Notes: a model not told the origin generated them from the letters alone. Positions 1 through 64,000 are shown, counted from the stretch's first letter. The stretch is DNA of 64,000 bases from a virus (IMGVR_UViG_3300043446_004488:12457-76456), one strand, 5' to 3'. Numbers and translations: made by a program.

Positions 1-3000
1 ACAGCAATTGAAGAGGAAGAAACAGTAACTAATGTAGAGACCTCACTCTTAAATAAAGAATATGGAACAAAAGCTCTTGTGTTTAAATTTTCATTTTGAG
101 AATTTGTATCCTTAAGAGTTGGAATGAATCCAACAGAATACACTCTAGTAGCTGAACTGACATTTCCCTCTACAGTAAATGTAGTAACTCCAGTTACACT
201 GGTAACTGTACAAATTCCAAGAGCACTGTTATCAAATATAACTTTATTTCCTACAGCAAATGAATGAGGAGTTGGTGGAACAGAAGGAGTAGTGATTGTG
301 GTAATTCCTGTGGTGGAATTATAAACTGCAGATGCAATTGGATATCCAACACCAGACATTACAAAGACTGCATTTGTTGTTGCCTCTGTAGCACCAGAAG
401 AATTTTCAAATGTAATTGTATTTGGTGTTACTGAAGAAATTACAAATACTCCATTATTTCCAGAGTTTGTTGCTCCAAAAATTTGAATTGTATCTGGGTC
501 ACTTGCATCAAAGTTTAATCCTTGAGATGCTTGAATTTGTACAGTAGTTGTTGAAGTTGACCCAGGTATTCCTTTGATGGTCAATGACTCTCCTGAAGCA
601 TATCCAGAACCTGGATTTGAAATTTCAAAACTACCTGGAATACCTCCACTTACAGTCAGATTTACAGTAGCACCTTCTCCACTTCCACCACAAAGAGGGA
701 TATCATAGTATGTGCCATTTGAATATCCAGAACCAGCAGAAAGAATATTAACTTTTCTAATTCCTCCTAATCCATGATTTTGTGTAGTTGTAATCGTGAC
801 ATTATTACCAGATTTTGAGAATCCAGAAATTGTTTTTCCTAAATCAAAATCTTTTAAAAATTGAACAATCCCTTCTTTTGTAGAACTTAAATATGGGTCA
901 TTAATATTAACTAATCCAATTGTGCTTCTTGAAGCTGCAGTTGTAGAGGGATCTGGATCTACATTTAGATTATCAGGGTCTTTTTGAGGATAAACATTAT
1001 CTAAACTCTGTCCAAACTTATAATCATCAGAAGAAGAGAATGGAGAAGAAGAAGGAGTATTTTTAAATACATCTAATGTAATGTGATAAATTCCATCTGT
1101 AGAACCTTCAACATATTTTTGTATTTGTTTAATGTTATATGCTTGATAGTGATTTTCAATTTGATCGCAAGTAAAGAAAGGAAGATCACCTCTATTAGAA
1201 TCATAAATTGTATATGGTGCAACCTCAAAACTAGAAGATTGTGAACAATCTCTTGGAAGACTTAACCAATTTGCAGTTGTAGAAACTCCTGCAGTAATTG
1301 TTCCAGGATCTACTGAAATTGTATATGTAAATGTTAACTCATCAACTACAGAAGCAACTTCAAACTCTCCATTAAATCCTGTTCCAGTTCCAAGTCCAAC
1401 TGGTGTTGGTTCATTAGAACTTTTTAAATTATAAATGCTTACTTTGTTTCCAACCTTAAGATTGTGAGGGTTCTTTGTTGCAATAGTAACATCCCCACCT
1501 GTAGAAACTCCAACAAAAGAAGCATCAATAATTACATTTTTATTCCTTACCTGAGAAATTCCTTGAGTTAATTCAGTATTTGTTGATTGAGGATAAACAT
1601 CATTTAACAGACTTCCAGATTTTTGGAAGATAAATCCTGATGCTGGAACTGAAGCATTTGTAGCATCTTTTGGAACTACATATCTAATTCTATATGCTCT
1701 GTCATCATTTGATCTAGAATCAAAAATTCTTTTTAAGTAAACTACAGAATCTGCTACTCCAGAAACAAATCCTGCAGAAGGAGATGTAATTGAAATATAC
1801 CAATTCTTATTGGTATCATCCCACTGTACTGGGCTTCCAACACTTCCAGAGGATCTATCAGATACTCTACTTACAAGATATAAATTATTTGCAGTAACTC
1901 CTACTGAACTTGTAATATCTACAGGACCAGATCCTGCATTACAACTTGTAAGATTTTCATAAATTTCTACATTATTTCCAGAAATTGGTCTTACAAAATA
2001 TGTTTGATTATGAACAATACCATCAGGAAGTAATGAATTCTTTGCTATAATTTTTACTGCTAATCCAGTGCTAATTCCAGAAACACTAGACAAAGTTAAT
2101 CTATCAGTAGAGGTATTAATAGATGTAATATTTGTTTCTATTTTACCATTTGGACTAATGGTTGCACTATACTCAACATCCCCAATATTATAGTAAATTT
2201 TATCATCTGTTCTACCACCAATTGCATATCCTCTAATTTTATTTTTTGGTGGACTTAAAATATCATTATATCCATCCAAATAAATCTTGGAACTTGTATT
2301 TGTTATGGAAGAGGTAATTGTATAAACATTAATGTTTTGTTCATTAAGTGCAACATCCTTTGGAGGAATTAAATGCGTTATAAATCCATGATCATCTTTG
2401 GGGAATGCATTTGCTTTAAATCCTTTAGAGAATAATGCATTTTGACCAAAGTTGGAGTTAGAGTTTGTAATACTTTGGTCTCCACCAGTGTCAGAAACAA
2501 ATTGATTTGCATATCCAATTGCAAAAATTGAGACGCACTGAATAAATGCATCATTAGATGCTTTAATGTGGAAACTTGACCACTCTGGCCTATAAACAGA
2601 ATCAGATTCTTGATGTAAAAATTCAGTAAAACCACTTTGATATAAGTAATTTCCAGTTGTTTCATCATATTTTACAAATGCTCTGTCATCTTTCTGAAGA
2701 GAAATACCTGTAAATTGAGCAGTCACCATGGATCTGAATCCAGTTGCCTTAGACCCATCTGCATGAAGTCCATTCATACCATAAACAGACTTCAGGCTAC
2801 AGTTGAAAATGTATGGTGAAGATGAAGTTGTAGTATCCGAAATAACTTTAACTGATGCTCCACTTACACTTGGGTTTAAAGTTGATACAGGAGCTGTAAC
2901 TGTTAAATATGTAAATCTTGTTGATGAAAGAACTTGAGATACTATAAAGTTTCCATTATATTCTGCTGGATCTGCATCAAGACCCACTCCAGAAATTAAA

Positions 3001-3920
3001 ATTGGAGTAAGTGGTGATAATTCATGTTCTGTTTCTGTATCTACTGTAATTACATTAGAACCAACAGTCCCAGTTACATCAGAAATATTAATTGCTCCTG
3101 CACCAAGTTCTCCAACAATTCTATATTCATCTGTATTTGGTTGGAAATTTAAATATCCATCAATTACACTTCTTCCTGATTGCTGACCATATCCAAGAGC
3201 CAACTTGTAATAATACATCTCAAGGTCAGTATGACCAGTATCAACAGAATTTTTAATTACATGATTCACACCATCTGCATATTCAAATGCAGTCAGTTTG
3301 TGGTGAGAATATGATGGAGTAACTTTATTTGTACCATAAGTATTAAAAACTTTACCCAGAGGATCACCATCATAAATGGTAAATCCAAAAAAGTAGCAAG
3401 AACCAGTTAATCTAAAAATTGCAGTTTTTTCATAATCATCATTTTCAGGATCTGGAACATATAATGGACGAATTTTTGTTTTTCTTAAATCCGTTGCAAC
3501 AAGTGAAGTTCCTTTGGGAAGAATGACTCCACCATTTATACTATTATAAACATAAAGTTCATTATCAACATCTGTAATATCAAAATTACTTAGAATGTTA
3601 AATTCAGAAATTGTTTTTGTTGAACCATTAATATCTTTAACAACATTACTTGAATCAACATAGTATCCAGGTCTATTATCAATGTAATGTGTTCCTGGAG
3701 AAATCATAATTGTAGTCTGGTCAAACAGGTCGTTGTTTGATCCAGCAACATATGAAAATCTAGCTGCCTCTAAAAGTGCTCTTTGGATTGTCTTGAATGG
3801 ACGTAATCTTGAATTTCCTCTATTTTCAATTGAATCAGTTGCATCTAACTCATTTGGATCTACATATAAGGTATTACCACTCAGATTTTTAAGAAAATTC
3901 TCTAATCGTGCTAAAGGCAT
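1..3920 (-). CDS. Giant virion structural / tail-fibre-like protein (3' end runs off the window; >1300 aa)
   Basis: Absent from ORF track because there is no stop in the window. ATG at 3918-3920 reads MPLARLENFLKNLSGNTLYVDPNELDATDSIENRGNSRLRPFKTIQRAL, an N-terminus typical of large cyanomyovirus structural proteins; same frame still reads G/S/T-rich sense codons at positions 3-32; TAAATA late-promoter motif just upstream. Confidence 0.8.
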   Translation of the reverse strand, partial: MPLARLENFLKNLSGNTLYVDPNELDATDSIENRGNSRLRPFKTIQRALLEAARFSYVAGSNNDLFDQTTIMISPGTHYIDNRPGYYVDSSNVVKDINGSTKTISEFNILSNFDITDVDNELYVYNSINGGVILPKGTSLVATDLRKTKIRPLYVPDPENDDYEKTAIFRLTGSCYFFGFTIYDGDPLGKVFNTYGTNKVTPSYSHHKLTAFEYADGVNHVIKNSVDTGHTDLEMYYYKLALGYGQQSGRSVIDGYLNFQPNTDEYRIVGELGAGAINISDVTGTVGSNVITVDTETEHELSPLTPILISGVGLDADPAEYNGNFIVSQVLSSTRFTYLTVTAPVSTLNPSVSGASVKVISDTTTSSSPYIFNCSLKSVYGMNGLHADGSKATGFRSMVTAQFTGISLQKDDRAFVKYDETTGNYLYQSGFTEFLHQESDSVYRPEWSSFHIKASNDAFIQCVSIFAIGYANQFVSDTGGDQSITNSNSNFGQNALFSKGFKANAFPKDDHGFITHLIPPKDVALNEQNINVYTITSSITNTSSKIYLDGYNDILSPPKNKIRGYAIGGRTDDKIYYNIGDVEYSATISPNGKIETNITSINTSTDRLTLSSVSGISTGLAVKIIAKNSLLPDGIVHNQTYFVRPISGNNVEIYENLTSCNAGSGPVDITSSVGVTANNLYLVSRVSDRSSGSVGSPVQWDDTNKNWYISITSPSAGFVSGVADSVVYLKRIFDSRSNDDRAYRIRYVVPKDATNASVPASGFIFQKSGSLLNDVYPQSTNTELTQGISQVRNKNVIIDASFVGVSTGGDVTIATKNPHNLKVGNKVSIYNLKSSNEPTPVGLGTGTGFNGEFEVASVVDELTFTYTISVDPGTITAGVSTTANWLSLPRDCSQSSSFEVAPYTIYDSNRGDLPFFTCDQIENHYQAYNIKQIQKYVEGSTDGIYHITLDVFKNTPSSSPFSSSDDYKFGQSLDNVYPQKDPDNLNVDPDPSTTAASRSTIGLVNINDPYLSSTKEGIVQFLKDFDLGKTISGFSKSGNNVTITTTQNHGLGGIRKVNILSAGSGYSNGTYYDIPLCGGSGEGATVNLTVSGGIPGSFEISNPGSGYASGESLTIKGIPGSTSTTTVQIQASQGLNFDASDPDTIQIFGATNSGNNGVFVISSVTPNTITFENSSGATEATTNAVFVMSGVGYPIASAVYNSTTGITTITTPSVPPTPHSFAVGNKVIFDNSALGICTVTSVTGVTTFTVEGNVSSATRVYSVGFIPTLKDTNSQNENLNTRAFVPYSLFKSEVSTLVTVSSSSIA

Positions 3921-3989
3921 TTCAGATTATCCTTTAATTATACTTCTTCTGTCTTATTTATCAATAAATAGGATTACCAATATTTTTGA

Positions 3990-4715
3990 ATGATGGCAAT
4001 CAGCACGCAAACTGAAGCACTTATTGAGTTATATAATCAAAAAATTACCTTAGATACTCAACAGATAAATCAAGTCAATTATGTTCAGGCAGGATATGTA
4101 ATTCAAACTGGTGTAGGAGATACTGAAAGATTTAAAGTTTGGGGAACTAATGAGATTATAGAAAATTATAATTATTCTATTTCAAAATTAGACAATCAAA
4201 TTATTGCTTTAAATACTGAAATTCAAGACTTGCAGAATGATATTTTAAATGTAAAACAAACTGCAAATAGTAATGGATGTCCTGGTGCTATTTGGCAAAT
4301 TGGTTTTACAACAACCACTGAGTATGAAGATACTTTAAATTATGTTGGATATGGATTTACTGCACCAAATCCATTTTCTTCAATTTCTGGAATACTCACC
4401 ACATCAAATGCTGGAATTGGAACATACAACTACACATCACAATCTTCCATTGGACAATATTTTGAACCAATAACTGGTGGAGGATGTACAAGTTATGTAA
4501 GTCAAATTAATGACCTTGAAACTCAAGTATCTTCTTTACAAGGAGAAAGAGATAACTTAATTATTAAAGTTAATACTCTTAAGGCAAGTAGAGTTTCAGC
4601 TGAATTACAAAATTATGCATACAATCAGTCAAAAAACCAACTTAATGAATCAATTGCAACTAATACTGCAATTCTAACTTTCCTTCAAGATCCTGCAAAT
4701 GCAGGATTTTTATGA
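3990..4715 (+). CDS. Hypothetical coiled-coil protein, probably virion-associated
   Basis: 241-aa ORF with two heptad-rich segments; ATAAATA late-promoter motif at ~3964-3970. Confidence 0.6.
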   Translation: MMAISTQTEALIELYNQKITLDTQQINQVNYVQAGYVIQTGVGDTERFKVWGTNEIIENYNYSISKLDNQIIALNTEIQDLQNDILNVKQTANSNGCPGAIWQIGFTTTTEYEDTLNYVGYGFTAPNPFSSISGILTTSNAGIGTYNYTSQSSIGQYFEPITGGGCTSYVSQINDLETQVSSLQGERDNLIIKVNTLKASRVSAELQNYAYNQSKNQLNESIATNTAILTFLQDPANAGFL

Positions 4716-4786
4716 AAAACCCTACAGGTCATTTTTTACCTGGAAATTTTCGAGGGGGTTTTTGGAATTAAAAGTCAATTTTGATA

Positions 4787-4871
4787 TAGGAGTAGGGAGG
4801 GTCGAACTCCCACGGGATTAACTCCCAACGGATTTTAAGTCCGGTGCGTCTACCTATTCCGCCATACTCCC
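4787..4871 (-). tRNA. trnL: tRNA-Leu(UAA)
   Basis: GGGAGTA/TACTCCT acceptor stem, anticodon loop CTTAAAA, long variable arm, GTTCGA T-loop; no encoded CCA. Confidence 0.95.
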
Positions 4872-4943
4872 AGATGAGGACTTACCCAGCCTCAGGTTTC
4901 CCTTCATAGGCACGGTGCCTCAGCACTTCCTTCACACCCAATT

Positions 4944-4972
4944 ATTTTAGAAGAAGAAGCAACCTTTGTCAA
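4944..4972 (-). promoter_or_regulatory. sigma70-type promoter upstream of tRNA-Leu
   Basis: TTGACA-N17-TAAAAT on the minus strand. Confidence 0.75.
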
Positions 4973-5139
4973 CCATCATAGACCAGTTGACCACGAAGTT
5001 CTGCAAGTTTTGCCTGTGCAAAGCACTCCACACAAGTCCAATAGACCTCACCACTGACCATATTGGAATCAGCAAAATGTGCAGCAATATCTTCCTGAAG
5101 TCCTTTCAGTTCTTCCAGTTGGTCACGATCAATGTGCAT
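4969..5139 (-). CDS. Small conserved cyanophage hypothetical protein (56 aa)
   Basis: Read manually: MHIDRDQLEELKGLQEDIAAHFADSNMVSGEVYWTCVECFAQAKLAELRGQLVYDG; TTGCAG-N17-TATGAT promoter upstream. Confidence 0.7.
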   Translation of the reverse strand: MHIDRDQLEELKGLQEDIAAHFADSNMVSGEVYWTCVECFAQAKLAELRGQLVYDG

Positions 5140-5175
5140 AGTTGATAGGGGGTTGCTTACCTATCCATCATAGCA

Positions 5176-5874
5176 CTAGGAGCAGCATTCTGCAAGCTTG
5201 GTGGACAGTTCTTGAATCGTCTCCTTGAGTGAATTAATTTGTTCTTGTTGTTCTTTCATTCCTTCAATTAAAAGTGCAACAAGATTTTCATATTTAATAC
5301 TTTTTAATGTTTGACTTTCTATAGTTTCATTTCTAACAACTTCTGGAATAATTTCTTCTACTTCTTGTGCTATTAATCCTATCTGTCTATCTTCTTCTTT
5401 TGCTCTTTGTGGAACAACAGTTTCATCCCAATCAAAACTAACTCCTCTCAAATTTAAAACTTTTTCTAAGGAATTTATAAGTGGTTCTACATTCTTTTTT
5501 GCTGTTTGATCTGAACATGGAGCAACACAAATGGATGATCCATTCTTTTTCCAAGGTCCCCAAAGATTTCCATTTGGGGAAGAACTATTTGAGGTTGGAG
5601 TAACATTATCTTGAGTTGGTTCTACATTTAATTGACCACCAACACCAGTTTTAAATCCAAGTAGATTACTGAGTCCAGTAATAGATTGTAATCCAAGTCC
5701 ACCAAAAAGTCCTTGGGCAAGCAAAGCACCATTTATATTGGTAATTCCAGTTGACTGTAAACTAAAAGGAACTGTTGGGTCTAAAGATGGCCAAGCGTCT
5801 ATTGTGGCAATAGGAGGTGCTAATGCTGTTCCAGTTTGAATTGATTCTGATTCAATAGTATTAATAGTTGCCAT
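5176..5874 (-). CDS. Short tail/spike protein with C-terminal intramolecular chaperone (peptidase S74) domain
   Basis: SDQTAKKN...GLIAQEVEEIIPEVV...Y.NLVALLIEGMKEQQ is the S74 autocleaving chaperone signature. Confidence 0.8.
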   Translation of the reverse strand: MATINTIESESIQTGTALAPPIATIDAWPSLDPTVPFSLQSTGITNINGALLAQGLFGGLGLQSITGLSNLLGFKTGVGGQLNVEPTQDNVTPTSNSSSPNGNLWGPWKKNGSSICVAPCSDQTAKKNVEPLINSLEKVLNLRGVSFDWDETVVPQRAKEEDRQIGLIAQEVEEIIPEVVRNETIESQTLKSIKYENLVALLIEGMKEQQEQINSLKETIQELSTKLAECCS

Positions 5875-5877
5875 AAG

Positions 5878-6444
5878 TTAATATCCAAATAAATTTGTAG
5901 CTAAGGTTTGAACAATGCTTAAAAGATTAGATGGACACAAAGATACTTTTGGTTCTACAATTGAAACACCAGCATTTGAATTTATATAGATTGGTCCAGG
6001 AGAACGAAGAAGCATTCTTGTTCTTGCACCAATTGCTACCACAGATCCATCAAGTTTAATGGTATCATTTGCTTCTAATTGAAGATTTCCTTTAGATCTT
6101 ATGACAAGATTTTGATCACTTCCAGAGGATTCAAATCTTATAGTTCTTGCAGATAGTGTAATTTCACCATTTCCAGCATCAAATCTTATATTATTTGCTT
6201 TTACTACTAATCCATCCTTAGATTGACTTAAGATATTATCAGCCTTGGTTGCACTTGATTGACTTTGTATTTCAAATCCACCATCCTTAAAAAGTTTTAG
6301 ACAAGCATTTGATGCTGCATGTAATTCTATTTGGCGTTGTCTTTTGTCAGGAGTATCTTCTCCAATAAAAATAGTTCCATAATTTGCATCATTAATTACA
6401 TAACCATCCTTTGGTGGTTGATAATCAGACATGATCTTCTGCAC
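5878..6444 (-). CDS. gp5 C-terminal-like beta-helix baseplate spike protein
   Basis: Repetitive short beta-strand pattern; directly follows gp5. Confidence 0.5.
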   Translation of the reverse strand: MQKIMSDYQPPKDGYVINDANYGTIFIGEDTPDKRQRQIELHAASNACLKLFKDGGFEIQSQSSATKADNILSQSKDGLVVKANNIRFDAGNGEITLSARTIRFESSGSDQNLVIRSKGNLQLEANDTIKLDGSVVAIGARTRMLLRSPGPIYINSNAGVSIVEPKVSLCPSNLLSIVQTLATNLFGY

Positions 6445-8473
6445 AAAGTACTACTTGTTTTATCTTATTTGCATCAGTTTCTCCAGTAACTGGTTCAACT
6501 GGTTTAAACTCTAAGATAGGTTGAAGAATTGCTCCTTCTCCACTTTGGGTATTTATGATGAGTTCAGGAAGTGTTCTAACTGAACTTCCAGGATTTACAA
6601 TAGTTACATCAATAATTCTTCCATCCAAATCAACCTTTGGATAAATTTCAATATCACTATTTGAACATACACTATCTGTAATTAAATCAGTAGTTTGATA
6701 TCCAATACCAGTTGTAAGAACTTTAACTCCAACAATAGTTCCAATAACTTCTGATCCTGTTTGATCAATTGGATTTGTTGAACAAGGATCTCCTCCAGGG
6801 GTTAAGTATCCAGATCCAGGAGTATCCACAATTACAGAAACAACTTTACCATCTTTAATAACTGCTGTTGCACTAGCTCCATTTCCATTTCCACAAGAAT
6901 CTTCAACTGAAATATATGGAGGACTTGAATAACCAGTTCCAGAATTTTGAACTGTAATTCCTATTAATTGTCCAAGAGCATCCACTACAGCAAGTCCTGT
7001 AGCTCCTGATCCCCCACCACCAAAAAATTGAATTGTTGGAAGACCACAATCTAAATTTACTGCATCACAATATCCATAAGAAGATGACAAGTATGAAGAT
7101 GTCTGATCAGATCCTGCACCAACAATTCCCAACCAAGTTTCAGCTGCTTGTTTACCATCTTGAATTGTCTGAGTTGGATAATTTAAAATCTTTTGAACAT
7201 TTTCAATTGTTTCTTGAGGAATATATCCTTTATTCATTTGGTAATTATAAACTGTTTTACATTCTGCTGATTCACAATCTAAGAAACTTAATGCTTGATT
7301 TGCATAATTTAATGCCTGAAAAACATAGTTATTAATTTCTCCAATTGTTCCAGATAATGATGAAGTAAATTCACTCAATGCTGGTCCAATTGCATCACTA
7401 ATTTCATTTGTGACTGTTGAAATAATACTTCCAACAAATGCCTCTGCTGCACAAATTGGAATATTAGTAATTGCACCAGCCAATTGCATCAAAAAATTAA
7501 AAACAAATTCTCCAATTCCTTTTAAAACTTTGGAAAATGCACACCAAATACTATCAGCAACTTTATCTACAGCAAGTTGTTTTAATATTTTAATATCTTT
7601 AGGAAGAATTGAATTAATTGCTCCCTCCAACCAACTATAGAGAGATTTCATAACTAAATCTCTCATATACTTAATATAATCACTAAACAAATCTGATAAT
7701 GCAATTGCTGCTTCTTGTGCTAAACCAGGAAGGTCAGTAATCTTATTAAAAATTGGATCAATAAATCCACTTTGAACTTGAAGATATGTATTTAAAACTC
7801 TAATAAATTTTCTTAGGGTTTGTACAATTTTAGAGTATGTAGAATTTGAATTTTTACAAACTGGAGGTACTGATAATATTTGTTCCTGCCCAGGTCTATT
7901 TAAATCTACAGATTCTGCACCTTGAGTAGTTTGAAAAACTGCTGTACTTCCTATTCCTGAGTTTACTTTATTATCAACCAATGGAGATTTAGTAGATCCA
8001 TTAGAATTAAAAGATCTACCAGTCAAATCTTTATTGTTTGGATTAAATGATGTAGTTCTTTTCTTAAATGGTTTAAATCCATTTGTACCTTCATTCCATC
8101 CATTAGAATGTTCTATTGTATACCCAGACCCTAAAGCACCTATGATGACTGGTTGTTGTCCATTGTCACCATCAATAAAAAATCCTATAACTGTTTCTCC
8201 TCCTTTAGGAACATTATAGAAAACATTTCCTCCAGTTCCAGTTCCCATATTTAAAGGAACTAAAACATGTGCCCAAGGAAGTTCATCATCAGGAATTACT
8301 TTATTTGAATCTGGATGATATCCTATAATTCTAACTTTTGCTTTAAATCCCGAACCAACTTTATCTTGAGAAGAATCCAAGACAGAAACATATTGAGTTA
8401 CTAATCCTATAAACCACCTAAAAGATTCTTTTCCTAAAAAGTTGGGACTAATTAGGGATTGTTCAAGCATCAT
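6425..8473 (-). CDS. gp5: Baseplate hub subunit gp5
   Basis: N-terminal OB-fold motifs FRWFIG, KVRIIGYH, DELPWA, GETVIGFFIDGDNGQQPVIIG. Confidence 0.85.
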   Translation of the reverse strand: MMLEQSLISPNFLGKESFRWFIGLVTQYVSVLDSSQDKVGSGFKAKVRIIGYHPDSNKVIPDDELPWAHVLVPLNMGTGTGGNVFYNVPKGGETVIGFFIDGDNGQQPVIIGALGSGYTIEHSNGWNEGTNGFKPFKKRTTSFNPNNKDLTGRSFNSNGSTKSPLVDNKVNSGIGSTAVFQTTQGAESVDLNRPGQEQILSVPPVCKNSNSTYSKIVQTLRKFIRVLNTYLQVQSGFIDPIFNKITDLPGLAQEAAIALSDLFSDYIKYMRDLVMKSLYSWLEGAINSILPKDIKILKQLAVDKVADSIWCAFSKVLKGIGEFVFNFLMQLAGAITNIPICAAEAFVGSIISTVTNEISDAIGPALSEFTSSLSGTIGEINNYVFQALNYANQALSFLDCESAECKTVYNYQMNKGYIPQETIENVQKILNYPTQTIQDGKQAAETWLGIVGAGSDQTSSYLSSSYGYCDAVNLDCGLPTIQFFGGGGSGATGLAVVDALGQLIGITVQNSGTGYSSPPYISVEDSCGNGNGASATAVIKDGKVVSVIVDTPGSGYLTPGGDPCSTNPIDQTGSEVIGTIVGVKVLTTGIGYQTTDLITDSVCSNSDIEIYPKVDLDGRIIDVTIVNPGSSVRTLPELIINTQSGEGAILQPILEFKPVEPVTGETDANKIKQVVLCAEDHV

Positions 8474-8682
8474 AAGTCAAACACCCTACACTCTAATGCA
8501 TTTGGATTTTGATCACAGTACAATTCTAAAGAACTTGGATCATGATCATCTTCAGGATGATTGGCATGATAGGTTTCTAAAGATTTTAATTCATCTTCTA
8601 CATGTCTACGTCTTTGAGATGAAATCATTGGATTATGAAGTTCATCTTTATCTTTTTGAATGTGATCGTTGATGTTGGTCAT
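8470..8682 (-). CDS. cp12: CP12 Calvin-cycle regulator
   Basis: C-terminal LELYCDQNPNALECRVFD motif with the CP12 Cys pair. Confidence 0.9.
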   Translation of the reverse strand: MTNINDHIQKDKDELHNPMISSQRRRHVEDELKSLETYHANHPEDDHDPSSLELYCDQNPNALECRVFDL

Positions 8683-10037
8683 TGTGGTGGAGCGCCATAG
8701 GAATCTCTGATAAGTTTAAGACCAGTATATCCTTGGTTTTGTTCGAATAAGTGTGATAACTCTTTAATTAAATAATAACCAGATTTTAACTGATCTTTTG
8801 TTCCCCTTTCACTTTCACTTTTAGTTATAGTACCAAAATCCAGTTCAATTATATCACCAACAGTTAGATTTAAATTTAGTGGGACTGTAATATTTAATTT
8901 CTGAGAAAAAGCTAAGTTATATCTGGACAGCGATGCTGCTTGATATAAAGGAGTCTTATCTTCGTTATTTAGTGCAGATTCTCTGCTTGTGTTTGCGGGA
9001 TCTGAGTTATAATTATCAAGAATTCTAACCATCAATCTGGAAGGATGCTCTTTAGAATCCAACTCTAAAGGAACTGGAGGAGTTACATTTGAGCTTGATG
9101 CATGATCCATTAATTTATAACTATCTTTAAGTGTATATGTGTGTTCATAAAACTTTCTACCATCAATATCAAAAAAGTAATTCAAACTTGAGTACATACC
9201 AATTCTCAAGTTTTCCATAATATTTACATTTTTTTCAAAGACTGGAACAGTTAATACTTTAAAATTTGAATTTGGATCTGCTGCTACATCAGTTCTAGCT
9301 TTATATACATACTTGATAATATTTTTTTTATTTGCTGTATTTGCCTCAAATCCACTCATTAATGTGTCAATACTTTTAAAATTAAATCCTTCTTTGTTTT
9401 GATAAAAAAGATATCCTGCAGTACCTTGTGTTGGACTAGAAGAGGTTGTATTAGAAATTGCTGCTGGTATTGACTTAGGACATAACCAAGTCAATACAGT
9501 AAAAGGTCTTTTTATATTACCATAAAATACATAACTGTTTGATGTTGGTTCTATATTCTTTTCATTATAATTTGTGGTTTGCAAAACATCCTTTAAAATA
9601 GTGCTAACACTATCTTTTATATTACCCTTATATTTTCTAATTACTCTTGAGGTTTCATTTTTAAAAACTTCAGCAGGACACAACTCTACAATCAATGCTT
9701 CTCTGGTAGATTCAGTTGTTGAAGCATAAACTTTATAGATGTAATAAGTATTCTTAGTTTCATCAAGTTTAATAAGTTGTCCTGTTGCTGGTTGTTCTAT
9801 TTCTAAACTTACTCTTTCACCACCTTTAATTCCAGGTTGCATAGAAGAATTTTTATTTGTCAATCTTGTTAGAATTCCTTCAGTATCAACCAAAAGAATA
9901 GATACAAAAATTGCTGGAGAAAATAAATCTTCATAGTACTGCACAGAAGAAACGCATTGAGTCACATCAATTATAGATGAACCATCATAAGATTCAATCA
10001 AAAATTGTTTAATTTTATAATTAAGATATGATTGCAT
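8679..10037 (-). CDS. Baseplate hub protein (gp27-like)
   Basis: 452 aa, position before gp5, motifs YLFYQNKEGFNFKSID and SGYYLIKELSH typical of hub proteins. Confidence 0.6.
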   Translation of the reverse strand: MQSYLNYKIKQFLIESYDGSSIIDVTQCVSSVQYYEDLFSPAIFVSILLVDTEGILTRLTNKNSSMQPGIKGGERVSLEIEQPATGQLIKLDETKNTYYIYKVYASTTESTREALIVELCPAEVFKNETSRVIRKYKGNIKDSVSTILKDVLQTTNYNEKNIEPTSNSYVFYGNIKRPFTVLTWLCPKSIPAAISNTTSSSPTQGTAGYLFYQNKEGFNFKSIDTLMSGFEANTANKKNIIKYVYKARTDVAADPNSNFKVLTVPVFEKNVNIMENLRIGMYSSLNYFFDIDGRKFYEHTYTLKDSYKLMDHASSSNVTPPVPLELDSKEHPSRLMVRILDNYNSDPANTSRESALNNEDKTPLYQAASLSRYNLAFSQKLNITVPLNLNLTVGDIIELDFGTITKSESERGTKDQLKSGYYLIKELSHLFEQNQGYTGLKLIRDSYGAPPQ

Positions 10038-11725
10038 TATGCTACAGTATTCAGAAGTACTCTCTTATAAAAACTATTTAACAGTTCCTGTTCAGAAGGA
10101 CCAGGAAGAATCATAGATTCTGTCTCTGTAGGTTGCATCATCCTCTGCATTTGTTGAGGAATAGGTAATGGAATAACTTCACCCCTTTTATATGGACTTG
10201 GAGAATAATTTGTATAAGAAGCAACCTCTCTTAATTTTGGTGGAGGAGTTGTTAATCCAAAAGAAGATCTTGCTGTTTTATAATTAAGGTTCCCCTTTCC
10301 AGAAATCACATTTTGTTTTTTTAAAAACTCTAAAGGATTTACTGTTCCAGAAAATCCAGATGTTCCTGGTTTTCTATATTCTAAATGAGTTACTCCTGTG
10401 GGACCTTCTCCAGTAGAAATTACTTGTCCTGGTGCTACTCTTGCTCCAACTTTAATTCCTGGTGCAAGAGATCCAAGTTCTGCCAATCTTTCAATATATC
10501 CAGTTGGTGTCATAATATCTACAAAAGTATAATATCCTCCAGGGTTATTACCAATATAATTTACAGTTCCTCCTAGAAATGTAACTTGCTTGTCTCTTGG
10601 TCCTAAATCCAAATCTACTCCAGCGTGTTGTCTTCCTGGTCTTGGATCTCCATACTGTTGTCCAGAAATAGTGCCAGTTCTATATTGCCCAACTTGTTGC
10701 ATTTCTCCTGGAACTATCGGACCTGGAGGAACTATTGGAGATGGAGGAGTGACTGTAAATGAATATGAAGAAAACTTATTGACTACCTTTTCATATTTGT
10801 CTAATGAACTTGCAAAAGATTTATTTCCAAATGTCCCTGATGATTTATTGGCACCAGTAATCATATCTACCAATCCACCAGCAAGTGATCCCCCTAACCA
10901 AGCACCAGCACCACCAACAACAGCACCAATAATTGCTCCAGGAATTGCTCCAACTCCACCAAAAGCAGATCCAATAGCAGCACCTAATGCTGCTCCTGCT
11001 TGAAATCCTGCATAAGCACCTATTGCTCCCGCTCCTGCTCCAAGTCCTGCTTGTAAAATATTTTGCCCCTCTTGTCTTCTATTTTGAAAATCCCAAGCTG
11101 CCAAGGCAACATTTAATATTGGACCAAGAAATCTAAGTCCACCTCTACCAACTCCTTCTGCAGATTCTCCTACTCCTCTTGCAGTTGCTCTTTCTCCAGA
11201 ACCTAATACTTTAGTTTCTGTAGATGGAACTTTAGCAACTTCAACAGATTTTATAACTCCCCTCATTAAAGCACTTCCACCCATTTTTAAAAGTTTTGGT
11301 CCAAATAAAATAGATGCAGCAGTCAATCCAGGTCCAATTGTTCCCATTACATCTCCCCTTGCCAATTTAGTTACAGAATTAAATACAGCAAGTTGTGCTA
11401 TTGACTTTAATGGGTCTGCATTTGGTTTAAAAAATGTTCCAACAAAAGGTTTTATTTTTGGAAAAATTCCTTTTGATTTATCCTTCTTTCTTTTTTCTAA
11501 TCTCTTTTCATTATCTTTATTGATTGCATCTAATCTTTTTTTATACCTATTAAGAACAGATAATTGTGTTCTTTTTTGATAAGTATTTGTTTCAAATAAT
11601 TTTCTTAACTTGATTGATGTTTTTTTAGATTGATTAGAAACTTTGACAAGATTGTTTATTTTAGATACTTTAACAACAATTCTTGGTTTTACTGCTGGTG
11701 CATTTAAAAGTGTTTGAGTATCCAT
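10037..11725 (-). CDS. Tape-measure-like tail protein with M23 peptidase domain
   Basis: Basic coiled N-terminus, Gly/Ala-rich hydrophobic segment, HAGVD...HLEY M23 motifs. Confidence 0.7.
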   Translation of the reverse strand: MDTQTLLNAPAVKPRIVVKVSKINNLVKVSNQSKKTSIKLRKLFETNTYQKRTQLSVLNRYKKRLDAINKDNEKRLEKRKKDKSKGIFPKIKPFVGTFFKPNADPLKSIAQLAVFNSVTKLARGDVMGTIGPGLTAASILFGPKLLKMGGSALMRGVIKSVEVAKVPSTETKVLGSGERATARGVGESAEGVGRGGLRFLGPILNVALAAWDFQNRRQEGQNILQAGLGAGAGAIGAYAGFQAGAALGAAIGSAFGGVGAIPGAIIGAVVGGAGAWLGGSLAGGLVDMITGANKSSGTFGNKSFASSLDKYEKVVNKFSSYSFTVTPPSPIVPPGPIVPGEMQQVGQYRTGTISGQQYGDPRPGRQHAGVDLDLGPRDKQVTFLGGTVNYIGNNPGGYYTFVDIMTPTGYIERLAELGSLAPGIKVGARVAPGQVISTGEGPTGVTHLEYRKPGTSGFSGTVNPLEFLKKQNVISGKGNLNYKTARSSFGLTTPPPKLREVASYTNYSPSPYKRGEVIPLPIPQQMQRMMQPTETESMILPGPSEQELLNSFYKRVLLNTVA

Positions 11726-11728
11726 TTA

Positions 11729-13357
11729 TCAAACAATCTGATAGATTAATTTTGAATATAATGCTAAAAAGTTTTCAGAATAAGTTGTATTGATTGCAGG
11801 AACTACATCATTATTTGAAATTGATGATGATGTTTGAGGAGATTCAGTTTCTCCAACAGAAAGAGGAACTATTGTTGGTCCACTTCTCATTGGGGGTGCA
11901 GTCAATGCTAATCTCCCACGAGATGAAGTTGGAGGAGGCAAAATTGGTGCTGGTGGAGGAGTTGTAGAAGATCCACCCTTTCCATATAAATTTAAAACAT
12001 CTCTAGCAAATGCAATTCTATTAATATCCATTGCTTCTGCTTCACTTGGCCTTTCATATTGCTTTCTAAAAATAACAGCAGCAGATTCAAGATTTTTTTG
12101 AGATTGTAATGTGGATAGACTTAATCCACCTTCACTAGTAGATAATTCTTTATAAATGAATTGCAATTGTGTTTGAAAATCATTAGGACTTAATCCTTTT
12201 TCCTTTGCAAATCTTTCCAAATTTCTCCATCTATTTTGATCCCATTGAGCAATTCCTTTCATTCCTATTGAATTTGTCAAAGTTGGATCCATTGCACGAT
12301 TTTCTTGTAAAAGATTTCCAACTATTCCTGCAGAAACTTGTGGAGATAATCCCTTACTTTGAAAATAAGAAAATGCTTGTTGAGATCTTGTTGATCCAGA
12401 AAAAGATCCTGAAGTGTCTATATTTCCATCACCAGGATCTCCTCCTCCTCTACTTAAAAGACGATCTACAGATTGTTCAAACTTTTTGTTTATTTCATCA
12501 AACTTCTTCAATAGATCAGCAGGCATTAATAAATCTGCTCCACCTTCACCCTCTTGCTTTGGGGTTATAATATCTTGAACTCTTTGTGCTTGTCCTCCAC
12601 CACCAAAGATTTTACTTCCAATAGCAAATGCAGCAGTAGCAAGACCTGCTCCTAATGCCAATCTCCCACCACCTCTTGCTAATCCTGCTAATGGTCTTGC
12701 TCCTCTGGAAAATCCTCCTGTTGCTCTTGCTCCACCTTTAAAAATACTTTGAACTACTTTTCCACCAACAGCCATTCCAATAGCAGGAAGATAAGATGCT
12801 GTGATTCCAGTCAATCCTCCCAATATTTTTATTGGATTTCCTGTCATTATGCCTTCAAGAATATTCAATCCAGCAAGTGATCTAATAGCACCTCCTGCCC
12901 CACTGAAAAATGATCCTACATACTTTTTAATAAGTCCAGCAAGATCAGTTTTCCTATCTCCAAATTCTTTCTTTCCTAAAGTTCTTCCTCTATTCGCTAT
13001 TCTTTTTCTATATTCTTCAACTTCCTTTTTATTAATTTCTTTTGTAGTTTTGAAATCATCTTTAATGATTTCTGAAATTCTACTTAAATTATTATTAACT
13101 ATTTCAAGATCTAAAGTTAATTTTCCTAATGAAGATATAACTCTTCTGGGAACTTCTATATTTTCTTGTATTGCTTTTTGTTCTACATCTTGATCATTAG
13201 AAATCTTTTGGATTACATCTCCAGGAAGAGATCTTTTAGGAATAATTCCAGATAAACTAGTAAACTTATATTTAATTTTTTTCGAAGTGAATCCAGATTC
13301 TTTAGATGCTCCTAAGAATTTTTTAATTCTTTCTTTTTTTAAATCTTCTGAATTCAT
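11729..13357 (-). CDS. Tape-measure-like tail protein with phage tail lysozyme domain
   Basis: GLSPQVSAGIVGNLLQE...GIAQW...QLQFIYKEL...YERP matches the phage tail lysozyme family. Confidence 0.7.
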   Translation of the reverse strand: MNSEDLKKERIKKFLGASKESGFTSKKIKYKFTSLSGIIPKRSLPGDVIQKISNDQDVEQKAIQENIEVPRRVISSLGKLTLDLEIVNNNLSRISEIIKDDFKTTKEINKKEVEEYRKRIANRGRTLGKKEFGDRKTDLAGLIKKYVGSFFSGAGGAIRSLAGLNILEGIMTGNPIKILGGLTGITASYLPAIGMAVGGKVVQSIFKGGARATGGFSRGARPLAGLARGGGRLALGAGLATAAFAIGSKIFGGGGQAQRVQDIITPKQEGEGGADLLMPADLLKKFDEINKKFEQSVDRLLSRGGGDPGDGNIDTSGSFSGSTRSQQAFSYFQSKGLSPQVSAGIVGNLLQENRAMDPTLTNSIGMKGIAQWDQNRWRNLERFAKEKGLSPNDFQTQLQFIYKELSTSEGGLSLSTLQSQKNLESAAVIFRKQYERPSEAEAMDINRIAFARDVLNLYGKGGSSTTPPPAPILPPPTSSRGRLALTAPPMRSGPTIVPLSVGETESPQTSSSISNNDVVPAINTTYSENFLALYSKLIYQIV

Positions 13358-13515
13358 CTATTTGCCTTAGCTGCTTTTTCTTCCTCTTCTTTAATATGAT
13401 TTTCTAACAAAGCTAAGTAGATCTCACGTTCCCAAGGCATCATACTTTCAATATCACTCAAAGAGTATTTATGATACTGCATGAGAGCGAAATTGATCCT
13501 ATAGTATGATTCCAA
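13354..13515 (-). CDS. gp51: Baseplate hub assembly protein gp51 (start uncertain; possibly made as a gp26 frameshift extension)
   Basis: Read manually: (SHED)LESYYRINFALMQYHKYSLSDIESMMPWEREIYLALL; TTG at 13513-13515, first ATG at 13480-13482; frame stays open into the end of gp26. Confidence 0.8.
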   Translation of the reverse strand: MESYYRINFALMQYHKYSLSDIESMMPWEREIYLALLENHIKEEEEKAAKANR

Positions 13516-13532
13516 ATCTTCATGACTAATGA

Positions 13533-14264
13533 CTATCCGAAAAAACTGGACAAACCCTCCAAAACTATTTCACTTTCAACACCAGTTTTTGGATTTGTAA
13601 CTTTTAAAGTATGAGAAAGTTTGGGCATAGTTTCAAAAAAGTTTTCAATTTTTTTGAATTGATTTGAATCAAATGTCCCTAACCATTCAACAATTTCCTT
13701 TTTAGTTACATCACTTGCTGACCAAGATTCATCTTTTGTATAAACCATATCAATGCAAGATGCTACAATTTCAAAAGATTTGTTGATAGTATCTTCACTA
13801 TTAGATGAATTTTTAAAATCAAAATTGTTGTCAATAAATTCTTGAAGTGATGGATACTTCATCTTAATGACAATGGTATCATCAACTTTTATTTCTGAAG
13901 TATGATTCTCTGGAATAACAACCTCAATTTCATCAATATTTACAACTTCTTCAACTTGAGTTTCTCCATCATCAGGGCAAGTAACAATTAATTCTACTGA
14001 TTCACCAACTGACTTCGCTCTAATATTTAAGAACAAATATTCAATATCAAAACTTGGAAGTGAATCAATCTTAATTCCTCTGGTTAAAATGCAATTTTTT
14101 AATACATCCTTAACTGCATTTGTAATCTGAGTAGTATCACCACTCTCCATAGCAATAATTAGAATTTTTTCTTCTTTAACAAGAAATGGTCTATACTTAA
14201 CTGCTTTTTTATTTGAAGGTAGAATCAACTCATAAGTTGGAGTTACAATCTTTGGTAAAGGCAT
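13533..14264 (-). CDS. gp26: Baseplate hub assembly protein gp26
   Basis: MPLPKIVTPTYEL...YRPFLVKEEKIL...FDIEYLFLNIRAKSVGE...LEGLSSFF. Confidence 0.9.
   Translation of the reverse strand: MPLPKIVTPTYELILPSNKKAVKYRPFLVKEEKILIIAMESGDTTQITNAVKDVLKNCILTRGIKIDSLPSFDIEYLFLNIRAKSVGESVELIVTCPDDGETQVEEVVNIDEIEVVIPENHTSEIKVDDTIVIKMKYPSLQEFIDNNFDFKNSSNSEDTINKSFEIVASCIDMVYTKDESWSASDVTKKEIVEWLGTFDSNQFKKIENFFETMPKLSHTLKVTNPKTGVESEIVLEGLSSFFG
13539..13560 (-). other. Candidate -1 programmed ribosomal frameshift signal
   Basis: T TTT TTC heptamer (13545-13539) in gp26 frame, GGAGG 10 nt upstream (13560-13556); -1 frame continues into gp51. Confidence 0.55.
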
Positions 14265-14293
14265 TTTAAAATATACAATTCAGGTGTGATTAT

Positions 14294-14962
14294 TTATGGT
14301 GTAACTACTGATGCTTTATATCTTTGTCCAGCATGTTGTTGAATGGTGTACCTATCATAATTAAATGTAATAGACATTCTTAAAACAGAAGATTGATCAA
14401 ATGAAACTGGAATAGCACTTACATTAGTTGGATAAGCATTAATTAATGTATATGTAATTGAATTTGGGTCATTCAATCCACCACCTTCTTTTAATCTTTC
14501 ACTTGAAGGTCTTATATCCCTTTCATATTTTATAATGTTAATATTTTTTTTGTATGTATTTGGATATGCAAATTTAAAGTATGAGGTTTGTTGAAGTTCT
14601 CCCCCATTTAATGGAGATATACTTCTAACCCAATCATCAAAATATCCAATTGTTTGATAGCTTGATTGAACATAAAAACTAATATCTACTGGAGAAAAAG
14701 TTCTTCTGTTTGCAAATGTTTCAGTAACTCCTTGCCTATCTCCAAATACATCTGTAGTTTGAAAAGATGTTCCTGGAAGTGATGCTTCATAAGCTAAAAA
14801 AGAAACTGGGGTTGCACTGGCAGCATTTCTATCATCTTTAATATTAACTGCAAAAGTAGACGACAGTGATAGAGATCCTAAAATACCATAAATGACTTCA
14901 TCAGTATATTTGTTGTAAAGATCTGTATTAATATAAGAACTGTTTGGTGATACTGCTACCAT
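14294..14962 (-). CDS. Tail-tube-fold protein (gp19/gp54-like)
   Basis: LPG...ISFYV...YTLINAYPTNVSAIPVSF...ITFNYD pattern of tail tube family. Confidence 0.65.
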   Translation of the reverse strand: MVAVSPNSSYINTDLYNKYTDEVIYGILGSLSLSSTFAVNIKDDRNAASATPVSFLAYEASLPGTSFQTTDVFGDRQGVTETFANRRTFSPVDISFYVQSSYQTIGYFDDWVRSISPLNGGELQQTSYFKFAYPNTYKKNINIIKYERDIRPSSERLKEGGGLNDPNSITYTLINAYPTNVSAIPVSFDQSSVLRMSITFNYDRYTIQQHAGQRYKASVVTP

Positions 14963-14993
14963 CTAAATACTTTGAAGTGCCTATATTATATGT

Positions 14994-15428
14994 ATGAGCT
15001 ATAAGGGAATATATAAACCTTCAAATCCACAAAAGTATATTGGTGACCCAAACAATATTATTTACAGGTCTTTGTGGGAAAGAAAGTTTATGTATTATTG
15101 TGATGTAAATGAAAATATTTTGAAGTGGGCTTCAGAGGAAATCTGGATTCCTTATGTATCCCCAATAGACAGAAGAGTTCACAAATATTATCCTGACTTT
15201 TATATTAAGTATAAAGATTCAAAGGGAAATCTTAAAGAAAGTTTGATTGAAGTCAAACCAAAAAGGCAAGTTGAAGGTCCTAAACCACAAAAAAGAATGA
15301 CTCAAAAGCAAATGTATGAGATCAAAGAGTTTGCAAAGAATCAAGCAAAGTGGAAATCTGCAAAAGAATTTTGTGCTGATAGAAGATGGGAGTTTCAGAT
15401 TCTAACGGAGGATAATCTTGGCATATAA
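14994..15428 (+). CDS. gp4: Head completion nuclease gp4
   Basis: KYIGDPNNIIYRSLWE...YYPDF...IEVKP motifs. Confidence 0.9.
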   Translation: MSYKGIYKPSNPQKYIGDPNNIIYRSLWERKFMYYCDVNENILKWASEEIWIPYVSPIDRRVHKYYPDFYIKYKDSKGNLKESLIEVKPKRQVEGPKPQKRMTQKQMYEIKEFAKNQAKWKSAKEFCADRRWEFQILTEDNLGI

Positions 15429-15957
15429 AACACTCTTTGAACAAATACAAGAAAAGACTGGGGGTAAAAGTAAATCCAGAGAATGGTATAGAAGAGAGTT
15501 AGAAAATGCTGCACCAAAAAATATCATCACGGATGAAAGGTCTGATGATGTTGGAGATGTGTTTGAACGTGATGAAAACAAAGTCACATCATTTCCAAGA
15601 TTATACAATCTAATGTACTATGATTATAAAGCAAAGTGGAGAAGAGATCTTCCTTACTATGACAAACATCCTTTAGTATTTGTTCTAGAAATAGATGGTA
15701 AATCATTCTTTGGAGTCAATCTACACTACTATTCTCCAGAAGAACGTATGGGAATTGCTATGACACTGGCAGAAGATAGGATTCCAAGGTTTACCAAAGG
15801 AGCACATAAATACTTATTATCAGAGGTAAGAAGTCCTTATCTTATTTTAGCACAGCAAGAATGGCAAACCATGTGTCTACTACCAGTAGAAGAATTTGTA
15901 AGGGACTTGGGTGGGGTAGAAATACCAATTCAATCGCAAAGAGTGTGGGGTAGATAA
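15418..15957 (+). CDS. gp2: DNA end protector gp2
   Basis: YKAK...LPYYDKHPLV...FFGVNLHY motifs; follows gp4. Confidence 0.8.
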   Translation: MAYKTLFEQIQEKTGGKSKSREWYRRELENAAPKNIITDERSDDVGDVFERDENKVTSFPRLYNLMYYDYKAKWRRDLPYYDKHPLVFVLEIDGKSFFGVNLHYYSPEERMGIAMTLAEDRIPRFTKGAHKYLLSEVRSPYLILAQQEWQTMCLLPVEEFVRDLGGVEIPIQSQRVWGR

Positions 15958-17289
15958 ATGGCAACACCAAACACTGATCCAAGTGCTGCTCAATATACTC
16001 CAGGACCAAACGGAAGTTCATCTACTGGAGGAGAAACTCAAATTTCTTCTGATGCTATTCCAACCAGCGAATCTTTATATCAAGAAGATAACAATTATGG
16101 AAATCTTTATTACCCAGAAGATATTGGAAAAACTCCAAATCAAGATTATGTTTATATAACTCAATATAGATATAAAAGTCCAGATTTTCTCAGTGTAGGA
16201 GGAAATAATGGAGATATTAATAAAATTTTAAGTGGTTATTTATCAACATTTCAAGACATTGCATACACAGATGTTTTAGGATCTGTCACTTTGCCCATGG
16301 TCAACAATTTAACTGAAACAAATCAAACTGGATGGGGGTCTGATAATTTATCTTCTATTGCTGCTGCATTAATGACTGGTGGTGCTGAAGCAGTTGCAAA
16401 AGCAGGAGGAGGAGATATTATTGGATCTGCTGGAGAATTAATAGGAACTCTTAAAGATACACTTACAAACACTGGAGTAGAAGGAAGAACAAAAACATAT
16501 TTAACTACAAGAGCTGCTGCAAGTGTAATTCAAAAAATAGGAATTCAAATTAATCCTGAGTCATACATTACAAGAGCAACTGGAACAATTCCAAATCCAA
16601 ACTTAGAACTTTTATTTAATGGACCAAAATTAAGATCATTTGAAATGGCATTCAAACTAACTCCAAGAAGTTCTAAAGAAGCATTCCAAATAAGAAAAAT
16701 TATTAAATTTTTTAAAAAAGGAATGTCTCCAAGAAGAAGTTTGCAGTCAGAGCAATCCTTTTTCTTAGGAACTCCAAATGTTTTTAAAGTTCAATTTAAG
16801 TCTGCAGAAAATAACCTTGGAAGTTTAGTTGAATATAAAACTTGTGCATTAGTAACTTGCCAAGTTAATTATACTCCTGATGGATTTTATGCAGCTTATA
16901 TTGATCCAAATACAGGATCTCAACCAATTGCAGTTACCCTTCAATTAGGATTTGCTGAACTTACTCCAGTATATAATGATCAATATAATTTAAATTCTGA
17001 CACTGTTGGTCCAGATAGAGGAACATCCAAGAATCCTGGATTTGAAGCATTCCAGTATGAAATACCTGAAAGATCAACAACAACACCACCTACATCTACT
17101 GAGGCTGTTTCAGGAAATCCATCACTCAATCAAAGATCAGGAAGAGCACCAGTTCTTGGTGGAGAAGGAACTGCAAGAAGAGCTGGAGAACAAGGAGTAT
17201 ATTCTGAATGGAACGAAAAGTTTTTAAGAAGAGAAACTACATTAACTTTCCAACAATATAAACAACGTTTTTATCCAAATTTACCATAA
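15958..17289 (+). CDS. gp48: Baseplate tail-tube cap gp48
   Basis: NPNLELLFNGPKLRSF...LTPRSSKEA...VNYTPDG motifs. Confidence 0.85.
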   Translation: MATPNTDPSAAQYTPGPNGSSSTGGETQISSDAIPTSESLYQEDNNYGNLYYPEDIGKTPNQDYVYITQYRYKSPDFLSVGGNNGDINKILSGYLSTFQDIAYTDVLGSVTLPMVNNLTETNQTGWGSDNLSSIAAALMTGGAEAVAKAGGGDIIGSAGELIGTLKDTLTNTGVEGRTKTYLTTRAAASVIQKIGIQINPESYITRATGTIPNPNLELLFNGPKLRSFEMAFKLTPRSSKEAFQIRKIIKFFKKGMSPRRSLQSEQSFFLGTPNVFKVQFKSAENNLGSLVEYKTCALVTCQVNYTPDGFYAAYIDPNTGSQPIAVTLQLGFAELTPVYNDQYNLNSDTVGPDRGTSKNPGFEAFQYEIPERSTTTPPTSTEAVSGNPSLNQRSGRAPVLGGEGTARRAGEQGVYSEWNEKFLRRETTLTFQQYKQRFYPNLP

Positions 17290-17292
17290 GAA

Positions 17293-17955
17293 ATGACATA
17301 TTTCAGAGAAGTATCGGACTTACTTTATCAGTCCCAACAACCAAACAGAAACTCTTCATATGATTATGCAAGAGTCAAAAATCTCTTTAGAAGAGCAAAA
17401 ATTCGTGATGACTTCTTTCAAAATGCCACCGTCTTTACAAAATACAAAATCATTGGAGAAGAACGTCCTGAACAAGTAGCAGAAAAACTTTATGGAAGTC
17501 CTACTTATGATTGGGTAGTTCTTATCTCAAATAACATTCTAAATGTAAGAACTGAATGGCCACTGTCTGATTCAGAGTTCTCAACATACTTAGAAAGAAA
17601 ATATACAGAAGCAGAACTTACATCTCCACATCACTATGAAACTACTGCAGTAATTGATTCAAGAGGGAAACTCATCATTCCTGCAGGTAAAATTGTAGAT
17701 TCTGATTTCTCAATTACATATACTGACGACTTATCTGGACTTACCCTCACAGAGAATCCAGTCAAACTTGTAAGTATATATGAATATGAGATTGCACAGA
17801 ATGATAAGAAAAGAAATATCTATGTTCTTCGTCAAAGATTCTTACAAACTGCAATTGATGATATGAGAAGAATTATGTCTTATGGATTCTCTTCACAATA
17901 TGTAGATGATAATACTAAAAAGGGAGAGAACTTAAGAGTTCTCTCCCCAAGATAA
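17293..17955 (+). CDS. gp53: Baseplate wedge gp53
   Basis: ERPEQVAEKLYG...DWVVLISNNI...EWPL...HHYET. Confidence 0.9.
   Translation: MTYFREVSDLLYQSQQPNRNSSYDYARVKNLFRRAKIRDDFFQNATVFTKYKIIGEERPEQVAEKLYGSPTYDWVVLISNNILNVRTEWPLSDSEFSTYLERKYTEAELTSPHHYETTAVIDSRGKLIIPAGKIVDSDFSITYTDDLSGLTLTENPVKLVSIYEYEIAQNDKKRNIYVLRQRFLQTAIDDMRRIMSYGFSSQYVDDNTKKGENLRVLSPR
17917..17947 (-). terminator. Intrinsic terminator for the gp32 transcript, inside the gp53 coding end
   Basis: GGGAGAGAAC-N6-GTTCTCTCCC stem followed by a T run on the minus strand. Confidence 0.7.
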
Positions 17956-18873
17956 TCATTCCTCAGCTAGCCTCTGGAAATAACTCAGAGTATCATCTTC
18001 TTCTTCAAAAGATGCAGAACGACTTTGTGATGGAGTTCCACCAGACTTTCCCTGCACAACCTCCTCTACAGTAGGAGAAGGTCCACGATCATCGTCCTCG
18101 TCTTCAAAGGATTCATCTACAGGTTTGGATACTTTTTGACCAAGAACAGATTTCAGACGAGTAGAAAGTTGTTCATAGGTTTTCATCTTCTCTGGATCAG
18201 TAAATTCTACAAGAGAATAAGTTTTCTTCCAGACAGATTCCATAGCATCATCATCATCAAAGAGTGGTGCCTGATCACCAAACTCTGATTTATCATAGTT
18301 CCAATAACCATCCTTCTTGGTAATCTTCAGTTTGAAGTTTGCACCTTGCCAGAAGTCAAAAGGATTGATTGGAGTTTCGTCATCAAACTCAGGTTGCATA
18401 GCAGCCATAATCTTATCAAAGATTTTCTTACCATACTTGTAAAGAAAAACTTTTCCTTCATTTTCTGGATGTGCTTTGTCCTGAACAACATAGATATTGG
18501 AATAGTAAGACAATTTGCGCTTACGATCACGAACAATATCTTGATTTGCTTTACTGCCAGTATTCCAAAGTTCACGATTTGCTTCGCAAACTGGGCAGTT
18601 CTGATTGATGGTAGTCAGACAGTTATCAATAAACCATCCACCAGTACCTTGAAAGGCGTGGGTATAGACTTTTGCCCAAGGAAGATCTTCCCCCTGTGGT
18701 GCAGACAGAAAACGAATTACTGCAAATCCATTTCCTGATTTATCTACTTCTGGTTTCCAGAAACGATCATCTGTAGATCCACTAGATGATGAATTCATTT
18801 TCTCTACTTCTTGAACAAGTTTAGAAGTCAGAGAACCCAGAGTAGATTTCTTTTTAAGTTCAGTAAACGACAT
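17956..18873 (-). CDS. gp32: Single-stranded DNA-binding protein gp32
   Basis: DDRFWKPEVDKSGNGFAVIRFL...CPVCE...GANFKLKI...NYDKSEF; acidic tail. Confidence 0.95.
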   Translation of the reverse strand: MSFTELKKKSTLGSLTSKLVQEVEKMNSSSSGSTDDRFWKPEVDKSGNGFAVIRFLSAPQGEDLPWAKVYTHAFQGTGGWFIDNCLTTINQNCPVCEANRELWNTGSKANQDIVRDRKRKLSYYSNIYVVQDKAHPENEGKVFLYKYGKKIFDKIMAAMQPEFDDETPINPFDFWQGANFKLKITKKDGYWNYDKSEFGDQAPLFDDDDAMESVWKKTYSLVEFTDPEKMKTYEQLSTRLKSVLGQKVSKPVDESFEDEDDDRGPSPTVEEVVQGKSGGTPSQSRSASFEEEDDTLSYFQRLAEE

Positions 18874-18921
18874 TGGATTACCTCGGATTGATTGGATTAA
18901 TTGGATTGTTTATCCACAGAT

Positions 18922-18950
18922 ATCATAACAAAGCGAAGGTTATCTGTCAA
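18922..18950 (-). promoter_or_regulatory. sigma70-type promoter of gp32
   Basis: TTGACA-N17-TATGAT. Confidence 0.75.
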
Positions 18951-19275
18951 CCTCCGCTTCCCTTTTAATTTTCTTAATGACATTCTGCATATTATCAAAC
19001 AACTTATTCATGTCTGATGGATCTCCATATCCCAAAAGTCTTGATGACTCTATAATTCTTTCCTTCATTTCAATTGCCTTAGGATCATCAGAAAGAGTCA
19101 ATCTTGTATACAATATCTTTTGCTTCTCTAACAAATCAGACAGAAGATTTACATGTTCCATCTTCTCATCCTTAGACATAATAGGGAATCTCAATACGCT
19201 TCTTGTCAATTCCCTTTGAAGTCTTTCAATAGTCTTCATTTCATTCTGAACAATCTCTGAATCAAAGAAATCCAT
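18940..19275 (-). CDS. Conserved cyanomyovirus protein (DUF1825-like)
   Basis: MDFFDSEIVQ...KQKILYTRLTLSDDP; usual position between gp59 and gp32. Confidence 0.7.
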   Translation of the reverse strand: MDFFDSEIVQNEMKTIERLQRELTRSVLRFPIMSKDEKMEHVNLLSDLLEKQKILYTRLTLSDDPKAIEMKERIIESSRLLGYGDPSDMNKLFDNMQNVIKKIKREAEVDR

Positions 19276-19276
19276 A

Positions 19277-19867
19277 TTACCTCTCTACAATACTCTTTAG
19301 AACTTTTTTATAGCTCTTTACATCAGTATTTAGAAATGGTGAATACTTTTGTATCTTTAAAGACACTATCTCCCATACTGGATCTAAAAGTTGTTGGTCA
19401 AATTTATTCCTGAAGAGGAAAATTTTATTCCAAATAGTAAATGTTTCTATACAAATATTTCCACTCAGGAATTTTTTAAGAATGATTGGATGTTGCCTTG
19501 AGGCATCAAGAATTTCCTCCAGGTTGCCTTCAGACAACAAACTTTCAGATTCCTGTTTGAAGATATACATCAAACTCTGTTGTCTTTTCATCCATTCTTT
19601 ATAACAACTCTCACCTTCTCTAATCAGTTGACCAATCCAAACTGCTTGTGGATTATCTAAAGCAACAAAGTTTGAGAGAAAAAAATCTTTTACCTCATCA
19701 TCATTCTTCTGTCTACTGATTCTTTCAAACCAATACTTATCTTTGCGTTTATTGAATGATTCTACTGATGCTCTTGACTTACCTGCATATTTGAAGTAAT
19801 CATACTTTGGTTTACTGAAATGATTTTTGAGTGCCAGATAAATTTTATAGGCATCAAAAGGTGTCAT
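19277..19867 (-). CDS. gp59: Helicase loader gp59
   Basis: YLALKNHF...YDYFKY...KRKDKYWF. Confidence 0.9.
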   Translation of the reverse strand: MTPFDAYKIYLALKNHFSKPKYDYFKYAGKSRASVESFNKRKDKYWFERISRQKNDDEVKDFFLSNFVALDNPQAVWIGQLIREGESCYKEWMKRQQSLMYIFKQESESLLSEGNLEEILDASRQHPIILKKFLSGNICIETFTIWNKIFLFRNKFDQQLLDPVWEIVSLKIQKYSPFLNTDVKSYKKVLKSIVER

Positions 19868-20121
19868 ATTAAAAGTTTAGCTCTAGATGTTCTTTTTAAA
19901 AAATTTAAATTAATGGCATCACACTTAAGCTTTTCTTTCAGTGGTTTGCTAATCAGCTTACTTACAGAATCAACCTCTAAGTTATTTTGTTCGCAGTAAA
20001 AAACTATTGCATCTATGTAATTCATATCATCATTAGTTTTCACAATCTCTTCAATAATTTGTGCAAACTTTGATGGGCATAAGAACTTTAATTCTAATGC
20101 ATCTTTTAATTTATCTTCCAT
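19864..20121 (-). CDS. gp33: Late transcription coactivator gp33
   Basis: YIDAIVFYCE...KLISKPLKEKL...LNFL. Confidence 0.9.
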   Translation of the reverse strand: MEDKLKDALELKFLCPSKFAQIIEEIVKTNDDMNYIDAIVFYCEQNNLEVDSVSKLISKPLKEKLKCDAINLNFLKRTSRAKLLI

Positions 20122-20791
20122 ATTCTTTTAATTTTGATTGAATAAACTCTTTAATGTATCCATTAAGTAACTTAATATACTTCATTTTATCATACTCTTC
20201 ATACACAACGCAATCCCCATCTTCACATGCCATTAAGATAACTAACTTTTTGACTGGAATATCTGTTATCTCATAGAACATACAAGCATAAGCAGCACAC
20301 TGAACAAAGTAATGTTCAATCCACTCTTTTGGTTTTGGTTTCTTTGATGTCTTAAAGTCTATGACTGCAAGTTCACCATTATATTCTGCAATACAATCTA
20401 CAGTTCCTGCAATACCTAACTGTTTGCTATAAAGAGAACTTTCAAGAGCATAGATATTATTTATATTTTTTAACTCTTTTTTGAGATTTTTAAATAAGAA
20501 ATATGAAAGGGGTTGAGTTTGTGGAAGAGTTTCAGCATTATTTAAATGTCCCTCAACCAAAGTGTGCAAATCAGTTCCACGACTTGTTGCCTGTCTGTTA
20601 ACTCTATTTGCTTCTTCTTCACCTACCTTTTTTCTCCATTCTTCAAAGATATGTCTATTGTGAAAACTGGTGACTGATGTAATAGAAACTAACCTGGAGA
20701 GTTTGTCTTCCCCAGGCAGTCTGTAATATCTTACTCCATCAATTTCTTCCCTTTCAAGTTTGGGAAGATTCATATCAATATGATTGAACAT
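20111..20791 (-). CDS. PD-(D/E)XK exonuclease
   Basis: RGTDLH, AGTVDC, IDFKTS, QCAAYA motifs. Confidence 0.85.
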   Translation of the reverse strand: MFNHIDMNLPKLEREEIDGVRYYRLPGEDKLSRLVSITSVTSFHNRHIFEEWRKKVGEEEANRVNRQATSRGTDLHTLVEGHLNNAETLPQTQPLSYFLFKNLKKELKNINNIYALESSLYSKQLGIAGTVDCIAEYNGELAVIDFKTSKKPKPKEWIEHYFVQCAAYACMFYEITDIPVKKLVILMACEDGDCVVYEEYDKMKYIKLLNGYIKEFIQSKLKEYGR

Positions 20792-21552
20792 TAAAATCCT
20801 GCTGCCATTTTATTTACAATATAAGATTTGACAAGTCCTGAACGAACAATATCTTCAACACCAAATTCAACACACTCAAACTCTGGCATTCTCTGAATGA
20901 TTTTCATAAAATCAAGAATACCATTTCTTTCATTAGACTTAGTAAGGTCTGTTTGAGTAGCATCACCACAGAACATAATCTTAGAGTTGTCACCAACTCT
21001 TGTAATTATACTATCAAGTTCATGGAAATTCAAGTTCTGGCATTCATCCACAATAATAATAGAGTTGTCTAAAGTTGTACCTCTGATAAAAGATGTACTC
21101 CAAAACTTAATTGTTTCTTGTGTCTTCAGATTTCCATAGAGCATTTCAAAATCTGAATCACTAGGAAGTTCAAACATATACTTTACCATATTCTTATATG
21201 GAATCTGATAAAGTGATGACTTGTCTTCATGGTCTCCAGGAAGAAATCCAATCTCTCTTGTGGCAACAAGTGACCTGACAATTACAATCTTATCATAAGG
21301 AGTTAGTTCATCAAGAACATCCTTGAGTGCCAGATACAAAGCACAGAATGTTTTTCCTGTACCAGCACAACCATAAACAAAAAGGTGCTTATTCAAATCA
21401 TAAGCATCAAAAAGAACTGTTTGATTTTTAGTTAATGGTTGAATATCAACTAAACTTTCTGAACTAATTGGTTTCCTTTTTTTTCTATTTCTTGCTGTAG
21501 TACCAATTCCAATAGGAGAATCTCCTGAGTTTCTTCTTCTGTTTCTTGCCAT
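20791..21552 (-). CDS. phoH: PhoH family ATPase
   Basis: GCAGTGKT, IGFLPG, RGTTL, DECQN, GDATQTD. Confidence 0.95.
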   Translation of the reverse strand: MARNRRRNSGDSPIGIGTTARNRKKRKPISSESLVDIQPLTKNQTVLFDAYDLNKHLFVYGCAGTGKTFCALYLALKDVLDELTPYDKIVIVRSLVATREIGFLPGDHEDKSSLYQIPYKNMVKYMFELPSDSDFEMLYGNLKTQETIKFWSTSFIRGTTLDNSIIIVDECQNLNFHELDSIITRVGDNSKIMFCGDATQTDLTKSNERNGILDFMKIIQRMPEFECVEFGVEDIVRSGLVKSYIVNKMAAGF

Positions 21553-21794
21553 TAGATTTTCTTTACTCGTGAACCAGGGGCTTTACTTGCTTTTTCAAGA
21601 ACATCATTCCATCCAGGTTTTTTGCTGATTAGTTTATCACGCCAATCACCAACTTCCCCTGGAGTTGCACATCCTTCAGACCAATCCCTTTTCCATTCAG
21701 GATTGTCTTTATACCACTGAGTGATATCATGAACACTCATTTCAATCACTTTCTTTTCGCCAGTTTCTACATGAACAATAGGATAAATTGCCAT
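21552..21794 (-). CDS. Conserved cyanophage hypothetical protein
   Basis: 80-aa ORF coupled between thyX and phoH. Confidence 0.7.
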   Translation of the reverse strand: MAIYPIVHVETGEKKVIEMSVHDITQWYKDNPEWKRDWSEGCATPGEVGDWRDKLISKKPGWNDVLEKASKAPGSRVKKI

Positions 21795-21818
21795 AAGTTA
21801 AAAATCAATATGTATTAT

Positions 21819-22454
21819 TTAGACCCATTCAAGAGCTTCTGAGACTGAAGGGAACTGCTCTACAAACACTTTCTTACATTCCAAAGCAATGTCCATATGC
21901 TCTTTTTGAGTTCCATTAGCAGACCTAAGATTAATATAATGAATCCAACTTCTACAAGAACCTGTCATATAAATTCTTGTTGGAGTTGCTAAAGGAAGAA
22001 CAAATCTTGCACACTCTTTTGCTACACCTGCTTCCAACATTCTTTTATAAAGATTATTTGCTTGTGTAAAATGTTCTGCAATTTCTGTTTGAAACTTAAG
22101 TTTTACATAATCTCCCAAATCATCTGTAGAATTTTGACGATTTTTTGTATCTTGTTTACGTAAGTCTGGGATAGGAATTTTCTCAGTCAGCAAGCTAGTA
22201 TCAGCATATCTTTGAGAAAACTCTTGAAATGTAAAAGATCTGTGCCTGAGAATCTGAGCAGCAATTCCTCTTGTAGTTTCAATTTCAAGACTCATAGAAG
22301 ACTGTTCAAACACAGACCAATGGTTGTGCTTAATGCAATAACGAAGAAGTCCTGCATAGTTTTCATTATCCTGGTTAGAAGGATTAGAAACCCTGGCAAT
22401 ATATGCCATAGTCCTTTCTGCATCTGGAGTAACGCTAATAAGTCTGACAGTCAT
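21819..22454 (-). CDS. thyX: Flavin-dependent thymidylate synthase
   Basis: RHRSFTFQEFSQRY ThyX motif. Confidence 0.95.
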   Translation of the reverse strand: MTVRLISVTPDAERTMAYIARVSNPSNQDNENYAGLLRYCIKHNHWSVFEQSSMSLEIETTRGIAAQILRHRSFTFQEFSQRYADTSLLTEKIPIPDLRKQDTKNRQNSTDDLGDYVKLKFQTEIAEHFTQANNLYKRMLEAGVAKECARFVLPLATPTRIYMTGSCRSWIHYINLRSANGTQKEHMDIALECKKVFVEQFPSVSEALEWV

Positions 22455-22615
22455 TTTTTACCAAATCCTTTGTAATCTCTATGTTCTAATCTTTTAAGTT
22501 CACTTTCAATCACATCAAGTTGATGCTTCATATAATTTAATTCTTTTTCAGTATAAATTGAAGATTGTTCTTCTGTAATCCTTTTCAGATACTTTACCAT
22601 TTTTTTAAGTTTCAT
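22451..22615 (-). CDS. Small hypothetical protein (54 aa)
   Basis: MKLKKMVKYLKR...YKGFGKK, ATGA overlap with thyX. Confidence 0.65.
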   Translation of the reverse strand: MKLKKMVKYLKRITEEQSSIYTEKELNYMKHQLDVIESELKRLEHRDYKGFGKK

Positions 22616-22770
22616 CAACTAAAAACCTCATCATAATCTTCAGTAAAAGGAGTCACCATAGAATCTTCATCCATTGAAATTTGCATAGGAGGTTCTTCTA
22701 TTTCGTGCTTTAAAGATTGGACTAGAAGTTCCATGTTTCTAACAATCATTCTAACTTTTTCTTTATCCAT
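22615..22770 (-). CDS. Small acidic hypothetical protein (51 aa)
   Basis: MDKEKVRMIVRNMELLVQSLK...DYDEVFS; translationally coupled to next ORF. Confidence 0.65.
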   Translation of the reverse strand: MDKEKVRMIVRNMELLVQSLKHEIEEPPMQISMDEDSMVTPFTEDYDEVFS

Positions 22771-22801
22771 TTAATTTATTATTATCCTCCAAATTTTACA
22801 C

Positions 22802-22829
22802 AAAAAAAGAGGGGAAGTCAATTCCCCTC
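22802..22829 (-). terminator. Intrinsic terminator with a nested sigma70 -35 element
   Basis: GAGGGGAA-TTGAC-TTCCCCTC + T7; TTGACT-N17-TAAAAT spans 22821-22793. Confidence 0.75.
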
Positions 22830-22834
22830 CTTAA

Positions 22835-22939
22835 TTATACAACTTGATATTTGGCTTTTGCCATATTCACTTGGGCATTGTGAAGTTTAGATTCTTTCTT
22901 TGCTTTATTTTTTAAATATTGAATAAAAGTAATTTTCAT
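22835..22939 (-). CDS. Riboswitch-controlled small basic protein (34 aa; DUF4278/glutamine synthetase inactivating factor-like context)
   Basis: MKITFIQYLKNKAKKESKLHNAQVNMAKAKYQVV with AAGGAG RBS, right after the riboswitch. Confidence 0.7.
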   Translation of the reverse strand: MKITFIQYLKNKAKKESKLHNAQVNMAKAKYQVV

Positions 22940-22969
22940 AGGTCTGCTCCTTTACTTAAGTGTAATGGT

Positions 22970-23024
22970 GCGTTCCTTCGGATTTCCTACTTCCGTTTGC
23001 TATTTGCAGATAGCAAATGAACGT
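22970..23024 (-). ncRNA. Glutamine riboswitch (glnA RNA motif)
   Basis: CGTTCA-[TTTGCTAT hairpin]-CGGAAGTAGG-AAAT-CCGAAGGAACGC matches the glnA motif core. Confidence 0.85.
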
Positions 23025-23047
23025 GTTTTATGTATACAAGTAATTTT

Positions 23048-23061
23048 GTATCTTTTGATAC
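23048..23061. promoter_or_regulatory. NtcA-type binding site
   Basis: GTA-N8-TAC within the palindrome TTGTATC-TTTT-GATACAA, 23 bp upstream of the riboswitch. Confidence 0.65.
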
Positions 23062-23065
23062 AATT

Positions 23066-23263
23066 TTATTCAATCTCCCAACACCTTTCAAATTTTCCCC
23101 TCAACTCATTGAGCTTCATTTCTTCAGAGTATGTTAAAAGGTGTTGGTTTATTTCTTGCTCTTGCTCAGTAAATTCCAATCTATACTTATGTTTAATAAT
23201 AAAGAGTTTTTCCATATCATCCAAGAATGTTGTTGGTTGATCCAAAAACTCTTCGTAGGTCAT
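23066..23263 (-). CDS. Hypothetical protein
   Basis: 65-aa ORF coupled to upstream gene. Confidence 0.6.
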   Translation of the reverse strand: MTYEEFLDQPTTFLDDMEKLFIIKHKYRLEFTEQEQEINQHLLTYSEEMKLNELRGKFERCWEIE

Positions 23264-23583
23264 TAATCTCTTTGCCTCCAGTCATCTGGTTTATCTTCAC
23301 AAAACCATTCTACTATATCATCTGGACCATCAAATCTTCCTCTACCAAATCTTTCATGTCCCAGTCCACCAATATCAAGTTGATTCAAAAAATCATCTAA
23401 ATCTCCTTCCTGCATATCAGGGTTCTCTGCACGTCTTCTTGCCTGCCTCAAGATTGTAGCAGCAGAACGATTTGCCTTTGCTAACTTCTCTGCCCAAATC
23501 ATATCTTCTAGACTCACCTCTTGATGTTGTGCAATCTTCTCACAGATTGCTTCAAGACGAAGACGATATTGGGTTGATAGCAT
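23263..23583 (-). CDS. Conserved cyanophage hypothetical protein
   Basis: MLSTQYRLRLEAIC...DKPDDWRQRD; AAGGAG RBS. Confidence 0.7.
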   Translation of the reverse strand: MLSTQYRLRLEAICEKIAQHQEVSLEDMIWAEKLAKANRSAATILRQARRRAENPDMQEGDLDDFLNQLDIGGLGHERFGRGRFDGPDDIVEWFCEDKPDDWRQRD

Positions 23584-23613
23584 AAGAATCTCCTTTTATT
23601 TACATATTTAGTG

Positions 23614-23943
23614 TTATCTTTCTATGTAACTCAGAGTATGACTGGTTGCATAAAGTTGTTGTATGATTATATCACATCCAATTTTTGGATTACAATCTCC
23701 ACAAGTATAAACATCTACTGCTGCCTTTCCTTCCTCTGGCCAAGTATGAATTGAAATGTGACTTTCTGACAGTAAGCAAAGCACTGTGACCCCTTGAGGT
23801 TCAAACTTTTTTGAGATGGTCTGAACCACAGTTGCACCACTTGCTGCTGCTGCATTTTCTAACAAATCTATAAGGCAAAGTTCATCATCAAGAATGACAA
23901 ATGAACATCCATATAGATTTAACAAATAATGCTTTCCCATCAC
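23614..23943 (-). CDS. speD: S-adenosylmethionine decarboxylase family proenzyme
   Basis: FEPQGVT...LSESHISIHTWPE...DVYTCG. Confidence 0.9.
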   Translation of the reverse strand: MMGKHYLLNLYGCSFVILDDELCLIDLLENAAAASGATVVQTISKKFEPQGVTVLCLLSESHISIHTWPEEGKAAVDVYTCGDCNPKIGCDIIIQQLYATSHTLSYIER

Positions 23944-24194
23944 TTACCCTTTTTCTTTGGTGTAGATCCATAAATTTTTGGATTGACTCTACCATCAGTC
24001 CAATTTATTGCAAGGACCTTTCCATATTCATCATAATAATGGTCAAAAATATTGACACGAGTTCCTTGGACAATATCATACATAATTTTATCCACAGAAC
24101 AATACTTCACCAAATAGGAATTAATTGGGAGGGATTTATCTTTCGATAAAGATGAATCACAGTTTTTATGTATAATTTTAATACTCCCCTCCAT
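23940..24194 (-). CDS. Hypothetical protein
   Basis: 84-aa ORF in operon. Confidence 0.65.
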   Translation of the reverse strand: MEGSIKIIHKNCDSSLSKDKSLPINSYLVKYCSVDKIMYDIVQGTRVNIFDHYYDEYGKVLAINWTDGRVNPKIYGSTPKKKGK

Positions 24195-24197
24195 TTA

Positions 24198-24632
24198 TCA
24201 TCCCCAAATAATATCAGGAAAAGCTTCTTGAACAACTACTTTAGTGAGTTTATATCTTTTATGCAGCTGCTTATCCTTCAAAAGACACATAAGTTCTGCT
24301 TCAGACTCATGGAGTGCCTCCAACATCTGAATGAACATGGTTTCTCTTTTAGTTTGTTTAATATCGCTTACTCCTTTTACGAAGTAATTAAACTTTCTCC
24401 ACTCATGAATCAGTTTTGTATGTTCTGTTCCAATAGGGGCATCATTTTTATTGTAAGGAACTTCTCCTTCTGGAAGTGCTGATTCAACTCTTGAATCAAA
24501 ATTCCAAATTAAAACAGACCTTAGAGCAGGACTGTCATAATGTCTTAAAATATGTATCTTTTCGTCTCTAGTTTTTGCATTAGAAACTCTTTGAATGATT
24601 TCAGACACCAATAAATCTGGTGGTAATTTCAT
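24198..24632 (-). CDS. Conserved T4-like hypothetical protein
   Basis: LPEGEVPY...KRETMFIQMLEALH..EAEL motif. Confidence 0.7.
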   Translation of the reverse strand: MKLPPDLLVSEIIQRVSNAKTRDEKIHILRHYDSPALRSVLIWNFDSRVESALPEGEVPYNKNDAPIGTEHTKLIHEWRKFNYFVKGVSDIKQTKRETMFIQMLEALHESEAELMCLLKDKQLHKRYKLTKVVVQEAFPDIIWG

Positions 24633-24648
24633 AAGTCAACTCCATTAA

Positions 24649-24873
24649 TTAATCTTCAGAATCTTCATCCTCCTCTAACATATCAGTATTTTCAAATCTA
24701 AATGCTATGAGTTCATCTGGAAGAACATTTCCATTTTCATCAAACATTTCTGGATGATATGTGTATGGTTCTCTTTGGGAAAGATGCTGTTTAGTAGCCC
24801 ATCCAAATAAGAATCCAATCATCACACCAAAAATAACAAATAATACTGAAAAAACAAGGGTTAATGCTAACAT
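24649..24873 (-). CDS. Small membrane protein
   Basis: N-terminal hydrophobic helix, HPEMFDENGN acidic tail; AGGAG RBS. Confidence 0.7.
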   Translation of the reverse strand: MLALTLVFSVLFVIFGVMIGFLFGWATKQHLSQREPYTYHPEMFDENGNVLPDELIAFRFENTDMLEEDEDSED

Positions 24874-24888
24874 AGTACTTCTCCTAAA

Positions 24889-25071
24889 CTACTTTTGTTT
24901 TCCTATATTCAAGGAAAAATTAAAGTAGATGGTTATTTCTTTTTTAAAGAAAGGAACCACCCTCTCAAAACATATTGAAAATGTTTTTTTGTTTGGGGTC
25001 CTCCTTTTTAATACTAATTCAACACCCCTGTTAATGGGAGGAGTATTACGACTATTTATCAAGGTCTTCAA
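24889..25071 (-). CDS. Hypothetical protein
   Basis: 60-aa ORF in operon. Confidence 0.5.
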   Translation of the reverse strand: MKTLINSRNTPPINRGVELVLKRRTPNKKTFSICFERVVPFFKKEITIYFNFSLNIGKQK

Positions 25072-25316
25072 ACTAAATTATTTTCTTTGAGATACTTAAC
25101 TGTATCAGAGCATCCACCAAGATGCTTATCATCTGCAATCACTTGAGGAAATGTAGACCCCTCTCCAAACTCTGCATAAAAATCTTCTTTAGTAAAATGA
25201 GTTCCTAAAACATATTCTCTAATTGAATATCCTTTTGACACACTTAAGGAAGACAAAACTTGAAGTACTTTTGTACAATAGGGGCAACCATGTTTAGTGT
25301 AAACTGTAAAATTCAT
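25068..25316 (-). CDS. Glutaredoxin
   Basis: CPYC, TFPQV, LGGC. Confidence 0.9.
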   Translation of the reverse strand: MNFTVYTKHGCPYCTKVLQVLSSLSVSKGYSIREYVLGTHFTKEDFYAEFGEGSTFPQVIADDKHLGGCSDTVKYLKENNLV

Positions 25317-25321
25317 AATTC

Positions 25322-26584
25322 TTAAATTCTTACTGGATGTGGACGTCTTTTGTTTGATTTAATAGCACATAACCAAGCGTTGGTGACTGCAATATTGTCT
25401 TCCCACCAAGTTGTATCCAATCTAAATTCTTGAAATTTGATTGAAGTATTTCTAATAAATTGTGCCTTTTCGCTTCTTGTATAATACCAAAAACTATTTT
25501 GATTCCAATAACTTACGTGTGTTGGGTCCTGCCAAGCTCCCCTACCATCAGTAGAAGGAACTTCAATAAATGCCCAACCACCATCACAAAGAACTCTATA
25601 AATTTCACTCATAGTTTTGATTGGGTCTTTTAGATGTTCAATTACATGACTTGCATTAATCACGCCAACACTGTTATCTGGAAGTGGAATTCCCTCATTT
25701 AAATCACAAGTAATTTCTCCACCTTCTTGGTCAATTGTAACATATCCTGGTCTTGGAAACAATCCTCCTCCAAGGTCTACTTTCATTAATCCATTCAAAT
25801 CAGCATCACGTTCAGCAAGTTGCTGTGCATATTGATGAAACAATTCAAAAGTTTTAATTTGAATTGCCTCATTTCTCTGAAGTTGAGTATTATCTCCTCC
25901 AGGAAGCCATCTATAATAATAGAGAACTTTTGGAATAAAACAAAACTTTGTTTTCAAATATGTTCTAATTACTAACTCATGGTCATCACAAATATTTAAT
26001 TCAGGATTATGACCTCCAAGTTCCTGATATACAGACTTTCTCCAAGCTCTTACATGATCTGGAGCATACCAAATAATACCAATACTATGACTTGTTGGAG
26101 GAAAGGCATCAATTTTAATAAAATCTTCCCCTCTAAAATTCATCCACTTATAAGTCCACCCATTATCAGAATTCCAAGGAATCTTATGTTCATCACCTCT
26201 CATATCATAAAGAAGGTCTTCACTATAGGCAAATCCAACTTCTTCATCTTGAAAAGCATTATTTAGTTCCTCTAAACAATCTTCAGATAACAAATCATCA
26301 TGGTCTACTTCTACAAGAATATCTCCCCTTCCAAGTTGAAAAGCTTTATTTTTAATAAATCCTATATTAGGGTGAGTAATACCATTATGAATTTTAACTC
26401 TATCATCATCTCTCAATTCTTGAGGAAGATTTGAAACCTTACAATTACCATTTAGATAAAGAATCCACTCCCAATTTGTATATGTTTGTGCTTTGATAGT
26501 TTCATAAAGTTCTATCAAAAATGGAATATTTTCTTTTTTATGTTCTGGAGTAATAATACTAAACTTATAATTCATATCAATCAA
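25322..26584 (-). CDS. GT2 glycosyltransferase fused to a class I SAM-methyltransferase domain
   Basis: QTYTNWEW, VDHDD, DDHEL; C-terminal DLGGG...SHVIEH...DPTH. Confidence 0.8.
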   Translation of the reverse strand: MIDMNYKFSIITPEHKKENIPFLIELYETIKAQTYTNWEWILYLNGNCKVSNLPQELRDDDRVKIHNGITHPNIGFIKNKAFQLGRGDILVEVDHDDLLSEDCLEELNNAFQDEEVGFAYSEDLLYDMRGDEHKIPWNSDNGWTYKWMNFRGEDFIKIDAFPPTSHSIGIIWYAPDHVRAWRKSVYQELGGHNPELNICDDHELVIRTYLKTKFCFIPKVLYYYRWLPGGDNTQLQRNEAIQIKTFELFHQYAQQLAERDADLNGLMKVDLGGGLFPRPGYVTIDQEGGEITCDLNEGIPLPDNSVGVINASHVIEHLKDPIKTMSEIYRVLCDGGWAFIEVPSTDGRGAWQDPTHVSYWNQNSFWYYTRSEKAQFIRNTSIKFQEFRLDTTWWEDNIAVTNAWLCAIKSNKRRPHPVRI

Positions 26585-27161
26585 AGAAAAACATATGGAA
26601 TAATCTTGAGTCTTCTACATCTTTACCAAAGTATTGAGATGCAGCATGAATACACTTACCATTAAAGATAACTAATCTATTAAAAACATTTCCTACAGTA
26701 TCTACTAATTCAAATTTAGTTCCATCATAAAATCCTCCATCAAAAGCAATGTCAATCCCAGGGTCAGTGCAATGTCTTGCTTTAGTTTCTTTATGTGCAT
26801 ACATAGATGTCCCAGATTGAAATGGTGCATCAGGAGTTAGATAAACCATACCTGCCCACTGTTGTAGGTCAGTATGATATACAAGAGGATCTTCTGCATT
26901 ACAGGTTTGAAAGACGCCATTCATATTATAGTCTTCCCAAATAGAAATTGATTGTCCAATAATACTTTCAAAAACTTTTTTTGTTCCAGGAACAAAAAAT
27001 TTTTCTTGGGTTCTTTTACCTTTATAATACCTCAAATCTGCAATAAACTCTTGCTGTAAAGCAAACTCTCTAACTGCATAGGGATCAGTATAAAAGTTAT
27101 CTACTACAAAGATTCTTTTATCAAAATTGTAATTGATTGTACTGTTACTTAAAAACATCAT
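26577..27161 (-). CDS. 2OG-Fe(II) oxygenase (DUF6445-like)
   Basis: VDNFY.DP..VR, HTD, YLTPDAP..SGT, FNRLVIF...H, RL. Confidence 0.75.
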   Translation of the reverse strand: MMFLSNSTINYNFDKRIFVVDNFYTDPYAVREFALQQEFIADLRYYKGKRTQEKFFVPGTKKVFESIIGQSISIWEDYNMNGVFQTCNAEDPLVYHTDLQQWAGMVYLTPDAPFQSGTSMYAHKETKARHCTDPGIDIAFDGGFYDGTKFELVDTVGNVFNRLVIFNGKCIHAASQYFGKDVEDSRLFHMFFFD

Positions 27162-28234
27162 TGTAAGTTTTCTGTTGCTAATTTATGAAGGTGTTGAACA
27201 TATTCTCCAGTATCATGGTAAGCAGAATTATGAATTAAAAATACTAATTTTGGAAAAGGATTTTTTCTAGAAGGATTCATAAGAATATTAGTATAATACA
27301 ACATATTTTCAAAATCTTCAAGTTCCCAATATGTTTCTGCAAGTCCGCAGAAATGTTCATTTCTTTCAATGCAGTAATTAGAACACTTTTGATATGCTTT
27401 GATTGCATTATCATAATCCTTACAGAATTTATAAGCATTTCCAACTAAGTATTGTGCATAATAAACTACTTCATCCTTTGAATTTACATAATCTACAAAT
27501 TGCTGGCAATAAAATATACACCTTCTTGCATACTCTTTCTGATGCTCATGTCCCAGTGGGAAATCACTGCTATAACAATCACTATAACTTTTACCCACAT
27601 AGAAAAAATGATATAAGTCTTGCAGTAAAGTTCCTTTAGAGAGGTGTTGTGCTTCTAATTCTAAAGCATCTACCAAAAATTTAGTTGGGTCTACATATGA
27701 ATTTCCTTCACTTGTAATAAACTGCCTAAATTTTGTATCTAAACTTGGACGTTCAAAATCTTCTCCACAGTCAGGAAGAATAATACACTCATGACGTTTA
27801 TCGTGTTTAAATCTCCAAGGAAGTTTTGCATTCCACAATCTTGCCCTAAACCAAGAAGCATTTCCAGTTGTAGCTACAACATTCCAAGCTTTAACATTAG
27901 TGTCTTCTAATACAGACCAATCAAAATCATCATCTACTTGCAATTGTTCATCAGCATCAATTCTAAATAACCAATCACACTGATGATTTGCTTTATAACA
28001 TTCTTGAACTAAATGGTCACTATTCCATCCAGGATATTGCCATTCTACATTATAACAGTATCCTGGAATGTTTTTATCTTCAAAAAATTTTTCTACAATC
28101 TCTTGGGTATTATCAGAACCATTGCATTGAATAATCCAATAATCAATATGTTTATAACAAGAATTTAAAACCCTTTCAATAATGTGAGATTCATTCCCCA
28201 CCATCATATTCAAGCATAGTTTAGTTTTTTTCAT
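27158..28234 (-). CDS. Glycosyltransferase with C-terminal TPR-like helices
   Basis: LNMMVGNESHII, IDADE, HE motif, TPR-like C-terminus. Confidence 0.75.
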   Translation of the reverse strand: MKKTKLCLNMMVGNESHIIERVLNSCYKHIDYWIIQCNGSDNTQEIVEKFFEDKNIPGYCYNVEWQYPGWNSDHLVQECYKANHQCDWLFRIDADEQLQVDDDFDWSVLEDTNVKAWNVVATTGNASWFRARLWNAKLPWRFKHDKRHECIILPDCGEDFERPSLDTKFRQFITSEGNSYVDPTKFLVDALELEAQHLSKGTLLQDLYHFFYVGKSYSDCYSSDFPLGHEHQKEYARRCIFYCQQFVDYVNSKDEVVYYAQYLVGNAYKFCKDYDNAIKAYQKCSNYCIERNEHFCGLAETYWELEDFENMLYYTNILMNPSRKNPFPKLVFLIHNSAYHDTGEYVQHLHKLATENLQ

Positions 28235-29277
28235 TCTTCAATCTCTGTGTTTGGTGTTAGAATGTGATCCACAAATCCCATTCTCTTTAGTTTGTTTGCA
28301 GTTCTTGCAATAGTCTGATCAATAGTCAAATACTTATAAGTTGCAGTTCTTCCAACAAAAACTGTACTTTTTTCTGCTTGCATTAAAGGTTTATATTGTT
28401 CAAACTGTTCCAAATATTTTCCAAAGATCATTGGATAGTAAGGATTATTCACACCCTCAACATGTTCTATAGGGTATTCTCTGGTGACTATTGTAGTCTC
28501 AACATCTTGATTGTACCAATAGGAATGATCAATTGCTCTGTTCCACATATTATCCTTATTACACTCATTTAATTGAATGTATAGTGTTTTAGGACAATAG
28601 ATGTGTTCAAAGTTTAATGATCTATAGGAAAGTGCTCCATACTCATAATTGAAATAGTTGTCTACCTTTCCAGTAAAGACTAAAAGATCACATTTATCTT
28701 TGAGTTTTTTCCATTCATCTTTTGGGACATTCAAATGAACTGGAATATCATCAAAGATATTTTTGAACATATCTACAAATCCATTCTTTGGAAGACCTTG
28801 ATACTTTTGAGTTGTAAAAGAACCATCAGTTCCAGGCTTTCTTACAGGAAGTCTATTCAAAATTCCCATAGGAAGTTCTTCCATTTTGACTCCCCACATT
28901 TTTTCAGAATAATCCCTGAAAACTAATTCTTTGATTTCAGTATCATCCAATCTTCTTCCAATAATTTTATCTGAATTATCATTATATGGAATTGGGATTC
29001 TACCCATTTTTGTATTTGCCCAGACTTGAACTGAGAAGTTATTGAATGAGGCAAACTGATTCAACCATTTCCAAACACGCTCACTGTCAGTATGAATAGC
29101 ATGTGGACCATGTGCATGAACTACACATCCAGTTTTTTCATCCACATAATCATAACAATTTCCAGAAAGATATTTCCTAGTTTCAAATACTTCTACATTC
29201 CAACCATTATCTTTTAGAATTCTAGCAGAAGTTGCTCCTGCAGTTCCTGACCCAATTACATATGCTAACATTGTCAA
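28231..29277 (-). CDS. glf: UDP-galactopyranose mutase
   Basis: GSGTAG FAD loop, GNCYD, HGPHAIH, YRSL, PYYP, GRTATYKY. Confidence 0.9.
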   Translation of the reverse strand: MTMLAYVIGSGTAGATSARILKDNGWNVEVFETRKYLSGNCYDYVDEKTGCVVHAHGPHAIHTDSERVWKWLNQFASFNNFSVQVWANTKMGRIPIPYNDNSDKIIGRRLDDTEIKELVFRDYSEKMWGVKMEELPMGILNRLPVRKPGTDGSFTTQKYQGLPKNGFVDMFKNIFDDIPVHLNVPKDEWKKLKDKCDLLVFTGKVDNYFNYEYGALSYRSLNFEHIYCPKTLYIQLNECNKDNMWNRAIDHSYWYNQDVETTIVTREYPIEHVEGVNNPYYPMIFGKYLEQFEQYKPLMQAEKSTVFVGRTATYKYLTIDQTIARTANKLKRMGFVDHILTPNTEIEE

Positions 29278-29867
29278 TATCTTGTATTAAAAAAGAATGT
29301 TTGAAATAATCTACCATTATACATGTTATCACCAAAATAATCTATAGATGCATGAAATAACTTTCCTGGATATAGAATCAATCTATTATAAATGTTCCCT
29401 ATTTTATCAACAACTTCCCACTTTGTATAATCATATCCATCTTCACCATGGTCAACATTGTCAACAGACTTTCTTTCTCCAGTTCTTTTATGTCTGTATA
29501 AAGCAGTTCCACCACTCAAAGGAGCATCTGGAGTTAAATAACACACACCAGCCCACATATTATTGTAATCAGAGTGAATCCAAGTCCTATCCATAGCAGT
29601 ACAGATTTGAAATGCTCCAGTATATCCATCACCATTTTCATCTAATAACCAATCAGTTACTCCACCAGCAGCATGTGAAAGAAGATCATTAATCACTTCT
29701 TTATTACTTTCATTTAAAAATGACTTAGTTCTCATTCCTGGATAATTTCCACGAACTGAAAATTCTTGTGATAAAGCAAAACTTCTCACATCATCAGGAT
29801 TATTATAAAAATTATCAGCTATAATTAAATTTACATTCATCCAACTATAGCTCCTGTTTTTGAACAA
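29274..29867 (-). CDS. 2OG-Fe(II) oxygenase (DUF6445-like)
   Basis: DNFY.NPD.VR, HSD, YLTPDAP..GGT, YNRL...H, RL; paralog of 26577-27161. Confidence 0.75.
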   Translation of the reverse strand: MFKNRSYSWMNVNLIIADNFYNNPDDVRSFALSQEFSVRGNYPGMRTKSFLNESNKEVINDLLSHAAGGVTDWLLDENGDGYTGAFQICTAMDRTWIHSDYNNMWAGVCYLTPDAPLSGGTALYRHKRTGERKSVDNVDHGEDGYDYTKWEVVDKIGNIYNRLILYPGKLFHASIDYFGDNMYNGRLFQTFFFNTRY

Positions 29868-30589
29868 TATTTTATATTGGGGTCAATATATTTAAATCCC
29901 TCCCACCCTGGTTCATTTTCTGCAACTCTTTTCCCATGAAAATACTCTCCAATATGATTCACCATGATTTCTCCTTCTGAGGTTTTTAAAAGACCTGCAC
30001 CAAGATTATACTTGTTTAAAAGATAATTTGCAATTACAGATTCTGATGGATTAAATCCTGTTTCTTCAAAAATAGGTTCTCTGGCAATCCATGCAGGGTA
30101 TAAAGACATTAACATCCAAAAGTATGGAGTTGCCTTTTCATATCTATAGTCCTTAAAAATTACATCATCATCTTTAGGACCAATCTTTTCTGTTTCAAAG
30201 TCATACCAATTATTTCTTTTTAATTGTATTTGAGATAATGTACTGTCTTGTTGCAAAAGTTCAATCAAATCAATAACTTTTAATGGATTCATTAATTCTA
30301 CATCATCTTCATGATGAAAAATATAATCATAATCTCTTTGTTTTACTAGGTCAAAAAGTTGTTTCCAGGTTTTAGTTATACCTAAATTTTCTTCGTGAAA
30401 AATTAATTCATTATATCCATGAGAAATAACAAACTCTGCTAAAGAATCATTATCTCTCCCCATGGGATAATCATCAATAAACAAATGATGAACATCTAAT
30501 CCACTGAAATCTAATTTTTTATTTGCCTCAAATGTTTTTTGAAGAAACTCTACTCTATTAGTGGAAAAAACTACATGAAGTAATTTCAT
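29837..30589 (-). CDS. GT-A fold glycosyltransferase
   Basis: FIDD, ENLG, FHHEDD motifs. Confidence 0.65.
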   Translation of the reverse strand: MKLLHVVFSTNRVEFLQKTFEANKKLDFSGLDVHHLFIDDYPMGRDNDSLAEFVISHGYNELIFHEENLGITKTWKQLFDLVKQRDYDYIFHHEDDVELMNPLKVIDLIELLQQDSTLSQIQLKRNNWYDFETEKIGPKDDDVIFKDYRYEKATPYFWMLMSLYPAWIAREPIFEETGFNPSESVIANYLLNKYNLGAGLLKTSEGEIMVNHIGEYFHGKRVAENEPGWEGFKYIDPNIKYCSKTGAIVG

Positions 30590-31712
30590 ATCTTTGTATA
30601 AGATCTAAAGTTTTATTAAAAGAACTGTCCATTTTAAAATAATTTACCCATATATTTCTGTTACTTAGTTGAATATTTAATAGTTCTTTTTCAGTATGAC
30701 TATTATGAAAGTTTTGAATCACTTTATCAATCTCAGTAAAATTATTAGAATTTTCTTTGGTCACATAAACTGTATTTGTCTTATATGGTATTTCATTTTC
30801 AAAAGGCAAAATACATTCTGTGTCGATTAATACAGGTATTCTACCCATCATAAAAGTTTCTTGCAACCTAAAAGAAAAATTACCTGCTCCCCTAACACAG
30901 AGGCTATATAAATTATTTTTTAAGTTATCAATATACTCACTTTTAAATTTATTTGGTGTTGTTTTATCTTTTGATATGTAATCATAACCATTAATACCAC
31001 CCCAAAATACTCTTTCTATTAAATCAAAATATGAGTAATTTTTTAATTGATTTACAACATTATATCTAAAAAGTTTAGAATCAGATTTTGGATTTTCCAA
31101 ATAAAATTTTTCAGCATCTTCTACTGTATTGCATCCAAAACGATGAAAGCATTCATTATAATCTTTTACTTGACCACAAAATCCTACTGTTAATTGCTTA
31201 TCAAGAAAATCATCTTTAAAATAATCTGCATTTGCTGTGGGGCATCCAAAAATATTTTTTGATTTTTTGTTTTTATATCCACTTGGAGTAAATAAAATTA
31301 TATCAGAATCAAAAAAACTTGGAATAGAAAAACTATTATCATCAGAATTTTGAAACAGTATGATTTTTTTATTTTGAGATTTTGCTTGTAAAATATCAAA
31401 AGTAATTGTTTGTTTTTCTATGGTTTCATTGGAAGAAATTATTGATGTGTTTATTGTTTCTTTGACTGGAAGAACATCAACTACACAATCACATTCAGAT
31501 AAATCATACAATGGGATATTTATATTAAATATATCAAAAAATATATTTTTACTTTCTTCATTCAAATAATTAAAAAGTTTAGATTTTAATTCAAAGGGAA
31601 GTAAACAAAAATAAAAGTAGTAATGAAATCCATCAAAATAATTTTGAGGTAGTATATTATAATTTAATAAAAAATTAAACTTATCCAGATTTATAAAAAA
31701 TTTCATATTCAA
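30558..31712 (-). CDS. Exostosin-like (GT47) glycosyltransferase
   Basis: YSLCVRGAGNFSFRLQETFMMGRIPV...LPF. Confidence 0.75.
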   Translation of the reverse strand: MNMKFFINLDKFNFLLNYNILPQNYFDGFHYYFYFCLLPFELKSKLFNYLNEESKNIFFDIFNINIPLYDLSECDCVVDVLPVKETINTSIISSNETIEKQTITFDILQAKSQNKKIILFQNSDDNSFSIPSFFDSDIILFTPSGYKNKKSKNIFGCPTANADYFKDDFLDKQLTVGFCGQVKDYNECFHRFGCNTVEDAEKFYLENPKSDSKLFRYNVVNQLKNYSYFDLIERVFWGGINGYDYISKDKTTPNKFKSEYIDNLKNNLYSLCVRGAGNFSFRLQETFMMGRIPVLIDTECILPFENEIPYKTNTVYVTKENSNNFTEIDKVIQNFHNSHTEKELLNIQLSNRNIWVNYFKMDSSFNKTLDLIQRYEITSCSFFH

Positions 31713-32053
31713 TTAACTATAAAAGCTTTTTCTTTTCCTTGTGGAAGTTTTTTAACTGGTTGCATCGGTTGCCTTCCTCTTAGATTATAAGGATCAACTC
31801 CTTCTGGAATTGGATCATCCCACTTACTATCTGAATTAACAATCTCATTCGTAGGAAGTGCCTTTGGAGATTCAATATCAACTACAGGTCCCATTAATAA
31901 TTTATTTGTAGTAATAATTCTATTTTTAGGATCAAAAGAAACCATCATTAAAGCATCTTCTTTTTTAGCACAATCTACAATCTTTTTTCCAGTGTTTTTA
32001 TTAATCACTGAATAATATTCCTCATTATATTTTTTCATCAAAAAAGGGGGCAT
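31709..32053 (-). CDS. Hypothetical protein
   Basis: 114-aa ORF; true start may be the second Met. Confidence 0.6.
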   Translation of the reverse strand: MPPFLMKKYNEEYYSVINKNTGKKIVDCAKKEDALMMVSFDPKNRIITTNKLLMGPVVDIESPKALPTNEIVNSDSKWDDPIPEGVDPYNLRGRQPMQPVKKLPQGKEKAFIVN

Positions 32054-32064
32054 TAATATCCCCC

Positions 32065-32093
32065 AGTATAACTTACTTTTATTTAATTGTCAA
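32065..32093 (-). promoter_or_regulatory. sigma70-type promoter
   Basis: TTGACA-N17-TATACT. Confidence 0.65.
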
Positions 32094-32261
32094 TCATGAA
32101 GATAGAATAGACCTACACATTCTCCTACAACTTTGAGTATCCTCATCACATTCTGTCAAACATTCAAAATATTCTGCAACTATATCATTTGGACTTTCTC
32201 TAATATCACTCTCTGTTTGTTTCCAGTAGGCAAGTTGATTGTAAGAAATTAAGTTGTGCAT
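32094..32261 (-). CDS. Small Cys-rich cyanophage protein (55 aa)
   Basis: Start moved to MHNLISYNQL (GGAGG RBS); EYFECLTEC...CRRMC. Confidence 0.7.
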   Translation of the reverse strand: MHNLISYNQLAYWKQTESDIRESPNDIVAEYFECLTECDEDTQSCRRMCRSILSS

Positions 32262-32334
32262 AATGACCTCCATGCACCGTGAATAACATAATAAAGTTTT
32301 TTTAGATAGGTGTATTCTCACTCTTAGAACTTTA

Positions 32335-32463
32335 TCATTCATTCAATTCTTTGTCATCATCTTTTAATATATCTTCATCATTTTGTTTGATAGGTCTATA
32401 AAGTCCAGGCCATGTATCTCTAATAATTTCTGCAAGTTTATGTGGAGTTTCTGAACTAATCAT
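32335..32463 (-). CDS. Small hypothetical protein (42 aa)
   Basis: MISSETPHKLAEIIRDTWPGLYRP..., ATGA overlap with upstream ORF. Confidence 0.6.
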   Translation of the reverse strand: MISSETPHKLAEIIRDTWPGLYRPIKQNDEDILKDDDKELNE

Positions 32464-32594
32464 GGATTATGATTTTTATTTTCTTGAATTTTTTTATATC
32501 CCCAGAAAGCAAGGGCACCTATACCTAGACCAGCAACGCAACAAATAAACATATGAATAAGGTGAATACAAGTGTTATGATCGTGAGTGTGCAT
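32460..32594 (-). CDS. Small membrane protein (44 aa)
   Basis: MHTHDHNTCIHLIHMFICCVAGLGIGALAFWGYKKIQENKNHNP, starts right after petE stop. Confidence 0.55.
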   Translation of the reverse strand: MHTHDHNTCIHLIHMFICCVAGLGIGALAFWGYKKIQENKNHNP

Positions 32595-32595
32595 A

Positions 32596-32919
32596 TTATG
32601 AAACGTGAATGTGTCCAATCATTCCTGCTGCTTTATGAGGATCGCACCAAAAGGTATAGTCGCCAGGAGTATCAAAAGAAATGTCAAAGGATTCTCCAGG
32701 CATAACAGCGAGTCCTTTGTGAGATAGTTCGGGATGACCGTCAACAACAACATTGTGAGGAGGTAGCACATTGTTGATAAAATGAATGCTATCACCAGCA
32801 CTGATAGAAATCTCATTTGGTTCAAATACAAGTTGTCCGTTGTTGCCCATCTGAACATCTACTGCCCAAGCAGGAAGGGTAAAGAAAAATGTAGCTAGAA
32901 GTGTGAAAATAAACTTCAT
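32596..32919 (-). CDS. petE: Plastocyanin
   Basis: Signal peptide, PHNVV, C-D-P-H...M copper ligands. Confidence 0.95.
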   Translation of the reverse strand: MKFIFTLLATFFFTLPAWAVDVQMGNNGQLVFEPNEISISAGDSIHFINNVLPPHNVVVDGHPELSHKGLAVMPGESFDISFDTPGDYTFWCDPHKAAGMIGHIHVS

Positions 32920-32948
32920 ATAAGTTTACACAACTCCATTATATAGAC

Positions 32949-32975
32949 AAAAAAAGAGGGAGTCAATCCCCCTCT
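32949..32975 (-). terminator. psbA terminator with nested petE promoter
   Basis: AGAGGGGG-ATTGA-CTCCCTCT + T run; TTGACT-N17-TATAAT spans 32966-32938. Confidence 0.75.
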
Positions 32976-32994
32976 AATTTTATGTTATGATTTA

Positions 32995-34074
32995 TCAACC
33001 AATTGCAGGTGCCTTGAGAGCAACAGGAGTTGCTTCAGTGCTTGCAAGATCCAGAGGGAAGTTGTGTGCATTCCTTTCGTGAATTACCTCAAACCCGAGA
33101 TTAGCACGATTCAATACATCTGCCCAGGTGTTAATCACATGACCCTGACTATCTTGAATAGATTGGTTAAAATTGAAACCATTCAAATTGAATGCCATTG
33201 TAGAAACACCCAGAGCAGTAAACCAGATGCCTACAACAGGCCAAGCAGCAAGGAAGAAGTGCAGTGAACGAGAGTTATTAAAGGAAGCATATTGGAAAAT
33301 AAGGCGACCAAAATAACCATGGGCAGCAACAATGTTATATGTCTCTTCTTCTTGTCCAAACTTATAACCATAGTTTTGCGACTCATTTTCAGTAGTTTCA
33401 CGAACCAGTGAAGAGGTTACAAGTGAACCATGCATAGCAGAGAACAGAGAACCACCAAATACTCCAGCAACACCAAGCATATGGAATGGGTGCATCAAAA
33501 TATTATGTTCTGCCTGAAACACAAGCATGTAGTTAAAAGTACCACTGATACCCAGAGGCATACCATCAGAAAAAGAACCTTGACCAAAAGGATAGACCAG
33601 AAATACAGCAGTAGCAGCAGCAACAGGAGCACTGTAGGCAACCATAATCCAAGGACGCATACCAAGACGGTAAGAGAGTTCCCATTCACGACCCATATAG
33701 CAGAAGACTCCAATAAGGAAGTGGAAAACTACAAGTTGGTAAGGACCACCATTGTAGAGCCACTCATCAAGAGAAGCAGCTTCCCAGATAGGATAGAAGT
33801 GAAGACCAATAGCATTGGAAGAAGGAACAACAGCACCAGAGATAATATTATTTCCATACATCAGAGAACCAGAAACAGGTTCACGAATACCATCAATGTC
33901 CACAGGAGGAGCACCAATGAATGCAATAATAAAGCAAGTTGTAGCAGCAAGTAGACAAGGAATCATAAGGACTCCGAACCAACCAACATAAAGACGATTA
34001 TTGGTGGAAGTAACCCACTCGCAGAATTGATTCCAAGTATTTGTGGAACGTTGTTGTGAAATAGTAGCAGTCAT
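32995..34074 (-). CDS. psbA: Photosystem II D1 protein (uninterrupted)
   Basis: Full-length D1: NRLYVGWFG...[13 protein letters not shown]. Confidence 0.99.
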
Positions 34075-34098
34075 TTGTTTGTTTAAAGGGTAAGTAAT

Positions 34099-34198
34099 GT
34101 TCTGAGGGACGAACTTTACGGTATTATTTCCACACTACCCTCTAGTGTGGATATGAGAGACGTGTTTTACCCTCCCATAGGTCTCGGTTAACGGGAGC
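34099..34198 (-). ncRNA. PhotoRC-II-like RNA in the psbA leader
   Basis: CCGAGACC...CGTCTCTCATATCC-[CACACTA hairpin, GAGGG loop]...CCCTC; two potential pseudoknot pairings; position matches the known cyanophage psbA 5' motif. Confidence 0.75.
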
Positions 34199-34204
34199 AC
34201 AATT

Positions 34205-34273
34205 GTTAAGAAGTTGTAACAGTTCTTAACTTGTTGATGTATTTATCATAACAGTGTTAGGAAATCCTGTCAA
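34205..34273 (-). promoter_or_regulatory. psbA composite promoter and operator-like palindrome
   Basis: TTGACA-N17-TATGAT overlapping ATAAATA (late), then GTTAAGAA-N10-TTCTTAAC. Confidence 0.75.
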
Positions 34274-34295
34274 TAGAGACAATTACCTAAGTGTC

Positions 34296-35531
34296 CTAGA
34301 TGCCGAATCGTCCTCTGGTTGTGTTAAAGTTTTGTTGAACTTCTGATGCTGTGAGTGCTCTGTTGTATTTTACAAAATTATAAATTTGAACATTTCCATA
34401 TTCATCTCCTACACCCAATCTTAACACACTAGAACTATCTGTGGATGCCATAGTTCCAGCAGATCCATATAAAGAACCATTTACATAACAGTTCACATTT
34501 CCAGAACCAGAATAGGTAAAAGTAATATGTTTTATAGTGCCAATATCTACTGTTGTAAATGATGTTTGTACATTATTATGTTTCCAAAGAACAGTGTTAT
34601 CTGGTACATAATAAAAAATTAATATTCCAGATCCAGCACCAGATCCTTTTGTGATAATTCCTGGATATGTATTAACAGACGAAACTATTTTATAAACTAA
34701 ACTAAAAGACCATGGACTATCATGAGGAAATTGAGTATCAGAATTATTAGATAATTGGCAACGATCAGTTGTTCCACTAAACACAATACTTCCACCATTA
34801 GAATTACTAAAAGTTGGTCCATTTAAAAGAGTTCCAGTATTACTTCTACCAGTCAAATCAGTTAATGTAGTTCCTCTGGTTTTTGCGGTAGAAGTTGTTG
34901 CGTAGTAATCTGTGGTGGTGTTTCCGATTTCAAGTTGTCTTCCCCAAACATAATTTGACCCAGAAGTATTACCAAAACGATTAATCATATCAACAAAAGT
35001 ATTCACATTTGTGGTACTCGTTTTAAAAGTCAATGATAATCTATACCAACTATTCGTCAATTTAGTCGCAGTAGAACCCACAACTACTCCATCATTAGCA
35101 GCACCAGTTACACCAGTAGTTACACTTTCATTTGAATATGTAAATGAAGCATAATATCTTTTTCCACTAAAACCATTTTCATCTATTGTAATTTGAAAAT
35201 CTGGTTTAGTTCCTTGTTTAATATGAATACTATAAGTATACGTTGTATTTGTCGTCAACCCTACAGGAGCACCACTATATACATATCCTTGACTTAGACT
35301 TCCATTATTATCTAAGGTAGATGCTTGATTTGTCCCATTTGGGTCAGTAGTTGCCGTTGTATTTAATCCAATAATACCACCACCACTACCAGCAGCATAT
35401 GTTGGTGTTAGTCCAATAGAAGAAGTATCTAATACTAAGTTCTCATACTTATCATAACTCTTTAAACTTCCAGCATCCAAACATAAGACCAAACCATCTT
35501 CTTTTAAATCTGGTCCAGCAAATACTCCCAT
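34296..35531 (-). CDS. LamG/concanavalin-like fibre protein with inserted carbohydrate-binding-like module
   Basis: GLVLCLDAG...YNRALTASEVQQNF; insert TYTYSIHIK...WYRLSLT...WGRQLE. Confidence 0.7.
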   Translation of the reverse strand: MGVFAGPDLKEDGLVLCLDAGSLKSYDKYENLVLDTSSIGLTPTYAAGSGGGIIGLNTTATTDPNGTNQASTLDNNGSLSQGYVYSGAPVGLTTNTTYTYSIHIKQGTKPDFQITIDENGFSGKRYYASFTYSNESVTTGVTGAANDGVVVGSTATKLTNSWYRLSLTFKTSTTNVNTFVDMINRFGNTSGSNYVWGRQLEIGNTTTDYYATTSTAKTRGTTLTDLTGRSNTGTLLNGPTFSNSNGGSIVFSGTTDRCQLSNNSDTQFPHDSPWSFSLVYKIVSSVNTYPGIITKGSGAGSGILIFYYVPDNTVLWKHNNVQTSFTTVDIGTIKHITFTYSGSGNVNCYVNGSLYGSAGTMASTDSSSVLRLGVGDEYGNVQIYNFVKYNRALTASEVQQNFNTTRGRFGI

Positions 35532-35559
35532 ATTACTCTTTGGTTTTTAGATATTTAGA

Positions 35560-36783
35560 TTAACTTGACAAAGATTGTATTAAAGAATTTGGAATGCGTG
35601 TTGGCCAATAAGTAATTCGAGATATTGTACCACAAAGTATATTACTTCCTCCAGTTCCTCTTGGTCCACCTATTCTCATTGCAGTTACATTTTGAGCTAT
35701 AGTTTTATTTGTAAGTGAATTATAAAGAACACCATTAACAGATAAACCAACATTATTATCTTGAATTGCAGTTGCCATTTTTATCTCATTAGAATAACTC
35801 AAACTATTACTATCAATTGCTCTTGCAGTATAATCGCCCGCGAGGGGAACTTCAATTCTTGCTTTTCCACCATTAAGATAATTTGGCATAATTGATACTC
35901 CATTTGCTGTTCCACTTCCTTCAACGTATGTTTCTAAAGCATTTCCCGATTGACTACCACTACTAGGAAGAAGTTTTGATTTTACAAGAAAAGTTCCTTG
36001 ACTTTGATTATACCAACTCGAAAAGTTAGTTCCAGTAATATTTGGAACTTCAGCACTTCTTGTGACTTGAGAGGTTGTAGTGGGTATATAAGAGGTTGGG
36101 AAATCACCTTGTTCCACTTGTGCTCCCCATAGATATATTTGAGATGACGCTCCGCTAGTATTTGTTCCTATTTCAAATCTCAATCCAGCAGTTCCACCAG
36201 CAGTTGTTCCAGTTGCTGATATTCTTTGCCAAGAATTAGTTAAAGTAATACTTCCAGAGCTTCCCCTAACTGTATCGGATTGCCAATCTTTAACTACAAC
36301 AGAACAAGATGTTGCACTACTTCCAGTTTTTAATCTTGCGTACACTGAACAAGTATATGTTGTATTTCCAGGACCTGGATTATAATCAAGAAAAAATCTT
36401 GCTCCAGATAATTGATCAAAAGTATTATACCCACCAACTGTACCACCATTGGGATATAAAATTGAACTATCAGAAGTCCAATTTGAATATGCCATAGTAA
36501 AGAGATTATTTGAATTATTTGTATGATAATTAATCCTCTGCTCCTCCACCAACAACCCAAGACTTTCACCCGTCAATGGGTCGTGGTCAAATCTTGCTTC
36601 ATTTGCAGAAGCAGTCTTAATCAGACCATCAGAACCAACATAAGTTCCAACACTATTTCTACTGAAAGTAATCAGATTATTACCAGAAATTCTATCTACT
36701 AAAGATTTCTTATTTGCAAAATCTAAAACTAAAGAAGGTTTTCCATAAGTGATAAAATCTGCTTTACCGTAATATACTCCCAT
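35560..36783 (-). CDS. Phage head/tail fibre-type protein
   Basis: PSLVLDF, ARFDHDP...GLLVEEQR, WGAQVEQG..PTSYIPT, VTRSA. Confidence 0.7.
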   Translation of the reverse strand: MGVYYGKADFITYGKPSLVLDFANKKSLVDRISGNNLITFSRNSVGTYVGSDGLIKTASANEARFDHDPLTGESLGLLVEEQRINYHTNNSNNLFTMAYSNWTSDSSILYPNGGTVGGYNTFDQLSGARFFLDYNPGPGNTTYTCSVYARLKTGSSATSCSVVVKDWQSDTVRGSSGSITLTNSWQRISATGTTAGGTAGLRFEIGTNTSGASSQIYLWGAQVEQGDFPTSYIPTTTSQVTRSAEVPNITGTNFSSWYNQSQGTFLVKSKLLPSSGSQSGNALETYVEGSGTANGVSIMPNYLNGGKARIEVPLAGDYTARAIDSNSLSYSNEIKMATAIQDNNVGLSVNGVLYNSLTNKTIAQNVTAMRIGGPRGTGGSNILCGTISRITYWPTRIPNSLIQSLSS

Positions 36784-36809
36784 TCTCTCTCAATATCTCT
36801 TTGTCTTAT

Positions 36810-37499
36810 TTAGATTCCAAATCTTCCTCTATGTGCGTTGAAGTTTTGTTGGATTTCTGTTGCTGTGAGGACACGATTGTAGTATGAAACCGTAGAAATA
36901 TTTCCCCCCATACATTCATTCAGAGCAGAATGATTTGCTCCTATGTATGGAGTGGTTGAGGTAAAGTTATAATCAAATGTATAAGTACTACCTGCCTGAA
37001 CTCCATTTTTGAATAATCTTAGAGTTCTTGAACCATTACTTCCACCATTTCCTATAAATGAAACATATATCCAATTACCAAAAAATGATAAATCAGCATC
37101 TTGTATTCTAAATCCATTCGCATAATATGCTAAACCATTTCCAACTCTTTTATCTAAACTAATTACTCCATAATCACTATTTGAACCAGTACCAGAAAAA
37201 AGTATAGAATAATCTTGTTGGGTTCTAGTACTCTTTGCCCAAAAATTCCAAGTAAATGCTCCTGTTCCTGGAGCAATTTGAGAACTTGATAGAGTTACAT
37301 AATCATTAGTCCCATCAAAAACAATAGACCCACCGTTCGCACTACTATAAGTCGGTCCATTCGTAAGAGTTCCAGTATTCCCATTACCACTCAAATCAGT
37401 CCAAGTCGTTCCAGAACCAACATAAGACTTAGTATTACCCGCATCCAAACATAAGACTAAACCATTCATCACTATGGATGGTGAGTGAGAAAGTGCCAT
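36810..37499 (-). CDS. LamG/concanavalin-like fibre protein
   Basis: GLVLCLDAGN...WTDLSGNGN.GTL.NGP...FDGTNDY...YNRVLTATEIQQNF. Confidence 0.75.
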   Translation of the reverse strand: MALSHSPSIVMNGLVLCLDAGNTKSYVGSGTTWTDLSGNGNTGTLTNGPTYSSANGGSIVFDGTNDYVTLSSSQIAPGTGAFTWNFWAKSTRTQQDYSILFSGTGSNSDYGVISLDKRVGNGLAYYANGFRIQDADLSFFGNWIYVSFIGNGGSNGSRTLRLFKNGVQAGSTYTFDYNFTSTTPYIGANHSALNECMGGNISTVSYYNRVLTATEIQQNFNAHRGRFGI

Positions 37500-37561
37500 C
37501 GTATCAAATCTTTAAAATATTTAGTGTTTATACCTAAATATAATGTTACAGGTATATAAAG

Positions 37562-37675
37562 ATGTCCAAGTCACCAAATAAGGGCAAAAAGGGTTCTGCT
37601 GGTGGTAAGCAGTCCAAACAGAATTCAGGTAATGCAACTGCGAAGAAAGCAAAGAATGGCGGCAAAAAGAAGTGA
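37562..37675 (+). CDS. Very basic small protein (37 aa)
   Basis: MSKSPNKGKKGSAGGKQSKQNSGNATAKKAKNGGKKK; CTAAATA late-type motif upstream. Confidence 0.65.
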   Translation: MSKSPNKGKKGSAGGKQSKQNSGNATAKKAKNGGKKK

Positions 37676-37678
37676 CTT

Positions 37679-37873
37679 ATGCCCAGAGAATGGAATACTC
37701 CAAAGCGTGAGCCTTGGAATGCTCCCATACACTTTATTCTCAAAGCAATAGACAATCACACTCACGAGTATTTCAAGAGTGGTGATGTTTGGCATCTATA
37801 TAAAGCAGATATGTTAAGACAATATCTTAGAGAATTAAAGACTTGGATACATCAACAGGAGGGTAGATTATGA
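37679..37873 (+). CDS. Hypothetical protein
   Basis: MPREWNTPKREPWNAPIH..., 3 nt after the preceding stop. Confidence 0.65.
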   Translation: MPREWNTPKREPWNAPIHFILKAIDNHTHEYFKSGDVWHLYKADMLRQYLRELKTWIHQQEGRL

Positions 37874-38016
37874 GTGATGTAGTTTGGAGCGTCAATATAC
37901 TTTTAGGTATTGGATTAATTGCAACTGCTTGGGTAATCTATTATATCCTAATGCTAGATAGAAATGAAGAAAAAAATTCTTCCCATACTGATTCTTCTGA
38001 GACTTCTGACTCATGA
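37870..38016 (+). CDS. Small single-pass membrane protein (48 aa)
   Basis: MSDVVWSVNILLGIGLIATAWVIYYILML...; GGAGG RBS; ATGA overlap. Confidence 0.6.
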   Translation: MSDVVWSVNILLGIGLIATAWVIYYILMLDRNEEKNSSHTDSSETSDS

Positions 38017-38137
38017 TGGGACCTTTTTAGAAAACAGAAGTCCTAAACCAAGAATTCAACCACCAGAAGTTCGTGCAGCAATTAGAAGAACTTGGAAAAG
38101 AGGTAGAAAGTTATTCTTTAAAGAGGTGGAAGTTTGA
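37964..38137 (+). CDS. Small basic protein with hydrophobic N-terminus (57 aa)
   Basis: MKKKILPILILLRLLTHDG..., overlaps previous ORF in another frame. Confidence 0.45.
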   Translation: MKKKILPILILLRLLTHDGTFLENRSPKPRIQPPEVRAAIRRTWKRGRKLFFKEVEV

Positions 38138-38579
38138 ATAAGTTTGGATAAGCATGGTCAAAGTTTCTCATAATAATTGAAGCTCTTGCACTTGCTTCAT
38201 TCTCTGTAGGACTTCCTGTTTCTCCAGTTCCATGAACTCCAGTCACATGTTGATGATAGTGACAAAGTTCATGTGCAAGAGTTCTAAGTGCATCAATAGG
38301 ATGTCTATTTTCTACATTCACTACAATTCTATTCTTCTTACTAGTTTGTCCAAATGTACTTTGAACCTGACTAAACCCAGAATCTTTGACTACTGTGATT
38401 CCAGGAATATCTTCCACATGAAGTCCATCTTTTCCATTATGAAAATGTAGAGGTGGAATAGATTTTAATTTTAATTCTTTCAAAACAAATGGAATAAATT
38501 TACGAACAAGTTCTTGAAATTGTTTCATACTTGTTCTTTTGTCAGTTGCTTCTGATAAAAACTGATTAAAAGTTTTCAT
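38118..38579 (-). CDS. HExxH metallopeptidase-like protein with T4-type capsid-targeting N-terminus
   Basis: Start moved to MKTFNQFLSEA (ATGA overlap with lysozyme stop); TLAHELCH...ENEA. Confidence 0.7.
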   Translation of the reverse strand: MKTFNQFLSEATDKRTSMKQFQELVRKFIPFVLKELKLKSIPPLHFHNGKDGLHVEDIPGITVVKDSGFSQVQSTFGQTSKKNRIVVNVENRHPIDALRTLAHELCHYHQHVTGVHGTGETGSPTENEASARASIIMRNFDHAYPNLFKLPPL

Positions 38580-39223
38580 CTTTTCCAAAGTTCTCCTTCT
38601 GCTTTTCGTCTACGAGCAAGTCCTTTTTCCACATTACTTCCAGGATTTCTATAAAGATATAATGCTTCAGGAACTTTGTCCCATTCTTTATTATTTAATA
38701 CTTTGGTTATGGTATTAAAATTGGGATTCCCAAAGAAATTAGCACCAAGATTATAAGCAAAAGATAAAAGTGCTCCTTGTTGATTTTCATTCATTTCATT
38801 CCAATGAGGAATTTTTTTAAGTGATGGAAGATAATCTTTACGAAGTTGATAATAAAGTAAGTCATCTGCTTCTGCCTGACTAATCTTATTACCAATCATA
38901 AAACGTGTTCCATCCTTTCTACGAGTAGAACCCCACCCTATAGTAATTGGAAGTCCTCCTGTATGAGGGTCATAATAGGCAGAGAGCACACATCCCTCAA
39001 ACTCTTTGATAAGATAGATTCCTGGCTCTGAAAGACCTTCTAGAGTAGGTTCTATTGATTCATTGCGATACAATCTTGCAAACTCATCCAAAACTTCTTT
39101 ATGGACAGTTGCCTGAAGAAAATTCCAGGCATCAATTTGATGTGGAAGATCTTTATGATTTTTTACTGCGTCAATAAATTTGATAGTCATAATCAACCTA
39201 TAATAGAGTTTTCCAATCTTCAA
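38576..39223 (-). CDS. GH24 phage lysozyme (endolysin-like)
   Basis: IKEFEG...AYYD...TIGWG...ALLSFAYNLG...GLARRRKAE. Confidence 0.9.
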   Translation of the reverse strand: MKIGKLYYRLIMTIKFIDAVKNHKDLPHQIDAWNFLQATVHKEVLDEFARLYRNESIEPTLEGLSEPGIYLIKEFEGCVLSAYYDPHTGGLPITIGWGSTRRKDGTRFMIGNKISQAEADDLLYYQLRKDYLPSLKKIPHWNEMNENQQGALLSFAYNLGANFFGNPNFNTITKVLNNKEWDKVPEALYLYRNPGSNVEKGLARRRKAEGELWKR

Positions 39224-39231
39224 TCATATTT

Positions 39232-39909
39232 TCATGTGCCGCCACGTGATTCATCATGACCATACCAATCTGATTTTATTCTTCCTCTAAGCCCAGCACC
39301 TCCTCTTTTAGTTGGACCCTTTTGAGTTGTTCTCATAGTCACTTCACCAGTTTTACGATTTATTCTTTCTAGTGGTTGTCCTTCTCTACCAAGAGCAATT
39401 CTTCGTGCTAAAGGAGTTCCTTTGGCAAGTGCTATCTCTTTTCTTGGACCAGTCAATTCTTCAACAATATCCTTCCTCCACTCTTCACTCATATTCACCA
39501 TAATTGCTTTTGCTGCTTCTGGTGTTTCAGCATATCCTTCATCAAGTAAGTGTGAAAGGATGATGTCGTAAATATCTACTTCTTCTTTGTTGAGTTCCGC
39601 AGCACGTCTTTTTGCTTTGTTTCCACTACCTCTATCTGCTTCATAACCAGGCCAATCAGTTTTTCTTTCTCCTTTATCTTCTTCCCCTCCTCTTTTAGTT
39701 GGTGCCTTTGTGGTTGTTCTCATAGTTACATTACCACTACGATTTCTTCTTTCTACTGGTTGCCCTTCCTTTCCACTAGCAACCCTGTTTGCTAAATATC
39801 CTCCCTTTTCTAAGGCTCTTTTCTTTCTTTCACCAGTCAGTTCTTCATCAAGTTCCTGATAAACTTCCAAATATGCTTCTTGAAGACTACGAAGTTCTTG
39901 TGAGTCCAT
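39232..39909 (-). CDS. Charged low-complexity protein with internal duplication (possible internal head protein)
   Basis: DIYDIILSHLLDEGYAET...MSEEW motif flanked by two ~55-aa similar repeats; ATAAATA upstream. Confidence 0.65.
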   Translation of the reverse strand: MDSQELRSLQEAYLEVYQELDEELTGERKKRALEKGGYLANRVASGKEGQPVERRNRSGNVTMRTTTKAPTKRGGEEDKGERKTDWPGYEADRGSGNKAKRRAAELNKEEVDIYDIILSHLLDEGYAETPEAAKAIMVNMSEEWRKDIVEELTGPRKEIALAKGTPLARRIALGREGQPLERINRKTGEVTMRTTQKGPTKRGGAGLRGRIKSDWYGHDESRGGT

Positions 39910-39935
39910 TTTATTAATACTTTTTATAATTTTAT

Positions 39936-40631
39936 TTATAATTTAAAAATACGTCCCCAACCAGTTTTATCTTTACCATTAGACAACCAACGATGTTGAA
40001 GATCTGATTTCTTATACACAGCACCTTTACCATTTGTAACTGCGCCAGTATATCCATCATTCAAAGAACCATAAGGATCATTGACTACATAATCTTCACC
40101 TTTCTTACCTATCACTACAACCATGTGACCGCCAGTAGGAGCAGATAAAGTGCCCCTATGCAAAATGCCGATAACCACAGGTCTCCCAGAAGAAAGCTCA
40201 CGATCAAGGTCAGAAAACCCAAGATTATACCTAAACTCAGAGTTAACTTTATAATCTCTAAGAACACGGGTTTGCACATCATGATTTGTTGTGTCACCGA
40301 TGGCAAACACCTTTTCAATGTATGCATCATCTCCCTTTGCTCCTTTTAGAGTACCTGGTCTCAGAAACTCAAGGCACATTGCACAAGAAGATGAATTACA
40401 GGTTCGACTTGCATCTCTGTAATTATCTGTCTGTGGAAAATAAGGAACACCCAAAATTCCAGGAATGACTGGTTCTACTTTAGTCCTAAAAACTCTAACC
40501 CAGTTAGCACTATCATCCAGAATATATGCTAACTTAGATCCAAGTTCTTTTTCAAGTTCTTCTACTGCAGCAACGTGTTTGGGATTTTTTTCATCATAAA
40601 ATTGAAAAAAGTTATGCAGATCAACTTTCAT
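39936..40631 (-). CDS. C39-like cysteine peptidase (lysin-like)
   Basis: VPYFPQ...TCNSSSCAM...GHMVV...NDPYG catalytic Q/C/H/D. Confidence 0.8.
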   Translation of the reverse strand: MKVDLHNFFQFYDEKNPKHVAAVEELEKELGSKLAYILDDSANWVRVFRTKVEPVIPGILGVPYFPQTDNYRDASRTCNSSSCAMCLEFLRPGTLKGAKGDDAYIEKVFAIGDTTNHDVQTRVLRDYKVNSEFRYNLGFSDLDRELSSGRPVVIGILHRGTLSAPTGGHMVVVIGKKGEDYVVNDPYGSLNDGYTGAVTNGKGAVYKKSDLQHRWLSNGKDKTGWGRIFKL

Positions 40632-40761
40632 TTGAATACAAAATTCTATATTTTATTTAGATAAAGATGCTTGTATTACTAATATTATTAATACAATTAC
40701 AAAATAAACTAGAAAAATAGATAGCATGATTGCTTTTAATTTAGTGCTAATTTTATGATAA

Positions 40762-41385
40762 TTAAAAAATCAAATTCATAAAATATTTAAAAGTTTGATA
40801 ATCTTTTTTATAAAATTTTTTTATATATTTTTTTATTTTGGGATTTAATTCGTATTCATTTTTTATTTCCCATTCAAATTTTTTATAATTTACTTCTTGT
40901 AGTTTTAATTTAATTTTAGTTTTATTAAAAACCCATTTTAAAAAATTATCTCCAAATCCCCATTCATATTTCCAATAATGGGTTTTTGGAGAAATAAATT
41001 TATGTTGAGGAAGAAACCAATTATTATGATAACTATTATTTTTTATTTCACAATCTATAAATTTTAAAAATGAATTCTCATCAGTAATGATGTTATTATA
41101 ATCTATTCTATGAGAAGAATTCATACTTTTAATAGAAGAAACAAATTTATCAAAAGGATTTCTAACAACTGTTATGTGAGGTATGGAGTTTACATCAAAA
41201 TATTGAGTATATAATGGATAGTGTAAATGAGTAACATCAATGTTATTAATTCTCAAAGTATGAATTTTATGATATTCACATTCCATATCATCAGAATTTT
41301 GAAATAAGGAAGATACATATCTTCCACCAGTTCTAGGAATGTGAATAAAATAACAACTATTATTTCCTTGAGTAAATATTGCCAT
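40762..41385 (-). CDS. Sulfotransferase family 2-like protein
   Basis: FIHIPRTGG, VRNPFDKFVS motifs. Confidence 0.75.
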   Translation of the reverse strand: MAIFTQGNNSCYFIHIPRTGGRYVSSLFQNSDDMECEYHKIHTLRINNIDVTHLHYPLYTQYFDVNSIPHITVVRNPFDKFVSSIKSMNSSHRIDYNNIITDENSFLKFIDCEIKNNSYHNNWFLPQHKFISPKTHYWKYEWGFGDNFLKWVFNKTKIKLKLQEVNYKKFEWEIKNEYELNPKIKKYIKKFYKKDYQTFKYFMNLIF

Positions 41386-41400
41386 TATAATATTTAACTA

Positions 41401-41940
41401 TTAAACTTCTGCAAGCTCTCTAGTTTTAGTTTTCAAATAAAACATTACTGCTTCTGGTGTAGATGCCTCATAAGGATCATCAGAAGAATTATCACATTTT
41501 CCAGTTTCTTCAAAAAGTTTTTCAATTATACCATCATCTACCACAGCAGCATATCGCCAAGAACGCTCACCAAAACCAAGATTGGTCTTGGCAACGAGTT
41601 GACCCATAGAGCGAGTGAAGTAAGCGTTACCATCGGGAATAAGTTTTACGTTTTGAATGTTTTGGTCTTGTGCCCAAGCGTTCATCACAAAACCATCATT
41701 GACTGAAATGCAGTAGATTTCATCAATACCAAGTGCTTTAAATTCTTCATACTTTTCTTCAAATCCAGGAAGTTGGTAAGCAGAGCAAGTAGGAGTAAAA
41801 GCACCAGGAAGTGAGAAAATCACTACACGCTTGCCTTTAAAAAGTTCAAAGGAATTGCGAGTTACAAACTCACCAGATTCACGAAATACAAATTGAACTT
41901 GAGGAATTTCGTATCCTTCTTTACGCATAGAAATCTCCAT
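41401..41940 (-). CDS. Peroxiredoxin (type II/Prx5-like)
   Basis: PGAFTPTCS, SVNDGFVMNAW, RSWRYA. Confidence 0.9.
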   Translation of the reverse strand: MEISMRKEGYEIPQVQFVFRESGEFVTRNSFELFKGKRVVIFSLPGAFTPTCSAYQLPGFEEKYEEFKALGIDEIYCISVNDGFVMNAWAQDQNIQNVKLIPDGNAYFTRSMGQLVAKTNLGFGERSWRYAAVVDDGIIEKLFEETGKCDNSSDDPYEASTPEAVMFYLKTKTRELAEV

Positions 41941-41953
41941 ATCTATATACAGT

Positions 41954-42457
41954 TTATTTTAATTTAAGTCCTAAAACTAACACTCTTTTGTTTGAAAAAG
42001 TTTTATTAGCACTGTGATAAATTGTTGAGGAAAACATTATACTCTTTCCTTTTTCAGGGAAACAAGTGTGTGTAATGTTTCTTTTTTGGTTTATATAAAA
42101 TAATGTTTCACCGTCTTCACAAGTATTTAAATATACAATAATCGAAAAATCTTCATTATGATCATGTTTATGTAATTGTTGATGTCTATTATTTTTATAT
42201 TCAATTAAATGTGACCAATGATAATAAAGATTAGTTTCGCATTTTTTTTCAATTTTATTTTTCAAAATATTCAAATAATGTTCAACATCTTTATCATCAA
42301 AATTTAGCATATTACAGGTTTGAATGCCATTAATAGTTGCTGAACTATTTTCTGGGATAAAAAAATTTTTATTTGATTTATAAAAATCTAATTTGTCATT
42401 AAAAAAATCTATGATATCATTATCAACAAAAAATTCATAATAATATGGAAGATCCAT
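41954..42457 (-). CDS. 2OG-Fe(II) oxygenase
   Basis: HKH, YLN...GET, H, R motifs. Confidence 0.7.
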   Translation of the reverse strand: MDLPYYYEFFVDNDIIDFFNDKLDFYKSNKNFFIPENSSATINGIQTCNMLNFDDKDVEHYLNILKNKIEKKCETNLYYHWSHLIEYKNNRHQQLHKHDHNEDFSIIVYLNTCEDGETLFYINQKRNITHTCFPEKGKSIMFSSTIYHSANKTFSNKRVLVLGLKLK

Positions 42458-42460
42458 TTA

Positions 42461-42580
42461 TCAAAATACACCAGGAATGATTTGACCAGTGGTAAGATAA
42501 GAAGCAGCAGCTGCAACAAATCCAATCATAGCAGCACGACCATTCAATTTTTCAGCAGCTTCAGAAAAGATTTTTCCCAT
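42461..42580 (-). CDS. hli: High-light-inducible protein (39 aa)
   Basis: Read manually: AEKLNGRAAMIGF...TTGQIIPGVF. Confidence 0.9.
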   Translation of the reverse strand: MGKIFSEAAEKLNGRAAMIGFVAAAASYLTTGQIIPGVF

Positions 42581-42581
42581 T

Positions 42582-42854
42582 TTAGTTTTCTCCATTATAG
42601 GAATGTTGTTGTTTAAGTTCAGGATTAGGTTGAGAAAAAACCATAGGACTTCTGGTTTTATTTTTGATAACTATAAAAGCATCATTTTGATAGGTTATAG
42701 TTCCAAATGGTTTTGCCCATTTTGCATTAGCATTTGGATGAGTCGCAGTTCCTGTAACTGCTACACCACCAATTTCTACAGAGAGTTCATCGTCAGCACT
42801 CCATCCAAGTTTTTGAATAGCAAGAGAAAATTGCCCTAGCATTCCAGCACTCAC
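42582..42854 (-). CDS. Conserved cyanophage hypothetical protein
   Basis: 90-aa ORF coupled to petF. Confidence 0.65.
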
Positions 42855-43144
42855 AGATTCTCCTCCTGTTCAGTCAGGATGACGCAATCGGACTTGGGAT
42901 ATGCCACACAAAGGAGAGAAAATCCATCTGCCATTTGGTCATCATCAAGAAAAGATTGTTCTTCATTATCAATTTCACCAGACACAACCTTTCCAGCACA
43001 AGAGGAACAAGCACCAGCCTTACATGAGTAAGGGAGGTCTAGTCCTGCTTCCTCTGCTGCCTCAAGAATGTATTGGTCTTCAGGGCATTCAATCGTAGTT
43101 GAGGTTCCGTCAGGAGATTGAAGAGTGACTTGATAAGTTGCCAT
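42851..43144 (-). CDS. petF: Plant-type 2Fe-2S ferredoxin
   Basis: [13 protein letters not shown]...LLCVAYP. Confidence 0.95.
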
Positions 43145-43149
43145 AAAAT

Positions 43150-43236
43150 TTAGTAGGTTTCAGCAAGTTGTTCTATAGAATAACACAGAAGCACGAAGAA
43201 TGCAACTGAGGTAATGGTCCAAATTGCTTCAGTCAT
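43150..43236 (-). CDS. Single-pass membrane micropeptide (28 aa)
   Basis: [28 protein letters not shown] exactly fills the hli-petF gap (TGATG coupling). Confidence 0.6.
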
Positions 43237-43430
43237 CAGAAGATACCGAAGAAGAAGTTGCCAGTGATAGCATAAGAAATGATACCAGCAACAAAGCCGA
43301 CCATTGCCCAACGTCCATTAGTACGCTCCTTAATTTCATTAGGGGTTAGAAGTCCATAATTTTCATAATACATCGTGGGCTCTTTTGCGAACATATTCAT
43401 TTGTCCACGATCATTGGTTGTAACAGTCAT
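43236..43430 (-). CDS. hli: High-light-inducible protein
   Basis: NMFAKEP...ERTNGRWAMVGF...FFFGIF. Confidence 0.9.
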   Translation of the reverse strand: MTVTTNDRGQMNMFAKEPTMYYENYGLLTPNEIKERTNGRWAMVGFVAGIISYAITGNFFFGIF

Positions 43431-43474
43431 TTGAATTTTATGAAGAACTGTAACATTATATAGGAAATCTAAAG

Positions 43475-43503
43475 AAAAAACAAGGGGGGAAACTCCCCCT
43501 TGT
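43475..43503 (-). terminator. Intrinsic terminator
   Basis: CAAGGGGG-loop-CCCCCTTG + T run. Confidence 0.75.
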
Positions 43504-43544
43504 CAGAAAATCCTAACTTTGTTAGGTATAAATTACTACTGAAA

Positions 43545-44027
43545 TCAATCACTCAAATATTTAAGTCCCATCATCACTCGACTTTGTTCAATATTTTGAG
43601 ATGCTCCCAAGAACTCACCATACACTTTCAGTCTTGGAGTTCCATATTCAACCCCAGTAATAATGAATGGATTTTTGATTACAGTTCCATCTTTTTCTTT
43701 AGTATCAAAATCTTCGTGGTGAATGGAAGCACCCACATAAGCAGTAGTTTTTTCATTCATAGGGATAAGATACTTTACTCCAACGTGACTGAATCCCCAA
43801 TCAGTATCATCAGGAATACTACTGATGTGTTCAGCAAAAACCCTGACTTTCTTTTTGATATCATATTGAATTCCCATAACACCACCTGGATTTTGGAACT
43901 CAATTTTGTTTGGGTCTGAGTATCCCACATTAATTCCAACATAACTATTGATTGGTGTGAGATGCCCCACCAATTGAGTTCCAGCAAGAATAGCCCATCC
44001 ATACCAGGGCATCAAGAAAACAGACAT
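43545..44027 (-). CDS. Putative small outer-membrane beta-barrel protein
   Basis: Start moved to MSVFLMPW (longer version crosses pstS terminator); alternating hydrophobic beta-strands, two similar halves each ending GxKY. Confidence 0.55.
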   Translation of the reverse strand: MSVFLMPWYGWAILAGTQLVGHLTPINSYVGINVGYSDPNKIEFQNPGGVMGIQYDIKKKVRVFAEHISSIPDDTDWGFSHVGVKYLIPMNEKTTAYVGASIHHEDFDTKEKDGTVIKNPFIITGVEYGTPRLKVYGEFLGASQNIEQSRVMMGLKYLSD

Positions 44028-44060
44028 AATAACGAAGGTATCTGAAAGGATTATAGATGG

Positions 44061-44086
44061 AAAAGGGGGGTCATGACAACCCCCCA
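44061..44086 (-). terminator. pstS terminator
   Basis: GGGGGG...CCCCCC stem followed by TTTT. Confidence 0.7.
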
Positions 44087-44091
44087 TCATA

Positions 44092-45057
44092 TTATTCTTT
44101 GATTTGATTAACCGCTGCTTGTGCCTTTGCCTGAATAGCATCCTTGAGAGGGACATAACCCAGATCATCAGCAAGTGCCTGTGCCTTATCACTCAACATA
44201 TAATTGATTACATCTTTGATAGCATCAGTCTTAGCACCATTACCAGTTCTATAGGCAAGTAGATAGGTCAGAGTAGCAATTGGATACGCACCTTGGGCAG
44301 AAGGATTTGGATTTTGTCCTGATAGGTTTTTATCCAAAACAATACCACTCAATGCCTTAGCACCAGAAGCATAGTTAGGTAGTACAAATTCACCCGACTT
44401 GTTCTGAACTGCTGCTGCTTTGATTTTCCCCTTTACAAAAGATTGATTGAGATATCCAATAGAACCAGAAGTTGTGGAGAGAACACCAGCAACACCATCA
44501 TTACCCTTAGCACCCACGCCAGTTTTCCAATTTACAGACTTAGCAGTTCCAAGTGTCCATTCTTTGGAGAATGCTTTGAGAGACTCTGTAAATGCAGCAG
44601 TCGTACCAGAACCATCGGAACGATACACAACATTGATTTTACCTGCGGGGCAACCAAGTTCTTTCCAATTATCAATGGAACCCATAAAAACTGATACTAC
44701 TTGCTTTTGGGTGAGTTTCAGTTTGCAAGAAGGATTGTTATAGGCAACTGCAATTGTTCCACCAACAATAGGAATTTGTACAACACCACGAGAAACCTTA
44801 GCACGGTCTTTATCACTAATTGGGTCGTCAGTAGCACCAAGAGCAACTGTCTGGTCAATAAATGCCTTACGACCACCACCAGAACCAATTGCCTGATAGT
44901 TCACCTTAGGACCGCCAGATTTAGCGAGGTTAGAGAACCAACGAGTGTAGATGGTTTCTGGGAATGTAGCACCAGCAACATTTAGTCTTACAGGTGCGGC
45001 AAATGCTGCTGCTGGTGTAAGAGCAAGAGCAACAGCAATAAAATTTTTGAGTTTCAT
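44092..45057 (-). CDS. pstS: Phosphate ABC transporter substrate-binding protein
   Basis: GATFP, GSGGG, RSDGSGTT, GNDGVA, YPI motifs. Confidence 0.95.
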   Translation of the reverse strand: MKLKNFIAVALALTPAAAFAAPVRLNVAGATFPETIYTRWFSNLAKSGGPKVNYQAIGSGGGRKAFIDQTVALGATDDPISDKDRAKVSRGVVQIPIVGGTIAVAYNNPSCKLKLTQKQVVSVFMGSIDNWKELGCPAGKINVVYRSDGSGTTAAFTESLKAFSKEWTLGTAKSVNWKTGVGAKGNDGVAGVLSTTSGSIGYLNQSFVKGKIKAAAVQNKSGEFVLPNYASGAKALSGIVLDKNLSGQNPNPSAQGAYPIATLTYLLAYRTGNGAKTDAIKDVINYMLSDKAQALADDLGYVPLKDAIQAKAQAAVNQIKE

Positions 45058-45093
45058 AAAAGTTTGTTTAGAAGTAAAATAGACTTCACAGAA

Positions 45094-45149
45094 ATCATAA
45101 GAAAATATGAAATAGAAGTCAACTAAGATTTGGTTAAAGAGTCTTTACC
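45094..45149 (-). promoter_or_regulatory. pstS promoter with Pho-box-like repeats
   Basis: TTTAACCA-N3-CTTAGTTG overlapping TTGACT-N17-TATGAT. Confidence 0.6.
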
Positions 45150-45156
45150 TAATCAT

Positions 45157-45183
45157 AAAAAAACCACCCAAAAATTGGGTGGT
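45157..45183 (-). terminator. Porin terminator
   Basis: ACCACCCAA-loop-TTGGGTGGT + T run. Confidence 0.75.
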
Positions 45184-45206
45184 AGTACTCATTTTGGGAG
45201 TGATTA

Positions 45207-46691
45207 TCAGAACCTGAAAGTGGTTTGAACAACTCCACCCCACTGCGATTCGTTTTGGAAACGCTGGTTGTTAGAGACATAGAACAGAGCAGGTGTGATG
45301 CTGATGTTATCAGACACACGATACTTGTAGAAGATTTCCACCATTTGGGCATCTTCACTAATGTTCTCAGAGTTTCCTGGTTGTCCAAAAGCAACACCAG
45401 CAGCATTGCCAGGAAGGAACACATCAGACCACTGAAGTCCAACCATCCAAGACTGAGAATTGGTAGCACCCTTTTTAGAAGAGTTGTAACCATCTACTTC
45501 ATTCACACCATATCCCAGAGAGATAGAAGGAATTGCCTTAGATTGAAGAGGTTGCCAATAGGCATTCAGAGCAACGCTGTTAGAAGTTTGACCTGCCACA
45601 AGAGCAGCAGAACCACCACCAAGAGCATTGAAGTTACGGAAACGAGTTCCCTCAGTTCCATAACGATAACCCACAGCAGCACCCCAGTTGGGAGCACGAT
45701 ATCCAACCTGAGCAAGGAAGTTTACGCCACCCTCCTCATTAAAGACACCCTTAGATGAGTCATTACCACTTTGAGCAACGTAGTTTACGTTGGCAACAAA
45801 GCCTCCTTGACCCTTGGGAACTTGTTGCTTCCATTGAGCACCAAATCCAGCACCAGTTGCCTTGTTATAGACACCTGAGGCACCACCAAGTTGGAAGAAG
45901 TCAAGGATATCCGACTTATAAGCAGAAGGAATCCAAGCCATTTCAGTATTACGAACCAGAGGTCCAGCAGTCAGAGTTACACTTTGACCAACTGGGAACT
46001 GATAATACAAACGATCAATGACTGCTTGATTGTCATAAGTTTCTGCTCTATCCAGTTTGAACAGAGAAGAACTTGAACCAAATGGATCAGAACTAAAGTT
46101 ACCAGAACGAATACGAGTGCGAAGCAGATCCTTACCAGTGAATGAAGTATCAAAATTAAGGCGGACATCATAGTTGAAGACGGTGTTGCCAACGTTTCCA
46201 CCATCATTCGTTTCTAGACCAGGAACTCCACCTAACATAAAGTTAACTTCACCCTTGAGTTTGGTAGTTGTAGAGAATTGAGTTGCCTCAAGTCTACCAA
46301 CTTTTGATTCCAAACCATCTACACGAGAAGTAAGAACTGTCAGTTCTACATCAAACTCTGCAAGAAGTTTGCTAAGTTCATCAGTTTTTTCAGTTACACG
46401 ATCCAAGCAAGCATTCAGAAGAGCAGCTGCTTCAAAGCGAGTCATTCCTTTTGAACCACCAAAGGTGCCATTAGGATAACCAGCAACGCAACCATAACGC
46501 TCTACCAGATTGCTAAGCGCCTGGTATGCCCAGTCAGTAGGACGAACATCACTAAATTGTGAAACACTTGTGACCTGTTCTTGAGAAGAGTATTGATTGA
46601 CACCCTCAAGGTTGAGGTCTGCAGCATTCACAGCAGGGGCAATCATTCCCAAAGCAACGGGTGCAAGCATCAGTTGTTTGAAGAATTTCAT
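45207..46691 (-). CDS. Cyanobacterial-type outer-membrane porin (SLH domain + OprB-like barrel)
   Basis: QVTSVSQFSDVRPTDWAYQAL...RYGCVAGYP, QFSTTTKLKG, TSFTGKDLL, terminal TTFRF. Confidence 0.95.
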   Translation of the reverse strand: MKFFKQLMLAPVALGMIAPAVNAADLNLEGVNQYSSQEQVTSVSQFSDVRPTDWAYQALSNLVERYGCVAGYPNGTFGGSKGMTRFEAAALLNACLDRVTEKTDELSKLLAEFDVELTVLTSRVDGLESKVGRLEATQFSTTTKLKGEVNFMLGGVPGLETNDGGNVGNTVFNYDVRLNFDTSFTGKDLLRTRIRSGNFSSDPFGSSSSLFKLDRAETYDNQAVIDRLYYQFPVGQSVTLTAGPLVRNTEMAWIPSAYKSDILDFFQLGGASGVYNKATGAGFGAQWKQQVPKGQGGFVANVNYVAQSGNDSSKGVFNEEGGVNFLAQVGYRAPNWGAAVGYRYGTEGTRFRNFNALGGGSAALVAGQTSNSVALNAYWQPLQSKAIPSISLGYGVNEVDGYNSSKKGATNSQSWMVGLQWSDVFLPGNAAGVAFGQPGNSENISEDAQMVEIFYKYRVSDNISITPALFYVSNNQRFQNESQWGGVVQTTFRF

Positions 46692-46717
46692 AGATTTTGT
46701 TTTTAATAAACTACAAT

Positions 46718-46781
46718 GTTAAGAATTATAAAAAATTCTTAACTCAATATTTATCATATTATATTTTTTTTATTTTGTCAA
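46718..46781 (-). promoter_or_regulatory. Porin composite promoter and operator-like palindrome
   Basis: TTGACA-N17-TATGAT overlapping ATAAATA, then GTTAAGAA-N10-TTCTTAAC, as at psbA. Confidence 0.75.
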
Positions 46782-47560
46782 CCTACCAAAGGTTCCCAAA
46801 ATCCATAGTAATCATAATCTAACATTTCTTTTGTTCCAAGTTCTGGTGGTCTATTTTTCCAGAAATTAAGAACTCCCTCTACATTGTTTTTGTGGAAGAT
46901 TTCAATATGATCCTGATGAATTCCAGAATCAAAATCATATCTATAAGTAAACAAAGGAATAGAATATGTTCTTCCAGTATTGTAAATAATTTCCTCTGAT
47001 GTAGCCCTTGGCTTGAGTTTTTGGTCTAATCTAAACTTATCTCCCTTCACATGCAGTTTTAAAATCTTTGCTGCATGATGTCTGGTAATAATATAAAAAG
47101 CTGCACAGAAATCATTAATCAATCTTGGATGAAGATTTGCCCTTAAATTTTTGGTGCTGGTAATTGCACACTGTAATACATCCCAATCATATGGAGCAGC
47201 AGCCATAAATCCACCCCAAGTAAAAGGCCAATAAGGGACCGTATCAAATACAATATCATCTTCACATATAATAATATAATCTAAATCAGTTTGTTCATAA
47301 AAATATTTGATTGCCTTTAAATGTGACATAGTACATCCAAGTTCACCTTGAGTGATTAATTCTGGAAACTTTCCTACTAATAAATCACTTACATCATTAT
47401 CTCCTCTTGCATCAATAGCAGAAATTCTAGTATGAGGAATTTCATAAAAATCCAACAAACTAGTCATATGCTCCTTTCTATTCACTTCTGTATCAAGATT
47501 AATCCAAAGTATTGGACCCATCCCTTTAAGTTTCTTTTTGATTGTAGAAGTATCAGTCAT
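46778..47560 (-). CDS. GT25 glycosyltransferase
   Basis: INLD...R, GELGCTMSH, ICEDD. Confidence 0.8.
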   Translation of the reverse strand: MTDTSTIKKKLKGMGPILWINLDTEVNRKEHMTSLLDFYEIPHTRISAIDARGDNDVSDLLVGKFPELITQGELGCTMSHLKAIKYFYEQTDLDYIIICEDDIVFDTVPYWPFTWGGFMAAAPYDWDVLQCAITSTKNLRANLHPRLINDFCAAFYIITRHHAAKILKLHVKGDKFRLDQKLKPRATSEEIIYNTGRTYSIPLFTYRYDFDSGIHQDHIEIFHKNNVEGVLNFWKNRPPELGTKEMLDYDYYGFWEPLVG

Positions 47561-48453
47561 TTATTTTTAATCCAATCCAAAACATTTATACTATAATTCC
47601 AACAAAAATCATTTTTAATTTTATCAATAGATGCTCTAGAATGCAACACTTCTCCAGGTCGTTCTGAAATTCTAATTTGATTTGAAGAGATTGAGTCAGC
47701 TATTTCTTTGATTGTTGTTCCCATACCAGTACCAACATTATAGACCTCTCCATAATTCTTTGAATCTTTTTGATAAGCAAGAACATTTGCAAGAACTACA
47801 TCAGAAACATGAATAAAATCTCTAGTCTGATTTCCATCTCCTATTACAGTTAAAGGTTCTCCTTTTTCCTTTTGAGATTTAAATATAGACATGACTGGAG
47901 CATATTGCCCTGCTTTATGTTGCCCCTCCCCATAAACATTAAAGTACCTAAACATTATAGTTTTAAGTCCATAAAGTTCATAGTACATTTTACAAAGTTC
48001 TTCTCCAGTATATTTTGAAATGGAATATGTATTTAAACATTGAACTTGATTTGTTTCATAACTGGGTATGAATAATGTATTTCCATAAACTGCAGAAGTT
48101 GATGAGAAAATAAATTTATTCACATTATGAATTCTAGAACATTCCAAAACATTCATGGTAGATAAAACATTATTTGCCATGCTTTCATTTGGTCTTTCTA
48201 CACAATATGGTATAGAAACTTCAGAAGCTAAATGAAAAACATTATCAACACCATCAAATAAATGCAGATATTTTGTATAATCTTCAGAAAGATTTTGTAG
48301 ATAATATGTGGCAGACTGATTTTTAATTTTTGGATGAACTCTATCTAAAACTATAACTTCATGTCCTATCCCCACCAAACGATTTACAAGGTGGGATCCA
48401 ATAAATCCACAACCACCAGTCACTAAACTTTTCATCATTATGGCTTCCCCCAT
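47557..48453 (-). CDS. NAD-dependent nucleotide-sugar epimerase/dehydratase
   Basis: TGGCGFIGS, YSISK, RYFNVYG, RDFIHV. Confidence 0.9.
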   Translation of the reverse strand: MGEAIMMKSLVTGGCGFIGSHLVNRLVGIGHEVIVLDRVHPKIKNQSATYYLQNLSEDYTKYLHLFDGVDNVFHLASEVSIPYCVERPNESMANNVLSTMNVLECSRIHNVNKFIFSSTSAVYGNTLFIPSYETNQVQCLNTYSISKYTGEELCKMYYELYGLKTIMFRYFNVYGEGQHKAGQYAPVMSIFKSQKEKGEPLTVIGDGNQTRDFIHVSDVVLANVLAYQKDSKNYGEVYNVGTGMGTTIKEIADSISSNQIRISERPGEVLHSRASIDKIKNDFCWNYSINVLDWIKNK

Positions 48454-49097
48454 TGAGGATATCTATGTGCCTTTAGAAATGAATAATCAACATTCACTTT
48501 TTCAATATCAGAGTAACTATTTCTTTGCCAAGTTAAATGTGGAATAATTACATATGCATTAATCTCTTTATGTGCTTCTGCATAGTGAACATCGCATGGT
48601 TTAGTAATATTAATTAAATTGTCAATGAATCTATCAAAAACTGTAGAATTAATTGCAACTGAATGTGCACATAAAGTATACTCACACTTAAAGACATGTT
48701 CAGATACTTGTTGTAAATTCATTCCATGAAAATGCTGACCTCCAAGATATAACATATCCCAATCAGATGGAACTTCTAAAATATATTGAGAGAAAAGATT
48801 ATTCACATCACTATCAAATTCAATATCATCTTCTAAAAGAAGAAATTTATTTAAATTTAATTGTTTAGCATATTTCAAACAAAATAATTGCGACAAAGCA
48901 CACCCAACTGCACCTTCTTTAATTTCTGGAGGAAAATCAAGATTCATTTTTGAACCTTCAATTCCAGGAACTCTTTCTACATTTAAAGAATGCTTTTTAA
49001 ATTCTTTCTGTGCTTCTTTCCATCTATCTTTTCTAGAATCTAAATTAATACAAAAAGTTTTATCAAAATAATCAGTTAAAATCATATTCTTTCCCAC
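48438..49097 (-). CDS. GT25 glycosyltransferase
   Basis: INLDSRKDRW, GCALS, LLEDD, WDMLYLG. Confidence 0.8.
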   Translation of the reverse strand: MGKNMILTDYFDKTFCINLDSRKDRWKEAQKEFKKHSLNVERVPGIEGSKMNLDFPPEIKEGAVGCALSQLFCLKYAKQLNLNKFLLLEDDIEFDSDVNNLFSQYILEVPSDWDMLYLGGQHFHGMNLQQVSEHVFKCEYTLCAHSVAINSTVFDRFIDNLINITKPCDVHYAEAHKEINAYVIIPHLTWQRNSYSDIEKVNVDYSFLKAHRYPQWGKP

Positions 49098-49882
49098 CCA
49101 TCACAATAAAGATCAGAAGTATCATGCTGAAGCAATGAAGGTCCAAACCATGTTTTTGGTGCTATAACTTTTTTTGATTGTGCTAACCATGCTCCCCACC
49201 AACTAAAAGAGCTATTTGCAATTACATGATACTTACACATAGACATTAAGCACATATCAAAATCAGAAGTATTTAATTGAGAAATCAAAAATCTATCATC
49301 ATCAAATAATTCCTGATTCATACACCAATCAGGATCATCAGAAAATACAATCACAGTCAAATTAGGAAGTCTTTTTAATGCTTCTTTATAGTATTCAATT
49401 GGCGGTGTTGGATGAAATGTTTGTAAGTTTAAATAATCACCACGTCTAATATGCAAAGAAATAACTTCTCTGTCTGAATCAATTTCCTCTACAAATTCTT
49501 TACAATCTTTTGTCAATTGATAAGAAAAAGAAAAATCTTTTCTGATTTGCTTTTCAATATTTTTAAAATATTTTTCAGTTTGAAAATACCCAAGCAAATC
49601 CACATTATCTTCACAAGTATTAAATAATTTTTGATCAAAACTATAACTAGATTCTTGCAATACTTTATTTGTAGTTTGACCAGTATTCACCCAAGAAATC
49701 TTAAATGTATTGTGAATATTAGAATCTGATTGTTTTACGTTCAAATCAGTTGATCCAAAAACATCTTCTGAAGGAATACAAAAATCAAATCCTCTATTTG
49801 CAGCAATACCCCTCAAAGAGGCATACTGAAACATTTGATTTCCCAATCTACCATAATTACCAAGATTATTAAATGATAACAT
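49082..49882 (-). CDS. GT11 alpha-1,2-fucosyltransferase-like protein
   Basis: GRLGNQMFQYA, HIRRGDY, NSSFSWWGA. Confidence 0.9.
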   Translation of the reverse strand: MLSFNNLGNYGRLGNQMFQYASLRGIAANRGFDFCIPSEDVFGSTDLNVKQSDSNIHNTFKISWVNTGQTTNKVLQESSYSFDQKLFNTCEDNVDLLGYFQTEKYFKNIEKQIRKDFSFSYQLTKDCKEFVEEIDSDREVISLHIRRGDYLNLQTFHPTPPIEYYKEALKRLPNLTVIVFSDDPDWCMNQELFDDDRFLISQLNTSDFDMCLMSMCKYHVIANSSFSWWGAWLAQSKKVIAPKTWFGPSLLQHDTSDLYCDGWERI

Positions 49883-50259
49883 TAATCACCAACCTCAATT
49901 CTATAACTATCTTCATCAAAGTGTTGAGTAGAAAATTCAAATAATTCAGTGTCCTCTAAAGCAATCATTTGATGTCTTAGTCCCCTGTAGACATGAAACT
50001 TATCACCTTTACAAAGAACAACTATTTTTGCCTTTTCAATATCATCTTCATGAGAATATTTTAAAGCAATCTTTCCACTTTGAATATAAAAGACTTCATC
50101 TTTGAGTTTATGATAATGCCATGAACATTTTTTATCCTTTACAAAGTAAAGAATCTTTCCACAATACTCTTCACAATTTACAATCCACTTTTCAAATCCC
50201 CATCCTTTTGGAACAAATTTAATTTCTGAAGAAGTCATTTGCATCAATTCCTTTGTCAT
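49882..50259 (-). CDS. Cupin-domain sugar isomerase-like protein
   Basis: KGWG.E, SWHYH..KDE.F, H...E.ST. Confidence 0.75.
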   Translation of the reverse strand: MTKELMQMTSSEIKFVPKGWGFEKWIVNCEEYCGKILYFVKDKKCSWHYHKLKDEVFYIQSGKIALKYSHEDDIEKAKIVVLCKGDKFHVYRGLRHQMIALEDTELFEFSTQHFDEDSYRIEVGD

Positions 50260-50539
50260 CTATGTAATAATCTCCAGAGGGTTTGCCAAGAATTAATTCA
50301 TGATATTTACATCCCCACATTTTAAGTTGTAGTTCTGTAATTTGATAGAATCTTGCTCTTGCCAGGTTTGCATCATTCTGATACCTACCCATTCCCCTGG
50401 CTGTAAAATATATGATTTGGTGTCCTTCATCATATAATTTATTTATTTTATTAATTCTATTGACTATTGGAAGTGCCTTTGTATAATCACCATCAGTTTG
50501 AGAACAGATTGTTCCATCAATATCTACAATATACTTCAT
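50219..50539 (-). CDS. HAD-family phosphatase
   Basis: DIDGT, TARG, GKP...IDD. Confidence 0.8.
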   Translation of the reverse strand: MKYIVDIDGTICSQTDGDYTKALPIVNRINKINKLYDEGHQIIYFTARGMGRYQNDANLARARFYQITELQLKMWGCKYHELILGKPSGDYYIDDKGIDANDFFRN

Positions 50540-50922
50540 CTTCCTAAAATTTTAGTTGTTGAATAATCTCCAATTCTATCAAAGAAAACTAATTCTTTTG
50601 CATATTCAGACCCAATTACAGGTTTACCTTTCCAATCAGATCCAACCATCATTATATCTGGATTATAAACATAAATCAAATATTTTAATTCATCAGAAGT
50701 TTCAAAAAATAAAACTTCATCTATGTGTCTAATAGATTGTAAAACATATTTTCTATCTTCCTGATTATTGAATGGCCTATCTTTGCCCTTGAGTTTTTTA
50801 ACTCTTACATCAGCATCAATAGCAACCATTAAATAATCTCCTAATGATTTTGCATATGAAAATAATTCTATATGTCCTCTATGAAGAACATCAAAACATC
50901 CATTTACAAAAACTAACTTCAT
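50536..50922 (-). CDS. Nucleotidyltransferase (HldE adenylyltransferase domain-like)
   Basis: NGCFDVLHRGH, LKGKDRP, GSDW, YSTT. Confidence 0.85.
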   Translation of the reverse strand: MKLVFVNGCFDVLHRGHIELFSYAKSLGDYLMVAIDADVRVKKLKGKDRPFNNQEDRKYVLQSIRHIDEVLFFETSDELKYLIYVYNPDIMMVGSDWKGKPVIGSEYAKELVFFDRIGDYSTTKILGR

Positions 50923-51695
50923 TTTAAATATTCTTTTACAGTAGTAAATTTATAATCGTCCCACTCCCTTTTAGCACAAGTATAAGTTTGATATTTGCCA
51001 ACTAAATGTTCTGGAAAAGGGACTATATTAATTTTACCATTATACTTATTTGCAACACATTCTGCAACATGTTGAAAACTTACTGGATTACTTGTTCCCA
51101 AATCATAAATTCCAGATGGTTTATCATTGTTTAATACTATATCAACCAAATCATCTACACAAACAAAATCTCTTAAAAAGTTATCAGACCCTTCAAATAA
51201 ATTAAGACAACCAGTTTCTTGAATTTGTTTTGTAAATTTACTTACTGGACTTGCTTGATCTCCTTTATCATCTTCTCCTTCACCATAAACATTAAAATAT
51301 CTAAAACCTTGTATTGAAGAAAAATTATCTAAATTATCTTGAACAAAATAATCTATTTGGAGTTTACTAATTGCATAATAATTTAAAGGATTAATGTCAC
51401 CTTGAGTATTTCCATAGACTGATGCTGATGATGCATACTTAACTGGGATTTGATACATCAATGCATAATGAAACAATTGTAATGTAAATGCTACATTATA
51501 ATGATGTAATGAGTATATATTTTTTTCTACTGTGGAAGATATAGCACCTTGATGAATAATTAATGATACACTATTCCAATCATCAAAATTTCTTAAAAAT
51601 TCCCAACAATTATGCTTATCCAAATAGATAGCATTTTTTAATTTACTCTTAAAGTTTTTCCCTATAAATCCTTCAGATCCAGTAAGAATAATCAT
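50919..51695 (-). CDS. ADP-L-glycero-D-manno-heptose 6-epimerase-like protein
   Basis: HQGAISST, YASSASVYG, PLNYYAISK, RYFNVYG, LFEGS..FLRDF. Confidence 0.8.
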   Translation of the reverse strand: MIILTGSEGFIGKNFKSKLKNAIYLDKHNCWEFLRNFDDWNSVSLIIHQGAISSTVEKNIYSLHHYNVAFTLQLFHYALMYQIPVKYASSASVYGNTQGDINPLNYYAISKLQIDYFVQDNLDNFSSIQGFRYFNVYGEGEDDKGDQASPVSKFTKQIQETGCLNLFEGSDNFLRDFVCVDDLVDIVLNNDKPSGIYDLGTSNPVSFQHVAECVANKYNGKINIVPFPEHLVGKYQTYTCAKREWDDYKFTTVKEYLK

Positions 51696-52261
51696 AATAC
51701 CTTACATACTAAAAATACATCTTGATTATCAATATCTTGAACAGTAAAAGTATATCTTTCGTTTATTGTAGAAACAAAAGTAATTAAATTTTCTGCTTTT
51801 GTTTCTATTGATCCTGTTGGAGGTTTATCTCCTATTGGAGAAAGACAAGATAATGGATTTAAATCGTCAATTATAATTACATGATCTTTAATGTGGTGAT
51901 TTTTAATTTGTGTCAACTCATCAATCAAAGGAATCTTTCCTCTTCCAGGATGCTCTTCAATATCTTGATTTGGATCATTCCACATGTAATGTGCATCTAA
52001 CCAAAATGTTACTGATTCATTTATATCAGAAATCATTTTAGACAAATCTACAGAAGAATCTCCATAATACAATTGGACTTTTTCATTTCCACAGAATCTA
52101 TCTACACATCTAAGATAGTATTGCTCATTACATTCTATAGAAATAATTTTTTCAAATCCAGCTTCCAAAGCTAATTGAATACCATCTCCATAATGACTTC
52201 CAGTTTCCACAAAAATATTATTATGTTTATTTGTTTGTAAATATTGTAAATTTATAGACAT
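51692..52261 (-). CDS. Putative SAM-dependent methyltransferase
   Basis: FVETG...G, GDS, FWLDAH, IIDD. Confidence 0.65.
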   Translation of the reverse strand: MSINLQYLQTNKHNNIFVETGSHYGDGIQLALEAGFEKIISIECNEQYYLRCVDRFCGNEKVQLYYGDSSVDLSKMISDINESVTFWLDAHYMWNDPNQDIEEHPGRGKIPLIDELTQIKNHHIKDHVIIIDDLNPLSCLSPIGDKPPTGSIETKAENLITFVSTINERYTFTVQDIDNQDVFLVCKVL

Positions 52262-52263
52262 AA

Positions 52264-53049
52264 TTAAATAATACTAACTCCTTTTTGTTTTACTACTTTT
52301 GAGGCACACTGATTAGCAAATTTAATTGCTTCAATTATATTTTTAGTCTCTGAATATTTTACCACAAGTCCAGCCATAAAGGTATCACCAGCCCCTGAAA
52401 CATCTTTAACTTCCACTTTATCAACAGAATATCTAACTCCTTGATACTCACATCCTCTAGAACCCATAGTATGAATGATTTTGTTTTTAATATCACTTGT
52501 TAAATATTGTTTTGAATTTTGATATTCAAAATCGTTAATTTTTATGTAAGCAGCATCTTGTATCCAAGGACCAAGAATCTTTTTAGTATCTACAAAAACA
52601 TTTTTGTGATTAGAACAAATTTCTTTTATATCAACTTCTGTTAAAAACCCTTTATTATAGTCTGAAATTGCAATAATATCATAATCATATTCAATTTTGT
52701 TTAAATCAATTCTTGAAATATCGTGGGGAGAATCAACTCTAAAGAATGTATGATTGCTATTATCATGAACATATCTTGTTTTTGTAATATTATACCAATT
52801 TTCATTAGTAAAAATATCACACTCTTTAATTAAACTTTTAATATTTCTATAGACATTTTTAGCCATTCCAGGATTTTCTGTTTGGTCTTTAATAGATAAA
52901 ACTGGAACAGGAACATCAGGGCATAATCTTTGAGCATCACAATATACAAAAATGTCTCTAGAACTTTCTCCAATTACAAGAATTTTTTTCATGGATATCC
53001 AATATAATTTTTGTAAAATTCTGCCACATCTTCTGCTGGATGTGGACAA
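52264..53049 (-). CDS. PfkB-family sugar kinase (HldE kinase domain-like)
   Basis: SDYNKG, DVSGAGDTF; real start probably MKKILVIG. Confidence 0.85.
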   Translation of the reverse strand: MSTSSRRCGRILQKLYWISMKKILVIGESSRDIFVYCDAQRLCPDVPVPVLSIKDQTENPGMAKNVYRNIKSLIKECDIFTNENWYNITKTRYVHDNSNHTFFRVDSPHDISRIDLNKIEYDYDIIAISDYNKGFLTEVDIKEICSNHKNVFVDTKKILGPWIQDAAYIKINDFEYQNSKQYLTSDIKNKIIHTMGSRGCEYQGVRYSVDKVEVKDVSGAGDTFMAGLVVKYSETKNIIEAIKFANQCASKVVKQKGVSII

Positions 53050-53816
53050 AAATGTCTATACAAAGTTGTAGTTAATACTTGTTGTTTAATATTTGGGTTG
53101 TGAGATTTAATAAACAATCTTTCTTTGGGGAGAACCTTAGTAGAAAGATGTGCTCCAAAGGAATCACATCCAGCAAAATAAGAACAGGATGCTACAAGGT
53201 CAACAAAATATTTAATGTTTGGATTAATATAGTGAATATATTCACAATTCAAAGGAATATCTATAGGACAATCAGATACAACAATAACTTTAACATCTTC
53301 TTGAATTGCAAGGTCATTTACAAAGTTCCAATCATCTGATGAGATTGATGCAATATCTCCTTTAGGTCTTGTTGATGTTGGATAATGAAATAAAATATAA
53401 TCACTATGCTCAACTGAACTTGCATTTTTTATAAATGAAGACCCATGATACCCTCTTGTAGTATCAGTAAACATATTTGCAGCATCTACTGATTGTATTT
53501 TACCATTATTCCATTCATCCAAAATACCAAATAATCTCAATCCAACTTCAAAATTTCTTGGAAAGTCTGGTCTAAAATGCCAAAAAGGAATTGCAATAGG
53601 ATCTAAAGATTCCATCGCTTGTTTACCAACTTCATCACTAATAATATGTTGAAGTTTTAGATTTGGATAAGATAGATTATTATCCAAAAGAGGAACTAAT
53701 ACTTTTCCAAATCTACATGCCCAGTATATTTCAGTAATAGATTCTTTTTCTTCTGGAGATAAAATGGCATCAAGATACACCATATCTCCAATGCCAACAG
53801 AGATATATGTTTTCAT
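52989..53816 (-). CDS. Putative GT-B glycosyltransferase-like protein
   Basis: GIGD N-terminal motif and GCDS..AHL motif. Confidence 0.5.
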   Translation of the reverse strand: MKTYISVGIGDMVYLDAILSPEEKESITEIYWACRFGKVLVPLLDNNLSYPNLKLQHIISDEVGKQAMESLDPIAIPFWHFRPDFPRNFEVGLRLFGILDEWNNGKIQSVDAANMFTDTTRGYHGSSFIKNASSVEHSDYILFHYPTSTRPKGDIASISSDDWNFVNDLAIQEDVKVIVVSDCPIDIPLNCEYIHYINPNIKYFVDLVASCSYFAGCDSFGAHLSTKVLPKERLFIKSHNPNIKQQVLTTTLYRHFCPHPAEDVAEFYKNYIGYP

Positions 53817-55009
53817 CAGTATCTAGATTTCCTCTCAATCAACATCATAGGTCTTCCACTTTCTTTAGCACCTTTGACTGCATTCAGAACATCAGAACCA
53901 GTCACAGGGTCAATTACAGGGAAACTAACTGCTGCTCTAAACATATTAGTAAAGTCTTGAGAGTGCGTGATACCAGAATAGAAAGGACCAGCATCAGCAG
54001 TTACAGCACGAATAATCACAGGAACCTTGAACTCACCATGAGAGATTCTTTCAATCTTATCAATATGGTTGATAATTGCATCTGAAGCAACAGTCATAAA
54101 GTCATGGCGTTCATAATAAAGAACAGGAAGGAATCCTTCAAATGACATACCAATTGCAAGACCTGCCATCAGATTCTCTGCCACAGGAGTTTCAAGTTTT
54201 TGTTCCATAGGAACGCCCTTTAGAGTTCCCATGGCATCACCAAAAGCAACATTATATCCAATAAAGACTGCACCCTCTTCACCCAATTCAGTCATAGATT
54301 GATTGATAGCATCCTTATAAGAAATATCAGACTGAATATCATTTGGATATACAAACTCCTGAAGAGGGGGGAAGTATTCATCATCAGTTTTTTTGATTGC
54401 CTTGGAGAGGTCAATCATTCCAGGTTTACGACAATGTGGATATGTGCAGGTATATTGATACCTAATCACAGATGGAGAGTTCCAATCTGGATGTGCAGTT
54501 TTGCCCCACCTATCTTGATTTGATGCTTCACAAGACCTATCATTACTTTCAATTACAAAAGTGCAAGGTAAATCCCATCCATCAACATATCTGACTGCCT
54601 CAAAGAGGTGTCCATTATCTTCTGTTCCATCTCCAACAAAACACCAAACTCTTTGGTCAGAACCCTTTTTCTTGAGTGCCCAGGCAATTCCAGCAGCAAT
54701 AGCAGGAGTTCCACCAATAATAGCAGAAAGAAAGAAATTCCTTTCCCTATCATAGATAAACATACTTCTTCCATTCAGGATTCTATCCTCTACAACTTCA
54801 GGAGGAACTCCATGAAGAAGTGCATGATAATGATTTCTATGATTTGAAATCACATAATCACCCTCTCTGATATTTTCAAAGATTTCAATCAGTTGGTCTT
54901 CATTTCCCCCTGACAAGTGAAAAAGAAATGGAAGTTTGTTATCAAGATATAAATCACCAATATGGTCTTCAAAGGCAATAAGTTCTTTTTTGGTCCACTT
55001 CTTTCTCAT
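53816..55009 (-). CDS. Thiamine-diphosphate enzyme: fused E1 alpha + transketolase pyrimidine-binding domain
   Basis: HLSGGNE, GDG...N TPP motif, ETPVAE..MAG.A.G, HSQ. Confidence 0.85.
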   Translation of the reverse strand: MRKKWTKKELIAFEDHIGDLYLDNKLPFLFHLSGGNEDQLIEIFENIREGDYVISNHRNHYHALLHGVPPEVVEDRILNGRSMFIYDRERNFFLSAIIGGTPAIAAGIAWALKKKGSDQRVWCFVGDGTEDNGHLFEAVRYVDGWDLPCTFVIESNDRSCEASNQDRWGKTAHPDWNSPSVIRYQYTCTYPHCRKPGMIDLSKAIKKTDDEYFPPLQEFVYPNDIQSDISYKDAINQSMTELGEEGAVFIGYNVAFGDAMGTLKGVPMEQKLETPVAENLMAGLAIGMSFEGFLPVLYYERHDFMTVASDAIINHIDKIERISHGEFKVPVIIRAVTADAGPFYSGITHSQDFTNMFRAAVSFPVIDPVTGSDVLNAVKGAKESGRPMMLIERKSRY

Positions 55010-56058
55010 ACATCATCTCCAATTTTAATCATAATTCTACCAGCATTTCCAGTTTTTAACAAGTCAAACGCATCATTTACTTCATCTAAAGTGAATGTAT
55101 GAGTGATTAACTTACTAATATTTAACAAACCTTTTTGATGCAGTTTTACATATCTGGGAATGTCTTCCTGAGGATTTGTTTTTCCTCCTTGAGTTGCTTT
55201 GATACTTTGACCCATTCCATTAAACAGATTGACTGCATTCATGACCTCAACAAACTTACCAGGAGCAGGTTGTCCTACAAGAATCATTCTTCCTGTATTG
55301 GAGAGAATAGAAATACCCTGACTGATAACTTCAGGAATACCTGTTGTATCAATTACAATATCAACCTTACCAGAAATATCTTCTATAGATGTATAGAATT
55401 CTTGAGCACCCATCTCAAGACACAAATCTTTTTTGGATACATTATTATCCACTGCAATAATGGGACAAGCACTTTTCATAGATGCTGCCTGAATCAGATT
55501 CAGTCCAACACCACCAGTTCCAATTACAGCAACACTCTCACCAAACTTCAAGTCAACTTCATTATCAATAATCCCCATGGCAGTTGTCAGAGCACATCCA
55601 AGGATGGCACAAAGTTCTGGTGGAGTGTCTTGTGGAACAGTGGTCAATCTGTTCTCAGAGACAATAGAATACTCACTCAAAGTAGTTACTTTACCACTAC
55701 TCATAGACTTGTCATCCATTACATAAGAAGGAAATGGTGCTTCAATACCAGTTCCAGGTCTCCAGTGCATTACAACCTTATCACCAACTTTGACTGTTGT
55801 GACACCAGGACCAACTTCCTGGACAATTCCACAACCTTCATGACCCATCAAATGAGGAAGAAACTTTGCATTTCCCTTGTGTCCTCTGATTTCATGCAAC
55901 TGTGCTCCACACAGTCCACTCACAAGGACCTTTATTAATACTTGACCGACCTGAAGATTCGTCAGTTCCACTTCTTTGACTGCAAGTGGTTTATCAATTT
56001 CTACTAATACTGCTGCTTTCATTTTAATTGTACTTGTATTTTTTGGTAAACAATCCAT
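55006..56058 (-). CDS. Zinc-binding alcohol dehydrogenase family protein
   Basis: GLCG, GHEG, GTGGVG. Confidence 0.9.
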   Translation of the reverse strand: MDCLPKNTSTIKMKAAVLVEIDKPLAVKEVELTNLQVGQVLIKVLVSGLCGAQLHEIRGHKGNAKFLPHLMGHEGCGIVQEVGPGVTTVKVGDKVVMHWRPGTGIEAPFPSYVMDDKSMSSGKVTTLSEYSIVSENRLTTVPQDTPPELCAILGCALTTAMGIIDNEVDLKFGESVAVIGTGGVGLNLIQAASMKSACPIIAVDNNVSKKDLCLEMGAQEFYTSIEDISGKVDIVIDTTGIPEVISQGISILSNTGRMILVGQPAPGKFVEVMNAVNLFNGMGQSIKATQGGKTNPQEDIPRYVKLHQKGLLNISKLITHTFTLDEVNDAFDLLKTGNAGRIMIKIGDDV

Positions 56059-56794
56059 CTATGTCCTTATAATTATCTTCATATCTATTTTCCCAATGTC
56101 TAGACCACAATTCTATATCATTTTCTTCACACTTTAACTTTACCTTTTCCATTAAAAAAAGAATTGCAGTATCTACTGAATAAAAGTTTTTTGCATTAAT
56201 AATAACCTTTAACCAATCAAAGATATTATATCCCTCTATTAAACTCATTTCAACTGTTGGCAAATCATTCTTTACATGAACTTCTTTTTTTATGTCTACA
56301 TGAGGATAACTTCCAAATGTTTTATTCAAAAAATTATATTCAAGTTCATCAGTTAATCCAAGGACATTGTAAAAAAGGTCATTTTCCTTTTCACAATTTC
56401 TTTTGTAATTAAAATAATCTGACCAATCAGTCCAATCAATATCAAACATTTTATATTTTGCTCTCATTACACATCCAGGAATAAATCTGTCTGCTATCCA
56501 ACATGGGTAATAAATAACACTTTCATCTTCATAATATTCAGTTAGATTAAACAAATATTTGTAATTAAAATTTGAAGTAATAGAAACAAATTCTAATCCA
56601 TCAGTTTGAATATAATCCTTTACAAACAAAAGATTATCATTAACTGGGTATATTACTTTATGTCCTTTTTGTAGATTAATATTAACAAGTTTTTGTAAGA
56701 AAAAAATATCACCAAGTCCACAAGGTTGATGAATTAAAACTGTTTTACTCATATCATTCTTTTGCGAAAATTGCATCTCCCCAATTAACATCAC
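56024..56794 (-). CDS. Hypothetical glycan-pathway protein
   Basis: GLGD motif, SVDT; inside sugar island. Confidence 0.55.
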   Translation of the reverse strand: MMLIGEMQFSQKNDMSKTVLIHQPCGLGDIFFLQKLVNINLQKGHKVIYPVNDNLLFVKDYIQTDGLEFVSITSNFNYKYLFNLTEYYEDESVIYYPCWIADRFIPGCVMRAKYKMFDIDWTDWSDYFNYKRNCEKENDLFYNVLGLTDELEYNFLNKTFGSYPHVDIKKEVHVKNDLPTVEMSLIEGYNIFDWLKVIINAKNFYSVDTAILFLMEKVKLKCEENDIELWSRHWENRYEDNYKDIDGLFTKKYKYN

Positions 56795-57404
56795 TCATTT
56801 CAGTTTGAATGTGAACAAATCCAAAGTTTTTAAAGTAATTATATAATTCATCAAACAATGGATTGTCATGATATGGAGGATTAAACAATGTAACCTCAGA
56901 ATTAATATACTTCACATTTTCAAGAACTTTAGTTGCTCCTTGAGAAATTAAAAGTTCTGCTCCTTGAGTATCCATATTTAATAAATCAAAATCATACCCA
57001 AGATTATTTCTTTCTAAGAAAGTATCTAATGTTAATGAGTTAAGTTTAATAGTTCCCCTATAGCATTCAGATCCCCACCAGGAATTTTTTGCTTTTAGCA
57101 TAGAAGACATTCCTTTGTTTCCAACAAGGTGTCCTGCATCCCAACCATAATATAAATTAAAGTCAGTTTCTACATCATCTTTATCTGAAACAAGTTGATT
57201 GAATGGAAGACTTTCAATTTCAGAGATATTCATAATCTCAAGATTTTCCAAAAGTTCTTTATAAACTTCAGGATTTGCTTCAATCCAAACTACTTTTTCT
57301 ACACCAATCTCTTTATATTGTGGAAGTTCTCCCCCCCTATCTGCCCCCACATGAAGAACTGTTTTAATATTCTTCTTTAAGAGATAATCATTTCTAAAGC
57401 TCAT
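56754..57404 (-). CDS. FkbM-family methyltransferase
   Basis: HVGA, EANP, TLD, MDTQGAEL. Confidence 0.85.
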   Translation of the reverse strand: MSFRNDYLLKKNIKTVLHVGADRGGELPQYKEIGVEKVVWIEANPEVYKELLENLEIMNISEIESLPFNQLVSDKDDVETDFNLYYGWDAGHLVGNKGMSSMLKAKNSWWGSECYRGTIKLNSLTLDTFLERNNLGYDFDLLNMDTQGAELLISQGATKVLENVKYINSEVTLFNPPYHDNPLFDELYNYFKNFGFVHIQTEMSDVNWGDAIFAKE

Positions 57405-57406
57405 TT

Positions 57407-57982
57407 TTATTCCTCAATATATGCTCCAAGAACATCATAGTCAGTTCCATGATTTGTCTTAAAATCTATGAACTGATATTTAGGATTAATCTCTAAAATC
57501 TTTTGTTTCAATTCTTCTCTTGTGTCATTAAAATAAATGGGAATATCATCAATTAAGATGTTGTGTGTTTTAATTTTTGATGTGGATATAATTTCAAGTT
57601 CTTCAAAAGTAGGGACTCCACCACCTTCTCCATGAGCATCTAACCAAAACAAAGATTTTTTATTTAATTTGGAAACAATTTCTGGGAAGGTTTCTATTGA
57701 TGTTCCATTCCAAAGAAGTACATTATTATTACTTTCAAATTTTTTCATACAAAACTCATATCTGTCTTGCATAAACTCACAACTTAAAACTTTTTCAAAT
57801 CCAAGTTCAAGAGCTACTTCTACACTTCCCCCCAAATGTGTTCCAGTTTCTACAAAATATTTACACCCCTTTTCTATTCCAAAGTATTCATAGATGTAAT
57901 ACATTGGATTTTTTCCTTCTGCTGCTGCTCTATCATAAAATTGACTAGACATTAAAATAATTCTCCCAAATAAAATCTTCAA
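57407..57982 (-). CDS. Putative SAM-dependent methyltransferase
   Basis: FVETGT, FWLDAH, LIDD; paralog of 51692-52261. Confidence 0.65.
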   Translation of the reverse strand: MKILFGRIILMSSQFYDRAAAEGKNPMYYIYEYFGIEKGCKYFVETGTHLGGSVEVALELGFEKVLSCEFMQDRYEFCMKKFESNNNVLLWNGTSIETFPEIVSKLNKKSLFWLDAHGEGGGVPTFEELEIISTSKIKTHNILIDDIPIYFNDTREELKQKILEINPKYQFIDFKTNHGTDYDVLGAYIEE

Positions 57983-58781
57983 GAACTTCCATTTTTTTAA
58001 CTCGTTTTAAATTATCTTGAATTGCATCCATTTTATTATAGTATAATTCATCAGAAATGTAAAACTCATCAGATAAATCTATAATTCCTTCTTTATTAAA
58101 ATAGTTTCCAATATCAGGGGAACCAAGATAAACAGGAATAGTTCCTGTTGCAAAACAATCTAAAAGTTTTTCTGTAAAGTAAGTTTCATATTGTCCATTT
58201 TCAATAGCAACAGAAAACATATAATCACAAAGTCCTTCTTCCTTTTTAGCAATTTCATTAAATCCACGTCCATACAAATCTATCTGCCCCCTCAATCTAT
58301 CTACCCATTCTAATCTTACTCTATGACCTTCACAAAATTTTTTGTTAGATGCTATCATAGAAATCATTTTTGATTTCTCATAAATTTTTGGTTCTTCAAT
58401 CCAAAATCCTTGTGCAGGAACCCATTTAAATTTAGAATCAATCTTAAGTAAATCTTGATTATGTGTAAAAATAATATCAAATGTTTCTAGATATTTTTCT
58501 GGAAACATTTTAACTGCATCTACAATTTGAGGTGTGATATATTTTGACTCTAATAACCACCCATACTTTGGACCATCTTTTTCATCTATAAATGCTTGTT
58601 CTAAAGTATAGTCAATATAAAAAGTTGCTTCTCCAGAATCATCTTTCACCCACTCAATATATTTGGATTCTTTTCCATGAACCGAATATCCTTTATTACC
58701 TCCACTTAAATGTGTAAATGTATCACCAACAAGATTAAATTTAGTTCGCATTTTAATTAAAGTAGGATTGATAAATTTCAA
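57945..58781 (-). CDS. GT10 fucosyltransferase-like protein
   Basis: YMFSVAIEN...YFTEKL...GTIPVYLG. Confidence 0.8.
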   Translation of the reverse strand: MKFINPTLIKMRTKFNLVGDTFTHLSGGNKGYSVHGKESKYIEWVKDDSGEATFYIDYTLEQAFIDEKDGPKYGWLLESKYITPQIVDAVKMFPEKYLETFDIIFTHNQDLLKIDSKFKWVPAQGFWIEEPKIYEKSKMISMIASNKKFCEGHRVRLEWVDRLRGQIDLYGRGFNEIAKKEEGLCDYMFSVAIENGQYETYFTEKLLDCFATGTIPVYLGSPDIGNYFNKEGIIDLSDEFYISDELYYNKMDAIQDNLKRVKKMEVLEDFIWENYFNV

Positions 58782-59664
58782 AAAATTGTTTTGTTTTTTC
58801 TGGGAGATAATTTTTAAAACTAGAAAGATTATTAATTAAATTAAGAGTATTTCTATACCCAATAATTTCATTTTCAAGATTAGTAATTAAATCTTGAACA
58901 TTTCTATCTTGATAAACAGATGCTTTATTGTAAATAACAGAGTTTGGAAAATAATGTTGTAAAATATATCCACCCCAAATATCATCCATTCTACCAACAT
59001 GAGGAAGAACTGTATAGTATGGAATTACTTCTCTTGCTAAGAAGGTATTTTGACTATTAAATGGTGCTATTTGATTTGCACAATATGGTTTTGTAACATC
59101 AGAATATTTCATTAAAGGTTTGAATGAAAGTCTAGCCATAGCATCAATATCTGGATCTCCATCCCACAAATCTGCTTGAACTAAAACCTTTCTATATGTC
59201 TTTCCTTTATATACAACGTTGTGTCTTGTTGGAACATACTCAATTGGATATCCTCTATGCCAAACTTCATTTCTACAAGTTATAGAAAGAGGATCAAATA
59301 CATTATGAGATGATTCATACAAATCACATTCAATTGTATCTCCTACATGAAGATCTTGTCCCCAATTATCATAGGGAATGTTATCATCATCTACAGTGGC
59401 AATTACATCTGCTCCAAGATTATATGCCTCAACAAATCCAATATTCCTACGTTGAATTGATTTCCATCCAATAATATCAGAAAGTTCTTTATATTTTGTT
59501 TCCTGTTCTTCTGGATGCAAATAAATGCAATTTAATTTTTGATACTCTTCATGTGGAGTTTTAGTGTCTCCAACAACAATTAATGTCCAATCTTCAAACT
59601 GACAAAACTTTTTTGTGGCAACTGTTGGGGGATTGATTGTTGTAGTTACAATATATTTTTTCAT
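58753..59664 (-). CDS. STELLO-like GT-A protein
   Basis: VTTTINPPT, VGD.KTP, RNIG, DDDN, DPDIDA, PFNSQNT. Confidence 0.75.
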   Translation of the reverse strand: MKKYIVTTTINPPTVATKKFCQFEDWTLIVVGDTKTPHEEYQKLNCIYLHPEEQETKYKELSDIIGWKSIQRRNIGFVEAYNLGADVIATVDDDNIPYDNWGQDLHVGDTIECDLYESSHNVFDPLSITCRNEVWHRGYPIEYVPTRHNVVYKGKTYRKVLVQADLWDGDPDIDAMARLSFKPLMKYSDVTKPYCANQIAPFNSQNTFLAREVIPYYTVLPHVGRMDDIWGGYILQHYFPNSVIYNKASVYQDRNVQDLITNLENEIIGYRNTLNLINNLSSFKNYLPEKTKQFFEIYQSYFN

Positions 59665-60497
59665 GCTTTAATTAAAACAGTATTACTATTCACTTCATTC
59701 ATGGGATACTTAACAAATCCCCAATTTGATTTGTTTTCATAAGTTTCATGAGAGTAAAAATTATCTCTTGGATTTGGACGTCCATGATTGATGTGGTAAT
59801 AAGGACTTTCTAAAAACTTAAGTTGTTTTCCTTTTTTATAGACATTCCAAAGAATTTCTCCATCCATAGCAGACTGACTAAATTGAGTTCTGTGATTTGC
59901 TTCACCCTCATTATATCCAGTTGCAACATTAAAGAAAACATTTCTACTCATCATAGTTGCATCCCCAGAATAAAGTCCACAAATACATGCATCTGGAAAC
60001 TCTGGATGATGAAGGTCTTCCACTAGAGTTTGATTGTCTGGATTATGTCCTAATGGAATTTCTCCTCTATATCTAACTCTATAAAAAACATCATCTCTAT
60101 TCACATTTTCAAATTCAGATTGAATCTGTTGAATCAATTGTTTGGAAAAAATAATATCGGAATTTGTAATAAAAATTAAATCTCCAAATGAGTTTCTACA
60201 TCCAACATTTTTTGCAAAATATTCATAGTATGTTGTGGGGGTTAAATTTTCTCTACAGATTACAGAATTATCTACAATAATATTCCTAACTCTTTTGTGT
60301 GAAAGAGGTTCTTTAAGAAGAGGATGTTCATGTAAATATTTTTCATCTAATGGATTAAAGTCCACTACAATCATTTCATAATCAATACCAGACTCATCTA
60401 AATTTTGAAGATTTGTAGAGACTGCTTGATTCAATCTTTCAATAAAATTTTCTCCATAATTGTCATCACGACCACCAAGAACAATACTTAATTTCAT
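59661..60497 (-). CDS. GT-A fold glycosyltransferase
   Basis: RDDNYG, AKNVG, TNSDI, SGD. Confidence 0.65.
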   Translation of the reverse strand: MKLSIVLGGRDDNYGENFIERLNQAVSTNLQNLDESGIDYEMIVVDFNPLDEKYLHEHPLLKEPLSHKRVRNIIVDNSVICRENLTPTTYYEYFAKNVGCRNSFGDLIFITNSDIIFSKQLIQQIQSEFENVNRDDVFYRVRYRGEIPLGHNPDNQTLVEDLHHPEFPDACICGLYSGDATMMSRNVFFNVATGYNEGEANHRTQFSQSAMDGEILWNVYKKGKQLKFLESPYYHINHGRPNPRDNFYSHETYENKSNWGFVKYPMNEVNSNTVLIKA

Positions 60498-61552
60498 TTA
60501 CCCACCTTCTTAATTTGTTGTTGAATCCAATCATAAGTTTTTAAAATTCCTTCTTCAAGTGTTTGAGAATAATCCCATCCAAGTTTTTCACGAATTAAAT
60601 CATTATTGGAATTACGCCCACGAACTCCAAGAGGTCCATCAATATGATTTTTTTTAACATTCTTTCCAGAAACTTTGGCAGCAATGTCAACAAGTTGATT
60701 AATTGTCACCATTTCTTCTGATCCAATGTTTACTGGACCAGTAAAATCTGAATCTACTAATCTGCGTGTTGCCTCAATGCATTCATCAATATACAAGAAC
60801 GACCTAGTTTGTTTTCCATCACCCCACACATCAACAACTCCTCCTTCTTTTGGGAGATAGGCAACTTTTCTGCAGATGGCTGCTGGTGCTTTTTCTCTTC
60901 CACCTTCCCAGGTTCCTTCTGGTCCAAAGATATTATGATACCTAGCAACCCTAACAGGAATACCATAATTCCTATGGTAGGCAAAATAGAGTCTTTCTGA
61001 AAAGAGTTTTTCCCATCCATATTCTGAATCTGGGTTTGCTGGATAAGCTGTTTGTTCACGACAATCTGAATTGTCTGGATCTAGTTGATTATGCTCTGGA
61101 TACATGCACGCAGATCCAGAAAAGAAAATTTTAGTTTTATTTACTTCTTTTAATTTATTAAATTTAACTACTTCATCCAAAACATTCAAATTAATCATTG
61201 TAGAATTATGCATAATATTTGCATCATTCTCACCAGTAAAAACAAATCCTGCTCCACCCATGTCAGCAGCAAACTGATAGATTTCATCAAATGGTTGTAC
61301 AAACTTATCTACAATATTTACATAAAAGTTACCAGAATTTCCAGTATAGCGAATTACTTTTTTGACCAAAGATGCATCCCTAAGGTCTCCAATAACAAAT
61401 TCATGAGCCTCACTTTTACTAAATTCTGGAGTTTTAATGTCCACACCACGAACCCAATATCCTTCAGATTTGAGTCTTCTTACCATATGTGATCCAATAA
61501 ATCCACCAGCACCAAGAACAAGTGCTGTCTTCTTATATTCTCCCATAGTCAA
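60494..61552 (-). CDS. GDP-mannose 3,5-epimerase-like SDR
   Basis: GAGGFIG, AADMGG.GF, SACMYP, YGWEKL, GGREKAPAA.CRK, GVRGRNS. Confidence 0.85.
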   Translation of the reverse strand: MTMGEYKKTALVLGAGGFIGSHMVRRLKSEGYWVRGVDIKTPEFSKSEAHEFVIGDLRDASLVKKVIRYTGNSGNFYVNIVDKFVQPFDEIYQFAADMGGAGFVFTGENDANIMHNSTMINLNVLDEVVKFNKLKEVNKTKIFFSGSACMYPEHNQLDPDNSDCREQTAYPANPDSEYGWEKLFSERLYFAYHRNYGIPVRVARYHNIFGPEGTWEGGREKAPAAICRKVAYLPKEGGVVDVWGDGKQTRSFLYIDECIEATRRLVDSDFTGPVNIGSEEMVTINQLVDIAAKVSGKNVKKNHIDGPLGVRGRNSNNDLIREKLGWDYSQTLEEGILKTYDWIQQQIKKVGK

Positions 61553-61595
61553 AATAAAATACTATATCTTATTATATAGTAGAAGTTAAAAATGT

Positions 61596-62834
61596 TCAAA
61601 TAATTTGAATATAAGGAAGTGGAAAAATAAATTTACCTCCAGATTTCATATATTCTTTTTCTCTTTGAATTATACCATTTTTAAAATGCCATGGCAACAC
61701 AATCATATAATCTGGATTTAAAGATTTAACTTCTTTTTCAGAAATAATAGGAATATTAGTTCCTGGAGTTACACATCCAAACTTATCTGAATTTACCTCT
61801 CCAATAGCAGTAATGTCATCTGAAGTAAATCCACACCACTGAAGAAGAACATTACCTTTTGTTGAAGCTCCATATCCATAAATGCTTTTACCATCAGAAC
61901 GAAGTGATCTTACAAGATTAACTAATGAATCACGATGTTCATATGTTCTTTGAGCAAATTCAAAATAAGGTTTTACTGTATGAAGACCCATCTTATACTC
62001 TTCTTCAATTAACCAATTGATCACAGAATGATTCACCTTAATTGAAGTATTAGTATCTTTACATGCTGTAACTGCAAAACTACCTCCATTAATATCATTT
62101 AATGTGACATCAACAATTTTCATTCCAGATTGTTTAAGAATATTTTGAACAGATAACATTGAATAATATTCAATATGTTCATGACAAACTGTATCATAAG
62201 AAAGAGATCTTAAAGTTAGAGGAAGATAAGCTTGTTCAAAATGCCAAATTCCATTGTCATCAAGTATTGAATGAATGTCCTTTACAAAAGAAACTGGGTC
62301 TTCAAGATCATAAAAGCAAGCAATAGACATTACTAATTTTGCTTTTTTATTTTTTTCTATAGATTTATAATTTTCTTTGGAAAAGAAATCAGCAACTTTT
62401 AAAATATCTTCTGGATAGTAATGAAAAAACTTTTTAATAGTTGGATCAATTCCTATACGTTTAACATAACTTGGAAAGGATTTAAGCATTGTGCAATCAT
62501 TAGATCCAATGTCAACAACAACATCTCCGGGTTTTAAATTTGAAAATTCAATCAAGTATGATGCTTTGTCGACAAGATGTTGAATCATGGAATTATTGAG
62601 TCCAGATCTATATCCATAATTATCACCATACATTTTTGTTGGTTCAAAAGTATGTTTAAGTTGAACTAGATAACTTGAAGAACTCCAAGTCAATTCTAAA
62701 GGAGCAGACTCTATTTCTTCATTTGGTTTTGGAAATACTCCTGTAAGTTTTTGATTTGAAAGATTTAAGAATGTTACCAAATCTTTGCTTTTGCTGATTC
62801 TACAAGATTCAATTTCACTATACATTTTTATCAT
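61596..62834 (-). CDS. NDP-hexose C-methyltransferase family protein
   Basis: DIGSND, YDTVCHEH..YY, NGGS, GYGASTKG, LPWHF. Confidence 0.85.
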   Translation of the reverse strand: MIKMYSEIESCRISKSKDLVTFLNLSNQKLTGVFPKPNEEIESAPLELTWSSSSYLVQLKHTFEPTKMYGDNYGYRSGLNNSMIQHLVDKASYLIEFSNLKPGDVVVDIGSNDCTMLKSFPSYVKRIGIDPTIKKFFHYYPEDILKVADFFSKENYKSIEKNKKAKLVMSIACFYDLEDPVSFVKDIHSILDDNGIWHFEQAYLPLTLRSLSYDTVCHEHIEYYSMLSVQNILKQSGMKIVDVTLNDINGGSFAVTACKDTNTSIKVNHSVINWLIEEEYKMGLHTVKPYFEFAQRTYEHRDSLVNLVRSLRSDGKSIYGYGASTKGNVLLQWCGFTSDDITAIGEVNSDKFGCVTPGTNIPIISEKEVKSLNPDYMIVLPWHFKNGIIQREKEYMKSGGKFIFPLPYIQII

Positions 62835-63691
62835 CTATTTTCACGTTTGGATAAATGTTTATACTTAGTTAAAGCCTCAAATTTTTTTCCTTGAGGTAAA
62901 TTATTCACAGATTCTTTAAATTCATTTTCATATTTAACCCACAAATCAAAATTATGAGGAACTTTGCGAACTCCATTAGTCCACCTAGTATTATCCAATT
63001 TAGTTTTTACAAGAAAAAAACATCTGGGAAAAATTTTTAACTTTTCAATATATCCAGTTTTATTAAGGTAATTGAGAAAAGATTTTTCCAAATTAACATC
63101 AGAACAATTTTTAAAATCTTCAAAAAAACTTTCAGTGTTTATATAATGAGTAATTATTCCAATAACATTGTCAATATCTTTTGAAGGAAAGATGTGAAAT
63201 TTATCATTTATTCCTCCATAGTGATCTCCACTTGGAACCCAAAAATAATCATTGGATAAAACTTCCACAGAATTTACATAATAATGATCTGCTCTTGTCA
63301 TTATAATTCTATCATATTCATGCAATATGTGTTTTTTATAAGTGTAAACATAATGTAAAAACACACACCATATTGCACCAGATCCAATTGTTTTATACAA
63401 TCCAGAAAATCCAGAATCTGCTCCCAATTCAAAAGATTTTTTCCAAGAAAAATTATCTCCTATGTGTTCAATATAATAATCTTCCCAATTTTCATATTCT
63501 GGTATTTCCCAAATGTATTTTGCTTTTGAATATAAAGATAATGATTTATCTTCTCTATATCCAAAGCACAGTGCCAAATCAGCATTATATGGTTCTAACA
63601 GATTATCATACATACTATGCCAAGTTTTTTCACCACCTCTAGGATTTCCATTTAGTATTACTAAAGTTTTTTCTTTTGAAGATTTACTCAT
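62831..63691 (-). CDS. Hypothetical glycosyltransferase-like protein
   Basis: YDRIIMTRAD, GGIND motif; first gene of the sugar island. Confidence 0.55.
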   Translation of the reverse strand: MSKSSKEKTLVILNGNPRGGEKTWHSMYDNLLEPYNADLALCFGYREDKSLSLYSKAKYIWEIPEYENWEDYYIEHIGDNFSWKKSFELGADSGFSGLYKTIGSGAIWCVFLHYVYTYKKHILHEYDRIIMTRADHYYVNSVEVLSNDYFWVPSGDHYGGINDKFHIFPSKDIDNVIGIITHYINTESFFEDFKNCSDVNLEKSFLNYLNKTGYIEKLKIFPRCFFLVKTKLDNTRWTNGVRKVPHNFDLWVKYENEFKESVNNLPQGKKFEALTKYKHLSKRENR

Positions 63692-63718
63692 TTTAACTAA
63701 ACGGTTTTAGTATTTTAT

Positions 63719-63746
63719 AAAAAAAGAGGAGTTTAAAAAACTCCTC
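63719..63746 (-). terminator. Intrinsic terminator after the structured RNA
   Basis: GAGGAGTTT-TTT-AAACTCCTC + T7. Confidence 0.8.
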
Positions 63747-63755
63747 CTATGTAAC

Positions 63756-63947
63756 TCAGGCTCGCCACCAATTCTTTAACTGGAAATTGGAAACCAGGCG
63801 GGAGTGTTACCTCCATCCGCACCACCAATTTTTGATAGAAATTGGAAACTCATAGAGGGTCATATGACTCCACCAGGATTTTTAAAGTCTCTCCATGACT
63901 ACGAGGGGGTTTCCCGACCAGGGTGCTTTTTGAGTCATCCCAAGACT
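63756..63947 (-). ncRNA. manA/wcaG-like cyanophage structured RNA
   Basis: ~190 nt non-coding, GC-richer, four stem modules each followed by UGGY(C/G); between a tRNA and sugar-metabolism genes, the described context of these motifs. Confidence 0.65.
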
Positions 63948-63948
63948 A

Positions 63949-64000
63949 TAGGGACACTGGGAGTTGAACCCAGACTAACCCGTTATAAGCAGGCCGCTCT
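63949..64000 (-). tRNA. trnI: tRNA-Ile(UAU), 5' part outside the window
   Basis: Anticodon arm GCCTG-CTTATAA-CGGGT, T arm CTGGG-TTCAACT-CCCAG, 3' acceptor strand TGTCCCT-A. Confidence 0.85.

Follow-up and report, generated by a model that had tools for sequence, protein, structure and literature searches.

A putative nitrogen-status cassette in a freshwater cyanomyovirus: an NtcA-type box and a type-1 glutamine riboswitch before a short basic peptide

Known glutamine-responsive leaders and the layout of the phage locus

A two-layer design, in which an NtcA box and a glutamine riboswitch precede the gene for a tiny protein, has been described for the gifB leader of Synechocystis and for the IF17-like genes of Prochlorococcus (PMC6212724); in gifB the combination of NtcA repression with a glutamine ON switch is documented, and in the Prochlorococcus genes it has been proposed (PMC6212724). 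Within the gifB leader, C68 forms a ligand-dependent long-range pair, and Klahn et al. 2018 (PMC6212724) propose that the positions next to it mask the ribosome site. The genes of the picocyanobacterial 'Downstream peptides' (RF01704; yfr6 ORFs; 'IF17-like') lie immediately 3' of a glutamine riboswitch of type 2, and an NtcA site has been proposed there also (Klahn et al. 2018). YRG is the sole shared motif described for these peptides (Weinberg et al. 2010, PMC2864571), which were called IF17-like from DUF4278 (Klahn et al. 2018, PMC6212724). That cyanophages carry glutamine riboswitches is already known: Rfam glnA matches have been reported from cyanophages (S-CREM1, PMC9964418), and NC_006882.1, in Weinberg's alignment, holds a Downstream-peptide RNA and a 17-aa YRG ORF beside a phage capsid gene. 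The reports on S-CREM1 and NC_006882.1 give the RNA only, with no NtcA box, helix payload or terminator-bounded cassette.

The locus described here lies in a stretch of 64,000 nucleotides, which was analysed whole and which we call the window. It shares with the gifB leader of Synechocystis sp. PCC 6803 the same RF01739 aptamer, an upstream GTA-N8-TAC, a small protein gene, and an aptamer 3' tail that can pair with the ribosome-binding region; by analogy, it may also share the gifB logic of expression only at high nitrogen and glutamine. Unlike gifB, whose payload is IF17, it encodes a peptide without DUF4278, IF7-like domain or conserved arginines, belongs to a virus, and closes with a terminator of its own. 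With the Downstream-peptide genes it has in common a helix motif and the placement of a tiny gene immediately 3' of a glutamine riboswitch, but its sensor is of type 1, and its ORF ends after the helix without the YRG/LTYRG that is the literature's signature of the Downstream peptides. The same contrast separates it from NC_006882.1, where the RNA is of type 2 and the ORF of the YRG type rather than a helix ORF.

The window comes from a 76,456-base IMG/VR virus record with an estimated completeness of 37%, and the public runs listed with the stretch are all freshwater metagenomes, with no RNA sequencing run among them. The nearest deposited genomes are S-SKS1 and S-SRM01, both T4-like cyanomyoviruses, and tblastn and blastn searches of deposited phage genomes gave S-SRM01 as the sole match. 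The carrier of the cassette is a freshwater T4-like cyanomyovirus. A reading made from the sequence alone (the sequence-only reading) had listed at this locus a GTA-N8-TAC palindrome, a ribosome-binding site, a small basic Lys-rich ORF of 34 codons and a terminator belonging to it, and all four were found (Table 1); the glnA-type riboswitch that it had put at 22970-23024 was recovered in an Rfam scan with slightly wider boundaries. Rfam also identified two further structured RNAs and two tRNAs elsewhere in the window.

Table 1. Features of the cassette, its neighbours and other RNAs of the window, with positions counted from the first nucleotide of the window
Feature	Position	Strand	Description or basis
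NtcA-type box GTA-N8-TAC, GTATCAAAAGATAC	23061..23048		followed by invariant AAA; motif match and comparison
AT-rich spacer with likely -10	23024..23047	minus	TATACA 23036-23031; core TAnnTA 23034-23029
Type-1 glutamine riboswitch aptamer (glnA RNA, RF01739)	22967-23025	minus	Rfam cmscan
Expression platform	22940..22977	minus	predicted folds
Shine-Dalgarno AAGGAG	22952-22947	minus	7 nt before ATG 22939; GGAG at 22950-22947
34-aa Lys-rich ORF	22939..22835	minus	ATG at 22939; stop 22837-22835 included
Intrinsic terminator	22802..22832	minus	GC-rich 11-bp stem 22832-22806, 5-nt loop, T-run
Sigma-70-like promoter of next gene	22793..22821	minus	TTGACT in terminator loop, 17 nt, TAAAAT; 10/12 matches
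65-aa ORF upstream of box	23066-23263	minus	stop at 23066
AdoMet decarboxylase	23617-23943	minus	neighbouring gene
ThyX	21822-22454	minus	neighbouring gene
PhoH	20794-21552	minus	neighbouring gene
PhotoRC-II RNA	34116-34208	minus	Rfam, 77 bits
wcaG RNA	63754-63853	minus	Rfam, 95 bits
85-nt tRNA, long variable arm	4787-4871	minus	Rfam
tRNA truncated by window end	63949-64000	minus	Rfam

The aptamer, the candidate operator and the expression platform

The aptamer matched RF01739 with 52.6 bits (gathering threshold 35; E 1e-8) over model positions 1-53 of 53, and in the cmscan alignment the conserved strands CGUUCA, ACGGAAGUAGG and CCGAAGGAACGCA of the P1/P2/P3 core were all matched. Among relatives the P2 hairpin is either long or short, and the aptamer core is invariant. 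Neither the window nor the 76-kb record contained a tandem, nested, second or type-2 aptamer. We concluded from its sequence that the riboswitch is genuine, glutamine being its predicted ligand. Searching IMG/VR for the aptamer core yielded at least 120 contigs. Among viral contigs (L003-L122), type-1 riboswitches precede at least 6-7 unrelated families of 28-65-aa basic peptides, with N-termini such as MDRFTFWCF..., MTLWTRYCR..., MNRFDHLHK...NGxGTSGY, MNYRDFE...DPRLQKI and MTKYQ...NPFYP; some of these ORFs follow tandem aptamers, and none of the unrelated-peptide loci has an NtcA box 24-25 nt before P1. The same aptamer core also occurs 128-143 nt before 427-438-aa multi-pass membrane proteins (L129, L168, L173, L181, L188, L206, L211, L228) in genomes of SAR116, Pelagibacteraceae and other alphaproteobacteria, all marine heterotrophs, where the membrane proteins are probably ammonium transporters.

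The GTA-N8-TAC motif occurs 18 times in the window, compared with 8.2 +/- 2.9 in shuffled sequences, roughly a twofold excess; 15 of them are within ORFs of at least 45 codons, the only intergenic ones being those at 1057, 23048 and 43526. With most sites inside ORFs the count proves little, and we took it as weak support for the box. An alignment of 14-15 related virus loci was more informative. All six columns of the GTA and TAC half-sites are invariant, whereas only one of the eight N8 columns is (mean identity 0.70), and the 14 nt 5' of the box contain no invariant column at all (mean identity 0.66), since three different genes are found before the cassette: speD, a '...DDWRQRD' ORF, or others. 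The distance from box to P1 is 24-25 nt in 15 of 16 loci, the exception being L008, which has an insertion. Every one of the 16 leaders that have the window's expression platform, the window included, has an upstream GTA-N8-TAC; outside this group, the IMG/VR contigs among the matches listed mostly lack the box or have it at scattered distances. An operator for a dimeric NtcA should have constant half-sites and a free centre; the conservation pattern of the box, as read from the alignment, is that of such an operator and excludes a chance palindrome.

The spacer between box and P1 is invariant at 7 of 24 columns in the related-locus alignment, A23033, T23030 and A23029 among them, and the candidate -10 that it contains, TATACA, is weak. 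We infer that transcription starts just 5' of the aptamer, a position that puts the box centre at about -30. Where an NtcA site lies relative to the start decides its mode: a centre at about -41.5, which leaves some 22 nt from TAC to the -10, activates, and other positions repress; at the NtcA-repressed promoters of the Synechocystis regulon the sites accumulate near -30 (PMC5714215). Counting 22 nt past TAC leads to CACGTT, which lies within the aptamer, so that a start activated from the box would cut or destroy P1. A sigma-70-like promoter 5' of the box (23091-23063) would place the box over +1; it is not conserved, and the corresponding upstream sequence in relatives is coding. Every placement of the predicted start that spares the aptamer leaves the box in a position expected for repression. 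In cyanobacterial type-1 leaders with a box, gifB-type leaders included, the box is found 9-20 nt before P1 in 50 of 55 (mode 10-12), and the gifB-type host boxes overlap the -10/start region, whereas the box of the window stands 24 nt before P1. Given this difference, the phage appears to have kept the host logic and shifted the operator by roughly one helical turn. The sequence-only reading had proposed that the full two-layer logic of the host was copied; the design is indeed that of the gifB leader, but the spacing, 24-25 nt in the phages as against 9-20 nt in the hosts, is not.

Downstream of the aptamer core, both MFE and centroid folds pair the 3' tail of the aptamer, GCACCAUUAC (22971-22962), with GUAAAGGAGC (22955-22946), and 22977-22975 pair with 22942-22940 as an outer AGG/CCU helix. 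The same hairpin appears in the MFE structure of all 16 related leaders, where it abuts or overlaps the Shine-Dalgarno sequence (SD), and it is of greater stability than with shuffled linkers (mean z -2.3). The pairing probability of the SD is no greater than in shuffled linkers at about half of the loci, and at three the SD is mostly open; the folding models only partly support specific selection for SD occlusion. RNAalifold, applied to the leader alignment, recovered only P1, which is invariant, so that there was no covariation to score. The partner of the C immediately 3' of GAACG (22970) is the final G of GGAG (22947), and alignment to the Rfam model would equate this C with the gifB C68 of Klahn et al. 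and with C60 of the crystal structure. By analogy with gifB, and with partial support from the sequence, an ON switch acting by release of the SD region would be the most likely mechanism.

The peptide and its relatives in phages and picocyanobacteria

The 34-aa peptide contains eight lysines and no arginine, has a net charge of about +7, lacks a YRG motif, and matched no Pfam, NCBIfam or ESM Atlas family. AlphaFold2, supplied with an alignment of 37 sequences, predicted a single helix over residues 2-32 with a pLDDT of 88.5. When a profile of 15 phage peptides (A1) was searched against 1.84 billion representatives, it detected 62 clusters at E<=1e-3, nearly all of 27-40 aa, and in this helix family only one Lys and one Ala (K15 and A22) are conserved. 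The helix ORFs of the window and of L008 differ by 6 synonymous and 9 non-synonymous codon changes, so that purifying selection is shown by the breadth of the family and not by this pair. Fusions of the helix to YRG segments are found in both orders (L015, P0057, P0043 and P0022), and P0022 consists of two helix-YRG repeats.

In related phages the helix ORF encodes 27-33 aa and usually follows a gene for a 44-58-aa YRG peptide, which it overlaps by ATGA or GTGA; these YRG peptides score 14-23 bits against a DUF4278 cut-off of 25.3, and S-SRM01 too has a pair of YRG and helix ORFs. A second IMG/VR scan, anchored on the box and P1, gave at least 20 cassettes with an intact aptamer core. Among the matches listed, all 20 such cassettes have the helix ORF and 13 of the 20 have a YRG ORF, and the helix ORF stands first or alone in seven, the window among them. 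The cassette of the window has the minimal, YRG-less layout of one plain aptamer, the helix ORF and a terminator. Terminator-like sites number five in the 1 kb around the cassette, compared with 0.4 in shuffled sequences, and every related locus has an equivalent hairpin after the final ORF of its cassette. The terminator doubles as the promoter of the next gene, with TTGAC(T/A) in the loop as the -35, the T-run as spacer and TAAAAT/TATAAT 17 nt further on, an arrangement also seen in L004, L007, L015, L026, L085 and others.

Several of the related loci are more elaborate. The aptamer of S-SRM01 (L001, MW015081) is apparently split between 2136-2187 and 2338-2356: a sub-threshold RF01739 match of 28.9 bits precedes a 55-aa ORF, after which come the 3' strand GACGGAAGGAACGC, the usual platform, and the YRG and helix ORFs. 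The 65-aa ORF upstream of the box in the window was considered as a counterpart of the gene nested in the S-SRM01 aptamer and was rejected, the two being unrelated on comparison. In L013 (6213-6293), L026 (3982-4065) and L036 (7217-7300) a third overlapping ORF of 27-28 aa, purely hydrophobic and transmembrane-like, follows the helix ORF, and L008 and L013 also have a 50-aa ORF with LTYRG and a conserved ...HLxEWFEK... segment.

Searched against 401 cyanobacterial genomes, the phage-only profile A1 gave matches in four, in each case to the N-terminal end of an ORF whose start lies some 15 nt behind a Glutamine-II riboswitch (RF01704, 38-54 bits). Because the host matches of the phage-only profile lie only behind RF01704, we identified the peptide of the window, on sequence grounds, as the N-terminal helix found in Downstream peptides of picocyanobacteria. 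When the four host sequences were added to A1, the augmented profile, which finds their close relatives by construction, matched 54 of 151 genomes of the host family (best E 1.8e-11) over a GC range of 0.26 to 0.72. Among the best 30 of these host loci, 25 have an RF01704 match above gathering at the corresponding place and in the same orientation, and all 30 ORFs start MNxLxxI(K/R)...RLxxAQL (consensus MNxLxxI(K/R)xxxxKxxRLxxAQL); 10 of them run on into two YRG motifs and 20 have no YRG. In the literature searched we found no description of a helix module of Downstream peptides. The idea that the host family has type-2 aptamers only was rejected, RF01739 being above cut-off in 12 of 121 genomes, where the type-1 aptamers precede other small proteins. 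Two GC-rich picocyanobacterial genomes (L248 and L249) contain a host cassette of like design, with an NtcA-like box and a type-1 aptamer of 44-47 bits that follows GTAGCAACTGCTAC by 9 nt; the ORF behind this aptamer encodes a basic, Arg-rich peptide of 39 aa (MSIITVHYLQRHREE...). A similarity between this peptide and that of the window was not detectable, and kinship of the two was rejected.

The sequence-only reading had drawn its parallel to gifB and IF17, and at the level of the peptide this parallel failed. In an alignment of 26 cyanobacterial IF17/IF7 homologs, drawn from loci behind type-1 riboswitches, the IF7-like C-terminal domain has three invariant arginines with spacings of 13 and 7, which we take to be the published critical arginines. 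All three are absent from the peptide of the window. A comparison of the helix-family and IF7/IF17 profiles by hhalign (A4 against A5) returned a probability of 0.13%, and with the phage-only A1 HMM no ORF behind any of 127 type-1 riboswitches in genomes reached significance (best E 0.059). Neither YRG nor DUF4278, the YRG-repeat domain that IF17 has at its N-terminus, is present: the window ORF matched no Pfam family, and there was no PF14105 match in the 76-kb record. Membership of the peptide in the family of GS-inactivating factors was rejected on the arginines, the hhalign result and DUF4278; on contextual grounds, a function in the same pathway as IF7/IF17 is possible.

Proposed working, alternative readings and meaning

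We think it probable, though far from certain, that the locus is a self-contained, host-derived nitrogen-status cassette that is repressed by NtcA, switched on by glutamine and devoted to a peptide of nitrogen-replete conditions. The NtcA operator would occupy the -35 region of the promoter at which transcription starts, and in a nitrogen-starved host, where 2-oxoglutarate is high, active NtcA would block transcription of the cassette. Without glutamine, the 3' tail of the aptamer, together with the C that follows P1, would pair around the Shine-Dalgarno sequence; with glutamine bound, the aptamer would capture this tail and the ribosome site would open, an ON switch analogous to that of gifB, which predicts protection of the ACGGAAGUAGG and GAAGGAACGC strands and opening of 22955-22946 upon addition of glutamine. 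The peptide would be made only in nitrogen-replete, glutamine-rich hosts, and would most probably act on the nitrogen-assimilation machinery of the host, mimicking the host's own glutamine-induced peptides.

Other readings of the control region and of the ORF have to be weighed against this one. The box might be an activator site or no NtcA site at all, with the cassette induced by nitrogen stress or driven by read-through; there is no terminator between the upstream 65-aa ORF and the box, and Sullivan and co-workers are said to have proposed, in 2010, NtcA-driven promoters for cyanophage genes. Yet the -41.5 geometry of an activator would put the start inside the aptamer and cut P1, induction at low nitrogen would contradict a switch that glutamine turns on, and the invariant half-sites around a free N8 are the prediction for a site of an NtcA dimer, so that we consider this reading quite improbable. 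We give equally little credence to a role of the ORF in cis, as leader or spacer, and to a generic cationic amphipathic peptide directed at membranes or nucleic acids, in either case with no specific role in nitrogen metabolism. Its very short length, its richness in lysine, its charge of about +7, the lack of Pfam, NCBIfam or Atlas matches and the mere two conserved positions would all suit such a peptide. A terminator directly after the ORF, and a promoter of its own for the next gene, leave nothing in cis for the ORF to regulate; at least 62 clusters, from phages and from hosts over a GC range of 0.26 to 0.72, agree in length, start and helix register; the family stands behind glutamine riboswitches in phages and hosts alike; and the helix has been fused repeatedly to YRG modules.

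A more specific reading makes the peptide a functional GS inactivating factor, an analogue of IF7/IF17 that shuts down host GS when glutamine is plentiful. It draws on the two-layer control, the same as that of gifB (PMC6212724), on the small, basic and helical character of the peptide, which is like that of IF7, on the coupling or fusion of the helix with DUF4278-like YRG peptides in relatives, and on the fact that picocyanobacteria lack full-length IF7/IF17 but have many riboswitch-controlled peptides (PMC6212724). The peptide, however, has no arginine where 26 IF17/IF7 homologs have three invariant ones, and neither hhalign (0.13%) nor the A1 search behind 127 type-1 riboswitches revealed a relationship; we regard this reading as unlikely. 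Returning to the nitrogen-status cassette, the kept control logic in the absence of YRG, together with the helix ORF in all 20 of the cassettes sampled among the matches listed, suggests that the helix works as a module by itself. Only tentatively, and with no great expectation of being right, do we propose that the basic helix, and not YRG/DUF4278, is the constant active payload of glutamine-riboswitch cassettes both in picocyanobacteria and in their phages, and represents a new class of small regulator binding GS, PII/PipX or another nitrogen-control protein.

Relative to the literature searched, what is new is the conserved cassette of NtcA box and type-1 riboswitch in a clade of cyanomyoviruses, the recognition of its constant payload as the helix part of the Downstream peptides of hosts, and the minimal YRG-less layout of the window. 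No riboswitches for a proteinogenic amide amino acid are known to us other than those for glutamine, and we know of no function ever given to the payload of those in picocyanobacteria. Should the peptide prove inert or non-specific, the cassette would still be a well-defined small case of the capture of a regulatory module by a virus. By analogy with the host systems, this may be a case from nature in which a phage times a host-mimicking peptide to the nitrogen state of its host, and a peptide of 34 residues can be synthesised chemically as a probe for its target. If the proposal of a new regulator holds, this minimal phage peptide would be the cleanest handle on the post-translational tuning of nitrogen assimilation in cyanobacteria without IF7/IF17 (Prochlorococcus and marine and freshwater Synechococcus), and would also show how phages exploit the control of nitrogen assimilation in their hosts.
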